DNA of 64,000 nt from Mustelus asterias (Eukaryota): assembly GCF_964213995.1 (NCBI RefSeq), contig NW_027590119.1, positions 1,612,001 to 1,676,000 on the forward strand. Reading direction: 5' to 3'. Both the position numbers and the translations under genes were made by a program. Position 1 is the first letter of the stretch, and every line of letters starts with the position of its first letter. Positions 1 to 64,000 of the stretch are shown in pieces. The notes under the pieces are model-generated. The model made no database searches and was not told the origin of the DNA. It worked only from the letters and a program-made list of their open reading frames with translations.

Positions 1-925
1 TGACCTCTTGTGGCAACCATTTCAGCCCTGGGTAAAAGCCTCTGAGAATCCACTCTATCAATACCTCTCAACATCTTATACACATCTATCAGGTCACCTC
101 TCATCCTTCGCTTCTCCAAGGAGAAAAGACCTAGCTCGCTCAACCTATCCTCATAAGGCATGCCACCTAACCCAGGCAACATTCTTGTAAATCTCCTCTG
201 CACCCTTTCTGTGGCTTCCACATCCTTTCTGTAATGAGGCGACCAGAACTGGGCACAGTACTCCTCCAAGTGGGGTCTGACCAGGGTCCTATACAGCTGC
301 AGCATTATCTCCCGATTTCTAAACTCAATTCCTCTATTGATGAAGGCCAGTATTCCATACGCCTTCTTAACCACAGCCTCGACCTGCGATGCTGCTTTGA
401 GTGTCCTATGAACCCAGACCCCAAGATCCTTCTGATCTTCCACACTGCCAAGCGTCTTACCATTAATATTATATTCTTTCATCCTACTCGGCCTGCCAAA
501 ATGAACCACCACACACTTATCTGGGTTGAAGACCATCTGCCACTTCTCCACCCAGTCTTGCATCTTATCTATGCCTCGTTGCAACTGCTGACATCCCTCT
601 ACACTATCCACAACACCACCAACCTTTGTGTCATCAGCAAACTTGCCAACCCATCCTTCCACTTCCTCATCCAGGTCATTTATAAAAATCACAAAGAGCA
701 AGGGTCCCAGAACAGATCCCTGGGGCACTCCACTGGTGACCGACCTCCATACTGAAAAAGACCCATCTACAACCACTCTTTGCCTTCTGTGGGCAAGCCA
801 GTTCTGAATCCACAAAGCAATGTCCCCTTGTATCCCATGCCCCTTCACTTTCTCAATAAGCCTTGCATGGGGCACCTTATCAAACACCTTGCTGAAATAC
901 ATATAAACTACATCTACCGCTCTTC
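1..925 (-). mobile_element. CR1-type LINE, RT C-terminal fragment
   Basis: Reverse strand reads as the CR1 ORF2 3' part (GSVLGP..., FADDTK, YCAQFWSP-like motifs), homologous to the other CR1 pieces in the window. Confidence 0.8.
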
Positions 926-969
926 CCTCGTAACATATCTCTCTCCCATACAAATTTACTGGTAAAACG

Positions 970-1695
970 GAATTGTGAACATTGGGTAAGAGGCTCCCCT
1001 ATTAGCCAGATAAACTGAGGGAACTAAAAGATGTCAATGTCTCTGAGAGAGAAAGAAAAATATACCTGGGCCTAGTCCTGTTCCTGAATCCGGTCTTCAT
1101 CTGTAACCTTTCCAGAGTCTGCAGCCTCCCTGGATTCACTTCCTTTCCCTTCAGTTGCTGCAAGTCCCCAATTTCCCCCAGAATGAGAAAAGAAATGGAA
1201 AGGGGGAAACATTGATTTCCTCCCAGATGTTACACAGAGGCGGAAGTTTCAATCATTGGCCAATTTCCGCATTGTGACGGCACAATTGAGCTTAGCCTGA
1301 ATTAGCCAATAGGAATAAGTCTGTTCCGATGTGACGTGCTGTGGTTTCAGTGCGCAGGCCCGGGCGCGCGGACCCGGGAGCCCCGCCCCCTCCCATTGAT
1401 TCCCCTCCTCCTGCACCTCCTCCAGCCAAGGTTTCCAGGCAACCGGCTGATGGCTCCGGCCAGAGCGAGAAGCCGCTCGGTGATTTCCCCCCTCTCTCTC
1501 CGGCGGCTGCGGCTCCAAAAAGAGACCTCTCTCTGCGCCTGCTCCGGACAGCTGGGCTCAGCAGCGCTCTCTGCGCCTGCGTGCTGGGCTGCCAGCTGAG
1601 GGAGTGGGGGAGGGGACTTTGCAAAATCTCTTCCCATCATTTTCTTCCCAGTCCCGCAGTTTGATTTGAAACAGCACAGCTTCTGTTTTTAGCTT
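970..1695. promoter_or_regulatory. CpG-rich ZNF promoter/first-exon block; inverted paralog of 36700-37585
   Basis: Long near-identical reverse-complement match to 36700-37585; CCAAT boxes at ~1256 and ~1305, GC-rich core, minus-strand splice donor near 1064. Confidence 0.75.
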
Positions 1696-2540
<845 letters not shown>

Positions 2541-2569
2541 AGTGATCTTTTGGATGCTCTGACTGTGGC

Positions 2570-3255
2570 TGTTAATTATATCAATAGAGGTGAAGTTTAT
2601 TCAGATGGAGGGCACTGATTAGATAGTTATAATGAGCGGGTAAAAGGTGGGACTCACTAATATAACTTGGAGTCAGAGTTGAACCTGTAATGTTTGATTC
2701 TGTGAACAAATCTAGACCAAATAAAGATTGACTCCACCCCAAGGCAGTCAGGATTATAACATGGTAACAGAAAATGCTTGTCTATTGGTGAAGGTTGGAA
2801 ACTAAAAGAAAGTATATTTCAGACAGAAGCTTCCAATCGCAGCAGCTTTTGTGAGAAATGACTGAAAGGCAGTGGGAATTGTCAGGGTCTGATTACCTGC
2901 TGATGCTCTCGGAGTCTGAACCATACAACCAGTGGAAGAATGAAGTGGCGATGTGGACACGGGTTACATCCCGATCAAGGAGGAAACAAGATCTGGCCTT
3001 GGCATTGTCACTTCCTAACACAAGGAAAATCAGCAACAAAGCATTTTCTGATCAGCCAAACTGCAAGTTGATACCTGCACTGGCACGGATGATTCATGTA
3101 AAGAATTCACTTCAGGTGGTTGGAGGGTAGAATCCCTGTCAATTGGTCTATGGGAGAAATCCCTAATTCCCCTCTGTGCCGGGCGATCGCCCTCCTGCTT
3201 TAAAGGTATACAATTAGTTCCATTTTCAGTCATCAATTATCTGATTGTTCCATGA
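2570..3255 (+). mobile_element. Internally deleted Copia-type LTR element (LTR, PBS, gag start fused to integrase C-terminus)
   Basis: LTR-like 2570-2761 ending AACA, PBS-like TGGTAACAGAAAATG, gag-like ORF 2858-3040 joined directly to sequence matching 32330-32500. Confidence 0.65.
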
Positions 3256-3256
3256 A

Positions 3257-3495
3257 AATCATAGAAGAATCATAGAAACCCTACAGTGCGGAAGGAGGCC
3301 ATTCGGCCCATCGAGTCTGCACCGACCACAATCCCACCCAGGCCCTCCCCCCACATATTTACTTGCTAATCCCTCTAACCTACGCATCTCAGGACTCTAA
3401 GGGGCAATTTTTAACCTGGCCAATCAACCTAACCCGCACATCTTTGGACTGTGGGAGGAAACTGGAGCACCTGGAGGAAACCCACGCAGACACGG
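3257..3495 (-). mobile_element. HE1/V-SINE-type SINE, 5' truncated
   Basis: V-domain-like core (ccgtgtctgcgtgggtttcctcc) plus CR1-like tail. Confidence 0.8.
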
Positions 3496-5382
3496 TAGAA
3501 CAGTAGAAAAGAATTGCTGAAAGCAACAAATTATTGGAGAGACCAGAAGAGGGTTTCTTCATGTGTAACGTTTGTACTGAAGAAGAAAAAACATATTTTT
3601 CTTCGATTTGTTTTGAAACACTGTTTGTGTGAATCTTTGCGATCCCGGTCAGGACTGTTAATGTTTGCAGAGAAATTCGAACACCCAGTGATTAACTGAA
3701 AGAATTACATCACAAGACTCCACATTTTTAAACAAAAACAAACTTTACTGTATGTTTAAATAAAATTTAAAAAGACAACATTACAAATTGAATACTACAC
3801 TCAATAAAGATTTATGATATAAACCTAGTTCTATTTTTTTACCTCACCCCAAGAGTTTCTTTATACTTAATGATATCTTGAAGGTTCATTCACTTCTGTT
3901 CCTAGGACCATCCCAAAGCTCTCCACAATTCACTTTAATTCTCCCCAGTACTCCAGATATTCTCCAAGCTCCAAGAGTTTATAGGAGTCTATCCATTATC
4001 TTTTCATTAAACAAGCTTCCAATTTTCCTTTAAGCTCTCAAACTGTGGACTCCTCAGTCCAAACATGGGCTTCACTGCATTCTTGCTGAGGGATTTAACC
4101 GTTGGAAACCCCCCTGGTTTCTAATGGTCCTCAAGGCTTCTAGTCCCACAGCTCCTGGTCCCACAACTGGTGGCTTCCAAGCTAACTGCAGACTGTCCGC
4201 TGGAACCAGGTCATTGATTGGAAAGGACTCAAAGGTTCCGGGGAAAAGGCAGGAGAATGAGATTGAGATTTATCAGCCATGATCGAATGGCACAGCAGAT
4301 TCGATGGGCCGAATAGCCTAATTCTGCTCCTATATCTTATGGTCTAATTCTAACCAAGTCTCCACCCTGAATCACATATCCCCGTGGTAACAGAGACCAG
4401 GTGGAATATCTGTCAGATATTTAGCTTCAAAACTAAACCCTTTTTCCCTGAGGTCTGCATGAAGAATTCACCGAACAAAAACAGTACAATAATTGTCAGA
4501 CCCAATGTCTCCAGCTAAAAGATCCAGCTGACCTTTTACAGTTCTTACCTCTCGAGTTTTGACTTCTTAAACCAACATGGGCCATGCTTTGTGACTGCAA
4601 ATTCCCTGAGGGTGTTTTTGTCAGATTCTCAATCCAGGTTTTCCATTTTTTAAAAGCAATTCTTGCAACTAATTCTTATTTCTAAAACATAGGAATTATG
4701 AAATTAGATTTTTGGAACAAAAACAGGAAAAAATGGAAATGTACCACCTTCATAATATCCCATTTAGAATATTACAATATACAACATGCTGTATATCTTA
4801 ACAACAGTCATGATCTTATTGAATGGTGGAGCAGGCTCGAAGGGCCAAATGGCCTCCTCCTGTTCCTAAATCCAATGTTTTCCTGTGTTGATCTATCTTA
4901 TAACCTGCAACAGACACAATAATCCCTCCATTGTCCACTTCACATTCACAAGTCCAGCTTGGTAACAGCACACTGCTGGGTTCCATGTCCAGGAATCTCA
5001 GTCCACTGAAGATGGAAATTACTGCTTGCAGTCTTTTCTGAAAGTTTTCTTTTTACAATAATTATAATCCAAAGTTCCTCCTGCAAAAGGAGAGTCTTCA
5101 TTGCTGTTCATTTGTGAAGTGTCAAGTTCTATTTTGAAAACAATCTGTTCAGAGTTCACATTTTGAAATTTATTTTCTTCCATGTTTGTAGTTCTTCCAT
5201 TGTTTAAATCCAGAGAGAATATTCCACTCAATTCCACATTGAAACTGTCTTCTTCTAGCTCTGTTATAGCTGATTCCTTTATTGTCCAGGACAATATATT
5301 CACAATATCTTTAAAACAGAAATTAAACATTCCCATTTGATTCCAGACAGTAACATATTCTGTTGGTTTGTTCTTTGTCAAT

Positions 5383-5695
5383 GTCAGGCTCGGGTTGTTC
5401 TCCTTGGAGCAAAGGAGGTTGAGGGGAGATTTGATAGAGGTGGACAAGATTCTGACAGGTTTAGATAAGGTGGACAAAGAAAAGCTGTTCCCAGTAGCTG
5501 AAGGGACAAGGACGAGGGGAGACACAGATTTCTTGTTTTGGGTCAGAGATGCAAGGGGTGGGGGGGGGGGGCGGGGGAGATGTGAGGAAGAATATTCTGA
5601 TGCAGCGAATGGTAATGACCTGGAACTCGCTGCCTACAAGGGTGGAGGAAATGGAGACAATAAACAATTAAAAAGGAAATTGGATGGGCATTTGG
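5383..5695 (+). mobile_element. CR1 3' fragment
   Basis: LGLFSLEQRRLRGDLIEV motif. Confidence 0.8.
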
Positions 5696-5999
5696 GATGT
5701 TCCAAACAGAACAAAGAGCAAAGAAAATTTTGCTTTCTTTAAACAAAAAAAAACAAAGAAAATCCATCAAGACACCATTTGACTGAGTGTGGCAGAAAGG
5801 GACCTACACAGGGTTGGAATCGGTGGGAGTTGGGGGGCGGGGGGAACTCTCCACCGGTTGGGGATATACCAGGTACAGATGAGGATGGCTGTGGTTGTTG
5901 GAGGTCAGTCATCACTGCAAGGGTCACTGCAGGGTTCATCTAAAACTCTGCTGGCCATGTTTAAACTCACATTAAGTGTTATTCCACTATCACCCTTGT

Positions 6000-7950
6000 G
6001 CACGATGATCCACCCAGTAAAGCAACAACTTAATATTAAAATTCTCATCTTTGGTTTCAAATCACTCCATGACCTTGCCTGTCCCAATATCTATAATCTC
6101 CGATAAGCCCCACAACCCTCAATATATTACACTGCTCTAATTCTGGTCTTTAGTTTGTCCCTGCCCTTGCTTCACCATTGCAAGCTCTACCTTCAGTTGC
6201 TTAGGCTCCAACCTCTGGAATACCATCCCTACACGTCTCCAACTCTCCACCTCGCTTTTCTCCTTTAACACACCACTTAAAATCGACCACTTTGACCAAA
6301 CTTTTGGTCATCTAACCTAATATCTTCTTTGTGGCTCAATATCATACTTTATTTTACAATGCTCCCTGGATGTTTTATTATTTCAAGGCGCTATATAAAT
6401 ATATTTTGTTGTTCCTCATGTCTCCTGGGCCTAATCATTTTCAGCGGCTTCATTAATTACCGTCTCCCCACCGTAGGGTCGGAAACGGGGATGTTCACTG
6501 ATGATTGCAGTGTATATTACCATTCACAACTCTGAATACTGAAGCTGCCCGCATGCAGCGCAGGACCAGGACAACATTCAGGTTGGAGCTGATTGTCAAT
6601 TCATACTGACACCACATAATTATCAGGAAATATCTATTTCCAGCAAGAAAATCTAACCATCTTCCCTTGATATTCAATGGCATTACCATCAGTGAATGCC
6701 CCACCAGCAATAACTTTGGGGTTACCATTGACCAGTCATTTAAATACTGTGGTTACAGGAGCAGATCAGAGGTTGGGAGTTTTGTGGCAGGTTACTCACT
6801 TAATGATTCCCCAAAGGCTTGCCATGATTCACAAGGTATAAATCAGGAGTAAGGTGGAATATTCCCTACCTGGATGAGTGTACCTGCAACAATTTTGTAG
6901 ATCATATCCAGGACAAAGTAGCTCGCCTGATCAGCATCTCAAATACCACCTTAAACATTCACTCTCCACCATTAGCCCACAATGGTGGCAGTGTATCCAC
7001 ATATTAGATACACTGCAAGAAATCACCAAGGCTGTTTTCACAGCATGTTCCAAACCCTAACTTCTACCACTTGAAAAACAAGTGCAGCCAGCGTATGGGA
7101 ATGCCACCATCTGCAAATTGTACTCCACATCACACACCATTCTGACTTGAAAATCAATCACCATTCCTTCTCTGTCACTGCATCAAATTCCTGGAACTCT
7201 CTAACAGCGTTGTGGGTATACCTACACCAGATGGATTGCCGCGATTCAAGAAAGTGGCTCACTTTCTTCACAAGGGCAATCAGTGATGCACAATGAATGT
7301 TGGCCTTGCAGCCACATTCACATCCCCTGAAAGAATAAAACAAAATCCTCATCCCTGGTATCATTCTCAGCCAATGTACTGCAATTATCAATGAACAGCT
7401 CCGCTTTCGACTTTATGATGGGGGGGAAGGTCATTGGTGGAGCAACTGAGGATGGATGGGCCTCGGACACTACCCTGGGGCTGAGATGATTGGCCTCCAA
7501 CAACCGCGATCATCCTCCTCTGTGCGGGATGTGGTTCTCGCCGGTGGAGAGTTTCCCCCTGATTCCCATTGGCTTCAATGTTAATCGGGTTGCTTGATGC
7601 TACGCAGGGTCAAATGCTGCCTTGATGTCAATGGCAATCACTCCAACATCACCCAGTTCAACTCTTTTGTCCATGTTTGGACAAAGGCTGTAAATGAGGC
7701 AGGAGGTGAGTGGTCCTCGGTGGAACCCAAAATGAGCATCAGTGAGCAGGTTATTGCTGTATAAATGCTGCTTGATCGCACCGTTGGCAACAACATCTTC
7801 CATCATTTTGCTGATGAGCGAGACTCGAGACATTGGAGGGCAGTTGGCCAGTTTGGATTTTTCCTTATCCATTGCCTTCAGCTGCTTATTGATATCCCTT
7901 GAAGTGAATCGAATTGGCTGAAGATGGGCATCTGTGATAGTAGGGACCTC
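6000..7950. mobile_element. Old L2/CR1-clade LINE fragments (+ 6000-6410, + 6420-7340, - 7345-7950)
   Basis: Degenerate RT motifs (MFTDDC; IAIDIKAAFD on the minus strand) and LINE-type 3' tails. Confidence 0.6.
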
Positions 7951-7959
7951 AGGATGGAT

Positions 7960-9060
7960 AATTCATATGGAGAGATTAGAGAAGCTGGAATTGCACTCTA
8001 TAGAGCAGGAAAGGTTAAGGAAAGATTTAATAGAGATATTCAAACTTTTGAGAGGTTTTAGTCCTATTTTCAAGAAGGGGAATAGGGATAGCCCAGGTAA
8101 TTACCGACCAGTGAGTCTAACCTCAGTGGTTAGTAAACTGATGGAGAAGATCCTGAGGGACAGGATATATGAGCATTTAGAGAGGTTTAGTATGCTCAAG
8201 AATATTCAGCATGGCTTTGTCAAGGGCAGATCGTGCCTTACGAGCCTGGTGGAGTTCCCCTCGCACCTTAAACCCATGCCCCGAGTAATTGACTCTTCCA
8301 CCCTGGGAAAAAGCTTTTGACTACCCACTCTGTCCATGCCCCTCATAATTTTGTAGACTTCTATCAGGTCGCCGCTCAACCTCCGTCGTTCCAGTGAGAA
8401 CAAACCAAGTTTCTCCAACCTCTCCTGATAGCTAATGCCCTCCACACCAGGCAACATCCTGATAAATATTTTTCCGTACCCTCTCCAAAGCCTCCACGTC
8501 CTTCTGGTAGTGTGGTGACCAGAATTGAACACTAGATTCCAAGTGCGGTCCAACTAAGGTTCTATAAAGCTGCAACAAGACTTGCCAATTTTTTAACTCA
8601 ATGCCCCGGCCGATGAAGGCAAGCATGCCGTATGCCTTCTTGATTATCTTCTCCACCTGCATTGCCACTTTCAATGACCTGTGTACCTGTACACCCAGAT
8701 GCCTCTGCCTATCAATACTCTGAAGGGTTCTGCCATTTACTGTATATTTCCCATCTGTATTAGACCTTCCAAAATGCATTACCTCACATTTGTCCGGATT
8801 AAACTTCATCTGCCATCTCTCCGCCCAAGTCTCCAACTGCCCTATATCCTGCTGTATCCTCTGCCGGTCCCCATCGCTATCCGCAAATCCACCAACCTTT
8901 GTGTCGTCCACAAACTTACCAATCAAACCAGTTACATTTTCCTCCAAATCATTTATATATATCACAAACAGCAAAAGTCCCAGCACTGATCCCTGAGGAA
9001 CGTCACTTGTCACAGCCCTCCATTCAGAAATGTACCTTTGCACTGCCAACCTCTGTTTTC
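7960..9060. mobile_element. CR1 ORF2 pieces, + strand 7960-8255 then - strand 8256-9060
   Basis: PIFKKG..NYRPVSLTS..QHGF on +; VPQGSVLG..YINDL..FVDDTK on -. Confidence 0.85.
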
Positions 9061-9300
9061 TTCTGACTAAATATCTCTAAACTTCCTAACACCCTGTCAC
9101 TCTGTGATCCTTGTGACATTTGAAACCAGGTATTCACAAAAAGACTCAAAGAGCATCAGCCCACTGGAGGCTGAGACCAGCCAGTCCAGCACAAAGAAAC
9201 CCTCTGACCCTTCCCATTGACCAACTGTGAGAATGAACAAAATGCAATCCTGGATGTAATTGAGAGCAAAAGCAATAACAGCAGAATCCAACCACTGTCA

Positions 9301-9975
9301 TCACTCGTGAACCTGTTGATGTCTCAGCAGCTGGGATGAAACGCTGAAACCCTTCCCACACTGAGAGCAGGTGAACGGCCTCTCCCCAGTGTGAACTTGC
9401 TGGTGCGTCCGCAGGGTGGATAACCGAGTGAATCCCTTCCCACACTGAGAGCAGGTGAATGGCCTCTCCCCAGTGTGAACTTGCTGGTGCGTCCGCAGGG
9501 TGGATAACCGAGTGAATCCCTTCCCACACTGAGAGCAGGTGAATGGCCTCTCCCCAGTGTGAACTAGCTGGTGTGTCCGCAGGGTGCATAACTGAGTGAA
9601 TTCTTGCCCACACTGAGAGCAGGCGAATGGTTTCTCCCCAGTGTGAACTCGTTCGTGTGTCCGCAGGTTGGATGACTGAGTGAATCCCTTCCCACACTGA
9701 GAGCAGGTAAATGGACTCTCCCCAGTGTGAACTCGCTGGTGTCTCTGCAGGTGGGATGACCGAGTGAATCCCTTCCCACACTGAGAGCAGGTGAACGGCT
9801 TCTCCCCTGTGTGACGTAGCTGGTGTGATTGCAGGTGGGATAACTGAGTGAATCCCTTCCCACACTGAGAGCAGATGAACGGCCTCTCCCCAGTGTGGTT
9901 GCGCCGATGAGCTTCCAGCTGAGATGGGGTTCTGCATCCCTTCCCACAGTCCACACATTTCCATGGTTTCTCCAT
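9301..9975 (-). CDS. C2H2 zinc-finger protein, 8 fingers, no effector domain seen
   Basis: Open ORF MEKPWKC... with TGERP linkers; gcaccATGg Kozak at 9975; splice acceptor near 10327. Confidence 0.9.
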
Positions 9976-10439
9976 GGTGCAGGCGTCCTTGCCTCTCTCT
10001 TGGGTGGACAACTAGTTGAAACTTCGTCCACACACAGAACAAGATTACAGTCTCTCCCCGCTGTGAATGGTGTGATATTTATTCAGACTGTGTAACTGGT
10101 TAAAGCTCTTTAGTCAGTGCATTGGAACACTCTCACTCAAGTGTGGCAGTGTGTTGATGCTTTTTCACTCACACTGACATTTCAAATCTCTTCAAATCGA
10201 CAGACTGGACAATCATTTCTCCTTCTGGATTCAAAGTCCGGTGATATTGAGGTCCCAAGGAATACGACTCTGTCAGATCTGGACGTGATGTTTGAGATTT
10301 CGGCCTGTGATTCCTCTTTCAAAATCCTGGAAAATGAGTTTACAAAAGTCATCAGTGTCAGTACAGGATAGAAATTCAGAACAGACAATTTCTATGGAAC
10401 ATTCTTTCCTCTCTCATTCCCCAAAAGCTCTCTCCCCAT

Positions 10440-10628
10440 TCTCAGCAGGTCTGGCAGCATCTGGATGGAGAGAAAAGAACTGAAGTTTCAGAGCTTTGAC
10501 AAAGGGTCATCTAGACAAGAAACATCAGCTCTTTTCTCTCCTTACAGATGCTGCCAGACCTGCTGACATTTTCCAGCATTTTCTCTCTTGGTTTCAGATT
10601 CCAGCATCTGCAGTAATTTGCTTTTATA
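10440..10628. mobile_element. Short inverted-repeat PLE-derived element with degenerate hammerhead
   Basis: cagcaggtctggcagcatctg ... cagatgctgccagacctgctg inverted arms; relatives at ~22700, 32870, 42950 and 51215. Confidence 0.6.
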
Positions 10629-11335
10629 AGGCTGCAGATACCTCCTCCCAAGTAACATTCGTGTGCCCAAGACATCATCACTTGTTTCCCTTATTTCTTT
10701 AGCACCCATGGTGCTCTCCGCAGTAAACACAGAGGAGAAGTATTCATTAAAAATCTCACTCATCTCCTGTGGCTCCACACACAGATGGCCATACTGATTT
10801 TTAAGGGGATCTCTTCTCTCTCTACCCACCCTTTTACTCTTAATATAGCTATAGAACCTCTTGGAATTTTCTCTAATCTTACCTGCCAGATCCATATCAG
10901 ACCCTCTTTTTGTCCTCCTGATTTCCCTCTTCAGTATTTTCTTACACTTTTTATAATCAGAGTGATTCACTTGTCCCCGATTGCCTAAACCCAATGTATG
11001 CTTCCTTCTTTTACCTGACCAGAGCCTCAATATCCCTTGTCTGCCAGAGATCCCTAAATTTACCATTCGTTCCATGCATCTTAACAGGAATATACTGCCC
11101 CATGACTCTTGATATCACACTTTCAAAACCTCCCATTTGCCAGTCATTCCTTTCCCTTCAAAGAAATTCACCTAATCGACATCTACCAGATCCTGCTTAA
11201 TGCCCACAAAAGTGGCCCTGCTCCAGTTTAGGGCCTTGACCTGTGGACCTGTCCTATCTTTTTCCAGAACTATTTTGAAACTATTGGTGCTCCCAACAGT
11301 GCTCCCTGACTGACACTTCAGTTACTTGCCCGACC
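10629..11335 (-). mobile_element. CR1 ORF2 middle fragment
   Basis: KRFYSYIKSKR...FNEYFSSVFT motif. Confidence 0.8.
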
Positions 11336-11509
11336 TCATTTCTTAACTGTCTAATAGAAAGTGAGTCCAGGAATTGATAATGAAAAATAAGGAGCTGGGA
11401 GATTAATTGAACAAGTATTTTGCCTCGGTGTTCACAATAGAGGATACAGTTAAAACTCAGAAACAGCTGTAAATCAGAATAGTAATTAATTAATAATAAT
11501 GAATCATAA

Positions 11510-11808
11510 AATACAGTGTAGGGGGAGGCCATTCAGCCCATCGAGCCTGCACCGACAAAAATCCCATCCAGGCCCTATCCACATATTTACCTGTTAATCC
11601 CCCTGATACCAAGTGGCAATTTATCATGGCCAATCCGTCTAACCGGCACATCTTTGGACTGTGGAAGGGAATCGGAACACCCGGAGAAAACCCACACAGA
11701 CACGGGGAGAATGTAGAAACTCTGCACAGACAGTGACCCGAGGCTGGAATTGAACCCGGGTCCCTGGCGCTGTTAGGCAGCTGCACTAACCACTGTGCCA
11801 CCGGGCCA
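11510..11808 (-). mobile_element. HE1/V-SINE-type SINE
   Basis: tRNA-like head with A/B boxes (tggcacagtgg; ggttcaattcc), V-like core, CR1-like tail. Confidence 0.85.
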
Positions 11809-11857
11809 CATGTCAGTGCCATCGCCCGACTCCAGCCCAGTCTCAGCTCATCTGGAA

Positions 11858-11995
11858 CCCTCACCCATTCCATTGTGACCTCACACCCTCAGCCATTCCA
11901 TTGTGATGTCCCACCCTCACCCATTCCATTGTGACGTCACACCCTCAACCATTCCATTGTGACGTCACACCCTCACCCATTCCATTGTGACGTCA
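11858..11995. repeat. 28-bp minisatellite x5 containing three perfect CRE palindromes
   Basis: TGACGTCA at 11932, 11960 and 11988; unit cacaccctcacccattccattgtgacgt. Confidence 0.9.
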
Positions 11996-11999
11996 GGGC

Positions 12000-12500
12000 T
12001 TCCCTCTCCGATCACAATCCCTGCCGGCCTCCCACATGCAGCCTCAATGGCGGCAGTCAGCCCGGGTCTAACACTACAAGCTGCCGCTCCATTTGGTGCA
12101 AAGGGGAGACCGGGAAGTTCATTTCCGGGGATTGGGTTTGAACAACATGTTTACAAAGTCTCTCCACCCACCCGCCACATTTATCATTCCCCGCACGCTG
12201 CCCTCTACCTCGTATTGATCTCGCTTCCAAGTTAAAACCGTCCGTCCGTCGCCATTACCCGCACTGCGCATGCTTCAGGTCCCGCCCCTCATTCACTCCG
12301 ATTGGTTGGAGGACCGGCCACTCCCGCTCGGTCCTCCAGCACCGCCCCCTGTTCCTATTGGTCCGGAGCTGCCGTCAATCAGTCCCCGGGCATTGTGATG
12401 TGGAGCATGCGCAGTGTCATTGCTGTCCTTGGCGCTTGTTTGTCCCGGAGAAGCGGAGTCAGCGTTAGGCGGTGGCTGGGAGGATTTGGAAACACTTTGT
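12000..12500. promoter_or_regulatory. CpG-rich, probably bidirectional promoter
   Basis: NRF1-like TGCGCATGC (12266) and GCATGCGCA (~12404), GC boxes, ATTGG at 12301 and 12357; lies between divergent ZNF arrays. Confidence 0.7.
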
Positions 12501-12519
12501 GGATCCGCAGGCGGGAAGG

Positions 12520-13626
12520 AGCTCTGAAAAACACCACACTATTCACAGTGTGGAGAAACCATACACATGGTCTGTATGTGGATGAGGCTTCAACTAATCA
12601 TCCAACCTGGAGAGACAGAAGGACAACAGCACCGTGGACAAACCGTGGAAATGTGAGGATTGTGGTAAAGGATTCAATTATCCATCCCAGTTGGAAACCC
12701 ATCGACACGGTCACATTGGGGCTGGGAAAATGGAGAAACCATGGAAATGTGAGGATTGTGGTAAAGGATTCAATTATCCATACTTGCTGTAAAACCATAG
12801 ACACAGTCACACTGGAGAGAGGCCATTCATCTGTTCTGTGTGTGGGAAAGGATTCACTACCTCATCCCACCTGCTGTTACACCAGCGAACTCACACTGAG
12901 GAGAGGCCGTTCAGCTGCTCCACCTGTGGAAAGGGGTTCTCGTGTTCATCCAACCTCAGTGCACATCAGCGAGTTCACACTGGGGAGAGATCGTTCACCT
13001 GCTCTGTGTGTGGGAAGGAGTTTGCTGGGCCATCCGGTCTTTGGTCACACCAGCGAATTCACACAGGAGAGAAGCCATTCACCTGTTCTGTGTGTGGTAA
13101 GAGATTCACTCTGTCATCTAACCTGCTGTCACACCAGTGAGTTCACACAGAGGAGAGACCGTTCAGCTGCACTTCCTGTGGAAAGAGGTTCCGGTCTTCA
13201 TCCAACCTCAGCGCACACAAGCGAGTTCACACTGGGGAAAGGCCGTTCACCTCTTCCACATATGGGAGGGAATTCACCAATTCATCCGGCCTCCTGTCAC
13301 ATCAGCGAATTCACACTGAGGAGAAGCCATTTATTTGCACATACTGTGGAAAGAGTTTCAGGCAGTTGTCAATACTCACTGAACATCAACGCACTCACAC
13401 TGGGGAGAGACCATTCACTTGCTCCATGTTTGGGAAGAGATTCACTCAGTCTGGCAGCCTGCATTTACACGAGCTCACCCACACTGGGGAGAGGCCATTC
13501 ACCTGCTCTGTGTGTGGGAAGGGATACACTCGGTCATCCCACTTGCTGACACATCTGCAAGTTCACAATTGTCAGCAGGAGTTGGATTTTGCTATTACTG
13601 CAGCTGTTAATCACATCCAAGATTGA
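12520..13626 (+). pseudogene. C2H2 zinc-finger pseudogene (~11 finger units)
   Basis: Finger frame interrupted by TAA at ~12789 and TGA at 13138; first finger tandemly duplicated. Confidence 0.8.
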
Positions 13627-13811
13627 TAGTCTGACAATATTTGGTTTGTTTCTGCTGACATTAACAATCACTACAACTGGCTGAAGTTTAATATTCTGAA
13701 ATGTCACTGATTTTCAGGGCTGCTGTGTCCCTTTTTGAAAGCACCATCTGTGAGTTTTTTTAATTCAGGAACGATCAACAGGACCGGGCACTGCACTGGC
13801 AAAGATATTCA

Positions 13812-14395
13812 TAGTAAGAGATTTAACAACACCAGGTTAAAGTCCAACAGGTTTATTTGGTAGCAAATGCCATTAGCTTTCGGAGCGCTGCTCCTTCATC
13901 AGATGGAGTGGAAATCTGCTCTCAAACAGGACACAGAGACACAAAATCAAGTTACAGAATACTGATTAGAATGCGAAGCTCTACAGCCAACCAGGTCTTA
14001 AGGATACAGACAATGTGAGTGGAGGGAGCATTAAGCACAGGTTAAAGAGATGGAGGGAGCATAAAGCACAGGTTAAAGAGATTTGTATTGTCTCCAGACA
14101 GGACAGCCAGTGAGATTTTGCAAGTCCAGGCAAGCTGTGGGGGTTTCTGATAGTGTGACATGAACCCAATATCCTGGTTGAGGCCGTCCTCATGTGTGCG
14201 GAACGTGGCTATCAGTTTCTGCTCAGCGACTCTGAGCTGTCGTGTGTCGTGAAGGCCGCCTTGGAGAACGCTTACCCGAAGATCAGAGGCTGAATGCCCG
14301 TGACCGCTGAAGTGCTCCCCCACAGGAAGAGAACAGTCTTGCCTGGTGATTGTCGAGCGGTGTTCATTCATCCGTCGTCGTAGCGTCTGCATGGT
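13812..14395 (-). mobile_element. PLE 3' fragment with GIY-YIG endonuclease C-terminus
   Basis: ORF 14042-14392 QTLRRRMNEHR..PVGEHFS..GH..AEQKLI..GLN followed by pLTR. Confidence 0.9.
13869..13911 (-). ncRNA. Minimal type I hammerhead ribozyme motif
   Basis: ccat-CTGATGA-a-ggagc-agc-gctcc-GAAA-gc-ta-atgg. Confidence 0.75.
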
Positions 14396-14604
14396 GCTGG
14401 CAGCTAATTAGTGGAAAGTATCACTCGTGTAACCACGACATAGTCACAGAATGAAACAGATTAGTGTTCCCTCTGTATTGTGCAGCCTTGTGATTGTGCT
14501 AAAGGCCATCACTTTCAGATCTGAAAAGTGCCTGGGTCAAGGTCAAATTACCCCAGAAAGGGAAAATTTCTCTCAAATCTGAAGCAACAGGCGAAGCAAA
14601 TCAT

Positions 14605-14775
14605 TTCACACTGAAACACATCTTCAACGTTGCGGTAGTTTGTTCAGTTACACACTTGGTGGTCACGTAAGTCTGGTTGTTGCATTCCTGAGCCTCATTG
14701 GAGGGATTCCTCACATGAGCCGAGTTTGAGGAGAGTATCTCTGGCCTCCAGTGATGCAGCCGCTGAATCTATTCC
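14605..14775 (-). mobile_element. PIF/Harbinger (HARBI1-like) transposase relic
   Basis: Minus strand translates as YSPQTRLM / RNPSNEAQECNNQTYVTTKCVTEQTTATLKMCF, resembling the GYPLxxWLMTP..E..YN..H..TR..IE..G.LK.RF motif. Confidence 0.6.
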
Positions 14776-14829
14776 TGGAAAAAACACATTTGGAATATTG
14801 TGATAATGCTGTCTGAATCCATCAGGACA

Positions 14830-14975
14830 ATTTTGTATTCAAGTGTGGGGGGGATAATGTTCACTGTTTTATATTCGGGTCAGGGGGATAATGTTCACTG
14901 TTTTATATTCAGGTCTGCGGGGAGAATGTTCACTACTTTATATTCGGGTCTGGGAGATAATGTTCACTGTCTGGG
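14830..14975. repeat. ~39-bp minisatellite x4
   Basis: Repeated gggggataatgttcactgttttatattcgggtc. Confidence 0.85.
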
Positions 14976-15899
14976 GTTTGTTAGCTCGGGTTGGTTCTGC
15001 CTACGGTGCATTCTCGGTTGTCAGAGCTCTCATTAAAAGCCCTGATTTCCAGTCAGTGACTGAGTTGTCTCTGATGGGATGGAGAATCAGAGTGGGGGTA
15101 ATGTGCTCATGGACAGCGATGGGTTGGAATGAGTATAAAATAAACCCGGACTACACCAGGTAATTGTCAGAACATTAAAACAATCACAAAAAATCAGAGC
15201 ACCATGTTGGAAAACAGAATTCTTTGGCTCAATCTTTGAACAATTTTGTTTGATTCAATATTTTGAGTGGCTTGTTGGATTGCTGGTTACTTTCTAACAG
15301 CAGCTCAGCACCATCATTTTGACCATAAACTCGGCCCTGGTGACTGCTGCATTTTTCCAGCACCTTCTGTTTTAATTTTAAGTGGAACCTTAATATCTGC
15401 TTAGTACACAGGCCAATTTATCTTTCTAGGGGTGAGTGTGTCTGAGAGGTATGCAACTGGAAAACATTTTCCATTCACCTCCTGCATTGTTGCAGTATAT
15501 ATACATTGTTCTCACTCTGCCAGCAGGGCTGTGGGATTAACTGGACAGATCTTAAAGACAGGCCGACTGGGCAGGATGAGCCAAATGGTTTCCATCTGTG
15601 ATGTATCATTTCATAAAACAGAATATTCAGCATCAGGAGAAAGAAAGTGAAAGAAACCAGTCTCTGTGGGATTTACCCAACCAGTATGAGCACCTTCAGG
15701 AGAGCAAAGAGAGGGGAGGAAACCAGTGGGAAAAGGTTTAAAAACTCGGGGTATTCCCACAGGAGAGCACTGGTTTAAATCAATTTTAGAAATGGAGAAT
15801 GGCAGCGCACAAATTCCGAGGAATGCATTTTTTAAAACTATTTGATCTTAATTGCACAAGATATTTTTCTATTATTGTCTTTGACAATGACGCCGTTAA

Positions 15900-16186
15900 T
15901 TCCCAGGTGCCCTTGCGGGTATGAAAGTGTGCTATTCATTCCACAGGAGCCCATTGCGCAGGCGCGCTGCTCTATCTGGAGCGTGCGCAGTGTCATTTTG
16001 CTCGGAGCCCTGTGAGTGCGGGAGCCGCTTTTTTCAGCGGGTGAGTCGGTGGGGCTGCGGGAGAAATCGAGCCGGGAGTCGGGGTCGGGAGGGAGCTCTG
16101 GCTTCACAAACACCCGCTGTAGGCCGCACGGCCCGAATAAGACCCTGCAGGTCCCGGGTTTACAGCTCCCAGGCTTTAATCTCTGG
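15900..16186 (+). promoter_or_regulatory. CpG island with likely non-coding first exon (left half, split by PLE)
   Basis: TGCGCAGGCGC motifs and a GTGAGT donor at ~16040. Confidence 0.6.
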
Positions 16187-16342
16187 AAGAAGTTTAACAC
16201 CAGGTTAAAGTCCAACAGGTTTATTTGGTTGCAAAAGCCACACAAGCCACACTACCAAATAAACCTGTTGGACTTTAACCTGGTGTTGTTAAACTTCTTA
16301 CTGTCTTTACCCCGCCCAACGCCGGCATCTCCACATCATGAC
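16187..16342. mobile_element. Hairpin mini-PLE (inverted pLTR ends)
   Basis: aacaccaggttaaagtccaacaggtttatttggt ... accaaataaacctgttggactttaacctggtgtt inverted repeat. Confidence 0.85.
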
Positions 16343-16371
16343 TTTAATCTCGGGAAGAAGTTAATCTCGGG

Positions 16372-18733
16372 AAGAAGTTTAACAACACCAGGTTAAAGTC
16401 CAACAGGTTTATTTGGTAGCAAAAGCCTCACAAGCTTTCGGAGCCCCAAGCCCCTTCTTCAGGTGAGTGGGAATTCTGCTCACAAACAGGACATATAAAG
16501 ACACAAACTCAATTTCCATGAATAATGGTTGGAATGCGAATACTTACAGCTAATCAAGTCTTTAAGATACAAACAATGTGAGTGGAGAGAGCATCAAGAC
16601 AGGCTAAAGAGATGTGTATTGTCTCTAGACAGGACAGCCAGTGAAACTCTGCAGGTCCAGGCAGGCTGTGGGGATTACAAATAGTGTGACATGAACCCAA
16701 TATCCCGGTTGAGGCCGTCCTCATGTGTGCGGAACTTGGCTATCAGTTTCTGCTCAGCGACTCTGCGCCGTCGTGTTTCGTGAAGGCCGCCTTGGAGAAT
16801 GCTTAGCCGAAGATCAGAGGCTGAATGCCCGTGACCGCTGAAGGTTAAACAGGTTCGAGAGGGAAAATCACTCTGGACAGGAAAGAGTTTTTCAAAGTGA
16901 TCCGTGCTGGATTCAGACTGACACCAAACACTTTGACTGGATCCAGAGGAATGAGATCCAAAGAGACCGTTACCTCCAGCTGCAGAGATCAGCTTCATCC
17001 ATCCGAGTGTCTGATCCGGGACCAGTAAACCATTCCGGGGAGACTGTCACCGACAGAGCTCAGTATCCCGATCCGTTGTCGGTACACTTCTTTGCAGTAA
17101 TCCGTTCTGTTCAGTATGACGATGGCCCCTCCTTTGCTGGTTTGATGACAATGTTGCGGTTGGATTTGAGAGCGTAAATGGCGTTGCGTTGTGCTTGGGT
17201 GATGCTCGGGGCTGTCTTGTGAGTGCGGCTGATGAATTTGGTGTTGACGCAGTGAAGAAGTCTTGTTTGAACCTGTGCATGAAGATGTTGGCATATTGAG
17301 GTGCGAATTTGGTCCCCATGGCTGTTCCATATGTCTGGATGAAGAATTGGTTGTTGAAGGTGAAGATATTGTGGTCCAGGATGAAGCGGATGAGTTGTAA
17401 AATTGCATCTGAAAACTGGCAGTTGTCGGTGTTGAGTACTGAGGCCGTTGCAGTGATGCTATCGTCGTGAGGGATGCTGGTGTAGAGTGCCGAGACATGC
17501 ATTGTGACGAGGAGTGCTCCTGGTTCAACTGCTCCATGTGTGCTGAGTTTCTGTAGGAAGTCCGTAGTGTCGCGACAAAAGCTGGGGGTTCTTTGTACAA
17601 TGGGTTTCAGGATGCCCTCGACATAGCCGGAGAGGTTCTCGCACAGGGTCCCATTGCCCGATACGATGGGACGGCCGGGTGTGTTTGCCTTGTGTATCTT
17701 TGGGAGGCAGTAGAGATCTCCAACACGGGGAGTACGTGGGATGAGAGCACGGAGGGTGCTCTGAAGGTCCGGATCAAAGGTCTTGATCAGAGTGTTGAGT
17801 TGACGGGTGTGTTCTTTGGTTGGATCTGTGGGTAACTGTCTGTAGTGTTCCTCGTTGTTTAGTTGTCGGTACACTTCTTTGCAGCAATCCATTCTGTTCA
17901 GTATGACGATGGCCCCTCCTTTGTCTGCTGGTTTGATGACAATGTTGCGGTTGGACTTGAGAGCGCGGATGGTGTTGCGTTGTGCTTGGGTGGCGTTCGG
18001 GGCTGTCTTATGAGTGCGGCTGATGAATTTGGTGTTGACGCACCTCCTGATGGCTTGGGCATACATGTCAAGTCGAGGGCAGTGGCCTTCCGGAGGAGTC
18101 CAATTCGACTCTTTCCTCTTCGGATGCACTGCGGATCTCTCTGTCGGCTGTTCCGGTTCATTGGCTGTCTCATTGTGTTTGCTGATGGCCTCTTGGGGTT
18201 TGTGGAAGAACTCCCACAGCCTCATTCGCCTGATGAATTCCTCTGTGTCTGCTGTGAGACTGATGGGGTCTATTTTGGTGGTGGGGCAAAAATTAAGCCC
18301 TCGGCTGAGAACTTCGATTTCATCTGGTTGAAGTGTGTAGTCGGACAAGTTGACAATGGACTTCCCTGCAGTGGTAATGTTTTCTACTGTGGTACCGGGG
18401 GAGGCTTGGTTGCTGCTGGTGGTGATGCCGAGTTTCTCAAGTTTCCTGTTCTTGGTGAGCATGTAGATGGTGTAGTTCCTTTGTCTCGTCTGCTTGGCAG
18501 AGTTTCGCAGCTGGTCTGCATCCTGAGCGCAAGTTGAGAATATGGATTCTCTCTTGGTTTCCAGACTGCGGCGTTTGCTGTAGAGCTGGTGTATGAGGTG
18601 TTTGAGGAGTGTGAGAGAGGTGCGACGGCAAAGTGTCTCAGCGTAGTCTGTGTTATAGGTTGACCTGAGTGGGTTCGTGATCTGTCGTCCTTTCAGTATC
18701 TTGCTTGCTTTCTTGCATCTTTGTAGAAGATCA
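16372..18733 (-). mobile_element. Rearranged Penelope-like retroelement
   Basis: ORF 17047-18771 has PLE RT motifs (LSRGLNFCP, KPADKGG, LPKIHK..PGRPIVS, LYTSIPH, GTAMG..AP.YANIFM); GIY-YIG C-terminus at 16675-16842; pLTR; flanked by TTTAATCTCGGGAA. Confidence 0.92.
16427..16467 (-). ncRNA. Minimal type I hammerhead ribozyme motif, second variant
   Basis: ctcac-CTGAAGA-a-ggggc-ttggg-gctcc-GAAA-gc-tt-gtgag. Confidence 0.75.
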
Positions 18734-18900
18734 TTTAATCTCGGGAACAGGCCCCGGTTATCAGCCGCCATCTTGTTTCAGCGGGGAAGGAGAGCGCATG
18801 CGCTGCTGTCTGTGACGGGTCACGATGGACGTGGTTTCAGGGGCTGGTTCAGAACCTCTGTCTTCAGATGGACAATAGGTAGCAGGGCGCATGTGCAGCT
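18734..18900. promoter_or_regulatory. Right half of CpG island with YY1 and NRF1 sites
   Basis: GCCGCCATCTTG at 18764-18775; GCGCATGCGC at 18794-18803. Confidence 0.7.
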
Positions 18901-19244
18901 ATCCAAGAACATCGGAGTAAGGACATAAGAATTCGCAACAGGAGCCCGTCATTCGGCCCATCGAGCCTGCTGCATCATTCAATAAGATCATGTCTACTTT
19001 GCTCCCCCCACCCCGTCCATACCCTTGACTTTCTTGTGGATCAAAACCTCAGCTTTGAATATATTCAATGACCTGCCTCCAATCCTCACTGGTGAAGACA
19101 GAGTTCCAAAGATCAACAACCCGCTGAGAGAAAAGATCTCTCTTCATCTTCATCTTAAATTTGAGATCCTTTATTTTTACTTTATTTCCACACCAGAGGA
19201 AACATCCTCTCAGCATCGACCTTGTCAAGCGCCTTATATCATAT

Positions 19245-19532
19245 GAATCACAGAATCCCTACAGTGCAGAAGGAGGCCATTTGGCCCATCGAGTCTGCAC
19301 AGACCACAATCCCACCCAGGCCCCATCCCCATTTGACACTAGGGTCAATTTAGCATCGCCAATCCACCTAACCCGCACATCTTTGAACTGCGGGAGGAAA
19401 CCGGAACACCTGGAGGAAACCCACACAGATATGGGGAGAATGTGCAAACTCCATCCAGACAGTGACCCAAGGCCGGAATTGAACCTGGGACACTGGCGCT
19501 GTGAGGCAGCAGTGCTAGCCATCATGCCGCCC
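19245..19532 (-). mobile_element. HE1/V-SINE-type SINE nested in a CR1 3' fragment (~18915-19695)
   Basis: Full head/core/tail; LINE tail sequence continues on both sides. Confidence 0.8.
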
Positions 19533-20081
19533 TTAAATTCCCAGATGTTTTATTAAGATTACTTCTCGGTCTTCTAAACTCCAAAGAGTACAGGCCCCAG
19601 CTGCTCAACCTGAAAGATAAAACTCCTCATTTCAGGAATCAACCAACTGGATCTTCCCTGAACTGCCTCCACTGCAATTCTATCCCAGCTAAAGTAATTC
19701 TGTGCCAGGTTAAAGGAGGAGGGAATGTCTTGAAGTTCTGTTCTGGACAGATGCTGATGGATTTTGGAAACTCCTTTTACAGGGGGTTAGAAGGGAAAGA
19801 TTTACTCACAGCAAACTCAGACCAAAAGAAATGTTTGTCTGTCTTGAATTTCTAACCTTGAATTACACCTATAACATTCCTCATTTACAGGGAGAAGATT
19901 TGAAGATTGCAACATTTTTCCCGGACACCAATCTCGCTGAGATCTTTTCAGCTGCAGCAAATTTTAAAATGTGAAAACAGTGAAATTGTTTTGAGGTGAG
20001 TGTTAGTGAGCATTAATTTAAATTCAGAGCATGCTCTGATTCCATGGATCTCGGGCTATTGTGACTCCTTTACCATGGATG

Positions 20082-21282
20082 GGCAGGCAATGGTGCAGTG
20101 ATAGTAATACAGGGATCCAGGGCAATGCACTGTGAACCCTGGGTTCGAATCCCACAATGGCAAATGTTGAAATTTGAATTCAGTAAAAATCTAGAATTAG
20201 AAGTCCATTGATGACAATTGTTGTAAAAATCCATCTGATTTAATAATGTCCTTTAAAGAAGGGAATTACCACATCCCCCAGCAATGCAAGCCACTCAGTT
20301 CAAGGACAATGAGTTATGGGCAATAGATGCTGATGCAGCCAGCACATAGAGTCAGAGAGCAATACAGCATGGAAACAGGCCCTTGGGCCCAACTGATCCA
20401 TGCCAACCATGGTGCCCTCCCAGCTAGTCCCAATTGCCCATGTTTGGCTCATATCCCTCTAATCCTTTCCAATTCATGTACTTATCCAAATGCTTTTTAA
20501 ATGTTTAAACCTGCTGTTTGAACCTGCCTCAACCACTTTCTCTGGCAGCTCATTCCATGTACACACCACCCTCTGCATGAAGAAGTTGCCCCTCAGGTCC
20601 CTTTTAATCTTTCCCCTCTCACCTTAAACCTATGCCCTCTAGTTTTCAGTTCCCCTACCCTGGCAAAAAGACAATGTGGGTTCATCCTATCTATGCCCCT
20701 CATTATTTAACACACCTCAATATGGTCACCCCCATATTCTCCTACGTTCGAAGGAATAAATCCCTAGCCTGTCCAACCTCTCGCGATCACTCGGCAACAT
20801 CCTCATAAATCTTCTTTGCACTCTTTCCAGTTTATCAATGTCTTTCCTATTACAGGGTTACAAAAACTGTACACAATACTCCAAGTGCAGCCTCACCAAC
20901 GACTCATACAACTATAACACCCAACTCCTATACTCAGGATCATTGAACATATTCCAGTTAGACAGATCTTTGACTGACAAGGGTGTCAAGGGTTATGGGG
21001 AACAGACAAGAAGATGGAGCAAAAGCTAAGATGTGGGGGGATTTCTTCACTCAAGGATGTGGTGAAGATTTGGAATTCCCAACCCCTGAGGACAGTGAAG
21101 CCTCAGTCATCAACTATTTTCAAGAGAGAGATTGATTGGTTTCTAGATATTGAAGATATCAAGGGATATGGGTTTAGTGTGGGGAGAATGATGCTGAGGT
21201 AGATGAACGAATTATCTCATTGAATAGTTTAAAAGAATCGATGGGCCAAATGGCCGACTGCAGCTCCTATTTGTTATGGTCT
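20082..21282. mobile_element. tRNA-SINE relic (+ 20082-20345) and CR1 3' fragments (- 20345-20935, + 20935-21282)
   Basis: GGGTTCGAATCCC B-box; CR1 tail motifs. Confidence 0.7.
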
Positions 21283-21874
21283 CTGTGTCCAGGGCAGGAA
21301 GCAGTGAGCATGGATCTGTTAATCAGCCTCAATCAGCACCTTCAGGAGAATTGGGAGGGTGAATATTAGATACAGCAGAGTGAGAATGGAGGGAGAGTGT
21401 GTGGAATGGAGATTTACAGCTTTTTGGGACTGAAATAGGAAAGAATGTTCCATAGAAACTAGAATTGTCTGTTCTGAATTTCTATCCTGTACTGACACTG
21501 ATGACTTTTGTAAATTCATTTTACAGGATATTGAAAGAGGAATCACAGGCCGAAATCTCAAATGTCATGTCAGATCTGACAGTCATATTCCATGGGAGCT
21601 GAATATCATCAGCCATTGAATCTAGAAGGAGAAATGATTGTCCAGTTTGTCGATTTGAAAAGAGTTCGACCATCAGTGTGACTGGAAAAGCACCAACACA
21701 CGGCCACACTGGAGTGAGAGTGTTCTAGTGCTTGGACTAAAGAGCTTTAACCAGTTACACAGCCTGAATAAATATCACACCATTCACAGCGGGGAGAGAC
21801 TGTAATCTTGTTCTATGTGTGGACGAGGCTTTAAGTGATTGTCCACCCAAGACAGAGGTCAGGACACCTGCACC

Positions 21875-22549
21875 ATGGAGATACCATGGAAATGTGGGGA
21901 CTGTGGGAAGAGATACAGATCCCCATCACAGCTGGAAACTCATCGGCGCAGCCACACTGGGGACAAACCATTCACTTGCTCTCAGTGTGGGGAGGGATTC
22001 AGTCATTTATCCAGCCTGCGGACACACCAGCGAGTTCACACTGGGGAGAGACCGTTCACCTGCCCTCAGTGTGGGAAGGGATTCACTTGTTCATCCCACC
22101 TGCGGAGGCACCAGCGAGTTCACACGGTGGAGAGACCATTTACATGTCCTCAGTGTGGGAAGGGATTCACTTGTTCATCCCACCTGCAGACACACCAGCG
22201 AGTTCACACTGGGGAGAGGCCATTCAGCTGCTCTCATTGTGGGAAGGGATTCACTCAGTTATCCAACCTGCGGAAACACCAGCGAGTTCACACTGGGGAG
22301 ACGCCATTCAGCTGCTCTCAGTGTGGGGAGGGATTCACTTGTTCATCCAGTCTGCGGAGGCACCAGCGAGTTCACACCGGGGAGAGACCATTCACCTGCT
22401 CTGATTGTGGCAAGGGATTCAGTCAATCATCCAACCTGGTAAAGCACCAGCGAATTCACACTGGGGACAGGCCATTCACCTGCTCCGTGTGTGGGAAGGG
22501 ATTCACTCAGTCACCTCACCTGCTGAAACACCATCATGTTCACGAGTGA
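21875..22549 (+). CDS. C2H2 zinc-finger protein, 8 fingers
   Basis: Open ORF MEIPWKC...; gcaccATGg Kozak; acceptor ttttacag at ~21526; close paralog of 9301-9975. Confidence 0.9.
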
Positions 22550-22826
22550 CTGCAAGGACTGAATTTTGCTGTTAATCACATCGAGGTCCCAACCATTTTC
22601 ATTGGTGTCTGTTTCTGCTGATGTTAATAAACCCGAGCCCAGTTGTAAGATTTGTATTGTGGATTGTCTTGTCTGAGTCCTGAACTCGTAAATAAAAACA
22701 AGAAGTGCTGTAAAAACTCAGCAGGTCTGACAGCATCTCTGGAGAGAGAAACAGAGCGAATGTTTTGACACAGAAGAAGAGTCACATTCAACTGGAAACA
22801 TTAACTGTTCCTGTCTTTACAGATAC

Positions 22827-22985
22827 TCATGATGTGGAGATGCCGGCGTTGGACTGGGGTAAACACAGTAAGAAGTTTAACAACACCAGGTTAAAGTCCA
22901 ACAGGTTTATTTATTGGTGTGGCTTTTGCTACCAAATAAACCTGTTGGACTTTAACCTGGTGTTGTTAAACTTCTTACTGTGTTT
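22827..22985. mobile_element. Hairpin mini-PLE
   Basis: ~55-bp inverted repeat of the pLTR end. Confidence 0.85.
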
Positions 22986-22991
22986 ACAGAT

Positions 22992-23340
22992 TTTTTAATT
23001 TTTGTTTATACTTTTCCAATTCAATCAAATCAAGTCCAATTCAGAGTCTCAACAAGTTGAGAGATCTCAGATCCAGGCTGACAAGACAGGGCGAGCGACC
23101 AAACCACCCTGTCCTGGGCCTGATCTACATGAGCCAAGCTGATTGGAGAAGGGGGAGGTTCCTCTTCCAAGACTTGAGCTCATTTGCATCTTAGCCAAAA
23201 GGCCGAGATGCCGCTTTAAAAAATTGCTTCATATGAAACATATGAAGCTTCAGTGTAACCTAATGACCTCAACCAAGTGCGGCCGACCATGGGCTGCTGA
23301 CCATACTACACTTGATCTTAGCCAAAAGGCCGAGAAGCGA
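22992..23340 (-). mobile_element. U2 snRNA-headed, A-tailed short retroelement (SINEU/Keno-like candidate)
   Basis: 23303-23340 reverse complement equals U2 nt 2-39; internal second U2 piece at 23188-23208; A-rich tail at ~22992-23015. Confidence 0.7.
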
Positions 23341-23344
23341 CTGT

Positions 23345-23650
23345 AAGAAGTCTCAAATATTCTGTCTGGAGACAATACACATTTCTTTAACTGTGCTTAA
23401 TGTTCCCTCCACCCACATTGTCTGTACATTTAAGACCTGGCTGGCTGTAGGATTTGCATTCTAATCAGTATTCTGCAACTTGATTTTGTCTGTTTGCACT
23501 GTTTGAGAGCACATTTCCACTCCATCTGACGAAGGAGCAGTGCTCCGAAAGCTTATGGTATTTGCTGCCAAATAAACCTGTTGGACTTTAACCTGGTGTT
23601 GTGAGACTTCTTACCGTGTTCACCCCAGTCCAACGCCGGCATCTCCACAT
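23345..23650 (+). mobile_element. PLE pLTR fragment with hammerhead at 23522-23558
   Basis: ccat-CTGACGA-a-ggagc-agt-gctcc-GAAA-gc-tt-atgg followed by the pLTR end. Confidence 0.85.
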
Positions 23651-24409
23651 CTTTACAGATACTGTCAGACTTACTGAGATTTTGCAGCAACTTCTGCTTT
23701 TAGAATGACGGTGAATGCTGGATACATGAATCAGAGATTAGTGTAAAACTGGGATCTGCTCCTAAATCAAAGTGAAACAGCAGGTTAAAGTTTCCAGTCT
23801 GAAAAGTACTATGGTTATTATACTATATCTACCATTTTAAGGCTGGTTTTAACTCATTTAAAATAAACCTATTTAAAATATATTTGTTAAAGTCAGTATT
23901 AAAATACGAGTTGGATGAGTTCACAGGAGCCTGTTAACCGCTGGGACAATTATTCAACAAACATTGGATCTCCAGATAGAGAAGAAGCTGCAGTTTGTTT
24001 GCAGGAATTCCCTGTTTTATTGATGTGTGTGTGTTAGACATCAGGATAACTAAAAATACACAAACCTGGACATCAATGGTGATCTGATTGACAGTTACTC
24101 TGGGAATCACTCCCACTGTGAAACTTCAGCACTGACACTGCTGAATGTTGTCGGCTCAGGGAGTGGGACCTCCAGGAGTGGACTGTAAAAAAGCTGGGTT
24201 TCAGTCTCCTGACTAATATATGGTGAGGAACCAGAAAAATCCTTACTGAGGAACTGCCTGGGGTTTTACCAGTGTAGGTTCAGGGGCGAATGATTCCTGA
24301 CTCCCTGAAATGTCTGATATTGAACCCAGTTTGGAACAAGATTCATTCAGTTTCCAGGAGAATAGGGACAAATATCACCCACAACTGAGAGAGAGAAAAA
24401 CAGCCACCT

Positions 24410-25170
24410 TGATCAATGACTTGGATGAAGCCAGAATTGATGATACAAAGATAGGTAGAAAAGCAAGTTGTGAGGTTATTACAAAAAATCTGTAAGGGAC
24501 ACAGATAAGTTACCTGAATGGACAGAAAAATGGCAGATGGAGGATAGTGCGGGAAAGTGGGAGCTTTTCCACTTTGGCGGGAAGAATAGAGAAGCAAAAA
24601 ATTGTTTAAATATAGAGAAACTGAAGAATACTGCCGTAGAGAGGAATCTGGGTGTCCTTGTACATGAATCGTGAAAAAATAGGATGAAGGTACAGCAAGT
24701 AAAGAAGGCGGCAAATGGAGTGTTGGACTTTACTGCAAGGGGGTGGAGTTTGAAAAAGGGAACTTGCTGCACCTACACAGGACATTGCTGAGATAGCAGC
24801 TGGAATACTGTGTACGGTTCTGGTCTCCCTACTTATGGAATGACATGCTTTCATTGGAATGAGTTCAGAGAAAGTTCACCAGGCCCATTCCTAAGATGAA
24901 GGTGTTGTCTTTTGAGGAAAGGTTGTGAAGGTGTATGGGAGAATTCTCCCATCCCACCCACCACAGGAATCGTAGCAGGCTGGGGGGTCCTTTGACCTCA
25001 GGGGGGATTCTCCAGTTTTGGGGAAGTGATCCCACAGAATCCAACTCGTTGTCTTTTGGGGAAAGGTTGCACCTATACTCATTAGGTTTGGAAGAATGAG
25101 CAGTGAACATTCTGAAACCTATAAGATTCTCATGGGCAGTTGACAGGCGAGAGGCCAAGAGGATGATTCA
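24410..25170 (+). mobile_element. Degenerate CR1 RT 3' fragment
   Basis: INDLDE..DDTKIG and YCVRFWSP-like motifs. Confidence 0.75.
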
Positions 25171-25284
25171 TGAAGCAGTCTTGAACTTGGTGCCACAGAT
25201 CTACAAGGAAGCCAAGGGTATTGTTTTAGCCCTTACAGACACCAATACTTTATCCTCAGTTTTAGTCAGGTTAGTCAGAGGTTT

Positions 25285-28200
25285 AGTCAGGTGTGGTGAA
25301 AGCTTCAACCAACCATCTGGCCTTTTGGAACATAATTTGCAGTCACAGGGAGATGCCATGGAAATGTGGGGATTGTGGGAAGAACATAAGAACTAGGAGC
25401 AGGAGTAGGCCATCTGGCCCCTCGAGCCTCATGGCTGATCTTTTTATGGACTCAGCTCCACTTACCCGCCCGCTCACCATAACCTTTAATTCCTTTACTG
25501 TTCAAAAATGTATCTATCCTTGCCTTAAAAACATTCAATGAGGTAGCCCCCACTGCTTCACTGGGCAGGGAATTCCACAGATTCACAACTCTTTGTGTGA
25601 AGAAGTTCCTCCTCAACTCAGTCCTAAATCTGCTTCCCCTTACTTTGAAGCTATGCCCCCTAGTTCTAGTTTCACCCGCCAGTCGAAACAACTTCCCTGC
25701 TTATCTATTCCCTTCATAATCTTATATAAGATCTCCCCTCATTCTTCTGAATTCCAATGAGTATAGCCCCAGTCTACTCAGTCTCTCCTCATAAGCTAAC
25801 CTCCTCAACTCCGGAATCAACCTCATGAATCTCCTCTGCACCCCCTCCAGTGCCAGTATATCCTTTCTCAAGTAAGGAGACCAAAACTGTACACAGTACT
25901 CCAAGTGTGGCCTCACCAACTGCAACATAATCTCGCTGTTTTAAAACTCCATCCCTCTTGCAATGAAGGACAAAATTCCATTTACCTTCTTAATTACCTG
26001 CTGCACCTGCAAACCAACTCCTTGAGATTCCTGCATAAGGACACCCAGGTCTCTCTGCACAGCAGCAAGCTGCAATTTTTTACCATTTATATAAGAGTCC
26101 ATTTTGCTGTTATTCCTACCAAAATGGATGACCTCACATTTACCAACATTGTACTCCATCTGCCAGACCCTCGCCCACTCACTTAGATTATCTATATCCC
26201 TTTGCAGACTTTCAGCATCCTCTGCACACTTTGCTCTTCCACCCATCTTAATATCTTCTGCGAATTCTGACACACTACACTTGGTCCACAACTCCAAATC
26301 ATCTATGTAAATCGTGAACATAAGAACATAAGAAATAGGAGTAGGCCATCTAGCCCCTGAAGCCTGCTCCGCCATTCAATCAGATCATCGCTGATCTGAC
26401 AGTGGTTTCAGTTCCACTTACCCGCCCGCTCCCCATAACCCTTAATGGTTAAACATCTATCTGTCTGTGACTTAAACACATTAACAAGGTAGCCTCTACT
26501 GCTTCATTGGGCAGAGAATTCCAAAGATTCACTACCCTCTGGGAGAAGAAGTTCCTCCTCAACTCTGTTCTAAATTGACTCCCCCGTATTTTGAGGCTAT
26601 GCCCCCTGGTTCTTGTTTCCATTGTAAGTGGAAATAACATCGCTGCTTCTACCTGTCTAGCCCCTTCATTCTCTTATATGTCTCTATAAGATCTCCCCTC
26701 AACCTTCTAAACTCCAATGAGTACAGGCCCAGTCTACTCAATCTCTCCTCATAAGCTAACCCCCTCATCTCCGGAATCAACATGGTGAACCTTCTCTGTA
26801 CGCCCTCCAAAGCTAATATATCCTTTCTTAAATAAGGGGACCAAAATTGTACACAGTACTCTAGGTGCGACCTCACCAGTACCCTGTAAAGTTGCAGCAT
26901 GACCTCCCTGCTTTTATACTCCATCCCTCTCGCGATAAAGGCCAACATTCCATTTGCCTTCTTGATTATCTGCTGCACCTGCTTCATGCACAAGGACCCC
27001 CAGGTCCCTCTGCACAGTAGTGATCCCAATTGCGGTCCCAACACTGATCCCTGAGGCACACCACTAGTCACTGATCGCCAACCAGAAAAACACCCATTTA
27101 CCCCCACTCTTTGCTTTCTGTTAGTTAACCAATCCTCTATCCATGCTAATACATTACCCGTAACACTGTGCACCTTTATCTTATGCAGCAGTCTTTGGTG
27201 CGGCAACTTGTCAAATGCCTCCTGGAAATCCAGATACACCACATCCACAGGTTCCCCATTGTCCACTGCACATGAAATGTTCTCAAAGAATTCCACCAAA
27301 TTAGTCAAACATGACCTGTCCTTCATGAACCCATGCTGTGTCTTACCAATGGGACAATTTATATCCAGATGTCTCGCTATTTCTTCCTTGATGATAGATT
27401 CAAGCATTTTCCCTGCTACAGAAGTTAAGCTAACCGGCCTATGGTTACCTGCCTTTTGTCATCTTTTTCAAACAGTGGTGTCACATTTGCTGTTTTCAAT
27501 CTGCGGGAACCACCCCAGAGTCCAGCGAGTTTTGGTAAATTACCGCTAGTGCATTTGCTATTTCTCCCGCCATCACTTTTAGTAACCTGGGATGCATTCC
27601 ATCAGGGCCAGGAGACTTGTCTACCTTTAGCACCATTAACTTGCCCAACACTACCTCTTTCGTGATAATGAGAGTTTCTAGGTTCTCACCTGCCATAGCC
27701 TTCCTGTCATCAATTTTTGGCATGTTATTTGTGTCTTCCACTGTGAAGACTGACACAAAATACCTGTTCAATGCCTCAGCCATTTTCTCATTTCCAGTTA
27801 TTACATCCCCCTTCTCGTCCTCTAAAGGACCAATGTTTACTTTCGCCACTCTTTTTCATTTTATATATTTGTAGAAACTTTTGCTTTCTGTTTTTATATT
27901 CTGAGCTAGTTTACTCTCATAATCCATCTTACCTTTCTTTATAGCTTTTTTCGTGGCTTTCTGCTGACCTTTAAAGATTTCCCGATCCTCTCGGTTCCCA
28001 CTTATCTTTGCCACTTTGTATGCATTTTCTTTCAATTTGATACCTCCTTTATTTCCTTCGATATCAATGGCTGGTTATCTCTTTTTCTACAGTCTTCTTT
28101 ATCACTGGTATATACTTTTGCTGAGCACTGTGAAAGATTGCTTTGAAAATCCTCCACTGTTCCTCAATTGTCCCACCAGAAAGTTTTTGTCCCAGTCTAC

Positions 28201-28880
28201 CTGAGCCAACTCCTCCTTCATCCCTTTATAGTCTCCTTAGTTTAAGTACAAGACACTGGTTTTGGATTTTACCTTCTCACGCTCCATCTGTATTTTAAAT
28301 TCAACCAAGGAAGGAATTCAATTACCCATCACTGCTGGAAACTCATTGACGCAGTCACACTGGGGAGAGGCCATTCATCTGTCCCCAGTGTGGGAAGGGA
28401 TTTGCTCACTCACCTACTCTGCTGAGACACCAGCAAATTCACACTGGGACGAGGCCATTCAACTGCTCTTGTGTAGGAAGGGGTTCAGTTGGTCATCCAG
28501 TCTCCTGACACACCAGCGAGTTCACACCGCGGAGAAGCCATTCACCTGCTCCCGGTGTGAGAAGAGATTCGCTGGACTCATTCAACCTAGCAATACACTG
28601 GCGAACTCACAAAGAGGAGAGGCCATTCACCTGCTCCCAGTGTGGGAAGGGATTTAATAGTCATCCAAACGAGCAGTACACCAGCGAGTTCACACTGGAG
28701 AGAGGCCTTTTACCTACTGTGTGTGTGTGGCAAGAGATTCATTGACTCATCCAGCCTAGCAATACACCAGCGAATTCACAAAGGGGAGAGGCCATTCACT
28801 TGCTCCCGGTGTGGGAAGGGATATGTTACCTCATCCACTCTTCTGAGACACCAGTGAATTCACAAGGAACTATTGTGATT
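25285..28880 (+). pseudogene. ZNF pseudogene (paralog of 38652-39620) split by nested CR1 insertions
   Basis: 25285-25383 and 28308-28880 join into [19 protein letters not shown]...; frameshifts and stops. Confidence 0.85.
25382..28307 (-). mobile_element. CR1 LINE (~2.2 kb) with a second CR1 (26317-27025) nested inside
   Basis: Two aacataagaac tails; host GSVLGPQL|FTIYIDDL split at 26320/27027. Confidence 0.88.
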
Positions 28881-29196
28881 GTATTTTCCTGTTGAGCATA
28901 TTCAGACTAAACCATGTTCCTTTGGGTCTGTTTCTGCTGAATTGAAAAATAACTTCAGCTCTGTTTAGGTGTTCATATAGTTGGTCTGAGAAGAGGAGGA
29001 TTTGGGGTCAGGAAACTTGTACAAAGCATCAGATTATCTGAACAGCAGAGAATTTTGTACATGGAAGGAAACAACTCCATTCTCAATCACATTAGGGAGA
29101 AGCCATGCAACTGTGGAGACTGAAGTGATTGGTGGACCATTTTTTATGGTTTTCTAATTCAGCACATTTCTATTTTTATTAGTTTACTATCATATT

Positions 29197-29485
29197 ATGG
29201 TGAGCACTGCTGCCTCACAGCGCCAAGGACTCGGGTTTGATTCCTGGCTTGGGTCACTGTCTGTGTGGAGTTTGCACGTTCTCCCCGTGTCTGCATGGGT
29301 TTCCTCCGATGCTCCAGTTTCCTCCCAGTCGGAAAGACATGCTGGTTCGGTGCATCGGCTATGCTAAATTCTCCCTCCTGTGTATCCGAATAGGAGCCGG
29401 AGTGTGGCAACTCGGGGATTTTCAGGAACTTCATTGCTGTGTTAATGTAAGCCTACTTGTGACACTAATCAATAAACTTAAACTA
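29197..29485 (+). mobile_element. V-SINE-type SINE, alternative-tail subtype
   Basis: Same head/core; tail ...gtgttaatgtaagcctacttgtgacactaatcaataaa. Confidence 0.8.
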
Positions 29486-29539
29486 TTTTACATGTAGCTG
29501 CACTGTATCTTTCCAGTCAGAGTCATTACAGCTCAGAAG

Positions 29540-30030
29540 GAATGCATTGGGTTTCTCAAACCTATTTGACTCTTTGTAGACGAGTTACACGGCCTGAAAA
29601 AAACATCACAACATGCAGCGTGGGGAGAAACCGTAGACATGTTCTGTGTGTGGACGGAGCTTCAACCTGGAGAGATACAAGGACTCTGGCACCACAGAGA
29701 AACTGTGGAAATGGGAGGATTGTGGGAAGGGATTCAATTCCCCATCTGCACTGAAAACTCATCAATGCAGTCACACTGGGGTAGAGGCTGTTCAGTCGTG
29801 CTGACTGTGGGAAGAGATTCACTCAGTCATCTGCTCTGCAGAAACAGCAAGTTCACACTGGAGAGAGACCATTCACCTGCTCTGAGTTTGGGAAAGGATT
29901 CACTGAGGCATCATCTGTGGAGACACCAGAGAGTTCATCTTGGTGAGAGGCCATTTACTGGCACTCAGTGTGGGAGCAAAAGAATGATTCAACCCCTGTT
30001 GAGACATTATGGCAATCACTCAGATTAGAC
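29540..30030 (+). pseudogene. Decayed C2H2 zinc-finger array
   Basis: Frameshifted finger repeats; start ATG lost (caccACAgagaaac). Confidence 0.8.
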
Positions 30031-30053
30031 CCATTATCTGCTCCAACTCTGGG

Positions 30054-32550
30054 TGTTAACTAAATTATTTGAGATTAAATATATACAAATGGAGGGCATT
30101 GATTGGATGAGTGCAAATAAAGAGACACTGTCACAGAGTGGAGTTGGGAGGTATGTACTTGTAATGTTTTACTCTGCAAATAAATCTATTCCAAATAAAG
30201 GTTAGCTTCAGTTTCTTCCTTCACCATAACGCTGTCAGGATTATAACATGGTAACAGGGAATGTTTGTCTCATGGTGAATTTTAAAAACTAAAGGAAAGT
30301 ATATTTCAGGCAGGAGCTGACAATCCCAGTAGCTTTTGTGAGAAATGGTTGAAAGGCAGTGGGAATTGTCAGGGTCTGATTCCCCGCTGATGTTCTTGAA
30401 GTCTGAACCACACGATCAATGTAAGAATGAAGTGGAGATGTGGACACGGGTTACATCCCTACTAAGGAGAAAACAAGGTCTGGCCTTGGCACTGTCACTT
30501 CTTGACAAAAAGATCAGAAGCAAAGTATTTTGTGAGCTGGATGTCCATCAGTTGGATACTGATGAAGGTTTGAATCTTTTATAAAGATTCATTGAGATTT
30601 ACAAGATAGATGATCTATTGGATGCCTATGAAGCATGATTGGATTTTGACAAGTTTCGTGTGAGGGTGAAAGCATCTTTAGTGCGTCTGGATATCGCAAC
30701 AAAAGACAGGATTGGAACAGCGCTAATAGGTGATTGAACGCCAGCAATGACTGGGGAACTATTAACAGGTGTTTCAGGTCTGAATGAAAACATCATCATG
30801 TGATAAACTTTCACAGTGAGACACAACACAGAGAATTCTGAGGCTGAACACAATGATGATGGATATCACTCTGAAGGAATTGGAATATCATAAGGAATTT
30901 GGTCCAGTGATGAGTGTGTTAGTCACAGACTCAGTCACCTGTTCTGTGTTTGATACATACAAGCATATGAGTTAGGAGCAAGCATTGGCCACTCAGCCCC
31001 TCGAGTCTGCTCTGTCATTCAGTAAGATAATGGCTGATCTGATTGTAACCTCAACCCCACATTCCCACTTACCCCGTTAATCTTTCACCCCCTTGATAAT
31101 CAAGAATCTATCTCACTCTGCCTTCAAAATATTCAAAGGTGATTCTTACAGCAACTTTTGAGGAAGAGTTCCAGGAACTCTCAACCCTGTGAAAAAAATC
31201 TTTCCTCATCTCTGCTTTAAATGAACTTATTTTAAACAGTGAGCCCTCATTCTAGATTCTCCTACTCGAGGAAACATGCCCTCCACATCCACCCTGTCAA
31301 AATGCCTCAGGATCTTATATGGTTCAGTCAAGTTGCTTCTTACTCTTCTAAACTCCAGGGGACAAAACCCTCACCTGTCTAACCTTGCCTCATAATCCCA
31401 TTCCACAGTGGCTGCACCTCGACAGTGTGTGGATCAGATTGAAGATGTTACCCAGATTCACCTCATGGTGAAGAGCCACACAAGGTTAAGGAGTATGAAA
31501 GGTTTCCAGTTGGTGATATCAATAGATTGAAGCCACTAAAGAGAGTGTTGATTCGATGTAAAGTAGCTGGAGTCAGCACTCCAGGACTGGTGTAGTCTGG
31601 TGTGTCTGACAGTGAACCTCCTCAGTTTAATGTTGAGTGAATCTTCCATGAAAAAGGCACAAATGCAACTGGACATGGAACAAGGTATGATTGTTTTATT
31701 TGGAAAGTCAGTAGATCTGCAGTTTACTCAATCAGGACATTATCGTATCCTCTTAACAAAACCTGATGTTTCTAATCCTCGGGTTCGAGAAGGATTCATG
31801 GCATCAGGTGAAGAGAATCAGAAAAAAATTACAAATTGTCTTAAAGCGACACAATTTGCTCGTCCTATCTAACAAAGATTAAAAATCCTGCTAAAAGATG
31901 CAGGGCTGGTTGATGAAGAGTATACGAGACTCAGAACAGATTAGTACAAAGTATCGGACAATGCCATTACATCCTTGGCTCATGAAGAAGTTGCTGTGCA
32001 TCTAAAGGTATGAGACAAAGACAGAATTATTTTCATTCTACACTTTATCGATATGGTAACCCAACTTAGTCTTTCTCCAATCATACATGGTAAGGACAAA
32101 AGGATGATTCTAGAACAAGTCATTGAGAAGTGGATAGGGACTGGACCTGGGGCACCAGCGAGGTTTCTGACTGATAATGGAGGGGAATTTGTTAATGATG
32201 AGTTTGGAGAAGTGTGAAAACATGAACATTCTGGTCAGGAACACGGCAGCTGAAAGTCCTTTCAGTGATGGACTCTGTGAAAGGAATCACACGGTGATCG
32301 ATGAAATGCTGCAGAAAATCTCAGCTGATCAGCCAAACTGCAAGTTGATAACTGCACTGGCCTGGACGGTTCATGTAAAGAATTCACTTCAGATGGTTGG
32401 AGGGTATAATCCTTGTCAATTGGTTTGGGAGAAATCCCAAATTACCCTCTGTGCCGGGTGATAAACCTTCTGCTTTTGAAGGGATGACAATTAGCACAAT
32501 TTTTATTCATTTATTATCGAATTGTTTCACTAAAATAATTGCTCGAGCTA
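30054..32550 (+). mobile_element. Decayed Copia-type LTR retrotransposon: LTR-PBS-gag-PR-IN
   Basis: TGTT..AACA LTR (30054-30248), PBS-like TGGTAACAGGGAATG, gag ORF at 30345, protease VFD/SGCTSTVCG split by a LINE piece (30955-31405), integrase TDNGGEF..TAAESPFSDGLCERNH directly after PR. Confidence 0.75.
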
Positions 32551-33714
32551 AGAAATTGTGGATCCTAGAAGAGCGGTGTCTTATAATGTAATACTTTGTA
32601 CAAAATAAAGAACATCATATTTTTCTTCTACGATTTGTTTTGAAATATTGTTGTGTGAGTTGTTACAATTCGGGTTGGAAACATTATCGTTTCAAGAGAA
32701 ATTTAAACACCCAGCGATTAACTGAAAAGATTACATCAGAAGATTGCAGGTTTTTAAACAAAAACAAACTTTATATATAAAACAAAAGAAATATTAAAAA
32801 CCAGCATGATCAATTATATTTTATGAAGATTTATGCTGTAAACTCAGTTCTACTTTTCGATCCCTCTTTAGTTCTGAAGAGTCACGTGGACTCAAAACAT
32901 GAACTCTATTTTCACTCACCACAGATGTTGTCAGACCGACTGAGTTTTTGCAGTATTTTTCAGCTTTTGTTTCTACTTTTTACACCCCCCCCCACCCCAC
33001 CCCAACAAAAGAGTTCCCTTATATTTAACAACATAGAAACATCGAAACTAGAGGCAGGAGTAGGTCATTTGGCCCTTTGAACCTGCTCCACCATTTATTG
33101 TGACCATGGCTGATCATCGACTTCAATATCCTGATCCCTCCCTGCCTCCCTATCCCTTGACCCTTTTAGACCCAAGAGCTAGATCTAATTTCTTCTTGAA
33201 GGTTCATTCACTTCTGTTCCAGGAACCATCCCAAAGGAATGTCAAAGCTCTCCAAGATTCACTTCAATTCTCCTCACTTTTCCAGCTATTCTCCAAGCTC
33301 CAAGATTTTATGGGGGTCCTTCCATTAGCTTTTGATGAAACAACTCTCCAACTTTCCATTAAGACCTCAAAACTGTGGCCTTCTCAGTTCAAGCATGGGC
33401 TTCACTGTGTTCTTCCTGAGGGATTTAAACATTGGGAACACCTCTGATTCCTAATGACCTTCTCGGCTCCTGGTCCCACAGCTGACGGTTTCCAAGCTAA
33501 CTGCAGACTGCCTGCTTTCTGTGAGAAACACCCAAAATTCCAACCAAGCTCCACCCTGAATCACTTATCCCCATGGTAACAGAGACCAATTGGGATGTCC
33601 AATAGATGTTTAAATTAATTAACTTGTAATTTCAAAACCAAACATGTAACCCTGAGGTCTGCCTGATGAGTTCCCCTCTGTAACAAAGGCAGGACGATAA
33701 GTGTCAGACGCAAT

Positions 33715-33826
33715 GGCCCTCATTTTACCGGCACGCTCGCCGAGGCTAGCAGAATGGCATTCTCCATTGCCCTCGGGCACGATCTTACGAGCCTCGGGCG
33801 GGCGGGCGTGCCGGTAAAATTCCGGC
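33715..33826. mobile_element. 112-bp MITE, Harbinger-like
   Basis: Terminal inverted repeats attttaccggcacgc / gcgtgccggtaaaat, AAT on both sides, empty site in the paralog at ~4503. Confidence 0.8.
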
Positions 33827-34498
33827 AATGTCTCCAGGTCTCCTGCTAAAAGAGGCTGAGCCCAGCCCCCTTTTTACAGCATTAGCTGCTGTACTTTGCT
33901 CAATAAGAGCTTAAATGTCCCAAATCTTGCGTTAATTATGCTACTTCCAGCTGATTTGAAAATGTGATTTTCAGTATCTACAATAATCAAATATCCCGTG
34001 GTTGTTTTTTCTGAATCAAATTACTGGCAATCTTCTTGAATGAACATGTCAAAACTGAGGGAATTCCCTCTGTGTATTTAATTAGAAATGTCTCACTGTG
34101 ACTCAAAAAGAGGAAGAGTCCAGCTGCCCTTTTACAGTTCTTATCCTTCCAGCTTTGACTCCTTAAATCAACATGGGCCACATCTTGTGATTGCAAAGTC
34201 CCTTAGGGTGTTTTTAGCAGATTCTCAACCCAGATTTTTCATTTAAAACTAATTCTCAAGCTCAAAGTTAATTTGTAAAACAGGAATGATTAGATAGACA
34301 CAAACCTCTTCCTCAGGAAGAAATGAAAATGTATCACCATCTAAATATCCTATTTAGAATATTACAATTTTCTGTACATATTAATAACAGCCATGATCAT
34401 ATTGAATGGCGGAGCAGCTCAAAGAGCATCAGCCCACTGGAAGCAAAGTCATGAGATTGGTCAGTCCAGCAGAAAGAAACCCTCCGACCGTCCCACTT

Positions 34499-34832
34499 TG
34501 GGGAGGCGATGGCCTAGTGGTATTATCGCTAGACTATTAATCCAGAAACGCAGCTAATGTTCTGGGGACATGGGTTCGAATCCCACCACGGCAGATGGTG
34601 GAATTTGACTAAAAAATATCTGGAATTAAGAATCTACTGATGACCATGAAACCGTTGTCGATGGTCAGCGTTCTTGAGGGAAGGAAATTTGCCATCCTTA
34701 CCTGGTCTGGCCTATATGTGATTCCAGAGCCACAGCAATGTGACTGACACTCAACTGCCCTCTCGAGAGAAACTAGGGATGGGCAATAAACGCTGACCAG
34801 CGACACCCATGTCCCACGAATGAATAATAAAA
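34499..34832 (+). mobile_element. tRNA-derived SINE with L2/CR1-type tail, inserted in a ZNF 3' UTR
   Basis: A box tggcctagtgg, B box ggttcgaatcc; tail resembles the LINE end at 7270-7340. Confidence 0.8.
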
Positions 34833-35038
34833 CTGTCAGAGTGAACATGGTTCAGTTCTGGATGTGAATAACAGCAGCAATAACAGCAGTCCCTGTAATC
34901 ACTTGTGAACTCGCTGGTATCTGAACAGATTGGATAACTGAGTGAATGCCATCCTGCACAGACCCAGTGAATGGTCTCTCCCCAGCATAAGACACTGGTG
35001 TGTCATAAGGTTGGATGAATCAATGATTGCTTTCTCAC

Positions 35039-35647
35039 TCAGCTGAACAGCCTCTCCCTACTGTGAACTCGCTGGTGTGTCTGCAAGTGAGATAATCGAT
35101 TAAATCTCATCTCACACTCTGGACAGCTGAATGGCCTCTCCCCTGTGTGAACTCGCTCGTGTCTCAGCAGGTCAGATGAAGTAGTGAATGCTTTCCCACA
35201 CTCAGAGCAGGTGAACGGTCTCTCCCTGGTGTGAACTCGCTGGTGTATCTGTAGGTTGTAGGAGAGAGAGAATCCCTTTCCACATTCAGAGCAGGTGAAT
35301 GGCCTCTCCCCAGTGTGAACTCGCTGGTGTGTCTGCAACTGAGATAACCGACTGAAACTCATCACACACTTGGAGCAGGTAAATGGCCTCTCCCCACTGT
35401 GAATTCGCTGGTGTATCCGGAGGTTGGAAGAGCGAGAGAATCCCTTTCCACACTGTGAACAGATGAACGGCCTCTCCCCTGTGTGAACCCGCTGGTGTGT
35501 CATTAAGTCGGATGAAGTAGTAAATCCCTTTGCACACTTAGTGCAGGTGAATGGTCTCTCCCCAGTGTGACTGCGCCGATGAATTTCCAGCTCCGAGGGG
35601 AATCTGAATCCCTTCCCACAATGTCCACATTTCCACAGTTTCTCCAT
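35039..35647 (-). CDS. C2H2 zinc-finger protein, 7 intact fingers (further decayed fingers to ~34900)
   Basis: Open ORF MEKLWKC...; gcaccATGg; acceptor at ~35875; upstream donor at ~36473-36478. Confidence 0.85.
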
Positions 35648-36494
35648 GGTGCCAGTGTCCTTGTATCTCTCCAGGTTTGCTGATTAGTTGCGGTTGGTGT
35701 GTGTGTATGTGTTACACCAATGTTTAAAATCTTTTGAAGCAGATAAAAGAGAGAAATATTTCTCCTGGACTCAAATGCCGATAATATTCTGGTACCAATA
35801 ATCGAACAATTCTGTTAATTCTTCACTTGACGTTTCCTTTGAGATTTCAATCTGTAAATCCTTCCCTCCATTATCCTGTAAAAGGAGTTGACAAAAGTCA
35901 TCACCGTCAGTACTGGATAGAAATTCAGAACAGATAATTCTGAATATAACTGGACTAAAAACATGTGGTATACAATGCTGCATTTCTTAATTAGATAGGT
36001 GATGGGAAGGAGATTTGAGAAAACTATATTTACTCCAAATTTTAAAAGCAATCTTTCTGAATTGTAATGTCTCTTTGACTGGAACTATATAACATAACTA
36101 CATGCTATAATTACAAGAATAAAACAATGAATCTTATTACCAAAACATAAATATACCAAATATATGAACACAAGATATATCTCTGTTGTGACTAATCTAA
36201 AAAGTAAACAAATTTCCAGAAAGTTCCAATGGAATACTGAAGGACAAGGTTTCACATTTTAAAAAATACTTTACAAATCAATCTAAAACCAGCATCACTA
36301 AATCATGCAGAGAGAAACACTATTTGAATGCACAAGATAAATTACACTTTAAAAAGCTCAGACAATAAAAACAGGTTTCACAAAATCACAAACATTTCCC
36401 CCTCAGTATATTTGGCTCTAATTCCAGTTACAGAACTCTCTGTAATTCCCAGGGGGAGAAAGAAAGTGTTTTACTCACAGATGTTGTCCAGAGG

Positions 36495-36700
36495 ATGAAG
36501 TTTGAGTCTGTGTGTGAGGTTTGAGTCTGTGTGTGAAGTTTGAGTGTGTGTGTGAAGTTTGAGTGTGTGGTGAAGTTTGAGTCTGTGTGTGAAGTTTGAG
36601 TCTGTGTGTGAAGTTTGAGTCTGTGGTGAAGTTTGAGTCTGTGGTGAAGTTTGAGTCTGTGGTGAAGTTTGAGTCTGTGTGTGAAGTTTGAGTCTGTGGT
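36495..36700. repeat. 19-20-bp minisatellite, ~10-11 units
   Basis: Repeated tgaagtttgagtctgtg(tg). Confidence 0.95.
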
Positions 36701-36814
36701 CAAGCTACAAACAGAAGCTGTTCTGTTTCAAATCAAACTGCGGGACTTGGAAGAAAATGATGGGAAGAGATTTTGCAAAGTCCCCTCCCCCACTCCCTCA
36801 GCTGGCAGCCCAGC

Positions 36815-36978
36815 ACGCAGGCGCAGAGAGCGCTGCTGAGCCGAGCTGTCCGGAGCAGGCGCAGAGAGCGCTGCTCAGCCGAGCTGTCCGGAGCAGGCGC
36901 AGAGAGCGCTGCTGAGCCGAGCTGTCCGGGGCAGGCGCAGAGAGCGCTGCTGAGCCGAGCTGTCCGGAGCAGGCGCAG
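36815..36978. repeat. 38-bp GC-rich tandem repeat x~4
   Basis: Repeated gcaggcgcagagagcgctgctgagccgagctgtccgga. Confidence 0.95.
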
Positions 36979-37099
36979 TGCGGCTGCCACCAGCGGTCGC
37001 TCTCGATCTCTTTTTGGAGCAGCAGCCGCCGTAGAAAGAGGGGGGAGGGGGAGATCACCGAGCGGCTTCTCGCTCTGGCCGGAGCCGCCAGCCGGTTGC

Positions 37100-37480
37100 C
37101 CGGAAACCTTGGCTCGAGGAGGTGTAGGGGGAGGGGAACAATAGGTGGGGGCGGGACTCCCGTGTCCGCGCGCCCAGGCCTGCGCACTGGAACCCGAGGA
37201 TGTCACTGCCGGTGCAGACTGATTCCTATTGGCTGATATAGGCAGGCCTCCATTGACGTCACAATGCAAAAGTTTGTTGATGATTTTCAGAGTGAAACTT
37301 CCTCCTCTGGACAACATCTGGGAGGAAATCAATGTTTCCCCCTTTCCATTTCTTTTCTCATTCTGGGGGAAATTGGGGACTTGCAGCAACTGAAGGGAGA
37401 GGAAGTGAATTTAGGGAGGCTGCAGACTGGAACTATTACAGACGAACATCGGGCATTAGGAGCAGGACGAGACCCAGGTA
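37100..37480. promoter_or_regulatory. Bidirectional promoter of ZNF genes 35039(-) and 38652(+)
   Basis: GGGGCGGGAC at 37148, ATTGG at 37228, TGACGTCA at 37254; + strand donor CAG|GTATAT at ~37477. Confidence 0.7.
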
Positions 37481-38651
37481 TATTTTTCTTTCTCTCTCAA
37501 AGATATTGACATCTTTTGACTCCCTCAGGATGTCGCACCTATTTATCTGGCTAATAGGATAGCCTCTTACCTAATGTTCACAATTAAAGGGGGAGTTTTC
37601 CCAGGAGAAGGCTGTTTAAATGAACAGTAAATTCGCTTGGGACAGAGATATGTTTAATGTAGTTATATGGTACGTGCTATGTTATTTATGATTCCCTATT
37701 TCTTGTCTTGATATATAAAAGGCACTGTGTCAACGTTACCCTATTTCCACTGATGGAGACATTACAACATAGAAGGAATCCATTTGGCAACTCAAATCCA
37801 TGCCAACCCTCTTTGGAGCAATTCAGCCAGTCCCATTCCCCCTCTATATTCCCATTCCCCTGAGTTTCACATCACAATGGAACGGATGAGAATTCCAGAT
37901 GAGCTGAGTTTGGGTGGAGCCGGGCGATGTCACTGAGATGGAAATAGTGATGATGATGTGGACATGTGGCTGGAACCTCATCTTGGGGTGAAATATTTCA
38001 CCGGGGTTGTGAACAGCCTGGTTCAGGTCAGACATGTTGCCAGCAAGAGGGATAGAGTTGTTGGCGAGCAAGTGGAGCTTGGAGAGGGGACTGAAGACAG
38101 TGGGTTCAGTCTTCCCAGTATTTATATGAAATAAATTTCTGTTCGTTTAGTACTGGAAGTCAGATAAGTCAGGAAGGTGTGTGGGTTGGAGGAACTCGGA
38201 GGTGATGGTGTTTATATCCATCTGCTATCTTGGTGGAGTTGAGGGTTTGTGAGATTCTGTCAAAGTTCTTGTCAAGTTGTAGATGTATAAAATCCCTTGC
38301 CTTCACCTCAGCCACTCCTACTTCTCTCTATCTCCTCCCAAAGTCCTGTGTAGACCCAGGCTGTGTGGCAGGTTTCATTCCCTGAAGGACAATCAGCGAA
38401 CCAGTTGGGTTTGTGTGACAATCCAGCTGCTTTCCTCACGGCAGCTCCACAAATTACCAGATGCATTCAGCTCAATTTCACAACCCACCGTTGTGTTTTT
38501 GTGGGTTCTTTCTCACTCACTTTTTTCTGTTTTAAATCAATTTCACAGGGGTTTACAAGAGGAAGATTTGCAGTTGAGAAACTGAAACAAAATATGATAT
38601 CAGAACCTGATGGAGTCGGTCAATTTATTGTAACCTGAATATCATTGTATT

Positions 38652-39620
38652 TTGAAATTGGAAGAAAAAAGCACCACTCACAGTGGGGAGAAACTGTACA
38701 TGTGTTCTGTTTGTGGACAAGACTTCAACCAATCATCTGGCCTTTGGGAACATAATTGCAGTCACAACAGGGAGATGGCATGGAAGTGTGAGGATTGTGG
38801 GAAGGAATTCAATTACCCATCCCTGCTGGAAACTCATCGACGCAGTCACACTGGGGAGAGGCCATTCACCTGCTCCCAGTGTGGGAAGGGATTCACTCAG
38901 TTATCCAGCTTACATATACACCAGAGGACTCATGCTGAGGAGAGGCCGTTCACCTGCTCCCAATGTGGGAAGGGATTCAATCAGTCATCCAACTTAGCAA
39001 TACACCAGCGTGTTCACACTGGGGAGAAACCGTTCAGCTGCTCTGACTGTGGGAAGGGATTTTCTCACTCATCCACTCTGCTGATACACCAGCGAACTCA
39101 CACTCAGGAGAGGCCATTCACTTGCTCCCAGTGTGGGAAGGGATTTGCTGACTCGTCTACTTTGTTGAAACACCAGCGAGTTCACACTGGGGAGAGGCCA
39201 TTCACCTGTTCCCAGTGTGGAAAGGGATTTGCTCAGTCAGCCACCTTGTTCACACACCAGCGAATTCACACTGGGGAGAGGCCATTCACCTGCTCTGTGT
39301 GTGGGAAAGGATTCAGTCGGTCATCAACTCTGCTGACACACCAGCGAGTTCACACTGGGGAGAAACCATTCATCTGCTCTGTGTGTGGGAAAGGCTTCAA
39401 TCACTCATCCAACCTCGCAACACATGAGCGAATCCACACAGAGGAGAGGCCATTCATCTGCTCTGTGTGTGAGAAGGGATTCAATCAGTCGTCTAAACTA
39501 GCAATACATCAGCGGGTTCACACTGGGGAGAGGCCATTCACCTGCTTGCAGTGTGGGAAGGGATACGTTACCTCATCGAATCTTCTGACGCACCAGCGAA
39601 TTCACAACGAACTATTGTGA
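38652..39620 (+). CDS. C2H2 zinc-finger protein, 11 fingers (start uncertain: TTG 38652, ATG 38700 or ATG 38775)
   Basis: 322-codon open frame of tandem fingers; acceptor tttcacag at ~38548. Confidence 0.9.
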
Positions 39621-40114
39621 TTGGATTTAAAATTAGGGAGAAACCATGAAAATGTACAGACTGTGAGGAGAGTTTCAGATACCTGTCAGAGCTGTTTGAA
39701 GATGGAGGGTTTCTACAGGCTGCTCTAAGACTTGTCTTCTCTCTGAAAGCTTCAGGAGTCTATACTCATTATAGCAAGTATATTTATGGTCTCTAACTGT
39801 AACTGAAGTGGGATCTACATCTCTGAGGAATGTTGCATATTTGGAACTGAAATTGTGCTAAATTAAAAATTAAAGTTGTTTCCTTTCACTGTTAAATATT
39901 GTTCAACTGTTAATAGTTAAGCTGCTTCATTTTTTGGAATTATATTTAAGCTGTTATTAAATAAAGTTTGTTTGACCATGAAAGATTCCTAATTTGTCAG
40001 TGGAATTACTCCTGGAGTGAAGCCTCCTATCCTCACATTTATGCCAAAATAGAAAACTTTGTTTTGGATCTAATCTGGCTTCTGAACATAATTTATGGGT
40101 TCTGGTCCAGGACA

Positions 40115-40390
40115 CTTTTGGAAGGGATTCACTCTATAATCTCCCCTCCAACCATCCCCGCTTCACACTGGGGAGAGACCTTTTGAATGCCCAGACTGTG
40201 AGAACTGCTATAAAAGCTATGGAAAACTGATGTGTCATCAACGTGTTCACACTGATGAGAGACCATTCAGCTGCTTTTACTGTGAGACGGGGTTCAGGGA
40301 ATCATTTCAACTCCCTGTACACCAGCGAGTTCACACTGGGGAGAGGCTATTCACCAGCTCTGAGTTTGGGAAGAGATTCACTCAGTTTTG
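40115..40390 (+). pseudogene. Decayed zinc-finger repeats downstream of the 11-finger gene
   Basis: cacactggggagagacc linkers with frameshifts; separated from relic fingers at 39630-39690 by an unrelated ~420-bp insert. Confidence 0.7.
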
Positions 40391-41658
40391 AGGTTCGATT
40401 TCCAGTATCTACAGTACCTTATTTTGATCTGATTTTTTGTTTGATTTATTATTGTTGCATGTATTGGGATACAGTGAACAGTATTGTTTCTTGCGCACCA
40501 TACAGACAAAACCTACCGTTCCAGCATTTTCTGTTTTAGTTCCTTTTGAAGGGTTCCCCCTCTCTCCTCCATCCTCACCGACAACAACAAGTCTGAGGAG
40601 CTCATGGAGCTCCTTTGTCACTAAAATGGAGACAACCTGATCAGCTGCCTCTGCTGTTTCCCTCCCTTCCACTGGGTCAAACTGTGTCTAACAATTTTCC
40701 CAAGCTTAAACTCATCTTTCTTTAGTTTCTCTCTGTCAAGCAGTTGATTTAGTAATCTATATTTGTATTATTGGATATTAGAAATAAGGTATAGATTTAA
40801 GTGAGTTTAATTCGGTGTTTCTGTGTACAGAAGGGTTAAAACTTTCATAGATTAATGTTAAATAAAGGTGTTTGCATGTATGAGGTTTTGGTTTCATTTC
40901 AAACTGTGCCCATATTCTGTTTAGAGAATTTACAATGTGAAAACACACAAGCGTAAAGAAAGATTAGGTTGTTACTTGGCAACCAGTGGCCATTTTGGGT
41001 TCGAAAGAATTTCTGAGTTAGCTGAAGAGGAAACTGCCAGAAACATGAGGCACAACAATGGAGTAAGGGCAAGAAAGAAAGTCCCAGAAGTTTAAGAACA
41101 GATAGTTCTAGAAAAAAGTCTGAGGAAAACTGAAGTCAAAGGGAATCTGAACAAGATACTGTTCCCTGAAGTTAAAGAAAGGGGCAAAGAGTGGTTTCCA
41201 GATAAAGGCAACACACATGGTGACGTTGGCTGGTGAAAAGCCAGACTCTGAAGTAATCCTAAGGTTGGGGACTTTGGTACCACCTGTGAAACAGTAGTGT
41301 TCTGTTGGCATGGCTGGGTACCTGAGAGATTACGTGGAAGCTTGAATGCATGTGATAATCTAAGGCAGAAGAATAGTGAAAGGAGAGATTGAAATCCTGG
41401 AAGTGGATCCTTGCTGAAAAGATCTGAGAGAGCGCATTGTTTGGGAGAACATTTTCGAGAGTGGATCTGGTTGATGAACATTTCTGTGCACCAATTTCAA
41501 TGACAATGTTACAATTCGTGATGTTACACATGACAGAATCTCAGTGTGATTACTCAGCATCAGGTTATACTCTGAACCGGTGCAGTGCAAATGTTGGAAC
41601 TTACTGATCAGGAACCGGTCAGAGATTACATTGAATCACAGAGAATTCTCTCATTCTT

Positions 41659-41972
41659 GGGCGACACGGTGACACAGTGGTGAGCACTGCTGACTCACAG
41701 TGCCAGGGTCCCGGGTTCGAATCCCGGCTTGGGTCACTGTCTGTGTGGAGTTTGCACATTCTCCCCGTGTCTGCGTGGGTTTCCTCCGGTTTCCTTCTCC
41801 AGTCCAAAGATGTGTGGGTTAGGTGGATTGGCCATGCTAAATTGCCCTGAGTGTCAGGGGGGCTAGCTAGGGTAAATGCATGAGGTGATGGGGAGAGGGC
41901 CTGCGTGGGATTGTGGTCGGTGCAGACTCAATGGGCCGAATGGCCTCCTTCTACACTGTAGGGATTCTATGA
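41659..41972 (+). mobile_element. Full-length HE1/V-SINE-type SINE
   Basis: tRNA head with GGGTTCGAATCCC, V-like core, CR1-like tail. Confidence 0.9.
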
Positions 41973-43484
41973 ATATCCAGACCAGAAAGACATTGTTCGG
42001 TTTAACTAGTCTGTGCTGGGGTTTATATTTCACACAAGACACCTCCCATTCCATCTCCCTCATTTCAGCCTTTCAGCTCATCTTTCTAATCTCCTTTCCC
42101 TCATGTACTCATCCCATTTTCTTTTTAAACTATGAGTTGTCCAGCTAGTTCCTGTGGCAGTGAATTTCACATTGTGATCAATCTCTGAGTATAGATGGTG
42201 AGTGACTTGGAGGGAAACGTGCAGGTGATGATGTTCCCATGCATTTGCTGCCCTTCTCCAAGGGGCTAGAGGTTGCGGGTTTGCAACATGCTGTCAAAGA
42301 AGCCTTGGTGAGTGCTTGCAGTGCATCTTGTAGGTGGTACACACAGCTGCCATGTGAGTCAGTGTTGGAGGGACTAGATGTTTGTCGAAGGATTGCCAAT
42401 CAAGCTGCTTTGTCTTGGATGGTGTTGAGCTTCCCGAGTTGTTGGAGCTGCACTAATTCAGAAAATTGGAGCTTATTCAATTGGACACAAGAGTTGTGCC
42501 TTGTAGATGCTGGACTTTGGGGAGAAGGATTAAACAGACCTTTTAATGGAAAATTCACCTGATCTAGCCCAGATACCACGAGGAGATGGAAATGGGATGT
42601 GCTATGATTCTCAATTGAAACCCGACCCAACTGAAAAGGTGAACATTGAAGAGTTGAACACGGAGGGAGGGATGTCTGTTAGTGTTCTTCAGCAGTGGAA
42701 GTGGGGATCGGGATTGTGCTGGAAGAACAGGAGTGATGGTGAAATGAGTCAGCAAATAGGGAACGGTTATTTAACCACCAGCTCAGGTTACTGAAGCCTG
42801 AATGTTGTGGGAGAGAAAAGGTGAGAGTGTTGCAGAGTTTAAAGTGGAACAGGAGAGTTTTAAGCTGGTGGAGTCAGTGAAATCTGAGTCTCGGTTTTGT
42901 CTGCTGTCATTTCATGGAGGCCCCGTTTTGCTGAAACCAATCGAGAAAACGCTGGAAAATCTCAGCAAGTCTGGCAGCATCTGTCAGGAGAGAAAAGAGC
43001 TGATGTTTCGAGTCTGGATGACCCTTTGTCAAACCCTTTTCTCTTTTGGTTTCAGATTCCAGCATCCGCAGTCATTTGCTTTTATCCCATTTTGCTGAAA
43101 CTCTTTATTTCCACAGTTACAGAATCAGTGAAAAGACATGACACATTCTTCACAGCAGCATCAAACTCACACTGACTGTTTCCTCACTCACCTCGAGGTT
43201 ATCGATTCACCTCCGGCCTCTTCGGTTCACTCCTGCTTCGGGTGTGGTCTCAGAATGGGGAGGGGGAGGATTAGTGACCACCTCCCCTCACCCCCCTCCC
43301 GCCCACAAACACACACAAAGAGGAACGACTCAAACACAATCATTAAATAAAGCGAACACACGCACGCACACACCAAACGTGTATGTGCTCGCACACAGGT
43401 ACACACACACACACATGAACTGAAATGCGTGTACACCCACACAGACACACACTCACTCATAGACACAAGCGTGCCTGCTCACAG

Positions 43485-44150
43485 ACAAAATCGTAGGATT
43501 CCTACAGTGCTGAAGAGACCATTCAGCCCTTTGAGTCTGCACTGACTCTCTGACAGAGCATCTTACCCAGGCCCTATTCCCGTTACCCCATATATTTACC
43601 CCACTAATCACCCTGATCGACATATTTTGTGACATAAAGCAGCAATTTAGCATGGTCAATCCACCTAACCAGCACATATTGAAGTTTGGGAGGAAACCAG
43701 AGCCTCCGGAAGAAACCCACGCAGACACGGGGAGAACGTGCCAACTCCACACAGACACAGGGGCGGCACAATGGGGAGCACTGCTGCCTCACAGCACCAG
43801 GGACCTGGGTTCAAATCAAGCTTCAGGTTGTGTGAAGTTTGTGCATTCTCCCCGTGTCTGTGAGAGTTTCCTCCAGTTGCTCCGGTTTCCACCCTCACTC
43901 CAAAGACGTGTGATTGAGGTGGATTGGCCGTGCTAAATTGCCCCTTAGTGTTGGGGATATGATCAGTGTAAATACGTGGGGTTATGGGGATAGGGCCTGG
44001 GTGGGATTGTTGTTGGTGCAGGCTCGGTGGGCCGATTGGTCTCTTTCTGCATTGTAGGGATTCTATGATTTATCCAAGGCTGGAATCGAACCCAGGGCCC
44101 TGGCGCTGTGAGGCAGCAGTGCTAACCACCGTGCCACCATGCTGCCCAGG
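43485..44150. mobile_element. Nested HE1-type SINEs (a + copy at 43760-44070 inside a - copy)
   Basis: The minus copy is broken at 43760 and resumes at ~44073. Confidence 0.8.
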
Positions 44151-45179
44151 TGGGCACACAGACAGCTGCACACACTACACTGTCAATCACCTGCCTCCAG
44201 CTGTCAGTGCTGAGGAAGTGAAACCAAGCTCCCCCCCTCCTCACTCACTGCTGTGTCAGGTGGATAGTAAAATCCCACCGCCATTACTGGATGGAGTGAA
44301 GGAGAGCTCCCGCTGGTTTCCGAGGGCCGATCTTTATCCTTCAAACAGCCTAACATTTGGTGGTTATCCGACAGTTTGTGGGATGTGCTGTGTGCAGTGC
44401 CTGCCGGGTTTCCCAGGTGAACAGCAGTGACTGTGTTTCGGAAACAGGAAGCTGCCGTGTTGATTCAGAGCGCTCTGGAACAGCCCAGAACAAGCACAGG
44501 AGCTATATCATTCCCTCCTTTCGATGTTCCCTCCTGCCATTCTGTAGGAAGAGATGGTGACTGCACAGCAAGATCCCACAAGGCACGATGCAACACACAG
44601 CCAGGAAACTTAATTTCAGAGACGGTTTGAGGGACCCCTGGGAGAACCTGTTACAGCAGCTTGAATCTCAGGAACAGGTTACACAAACCTGTGACCTTCT
44701 GACCTGGGTGAGAGAGAGAATGAGAGGCACCAAGATAAGCTGGGAATGACTGATCCAGGAACCTCCAGTCCCATCGTCAACTCCCAACAGGTCCCTTATC
44801 CGAGGCTCAGCAAAGGGGGTCAACATGATAAACAACTGAATACCCAGTGAAAAAATACACAGTCCCTGCTGTCAATATCTCCGGCCATTCCACATCGGTC
44901 ACAGGTACACGGGCCAATGCCTATCTCTGTGTGCGTGGGGGGCAGTGAAGGGAGGATATGTTACCTACAGAAAGCCTGGTCCCAGGTTAGCCAGACGGCA
45001 GCAGGTTGTGTCCGGTGTCGATCGTCCTCGGGCCGTGTCTCAGTGAGCGACAGGAGAGTGGGACCATCACAGGACCAGGCCCCGCCTGTGTACTCCACTC
45101 TCTGTGTGAAAGGAGAAGGTGGTAAGAATCAGAGTGGGAATAGCTTCTGTCGAGCCTGCTCCACTATTCATCATCAACC

Positions 45180-45785
45180 TCATCTCCACTTTCCCCGCAC
45201 TCCTCCCCATCCCTCAATTCCCAAAGGTATCTCCACCTCCCCCGCACTCCTCAATTCCCAAAGATATCTCCACTTTCCCCGCACTCCTCCCCATGCCTCA
45301 ATTCCCAAAGATATCCCCACTTTCCCCACACTCAATTCCCAAAGATATCCCCACTTTCCCTGCAGTCTTCCCTCATCCCATAATTCCCAAAGATATCCCC
45401 ACTTTCCCCGCACTCCTCCCCATTCTTCAATTCCCAAAGATATCTCCACTTTCCCTGCAGTCTTCCCTCATCCCATAATTCCCAAAGATATCTCCACTTT
45501 CCCCGCACTCCTCCCCATCCCTCAATTCCCAAAGATATCCTCACTTTCCCCACACTCTTCCCCATAGATATCTCCACTTTCCGCACACTCTTCCCCATAG
45601 ATATCCCCACTTTCCCCGCACTCCTCCCCATTCTTCAATTCCCAAAGATATCCCCACTTTCCCCACACTCTTCCTCCTATCTCTCAATTCCCAAAGATAT
45701 CCCCACTTTCCCCACACTCTTCCTCCTATCTCTCAATTCCCAAAGATATCCCCACTTTCCCTGCACTCCTCCCCCATCCCTCATT
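45180..45785. repeat. ~47-bp C-rich minisatellite in EMC4 intron 4
   Basis: Repeated attcccaaagatatccccactttccccgcactcctcccc variants. Confidence 0.95.
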
Positions 45786-46339
45786 TGTTTTTGTTCAATT
45801 GTGGGATATGGGCGTCTCTGACTGGCCAGCATTTATTGCCCATCCCTAGTTGCCCAAGGGCTGTTGAGAGTCAACTACGTTGCTGTGGCTCTGGAGTCAC
45901 ATGCAGGCCAGACCAGGTAAGGGCGGCAGATTTCCTGTGGTTGACTCTCAATTGCCCTTCAAGAGCAACGAGGGATGGACAATAAATGCTGACCAGCCAG
46001 TGATGCCCATGTCCCACGAATGAATAAAAATAATTGGGCCCAATCTACTCAACCTCTCAGGCTCCACAGCCCTGAATGGTTTCCTCTTCCTATTTTCCTG
46101 GCTCCCCCTCACATACAGAGTGCGGATCTCACCTGGGGCGGCTGGATGAATGCCAGCCAGTCAGAGGCGTGTGTGGGCAGCAGCCCCATTGCCTGGCACT
46201 TGTAGATGGCCAGGGCCAACCCCAGCAGGTTGCCGATGAAGTAGATGAGACGCTGCAGCCAGTGCTGATTCGAATTCCCCAGGACCCTAAAGACTGAGAG
46301 CAAGAATGGAAAAGCAGGAAGTTCAGGAACAGGTGAGAA

Positions 46340-47730
46340 CCTTTCCTCATAACACAGCCTATCCATTGTAGGTATTAGTCTGGTAAACCGTCTCTGAACT
46401 GTCTCCAGCATACTTGCACACTTCCTTAAACAAGGTGACCAATACTGCACACAGTACTCCAGATGTGGTCTCACTAGTGACCTGTACAACTGAAGCATAA
46501 CCTCCCTAGTTCTGTATTTAATTCCCATCACAATGAATGATAACATTCTATTAGTTTTCCTAATTACTTGCTGTACCTGCATATTAGCCTTTTGTGATTT
46601 ATGCACTCGGACACCCAGATCTTGATCAATTGGGCCAGTGGGCTGACGAATGGCAGATGGAGTTTAATTTAGACAAATGCGAGGTGATGCATTTTGGTAG
46701 ATTGAACCAAGGCAGGACTTACTCAGTTAATGATAGGGCGTTGGGAAGAGTTACAGAACAAAGAGATCTAGGGGTACATGTTCATAGCTCCTTGAAAGTG
46801 GAGTCACAGGTGGACAGAGTGGTGAAGAAGGCATTTGGCCTGCTTGGTTTCATCGGTCAGAACATTGAATACAGGAGTTGGAATGTTTTGTTGAAGTTTT
46901 CCAAGACATTGGTAAGGCCACACTTGGAATACTGTGTGCAGTTCTGGTCACCCTATTATAGAAAGGAGATTATTAAACTAGAAAGAGTGCAGAAAAGATT
47001 TACTTGGATGCTACGGGGACTTGATGGATTGAGTTATAAGGAGAGGCTGGATAGACTGGGACGTTTTTCTCTGGAGCGTAGGAGGCTGAGGAGTGATCTT
47101 ATAAAGGCCTATAAAATAATGAGGGGCACAGATCAACTAGATAGTCAATACCTTTTCCCAAAGGTAGGGGAGTCTAAAACTAGAGGGCATAGGTTTAAGG
47201 TGAGAGGGGAGAGATACAAAAGTGTCCAGAGGGGCAATTTTTTCACACAGAGGGTGGTGAGTATCTGAAACAAGCTGCCAGAGGTAGTAGTCGAGGCAGG
47301 TACAATTTTGTCTTTTAAAAAGCATTTAGATAGTTACATGGGTACGATGGGTTTAGAGGGATATGGGCCAAATGCGGGCAATTGGGATTAGCGTAGGGGT
47401 TTTAAAAAAGGAAGGGTGGCATGGACAAGTTGGGCCTAAGGGCCTGTTTCCATGCTGTAAAGCTCTATGACTCTATCCCTCTGAATCTCTGAGCTCTGCA
47501 ATCTCTCACCATTTGGACAAAATGCTTCTTTTTCATTCTTCCTGCTGAAATGGACAATTTCACATTTGCCCACATTCTACTCCATTTGACAGATATTTGC
47601 CCACTCACTACCTTTCTATCTTTCTGTACTCTCTGTATGTCCTCTTCACAACTTACTTTCCCATCTATCTGTGTGTCATCGACAAATTTGCCAAACATCC
47701 CTTCATCCAGACATTTATATAAATTTCATT
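46340..47730. mobile_element. Young CR1 3' end (+ 46620-47470) nested in an older CR1 (-)
   Basis: Open 224-aa RT C-terminus on +; the minus-strand CR1 continues across the insert. Confidence 0.85.
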
Positions 47731-47754
47731 CCTTGCCTCAAATTTGATTCCTTT

Positions 47755-49260
47755 TCCACTATTTAGTTTAAAACCATCTCTAGTTTCCTAGTTATGGGGT
47801 TCGCAAGAACACCGGCCCCAGCACAGTTCAGATGTAGACTGTCCCAATGGTACAGATCTCACTTTACCCAGTACTGATGTCAGTGTCCCATGAACCAGAA
47901 CCCACCTCCCACACCAGTTAGGGCGGCACAGTGATTAGTACTGCTGCCTCACAACACCAGGGACTCGGTTCTATACTGGCTTAGAATCCCTACAGTTCAA
48001 AAGGAGGCCATTCAGCCCATCGCTTCTGCACCGACCATAACCCCACCCAGGCCCTATCCCTGTACCACCATGTATTTACTCTGTTAGTTCCCCTGACACT
48101 ATGGGACAACTTACCATAGCCAATCAATTTAACCCGCACATCTTTGGACTGTGGGAGGAAACCGGAGGACCTGGAGGAAACCCACGCAGATAGAGAGAGA
48201 ACATGCAAACTCCACACACACTCGAGGCCGGAATTGAACCTGGGTCCCTGGCGCTGTGAGGCAGCAGTGCTAACCACTGTGCCACCGTGCCGCCCCTTGG
48301 GTCACTATCTGTGCAGAGTTTGCACTTTCACCCCGTATCTGTGTGGGTTTTCTCCCACAGTCTGAAAGACCTGCTGGTTAGGTGCATTGGCCATGCTAAA
48401 TTCTCCCTCAGTGTACCCGAGGACGCACTGGAATGTGGCAACTAGGGGATTCTCACAGTAACTTCATTGCAGTGTTAATGTAAGCCTACTTGTGACACTA
48501 ATAAATAAACTTTGAAGCAGCCTTTCAGTCACGCATTGATCCCTCCGATCTGATCTGTCCTATACCTATTAGCATGTGGCTCAGGTAATAATTCAGAGAT
48601 TATAACCATTGAGGTTCTGCTTCTTAATTTGGTGCCTAAGTCCTCATACTGACACTGAAAACCTCCTTCTTTGTCTCTGTTGTTTGTACCTACATTGATG
48701 ATGACAACTGGAAACTCCCCCTCTCCAATGCAAGTTCCTCTCCAGCCCTGATCAGATGTCCTGAACACTGGCCCCAGACAGGCACCACAGCTGCCTTGAT
48801 TCACATTCTTTACTGCAGAGAATGAGCCAATCTCTCTGACTATACTGTCCCCATTATCACTGCATTCCTTTTTGCTCCCCTCACTAGAATGGCTTCTTGT
48901 ACCACAGTGCCATGGGTAATTGGTTCATCCATCCTGCAGCTCCCATTCATCCAAACAAGCTGAAAATACCTCAAACTGGCTGGACAATGGTAAAGGCTAA
49001 GGATCCTGTCTGTGAGTTCCCTTATCTGTCTCACTCAGTCACTCTCCTGTTGCTGACCCTGTGCCAAGAGGTGTGACTGCTCCCTGATACAAAGAATCCA
49101 GGTAACTTTCCCCCTCCCTGATGCATTGCAGTGTCTGTAGTTCAGCCTCCAGCTCATAAACTCTGAACCACAGCTGCTCGAACTTCACTTACTGCAGACA
49201 TGTTTGCCCTGGATCAAACTGACAGCCAGGAGCTCCCACACGCTGCAGCTGTGACAGATC
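47755..49260 (-). mobile_element. CR1 ORF1 region (zinc-finger/coiled-coil plus SGNH esterase) interrupted by nested SINEs (47920-48512)
   Basis: PVVIINVGTNN...VIISELLP motif; LEAELQTL..IREGESYLD. Confidence 0.7.
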
Positions 49261-50829
49261 TTTAATGTGTGCGAATAAACTATTTAATTATTTTATCCAA
49301 TTACATATTTTGTTTTTGTTTTAAGTATTTTAGTTTTTAAGTATTTTATTAACCTTACCACCAATTGCTGTACTGTTTTAACCCTTAAGCACAGAATTAA
49401 CCTTAGTCACTTAGCAGATACTCACCAAAAATCTAGCTTCTTCCTCTGTAGAAGAGTAAGATCACTTCCTAAAGGCTGAGAAAGTTAGAAAGCAAAAGGG
49501 CACCTCTTTCCCTCCCTTCCCGAACTCCCTTAATTACCCAACTCCCAGAACTCTATTCTAAGCTGCACTCAAGTGATGCCGGTTCAGAGCTGTTTCTGAG
49601 CTGCAGATTCAGTACAATACTCACTTGCAGACATGGACATCAAGGCCTGTATGGGTCTCCAGGCCATCATGCACACCATCATGGTCGGGAGGATGGAGAT
49701 GGTGTTGCCAGCCATGTACATGATGAACAGATTCATGGGCAGCTGTTTCAATGGGCCCAAGACGATGTCTCAGCAGCGCTGAAACAGAAAGCGAGCAGGG
49801 TATCAGTAAAGGGGGCCGGTTAGGGGAGGCCATATACTGATCTTATACCCAGGCCTGGAAGTTAGGATGGTGATTAACACAATTAGTCCCTTTATCACAC
49901 AGGCTGCTGTGGTTCACCAAGGTACTTCACCACCATGGACTAACCAGACGTTGTCAGCCACACACTAAAGACACATTCAAATCCAACTTACTTTCTCGAC
50001 CAGGATCCGGTCTGTTTCTTGGACGCGGATGTCTGGTAGCTGTTTGTCCGAATATGCGACTGGGTACATGGAGTCTCTCTGGCTATACTGTTGATCACGG
50101 CTCCTGTGAGAAACAGAAAACACAAATTGGTCACCCTTTCAAGACCTTGTTTAAAGAGGGAGTCTCTCTGTTGAGGACCCCAACATGGTGGCAATGCTGC
50201 CAGCACGAACTAAAGCTTGGGCAAACATCGAACACACACTGCCATTACGTCCACTGAACTGCCACGGGAATGGAGGATGGCAGAAGTGGATTTAGTGTGA
50301 ATTGATAATCAGGGTGCCAATCCATTTACTCTCCATTAAGGATCAACAGCGACAAATCACCAGATGTACCAAATTGTGTCTTGAAAACAAACACTGTGGG
50401 ACATTGAGAGAGATCCAGTTCAGCACCGGGTCCTGGAAACGAGCAATCGTTCCCCCAACCACCACCGCAGTTGGCACCTGATCAGGTGGAGGGGCTGAAA
50501 CCAAAAGGGCATCTCAGGGTCATGACCTGGGGAAAAGATGCCAAGTGGGGTCTGAGTGGTTTCTGGGGGATTTGAGGGGCTGCTTTGTGATGAGGAGCTC
50601 GGTGAGGGGTAAAAGAGGCGTGAAAAACCCGGGGTTGGGAAGTTTTGGGTTGGTGCCACATCCCCGGGTCGGTGTGCGGTGGCCTCCCCTCGGGAGAGAC
50701 GGGCTGACCCGGCTTGCCGCCTGCTCGAGTCCCCGGGTGGCCAACGCAGCTGCTGCTGCCGCTCAGGCTGAGAGCGAGGGTTCACTTGTGCCAGCGCGCG
50801 CGGTTGACAAGCCCCGCCCCTGCAGCCAT

Positions 50830-51080
50830 GACAACGTCGGCGACCGTTAACCGTCCCCCCTTTTCAAATCTGATTCCGATCCGAGGAAGAACCCGCGCGC
50901 TTCCGTCAACAAACCACTCCCGCTGCAATGCGCATGTGCGGTCCCAACCTCCTCAGCTCTGTTTACGCCGCCCATTGCCCCGCCCCCACAACTCCGCCAT
51001 GTTTATTAGGGGCACATCGGCTCCGACTCGATCCGCTCTCCGGCCAAATGGAGCGCCTCTGACCCGCACAAAGATGGACA
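50830..51080. promoter_or_regulatory. CpG-rich EMC4 promoter relic
   Basis: TGCGCATGTGCG at 50929, CCCCGCCCC, and a YY1-like CCGCCATGTT. Confidence 0.6.
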
Positions 51081-51419
51081 CCACTCAATATCAGAGATTT
51101 ATAATATTGCTTCCTTAATTCCCTCACGAAAATGTCTTACACCGTATAAAACATCAATAAAACCTAAAGGACCAGATTATCCTTCTCATTCTGCAACCAA
51201 AACCAATCCAATGTTACTGGGTTTCTCCACAGATACTGCCAGACCTGCTGATGTTATCCATCATTTTCTGTTCTCATTTCACATTTCTGCAGTATTTTAC
51301 ATTCTGCCTCGAAGGGCTGATCCTTCCAACCAAGTTACAACGGACAGAACAATATAACATTGTGGCTTCCTCCAAGTATGAGAACTGAAGGGTGGACAAT
51401 TTGCATATATTAGTAAAAG

Positions 51420-51711
51420 TAAAGTTTATATTAGTCACAAGTCAGCTTTCATTAACACAGCAATGAAGTTACTGTGAAAATCCCCCAGTACTCACAGTCC
51501 GGCACCTGTTCGGGTGCACTGAGAGAGAATTTAGCATGGTCAATGCACCGAACCAGCACATCTATCGGACTGTGGGAGGAAACCGGAGCACTCGGAGGAA
51601 ACCCATGCAGACACGGGGAGAACGTGCAGACTGCGCACAGACAGTGACCCAAGCTGGGTATCAAACCCAGGTCCCTGGCGCTGTGAGGCAGTAGCGCTAA
51701 CCACTGTGCCA
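51420..51711 (-). mobile_element. V-SINE-type SINE, alternative-tail subtype
   Basis: Head, core and tail as at 29197. Confidence 0.85.
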
Positions 51712-52007
51712 AAGTTGATTAGAATCACAATCTCACTGATGTAACCTAGTGATGCCAATGATATAATAACAGTGATCTCATTGACGAGAGACAGTTTGAT
51801 CTTCAATTAATTTGAAATAAGTCGTCATATGGAAAGAATACAGGTGTTGAATATAAATGAAGAGTTCAGTTTATTTTGCTCACTCTGACGAATCAGGCTG
51901 AACCTTCTACTGAGGACATACAAGGAGAAGATTTTGTCTTGTCATCCTGTTACTGACATATCAAATAGAGCAGGAAAATACATGGGCATTGAATGGAATC
52001 TGACTTC

Positions 52008-52712
52008 TGCCGTGGTTCCCCGTGGACGGCAAGAAGAGTTCATCAATCAGAATAGAGAGTCTGAGTCTTGATCTTCCAGGCAGCAAGGCTTTATTAGCTA
52101 ATACATTTCAATAAAGCCGGGATTTCCAGATGAATCCAAAAAACCAGTGCTCTGACAGTCCTTTTTATCCACATTTAGCTTCATATTTCATCATTCTTAT
52201 CTTACAGTCAAGGTTTTTTTGTTGCAGACCCCAAGGCCACTTTTCGTTAGCCACCATGGTTTACTAGACCTACGTTATCTGCCTTCTTTCTGATTGGTCA
52301 CTAATGAATGTGCTATGATATCATTGTGGTTACATCTTGCCTTCTTATCTGAAGTTTATTGTCTAATCAGCCAAGGTTGTTGTTTGTTCAACCATTGTAG
52401 GGCATCCTGCTATGCCAAGTCTTTTTTCCCGTTGTCTGACTTTCTCACGTTTATTTAAGAAATTACTTTCAGCTTCTGTGTGTTTGCTTGACTTCTTTTA
52501 GCCTTTATGTTCATTTATGTGAGTATCCATGTGTACTGACCTGGTAAGGTATTGTGCACTTAAAAGGGTACAAGTGTATGCTTAATAAGATATGTGATGA
52601 TATATGAGAGCTTCTTAAGTAGTGATTATCTCTTCTATGTTAATTATTATCTCCTACTTGTCCTAATAATTATTCCTTCCAATATATGTTGTCTTAATGA
52701 TTATCCCTTACA
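52008..52712 (-). mobile_element. Solo LTR, ~705 bp
   Basis: TG...CA ends flanked by CTTC on both sides; on the minus strand CCAAT (~52292), TATA-like GATAAAAAG (~52165) and AATAAA (~52090) occur in order. Confidence 0.7.
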
Positions 52713-53483
52713 CTTCTCTAACTGGAGTCAATGGGAGCTGTCTTGAGAACACATTGTCTGGACACTATTTTCAGTAAAATACTGGAACTCCGCATATCTC
52801 CCTGCACAGCACATTTCTCCATTCAGCTTGTTCCATTTTTGTACATGGTTCCCTCTGATTCCTGTCTCTGTGTCTCTCAGCCCGCAGTAATTTACCGTGC
52901 TGTCAGACAGCAGCTCATGGATGGTTCCTCACTTTTTAAACTGTCGAATGATGCAGAAAATTAAGTCCCCACACCCTCTGCTCTAAAAACACTTCCATAA
53001 TTAGGGATGCGGATGAAGAAGTTAGGAGCTTTATCCTGGACTTGATGGTACAGCCGTAAGGAATATGAATGAGCTGTGCTCAAAAAACTCTAATTAATGG
53101 TAACTGAATCTCCCTCAAACTGTGTCATTGTAACTGGCTCCTGTGAGACACGGACACTAAAACTGATTTATTTTACATATTCTGATATATCCTGACCATT
53201 GATTAACTGTAAATAGCTCCTGAACCTTGGGGAGGAAAGTGTGCAGGTGACTTTCTCCCTCTCTGATGCCCCACCATGACAGCAGCTCAGACTCCAGCTC
53301 AATAACCCTGAGCACAGATTCTGCCAGCTGCAGACACTCGCCACAGATATGATTGTCCAGGTTTGCACAAACTCTCACATGCTGCAGTTCTGGCACACCA
53401 CCTGCCCTGTGAAGAACATCAAACTCCCGTCCAGTTACAGGAGAAATAAAAAAAGGATTAACAACAGCATTCAACCCCTGCAG

Positions 53484-53990
53484 TTACACATGAACTCGCT
53501 GGTGTCTCAGCAGGTTGGATGGCCGAGTGAATCCCTTCCCACACTCTGAGCAGGTGAACGGCCTCTCCCCACTATGAGTGTGTTGGTGTGTCTGGAGATT
53601 GGATGATTGAGTGAACTGCTTCCCACACACAGAGCACCTGAACATTCTTTCCCCAGTGTGAACTCGCTGGTGTTGAATAAGATGAGATGATTGTCTGAAT
53701 CTCTTTTCACAGTGAGGACAGCTGAATGGTCTCTTGTCAGTGTGAACAAGCTGGTGTTTCATTAGATCTGGAGAGGTTTTAAAGCAATCCCCACAGTAAA
53801 AGCATTTATGAGGTCTCTTGTCACTGTGAACTCTCTGGTGTGACCCGAGGCTGGATGACTTTGTGAATCCCTTCCCACATGTGGAGCAGATGAACGGTCT
53901 CTCTCCAGTGTGAGCACGTCGATGGGTTTCCAGCTGGGATGGGTAACTGAATCCCTTCCCACAGTCCCCACATTTCCATGGTTTATCCAT
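53484..53990 (-). CDS. C2H2 zinc-finger protein, 6 fingers
   Basis: Open ORF MDKPWKC...; gcaccATGg; acceptor at ~54345. Confidence 0.9.
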
Positions 53991-54549
53991 GGTGCCGGTA
54001 TCCTTGTGTCTCTCCAGATTGGATGATCAGTTGAAGCCTCGTCCAAACATGGAATACGTGTATGGTTTCTCCCCGCTGGGAATGGTATGATTTTCTTTCA
54101 GGCTGTGTAACTGGTTAAAGCTCTTTCCACAGTCAGTTCACTGGAACACTCTCATTCGTGTGTGTGTGTATCTCGGTGCTTTTCCAGTCACACTATGCTT
54201 GAACTCTTTCCCCACAGGCAGAACAGAGAAACATTTCTCCTTCCACAGTGAAAGGTCGATGATATTTAGCTCTTGATTAATTCAGTGACTCTGACTGATC
54301 GCAAAGAAATGTTTTTCTGTCTTCAGATCATCTCCTACTAACTCCCTGTAAAAAGAATTGACGGTGTCAGTGTCACTCAGTCCAGGATAGAAATTCAGAA
54401 CAGAAATATCTAGTTTCTGTGCAACATTCCCACCCTCTGTTCTTCCAAATATGTGATCCAATTAAACTAAAATAAGCTAAAATCAGCAACAAAGTCCTCA
54501 CAAAAGGAAAGGGAATGTTCTTAACTAAACCAGAATGTTTTTTACAAAC

Positions 54550-55440
54550 ACATGAACAAGGAGCTGAAGTGGGCCATTCAGCCCCTCCACCATTTATTAA
54601 GACTGTGGCTGATTTGATAGTAACCTCAAATCTGCAAGATGCTTACCTCTGATAATCTATCACCCCCTTGCTTACCAAGAATCTATCCACCTCTGCCTTA
54701 AAAATATTCAAAGATTCTGCTTCCACTACTTTTTCAGAAAGAGAGTTTCAAAGACTCACAACCCTCTGAGTGAAAGAATTTCTCCTGACCTCTGGTTTAA
54801 ACGGACGACTCCTTATTTTTAAACAGTGACCCCTAGTTCTAAGTTCTCTCACAGGAGGAAGCAGCCTCTTCACAACCACCTTGTCAAGACATCTCAGGAT
54901 CTTATAATGGTTTAGTCAAGTCTCCTCTTGGTATTCTAAACTCCAGTGGATACAAGCCAAGTCTGTTCAACCTTTCCTTACAAGACAATACACCCATTGC
55001 TGCTATTAGTCTGTTAAACCTTCTCTGAACTGCTTCCAACATATTGACATCCTTCCTTTAATAAGGTAACCAATACTGTACACAATATTCTAAATGTGGT
55101 CTCACCAATGCCCTGCACAACTGAAGCATAACCTGGTTACTTTTGCAATCAACTCCCTCACAATAAATGGTAACATGCTATTAGCTTTCCTAATTACTTG
55201 CCCTGCCTGTATAAGGGCCTTCTGTGATTCATGCACTGTGACACAAAGGTCTCTCTGCACCTCAGAGCTCTGCAATCTCTCACCATTTAGATAAGTTTAT
55301 CTTTTATTCTTTCTGCCAAAGTGGACATTTTACAGTTGCCCAATTCTACTCCATTTACCAGTTTTTTGCCCACTCACTTATCCTATGTGTATATTTTTGT
55401 AGTCTCCTTATGTCATATTTACGACTTATTTTCCTGCTTA
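54550..55440 (-). mobile_element. Degenerate CR1 3' region
   Basis: [11 protein letters not shown]-like motif and tail. Confidence 0.75.
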
Positions 55441-55899
55441 TAGTAGATTGGCCATGCTTAGTGTCCAAAGATATGTAGGTTAGGTAGACTAACCATGATG
55501 AAATGTGTGGCATTATAGGGATAGGGCTGGTGGTGGGCCTGGGTAAGGTGCTCTTTTGGAGAGTCAGGGCAGACCTTATGGGCCAAATGGCCTCCTTCTC
55601 CACTGTACGGATTCAATGCTTCTATGGTTTATCTTGTGTGATCATCAAATTTGGCAATCATTGCTGCAATCCCTTCATCAAAGTCATTTCTATATATTGT
55701 AAACAGTTCAGTTCCCAGCAGTGATTCCTGTGGCACACCACTTGCCAAAAGGGCCACCCAGATTTCCCTCAGTGTACCTGAACAGGTACCAGTGTGTGGC
55801 GACTAGGGATTTTCACAGTAACTTCATTGCAGTGTTAATTTACCCTACTTGCGGCACTAATAAATAAACTTTAAACGTTAATGATCCACAAACTCCTCT

Positions 55900-56195
55900 G
55901 GGCAGCACAGTGGTTAGCACTGTTGCCTCACAGCGCCAGGGACCCAGGTTGCTTTCCCAGCTTGGGTCACTGTCTGTGTGGAGTTTGCACGTTCTCCCCG
56001 TGCCTGCGTGGGTTTCCTCCGGGTGCTCCGGTTTCCTTCCACAGTCCGAAAGACGTGCTGGTTAGGTGCATTGGCCATGCTAAATTCTCCCTCAGTGTAC
56101 CCGAACAAGCGCCGGAGTGTGGCGACTGGGGGATTTTCACAGTAACTTCATTGCAGTGTTAATGTAAGCCTACTTGTGACACTAATAAATAAATG
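55900..56195 (+). mobile_element. V-SINE-type SINE, alternative tail (partial copies at 55445-55625 and 55755-55870)
   Basis: Head, core and tail match. Confidence 0.85.
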
Positions 56196-56249
56196 TTAAA
56201 ACTTTATATTGGTTCCTGTGACTCTGCGGGAACTCGGACCTCATTGGAA

Positions 56250-56600
56250 ACAGACACTGAAGCCCCGCCCTCTATTGCGTCACCAAGGGGTCACGCATGC
56301 GCGCCATTCCCCGTTGGAACAAGATGGCGGCCGTTAAGGACGGCTTTGTCCCGGGAAACAGACACGGAGCCGCAGACACGGGACCTTCAGGTCAGTATTT
56401 GGGGTTTGAGGCTTTCACCACGTGTTTCGAAACATTCCCCGTTCCACGGTTGGCACTATCACTCCCTCTGGGTCACCATATTCTTACCCGTTTGGAGATA
56501 CGACGAACAACAAACACTCCGTGGCCATTGCTGCGCATGCTCCGAATACAGAGCGCTATTGCGTTTGCGCACTGCCCTGGATAAGGGACATCCACCGCCG
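56250..56600. promoter_or_regulatory. Bidirectional promoter of ZNF genes 53484(-) and 58233(+)
   Basis: GC box at 56263, CGCATGCGC at 56294, CAAGATGGCGGC at 56320, TGCGCATGC at ~56533, donor CAG|GTCAGT at 56391. Confidence 0.7.
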
Positions 56601-57310
56601 CGGAGAACTCTGGGTAAAGTACCCACCATCTACTGTCCAAATTAATTTTTCTGCTATGATGTGGGGATTAGGGCGGCGGGGCAAATAAATGAAGTTAGGA
56701 ACCAAATAATATGTAAATCCAAGTGCACAGATCCTCCATAGAAAGAAGGAAAGTGCGAATTGGTGGAGAATCAAGAGTTCACAAAGCAGTGGCAAGAACT
56801 GCAGAAACCTACTCCTGCAATCACATAGGAACTGACCAAGTGAATCCTATCAGTGAGTAATTGTATGACCTCGTGTATGACTTAGATCATATATTTTAGT
56901 CATGTTAGCACACTAATAAAACTGAATTACTGGAAACAGGCTGCAGCTCTTTTCATTTTCATATATTACAGAATGCAGGTGTCACTGACATTTATTATCA
57001 TTGCTGAATACTTTTGAGAAGGTGATGACAATCTGTCTTCCCTAACCACAGCAGCCCATGGAGGTTTCGGATGGTTTCTGGGTCCCCAGAATATTAGCCT
57101 GGGCCTTTGGATTACTAGTCCTGTGATATTACCACTGTGTCATCATCTTCCATCACAAAAAATACCCATTTTAGCATTTCCTGCTATTGAGGCAATTTTG
57201 TATCCAAAATGTAACGTGCTCTTGGATCTCTTGAGATTTGATGTTTCTGCCCAGTCTGCCATGTGGGAACACTGTAGATGTGGATAGAATGTTTCCTTGT
57301 GTGGGAGAAT

Positions 57311-57565
57311 GGGTGGCACTGGTTAGCACTGCTGCCTGACAGCGCCAGAGACCTGGCTTGGGTCACTGCCTGTTCGGAGTCTGCACGTTCTCCATGGGTT
57401 TCCTCCCACAGTCCGAAAGACGTGCTGATTAGGTGCATTGGCCATGCTAACTTCTCCCTCAGTGTATCCGAACCGTGGTTAGAGTGTGGCGAGGCGGGGA
57501 TTTTCACAGTAACTTAATTGCAGTGTTAATGTAAGCCTACTTGTGACACTAATAAATAAATAAGT
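57311..57565 (+). mobile_element. V-SINE-type SINE, alternative tail
   Basis: Internally deleted copy. Confidence 0.8.
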
Positions 57566-58232
57566 AGAATCATCCAAAATGACGGGCCAGAAATGTAAGA
57601 TAGTCACAGACAAATCCAATAGGGGAAATAAGGAGAAATGTGTTTATCAGAGCAGCTACAATGTGGAACTCGCTACTACAGGAAATAGTTGTGGCAAAAA
57701 ACCTTTCAAAATGAAACAAAATGAGTGGATAAGAGGGAAAAGAATAGATTGAGAAAGTGAAAAGACTGAGCTGAGGGAGGTGGAATGGAAGGAGATGCTT
57801 GTGGAGTATCAACACCAGCAGAGACTGACTGGGCCAAATGGCCAGTTTCTGTTCTGTATATTCTGTGTAATTCGATGTAAACTGTTTCCACAGGATGTTC
57901 GAAGAGGAGGATTTACAGATAGGAAAAAAAATAATTTTTAAGATCTTCAGAGTGACACAATTCATCAGGACCTGAATATCATCGGCTGTTCAATGTGGAA
58001 GGAAAAATGCTTTTCTGTTCAAACATCGGTGTGACTGGAAAAGCACCGAGACACACACACACCCGAGTGAGAGTGTTCCAGTGAGCTGACTGTGGAAAGA
58101 GCTTTAACCAGTTACACAGCCTGAAAAAAACATCACACCATTCGCAGCGAGGAGAAACTGTACACGTGGTTTATGTGTGGTTGAGGCTTCAACTGATCAT
58201 CCAACCTGGAGAGAGACAATGACACTGGCACC

Positions 58233-58739
58233 ATGGAGAAACCATGGAAATGTGGGGACTGTGGGAAGGGATTCAAATACCAATCTCGGCTGGAATATCA
58301 TCGACACACTCACACTGGGGAGAGACCGTTTCTCTGCTCCATGTGCGGGAAGGGATTCACTCGGTCATCCGACCTTCTGAGACACCAAACCACTCACAAT
58401 GAGGAAAGACCATTCACCTGCTCCACGTGTGAGAAGGCATTCATTCAATCATCCGATCTCAGGATACACCAGCGAGTTCACACTGGAGAGAGGCCATTCA
58501 CCTGCTCTGACTGTGGGAAGAGATTTAGTCAGTCAGCCCACCTGCTGGCACACCAGCGAGTTCACACTGGGGAAAAGCCGTTCACCTGCTCTGAGTGTGG
58601 GAAAGCATTCATCCATTCATCCCACCTGTTGAGACACCAGCGAGTTCACACTGGGGAGAAGTTGTTTAACTGCTCCATGTGTGGGAAGGGATTCACTCAG
58701 TCACCCCATCTGGTGAGACACCAGCGGCTTCACAAATGA
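58233..58739 (+). CDS. C2H2 zinc-finger protein, 6 fingers
   Basis: Open ORF MEKPWKC...; gcaccATGg; acceptor tttccacag at ~57893. Confidence 0.9.
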
Positions 58740-59597
58740 CTGCAGGGATTAGATTCTGCTGTTAATCACATCCAGAACTGAACCATGTTCATTCTGACAG
58801 TTAGTGTTTCCTTCTGCTGAAAATAATTTAACTGAAGTTTTATATTCTGGTTATATGTCCAATAAACCAGCTTTGTTTTGAACCTATTGTTTTAGATTTT
58901 TATCTTTCCCACCCAAGTGTTTAACATCACCTGTCTGGGGCTCAAAAAGGACAATCTGGGGGAGGATCGTACGGCAGGAACGGAACTTCAGGCTGGACAC
59001 AGTCCAGGAACACGGTGACCATCCACATTTTGTCCCTGTTGAATAAAATCAAACACAGCGTTTATTCTCCATCCAGTTATCTGACCTTTTCTATTTGTAC
59101 AGCTTACACTGATCTCCCTGGTAACAGTTATTGTGCTTCCTTCCCTCATTTCCAATTAGTTATTATAAAATCTGTTTCTTCCAATCTATCTGGAACATCA
59201 GGTGGACCTTCCCAAGTGGAATTGAGACAGAGGTGAGATCAGCCATGATCAGATTGAATGGTGGAGCAGGCTTGAGGGGCTGAATTGCCGACTCCTGTTC
59301 CTAGTTCTTACGTTTTTCAGTTAACTATCATCACTGTCCCTGTGAGGGAATGTTTCTATCCTGGACTCGCTGTGATGGATTTTGGAAACTCCTTTCAAAT
59401 GGACTTAGAGGGGGAGGATTTACACATCGTAAACCTAAACTAAGAAAAATATTTGTCTTTGATCAATCTTTAACTTTGGACATTTTTTTCACAGGACTTC
59501 AGAAGCTCAGTGGTGGAAGGCAAAAAACTCAAACAAAACATCGCAGCAGCATCTGACGCTATCACCTAAATAATTGTAATCCGAATATTATTGTAAG

Positions 59598-60236
59598 TTG
59601 AACATGGAAGGGGAAAGCACGGTTAACAGTGGGGAGAAACCATACACGTGTTCTGTGAGTGGACAAGGATCCAGCCCATCACCTGGCCTGTCAAGACACC
59701 AGCACAGTCAAGCTGGGGGAAACCATGGAAATGTGGGGACTGTGGGAAGGGATTCATTTGTTCATTCCCCCCCGAAACACCTGCTGAAACACAAGTGGGC
59801 TCACACTGGGGAGAGGCCTTCTTCCTGCCATAAGTGTGCGAAGGGATTTACTACCTCATCCATCTTGTTGACACACCAGTGTGTTCACACAGGGGAGAGG
59901 TCATTCACATGCCCTGAGTGTGGGAAGGAATTCACTCGTTCATCTATCCTGCTGAATCACCAGCGAGTTCACACTGGGGAGAGAGCTTTTACCTACCTGC
60001 TCTGAGTGTAGAAAAAGATTCACTGATTCATCCAACCTGCTGAAACACCAGCGAATTCACAATGGGGAGAGGCTGTTTATCTGTTCTGAGTGTGGGAAGG
60101 GATTCACTCAGTCATCTATCCTGCTGAAACACCCAGCGAGGTTCACACTGGGGAGAGACCGTTAACCTGCTCTGTGTGTGGGAAGGAATTTACTCCATTA
60201 TCTCAGCTGCTGAAACACCAGCAAGTTCATGAGTGA
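59598..60236 (+). pseudogene. Frameshifted C2H2 zinc-finger gene (~7 units)
   Basis: Frame breaks near 59720, 59765, 59990 and 60135. Confidence 0.8.
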
Positions 60237-60789
60237 CTGGATTTGCTGTTAATCACACGCAGGACTGAACCGTTCTCATTGGCACCTGTTTCTGCTGATG
60301 TTAATCAGCCCCAGCCCAGTTGTAGAGCTTATGTTGTGGGTTAAAAGTCAAATAAACCGGCGATGTGTGAAATACGGTTTGATGAATGTTTATAATTTCT
60401 CTGACACAGGTTAGTTCCTTTTGAAGAGCTCCCCTCCTCCACTGTCTCCTCCATCGTCACCTCAACAGCAAGTATGAGGACTCATGGAGCTTCTTTGTCA
60501 CTTAGTCAGGGATTCTGCTGTAATTGCTGCTGTTAATCACATCCAGGACTGAACCATGTTCATTCTGACAGTCCCTATAACTGGAATGGAGACTGTCAAG
60601 TAACTGAGCTTTGTTTAAACCTATTGTATATTTTTGTCTTTCCCACCTGAGTGTTTAACATCACTTGATTGGAACTCAGAAAGGGTAATCTAGGGGAGGA
60701 TCATATGGCAGGAAGAGAACTTCAACCTGGACACAGTCCTTCAGGGTCACACTGAGAGGGACAAACAGCACTTTGGTCTTTCTAGAAAA

Positions 60790-61910
60790 CCATAAGACAT
60801 CGGAGCATTAGGCCACTCAGCCCATCGATTCTGCTCTGCCATTCAATCATGGTTGAAACTTTTCTCATCCTCATTCGCCTGCCTTTTCCCCATAACCCCT
60901 GATCCCCTAATTAATCAAGAACCTATCTATCTCTGTTCTAAAGACACTCAATGACCCGGCCTCCACAGCCTTCTGCGCTAAAGAGTTCCACAGATTCACC
61001 ACTCTCTGGCTGAAGAAAGAAGGGCATGGACAGGGTGCACTGGGAGCAGCTGTTCCTCTTAGTTGAAGAGTCAGTTATGAGGGGACACAAGATAAAAGCA
61101 CAGTCAAGCTGGGGGGAAACCATGGAAATGTGGGGACTGTGGGAAGTGATTCATTTGTTCATTCCACCCCCCCTCCCCCTTCCCCCCCCCCCCCCCCCCC
61201 CCCCCCCACCCCCCCGGCTGAAGCACAAGTGGGCTCACCCTCCACTTTATCTTTATCTCACCTCTCTTCACTGACAGCAAAATCTCCATGTGGGTTAATC
61301 CTGAGGTGCGTGAGAAATGTGTCCAGCCGCTCTCTTCCATGACTCTGAGCTCCTGGACACGGAACAGAAACTCCTTTACAATGTGTTTTAGAGTCAGGAA
61401 GAACAACAGTGAATAATGGAAACGGGCTGTCAAATCAGAGATTGGTGTAAAATTGGGATCTGTTCCTGACTGAGTAAAATGGCAGGTTTAAGTTTCAAAA
61501 TGTTAGTGTAACATTTGTGAATCTACCAATGTAAGGTCATGGTAACAGAATCACAGATTACTACAGTGCAGAAGATGCCCTTTGGCCCATCGAGTCTGCA
61601 CTGATGCATGAAAGGCCCTGACCTGCCCACCTAATCCCACTTGCCAGCACTTGGCCCATGTTATGAATGTTATGGCGTGCCAGGTACTCATGCAGGTACT
61701 TTTTGAAGGATGTGAGGCATCCCGCCTCCACCCCCTCTCAGGCAGTGCATTCCAGACTGTCACCACCCTCTGGGTAAAGTTTTTCCTCAAATCCCCCCTA
61801 AACCTCCAACCCCCCACTTTTATCTTGTGTCCCCTTGTAACTGACTGTTCAACTAAGGGGAACAGCTGCTCCCTCTGCACCCTGTCCATGCCCCTCATAA
61901 TCTTCAACAC
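60790..61910. mobile_element. CR1 3' fragments (- 60790-61020, + 61022-61097, - 61545-61910) around a duplicated ZNF piece
   Basis: CR1 tail motifs; 61097-61240 copies 59702-59805. Confidence 0.7.
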
Positions 61911-62129
61911 ATCAAGTTACATTTCTATATGGAACCTTTAACCATTTCTCCCCTTCCATTGACTTCAATGTGATGGAAGCTGACTGTTAGAATGTCAACA
62001 TATAAAATATATTTACAAATGATTGGACAGTTTCTTACATTTGGGATCTTTCTCTGTTTTGTGCACTTGAGGTGATAGATAACAGACTTTCTCATGTGAC
62101 TATCTAGCAGGAATATTAGTTTTAAAGTT

Positions 62130-62415
62130 CTTTTTTATTAGTGTCACAAGTAGGCTTACATTAACACTGCAATGAAGTTACAGTGAAAATTCCCCAGTCG
62201 CCACACTCCAGCACCTATTCGGGTACACTGAAGGAGAATTTAGCATAGCCAATGCCCTAACCAGCACAAGAAAACCAGAACATCCAGAGAAAACCCACAC
62301 AGGCACAGGGAGAATGTGCAGACTCCACATAGATAGTGACCCAAGTCAAGAATTGAACCCATGTCCCTGGTGCTGTGAGGCAGCAGTGCTAACTACTGTG
62401 CCACCGTGCCGTCCA
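62130..62415 (-). mobile_element. V-SINE-type SINE, alternative tail
   Basis: Head, core and tail match. Confidence 0.85.
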
Positions 62416-62694
62416 AAATCAGTTGTGAAACACAAATAATCTGATTTTAAGGCTTCCTGGTGCAATAAACTGATCATGCTCTTCCCAGCTAACACCATTT
62501 CACACCCGCATCTGTTGGATTTTAATGTGATTGTCCAATGTAGAAACCTTGCATCTTTTAGCCACTTTGAATTCATACACGCCCTTCTCCCTCCACCCCC
62601 TTCTCCCTCCCCCCCCTTCTCGCTCCCCCCCCCCCCCCCACCCCACCTAAAGAGATTGTCTTTGAAATCAGTCGTTCCTGAATGATATAAAATT

Positions 62695-63032
62695 GTGTAT
62701 AAAATTATGAAGGGCATAGATAGAGTGAACAGTGGGAAGCTTTTTCCCAGGTCGGAGGTGACGAACACAAGGGGTCACGGGTTCAAGGTGAGGGGGGCAA
62801 GGTTAAACACAGATGTCAGGGGGACGTATTTTACACAGAGGGTGGTGGGGGCCTGGAATGCACTGCCAAGCAAGGTGATTGAGGCGGACACGCTGGGATT
62901 GTTTAAGACTCATCTAGATAACCACATGAACAGACTGGGAATAGAGGGATACAAAAGAATGGTCTAGTGGGCACATGAGCAGCGCAGGCTTAGAGGGCCA
63001 AAGGGCCTGTTCCTGTGCTGTATTGTTCTTTG
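62695..63032 (+). mobile_element. CR1 3' end
   Basis: [27 protein letters not shown] plus tail. Confidence 0.85.
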
Positions 63033-63154
63033 ATGACAATATTAAGCTTCTCTCTAACCTGTCCAAAACCTCCTGTCAGTTCATTAATTGAAACCAGGGA
63101 CTCTCTCCCTTTTTAACCTGTCGGCACGGTTATTCCTTTAATTTACCTCTTGAA

Positions 63155-64000
63155 TTAAACAAAGAACAAAGAACAATACAGCACAGGAACAGGCCCTTCG
63201 GCCCTCCAAACCCGTGCCGCTCCCTGGTCCAACTAGACCATTCTTTTGTATCCCTCCATTCCCACTCCGTTCATATGGCTCTCTAGATAAGTCTTAAATG
63301 TTCCCAGTGTGTCCGCCTCCACCACCTTGCCTGGCAGCGCATTCCAGGCCCCCACCACCCTCTGTGTAAAATATATCCTTCTGATATCTGTGTTAAACCT
63401 CCCCCCCTTCACCTTGAACCTATGACCCCTCGTGAACGTCACCACCGACCTGGGAAAAAGCTTCCCACCGTTCACCCTATCTATGCCTTTCATAATTTTA
63501 TACACCTCTATTAAGTCTCCCCTCATCCTCCGTCTTTCCAGGGAGAACAACCCCAGTTTACCCAATCTCTCCTCATAACTAAGCCCCTCCATACCAGGCA
63601 ACATCCTGGTAAACCTCCTCTGTACTCTCTCCAAAGCCTCCACGTCCTTCTGGTAGTGTGGCGACCAGAACTGGACGCAGTACTCCAAATGCGGCCGAAC
63701 CAACGTTCTATACATCTGCAACATCAGACCCCAACTTTTATACTCTATGCCCCGTCCTATAAAGGCAAGCATGCCATATGCCTTCTTCACCACTTTTTCC
63801 ACCTGTGACGTCACCTTCAAGGATCTGTGGACTTGCACACCCAGGTCCCTCTGCGTATCTACACCCTTTATGGTTCTGCCATTTATCGTATAGCTCCTCC
63901 CTACATTATTTCTACCAAAATGCATCACTTCGCATTTATCAGGATTGAACGCCATCTGCCATTTCTTTGCCCAAATTTGCAGCCTATCTATATCCTTCTG
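63155..64000 (-). mobile_element. Young CR1 3' end continuing beyond the window
   Basis: Uninterrupted 240-aa RT C-terminal ORF; ttctttg-repeat tail. Confidence 0.9.

Follow-up and report, generated by a model that had tools for sequence, protein, structure and literature searches.

Short retroposons headed by U2 small nuclear RNA sequence are known from crocodilians as SINEU-1, -2 and -3, which, in the excerpted text of PMC4494074, have a U2-derived head, a length below 500 nt, an A tail and thousands of copies, repeatedly acquire U2 pieces, lack both a recognizable promoter and a LINE with the same 3′ end, occur as tandem copies around a target duplication, and have a Tx1-type partner that is itself U2-headed. 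The same excerpt leaves SINEU transcription as an open question, noting that the promoters of U1 and U2 are located upstream of the genes, and it confines the families to crocodilians, gives them a Mariner target in common with Tx1-Mar, and mentions no copies residing in snRNA genes. Keno (Tx1 clade) and Utopia occupy U2 itself, at a site given as nt 39 in the excerpt of PMC4640811. For R2 in 28S genes, annealing to the target has been postulated, and the accompanying SIDEs are LINE deletion products that are rare, rDNA-confined and ribozyme-released (excerpts of PMC3774820 and PMC3414825). In the open literature, a scope that leaves Repbase, Dfam and subscription journals aside, we came across neither a U2-headed SINE described from cartilaginous fish nor a SINEU placed inside U2 genes, and no shark SINEU is named in the excerpts of PMC4640811, PMC5786205 and PMC5381603.

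The element described here is a real, young, abundant, non-coding U2-headed retroposon family of Mustelus asterias. It has in common with SINEU the traits listed above, from the U2-derived head to the U2-headed Tx1-type partner and the lack of a recognizable promoter, as well as a fixed high-copy unit, the absence of a tRNA, 5S or 7SL head, and internal oligo-T. Unlike SINEU, it inserts together with its partner at nt 38/39 of U2 genes, has residents behind U2 upstream sequence and includes dispersed copies that carry this flank. It also differs from Keno and Utopia in being non-coding and not derived from a LINE, and from R2 SIDEs in being unrelated to its LINE, in its genome-wide distribution and in needing no 5′ processing if its start is U2 +1. 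We also considered an R2-type SIDE, assembled from the two ends of the partner LINE, and rejected it, since BLASTN matched the element to the LINE only in U2 pieces and words of at most 11 nt.

We examined one copy within the window, i.e., the whole 64,000-nt stretch of DNA analyzed. The copy, 349 nt with its tail, lies on the minus strand at 22992–23340. As the initial annotation had noticed, it opens with U2 nt 2–39 (23303–23340): in an alignment, 38 of 38 nt of minus-strand 23340–23303 are identical to the U2 gene of the same genome, and the head ends at the U2 base that both the LINE and the element use for insertion. Behind the head come ~295 nt of body and then, as also noted there, an A-rich tail of 16 nt (22992–23007). 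The ~290 nt originally given for the body was therefore about right, but its description as free of U2 was not, since a second U2 piece, nt 6–26, sits at 23188–23208 on the same strand. This piece is likely a relic of an earlier head, and in older subfamilies it reaches nt 31, with an insert. Around it (window 23181–23214, minus strand), CGGC precedes the piece, as it precedes U2 +1 in the main genes, and an octamer word follows; this short match is suggestive only, and might go back to a former residence in a U2 gene.

The remaining parts of the copy, all on the minus strand, are a subfamily-specific junction or loop directly behind the head (23281–23302), a degenerate antisense arm whose predicted pairing partner is U2 nt 11–34 of the head (23257–23280), and a hairpin-rich 3′ body (23008–23187) in which we found no match to the partner LINE, a tRNA or any other Rfam family. 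Runs of four to six T occur inside the head and body, and no open reading frame of at least 100 aa overlies the copy. MicroRNA matches near the element fell below the cut-off and were positioned on the neighboring inverted repeat, and were thus rejected.

The element RNA is predicted to be well folded (z −5.7), with pairing between antisense arm and head that only one of 1,000 shuffles equaled in stability. Across 47 copies the helices are kept, 98.6% of cells being able to pair, and the differences between subfamilies in this alignment are concentrated directly behind the head. Since the two-sided changes (2 of 61 pairs) do not exceed those of shuffles, 312 of 500 of which scored as high, the fold stands as a prediction rather than as proven. 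Full masking of the branch-point-pairing GUAGUA was rejected, with two of its six nt predicted to be paired in this copy and up to four of six in the consensus.

The copy is a blunt insertion with no target duplication, the T at 23340 being common to head and target as a 1-nt microhomology. It splits the target site into an upstream half (23341–23346, minus strand) and a downstream half, which begins ATCTGT (22984–22991, minus strand). The flanks had been predicted to rejoin as an empty site, and this site is real: a paralogue, L280 on C107, which shares the middle junction but lacks the element, reads ACAGTATCTGTAAACACAG there. The 9-mer AGTATCTGT, which is U2 nt 35–43, occurs three times in the 64-kb window versus 0.41 expected, at 23655–23663, 22819–22827 and 51229. 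Two of these copies flank a composite repeat of direct and inverted pieces (22828–23651), an earlier insertion that left the site in three copies and within which the element now sits; this repeat may be Penelope-like. The outer site copies, both on the minus strand, lie at 23652–23665 on the left, a site present once in repeat-free paralogues, and at 22815–22827 on the right. Thus, the site copy reported at 23651–23666 and the 9-mer that it shares with U2 were correctly read, but the copy is not an independent mimic: it is one of three produced by the earlier repeat insertion, and the one at 22819–22827 had been missed. The arrangement of the composite repeat differs in L280.

The host locus is a duplicated zinc-finger unit. 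Its C2H2 zinc-finger reading frame (21839–22549, plus strand) neighbors the element as part of the duplicated gene-cluster unit and is given as context. Among 1,521 candidate paralogues, the 40 that were scored are 97–100% identical. Of 30 fetched, five contain the element, as a single insertion that was then duplicated, 22 have neither the repeat nor the element, two have other repeat pieces, and the last is L280. The window copy would be a dispersed insertion whose target resembled U2 almost perfectly, and duplication of the zinc-finger cluster later amplified it five-fold. The window as a whole (1–64000) is a cluster of C2H2 zinc-finger arrays, with 84-nt repeats at ~10 places and several minisatellites, and many paralogues of the zinc-finger unit, at 97–99% identity, lie on small contigs.

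To size the family, we counted exact matches to a 21-mer of the 3′ end, which gave at least 4,207 copies, and exact matches to the head–body junction, which gave 572 for the window's subfamily; the SINE-like family suspected at the outset was thereby borne out. A search with the body returned 1,859 candidates, of which the 40 scored were 97–100% identical, with one neighbor at 91%, and the head was joined to the body at 29 of 29 other fetched loci. An unselected sample consisted of 96 of the first 100 listed 3′-end matches on C1. The 5′ start of these copies fell at U2 nt 1–5 in 43, within nt 6–39 in 31 and further in for 22, so that head sequence, whose retention the initial annotation had proposed to tabulate, is kept in 74 of 96. 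A loose test found target duplications in 53 of 96 copies, a few of them false. A strict test, which set aside 23 copies with family neighbors and 13 loci judged tandem or doubtful, left 27 sites with target duplications of 8–22 nt; together with A tails and 5′ truncations, these are the marks that family copies bear.

Four of 186 copies have 11–20 A>G changes and no more than one T>C; conversely, T>C reached 11 or more in none of the 186 (largest, 8), the totals being 242 A>G versus 197 T>C. The A>G excess is what edited sense RNA would leave, presumably through ADAR. Older copies (L006, L018 and L204) have an AATAAA word before the tail, which is absent in the young subfamilies and present in the LINE. 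In sequencing runs of seven other organisms, 21–50% of sampled element words were present; these are word shares only, and shares below 0.2 were disregarded. Among the sequencing runs listed, no RNA run held element words.

A Tx1-type, U2-targeting LINE, as the initial annotation had anticipated, is present in the same genome, in an 8,035-nt U2 unit on C24 and in the U2 array on C21, where its A tail is followed by U2 from nt 39, as in Keno and Utopia (excerpt of PMC4640811). Its ORF1 has ZCCHC3-like and zf-CCHC domains and its ORF2 APE, RT and zf-RVT domains, and a U2 piece is also found at its 5′ start. Homologues with names are "transposon TX1" proteins at 39–48% identity, and no protein labeled Keno was among the matches. 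There are 24 exact matches to the junction of tail and U2 nt 39, most of them LINE-derived. No full-length uninterrupted ORF2 was present in the loci examined. A word from the LINE 3′ end has 707 matches, with U2 following in one of 30 sampled, five of these 30 ends matching the LINE in that word only; the U2 specificity of the LINE is relaxed, not strict. At L059 and L270 (C24:41.74–41.76 Mb), U2 genes contain an older LINE subfamily, 75–88% identical, together with apparent internally deleted, SIDE-like LINE derivatives in which the 5′ end is joined to the 3′ end.

The expectation that this LINE would share its 3′ end with the element failed: a BLASTN comparison of the element with the entire LINE found U2 pieces and words of at most 11 nt only, and the two 3′ ends, which both show a similar AAAGTAT word before the tail, have nothing in common beyond ~7 nt and the tail itself. 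What the element does share with its Tx1-type LINE, as compared with the partner trait of SINEU, is the U2 site and common duplications: an element copy adjoins six of 30 sampled LINE ends, several with one common duplication. We conclude that the element is likely copied by a Tx1/Keno-type LINE; since no 3′ sequence is shared, another LINE that reads A tails could also move it.

We then turn to the U2 genes themselves. On C24 these form arrays with units of 1,833 and 8,035 nt, and a second U2 type on C21, in 448-nt units, scores 170–175 bits and is 87–90% identical to the main type. U2 nt 38/39 is the insertion point of the LINE and of the element alike. Exact U2 nt 38–50 comes right after the tail in six element copies, of which one lies within an isolated U2 fragment and shows a 14-nt duplication, and one C24 gene holds an element, a truncated LINE and a further element in a row, with copies of U2 nt 39–54 between them. 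Residence of the element in U2 genes, which the initial annotation had postulated, is directly visible behind native upstream sequence: on C24 the head replaces U2 nt 1–38 and 400 of 400 upstream nt equal those of the intact neighbor gene, and on C21 the head again replaces nt 1–38, with upstream identity of 98% over 258 nt and without duplication. Truncated LINE copies, lacking their 5′ part, also occur right after U2 nt 1–38 (L064).

Most second-type U2 copies at L258, L259 and L261 (C21:28.05–28.08 Mb) are broken by the LINE or the element. In the 1,833-nt array on C24 (L054, L055 and L056), seven sampled U2 copies have one and the same internal reiteration of approximately U2 nt 19–36 and have thereby lost the insertion site; these could possibly be marks left by insertions that aborted, or alleles that resist targeting and are spreading through the array. 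Pieces of the second array also appear as moved blocks at L063 (C1), L065 (C14), L267 (C8), L268 (C7) and L273 (C1991), two of them with bounding target duplications.

Two pattern searches for U2-gene flank joined to the head bear on the source of the element RNA. They returned 13 matches, comprising the two array residents, four moved array blocks (C1, C8 and, twice, C14) and seven dispersed loci off the arrays. The latter, which are few, represent six events, and the flank before their heads, from upstream of either type of U2 gene, is just 4–13 nt long; in three events (L244, L250/251 and L254) target duplications enclose the copy, and in four of the six a further U2 fragment stands in front, which template switching could add. 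One flank-bearing locus, L249, belongs to the window's subfamily. With chance estimated from the ~9 of 96 sampled copies that fit the strict head, fewer than 0.1 matches are expected in the 7-nt flank class, where three events were seen, and 1–2 in the 5-nt class, where three were seen (one extending to 7 nt), a class that alone is near chance. Since dispersed copies carry upstream flank of the U2 gene, the source RNAs likely came from U2 loci, and the blocks on C1 and C14, in which element-bearing U2 genes are bounded by duplications, indicate that such loci are transcribed and retrotransposed. Measured against the nearest dispersed copy in the sample, the two array residents diverge by 8.7% and 3.4% and so are not current masters; the C14 block copy is 1.1% away. 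The junction and flank searches turned up no member of the window's own subfamily resident in a U2 gene, and an extra 5′ G from the cap, sought by eye in the fetched copies, gave no clear signal. Judged from these sequences, source copies in U2 genes probably borrow the U2 promoter.

Insertion into a U2 look-alike, as first proposed for this copy, applies to the window, where the match is unusually good, but not to the family as a rule. Tails followed by TCTG number 160 versus 46 for a control word (11 of these 46 look like duplicates of one insertion), which, given a background TCTG/control ratio of 1.36, is an excess of ~2.5-fold. TCTG nevertheless follows only ~4% of tails, an approximate figure whose denominator comes from a longer word, and in the 96-copy sample it follows none by script and one by eye; strict U2 mimicry was therefore rejected as the rule. 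The consensus at the 27 strict sites is weak: A precedes the insertion at 24 (background 27%), and among those 24 sites RYA is found at 17 (background 31%, p = 7e-5) and AGYA, the upstream half of the U2 site, at eight (background 4.5%, p = 6e-6). The sampled flanks are otherwise varied, as compared with the SINEU preference for Mariner-N4_AMi.

Sites are also reused. A family neighbor lies beside 23 of 96 copies, compared to one of 95 controls, far beyond what the weak AGYA word explains, and the explanation is incomplete. Tandem partners differ by 4.5–14.6% in 27 of 28 pairs and are hence separate insertions. In 21 of 28 pairs the upstream copy looks younger, five pairs having been chosen by likeness to the window copy. 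Both partners start at the same U2 base in nine of 22 pairs (12.8% expected, p = 0.001; five pairs come from two loci), which fits annealing of new cDNA to the resident head. A promoter at the 3′ end that drives the downstream tandem copy was unsupported, because the tandem spacers are local target duplications. At L214, L224, L226, L240, L177 and L181, the loop behind older heads is a hot spot of antisense insertion, a U2-like site on the opposite strand, and the antisense arm may possibly have originated there.

From these observations we propose a cycle. RNA polymerase II would start at U2 +1 and read through an insert in a U2 gene; with such a start, the head would represent the first part of a host transcript rather than an internal promoter. 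LINE ORF2 would reverse-transcribe the element RNA from its A tail at the nick, and most insertions, at weak (A)GYA sites, would be promoter-less dead ends. A rare insertion in a U2 gene would found a new master and subfamily, the U2 end of the cDNA annealing to the target by the logic postulated for R2 (excerpts of PMC3774820 and PMC3414825), and turnover of the U2 arrays would later remove resident masters. Taken together, the U2 arrays could be a renewable nursery, in which each return to nt 38/39 restores a full head and promoter through homology and starts a new subfamily, while heads that draw insertions to old copies make thousands of dispersed heads into decoy pads and the antisense arm keeps the U2 piece from acting as U2; we advance this fuller picture tentatively, at slightly less than even confidence.

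Several other origins have to be weighed against U2-gene sources. Masters might lie outside U2 genes, under an unrecognized internal promoter, a host promoter or that of a tandem neighbor, with the U2 residents as dead ends. The 3–9% separating array residents from sampled dispersed copies would fit, as would the excess of family neighbors and a well-conserved ATGCAAAT octamer in the body, octamers having a role in snRNA enhancers. Against such masters, inspection by eye of the 96 copies found no common 5′ extension of non-U2 sequence, and the extensions that do exist are U2-gene flank; a tRNA is absent, the spacers between tandem copies are local duplications, and the T runs speak against polymerase III, as in a like argument in the excerpt of PMC4494074. 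We regard masters outside U2 genes as unlikely.

It is considerably less probable still that the copies are independent chimeras, each formed as reverse transcriptase switched from a body RNA lacking the head to U2 snRNA. This is contradicted by a junction that is fixed, at the insertion base, in 572 copies of one subfamily, and jumps to the snRNA would not bring gene flank from upstream of +1; head-less copies moreover start at scattered points, their sole common upstream sequence being antisense family copies. Extra U2 fragments of variable length before some copies do resemble such jumps, which are described for SINEU-2 (excerpt of PMC4494074) and R2 (excerpt of PMC3414825). That the body is a 5′-truncated 3′ UTR of Keno or another LINE, and hence a known element, we consider scarcely credible: despite the AAAGTAT-like word before both tails and the truncated LINE behind U2 nt 1–38 at L064, the BLASTN comparison refutes it for the partner LINE, and ORF2 sequence is absent from the 400 nt preceding each of the 22 head-less copies. 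None of the outcomes named in advance as adverse to the original proposal was thus encountered, the body being multi-copy, the heads kept and the body not the 3′ UTR of the partner LINE. Promoter borrowing by copies in U2 genes accordingly remains our preferred reading.

Compared by description only, convergence with crocodilian SINEU is likelier than common descent. The family extends the snRNA-headed design beyond crocodilians and gives a concrete, testable answer, with named loci, to how snRNA-headed SINEs are transcribed. It also presents a U2-targeting LINE of relaxed specificity that feeds a passenger ~six times as numerous, which is relevant to the tolerance of U2 arrays for parasites and to site-directed retrotransposition with short RNA cargoes. 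If the nursery reading is true, the family would have a SINE life cycle that cycles through a host gene, and this would be a general answer to the transcription of SINEU.
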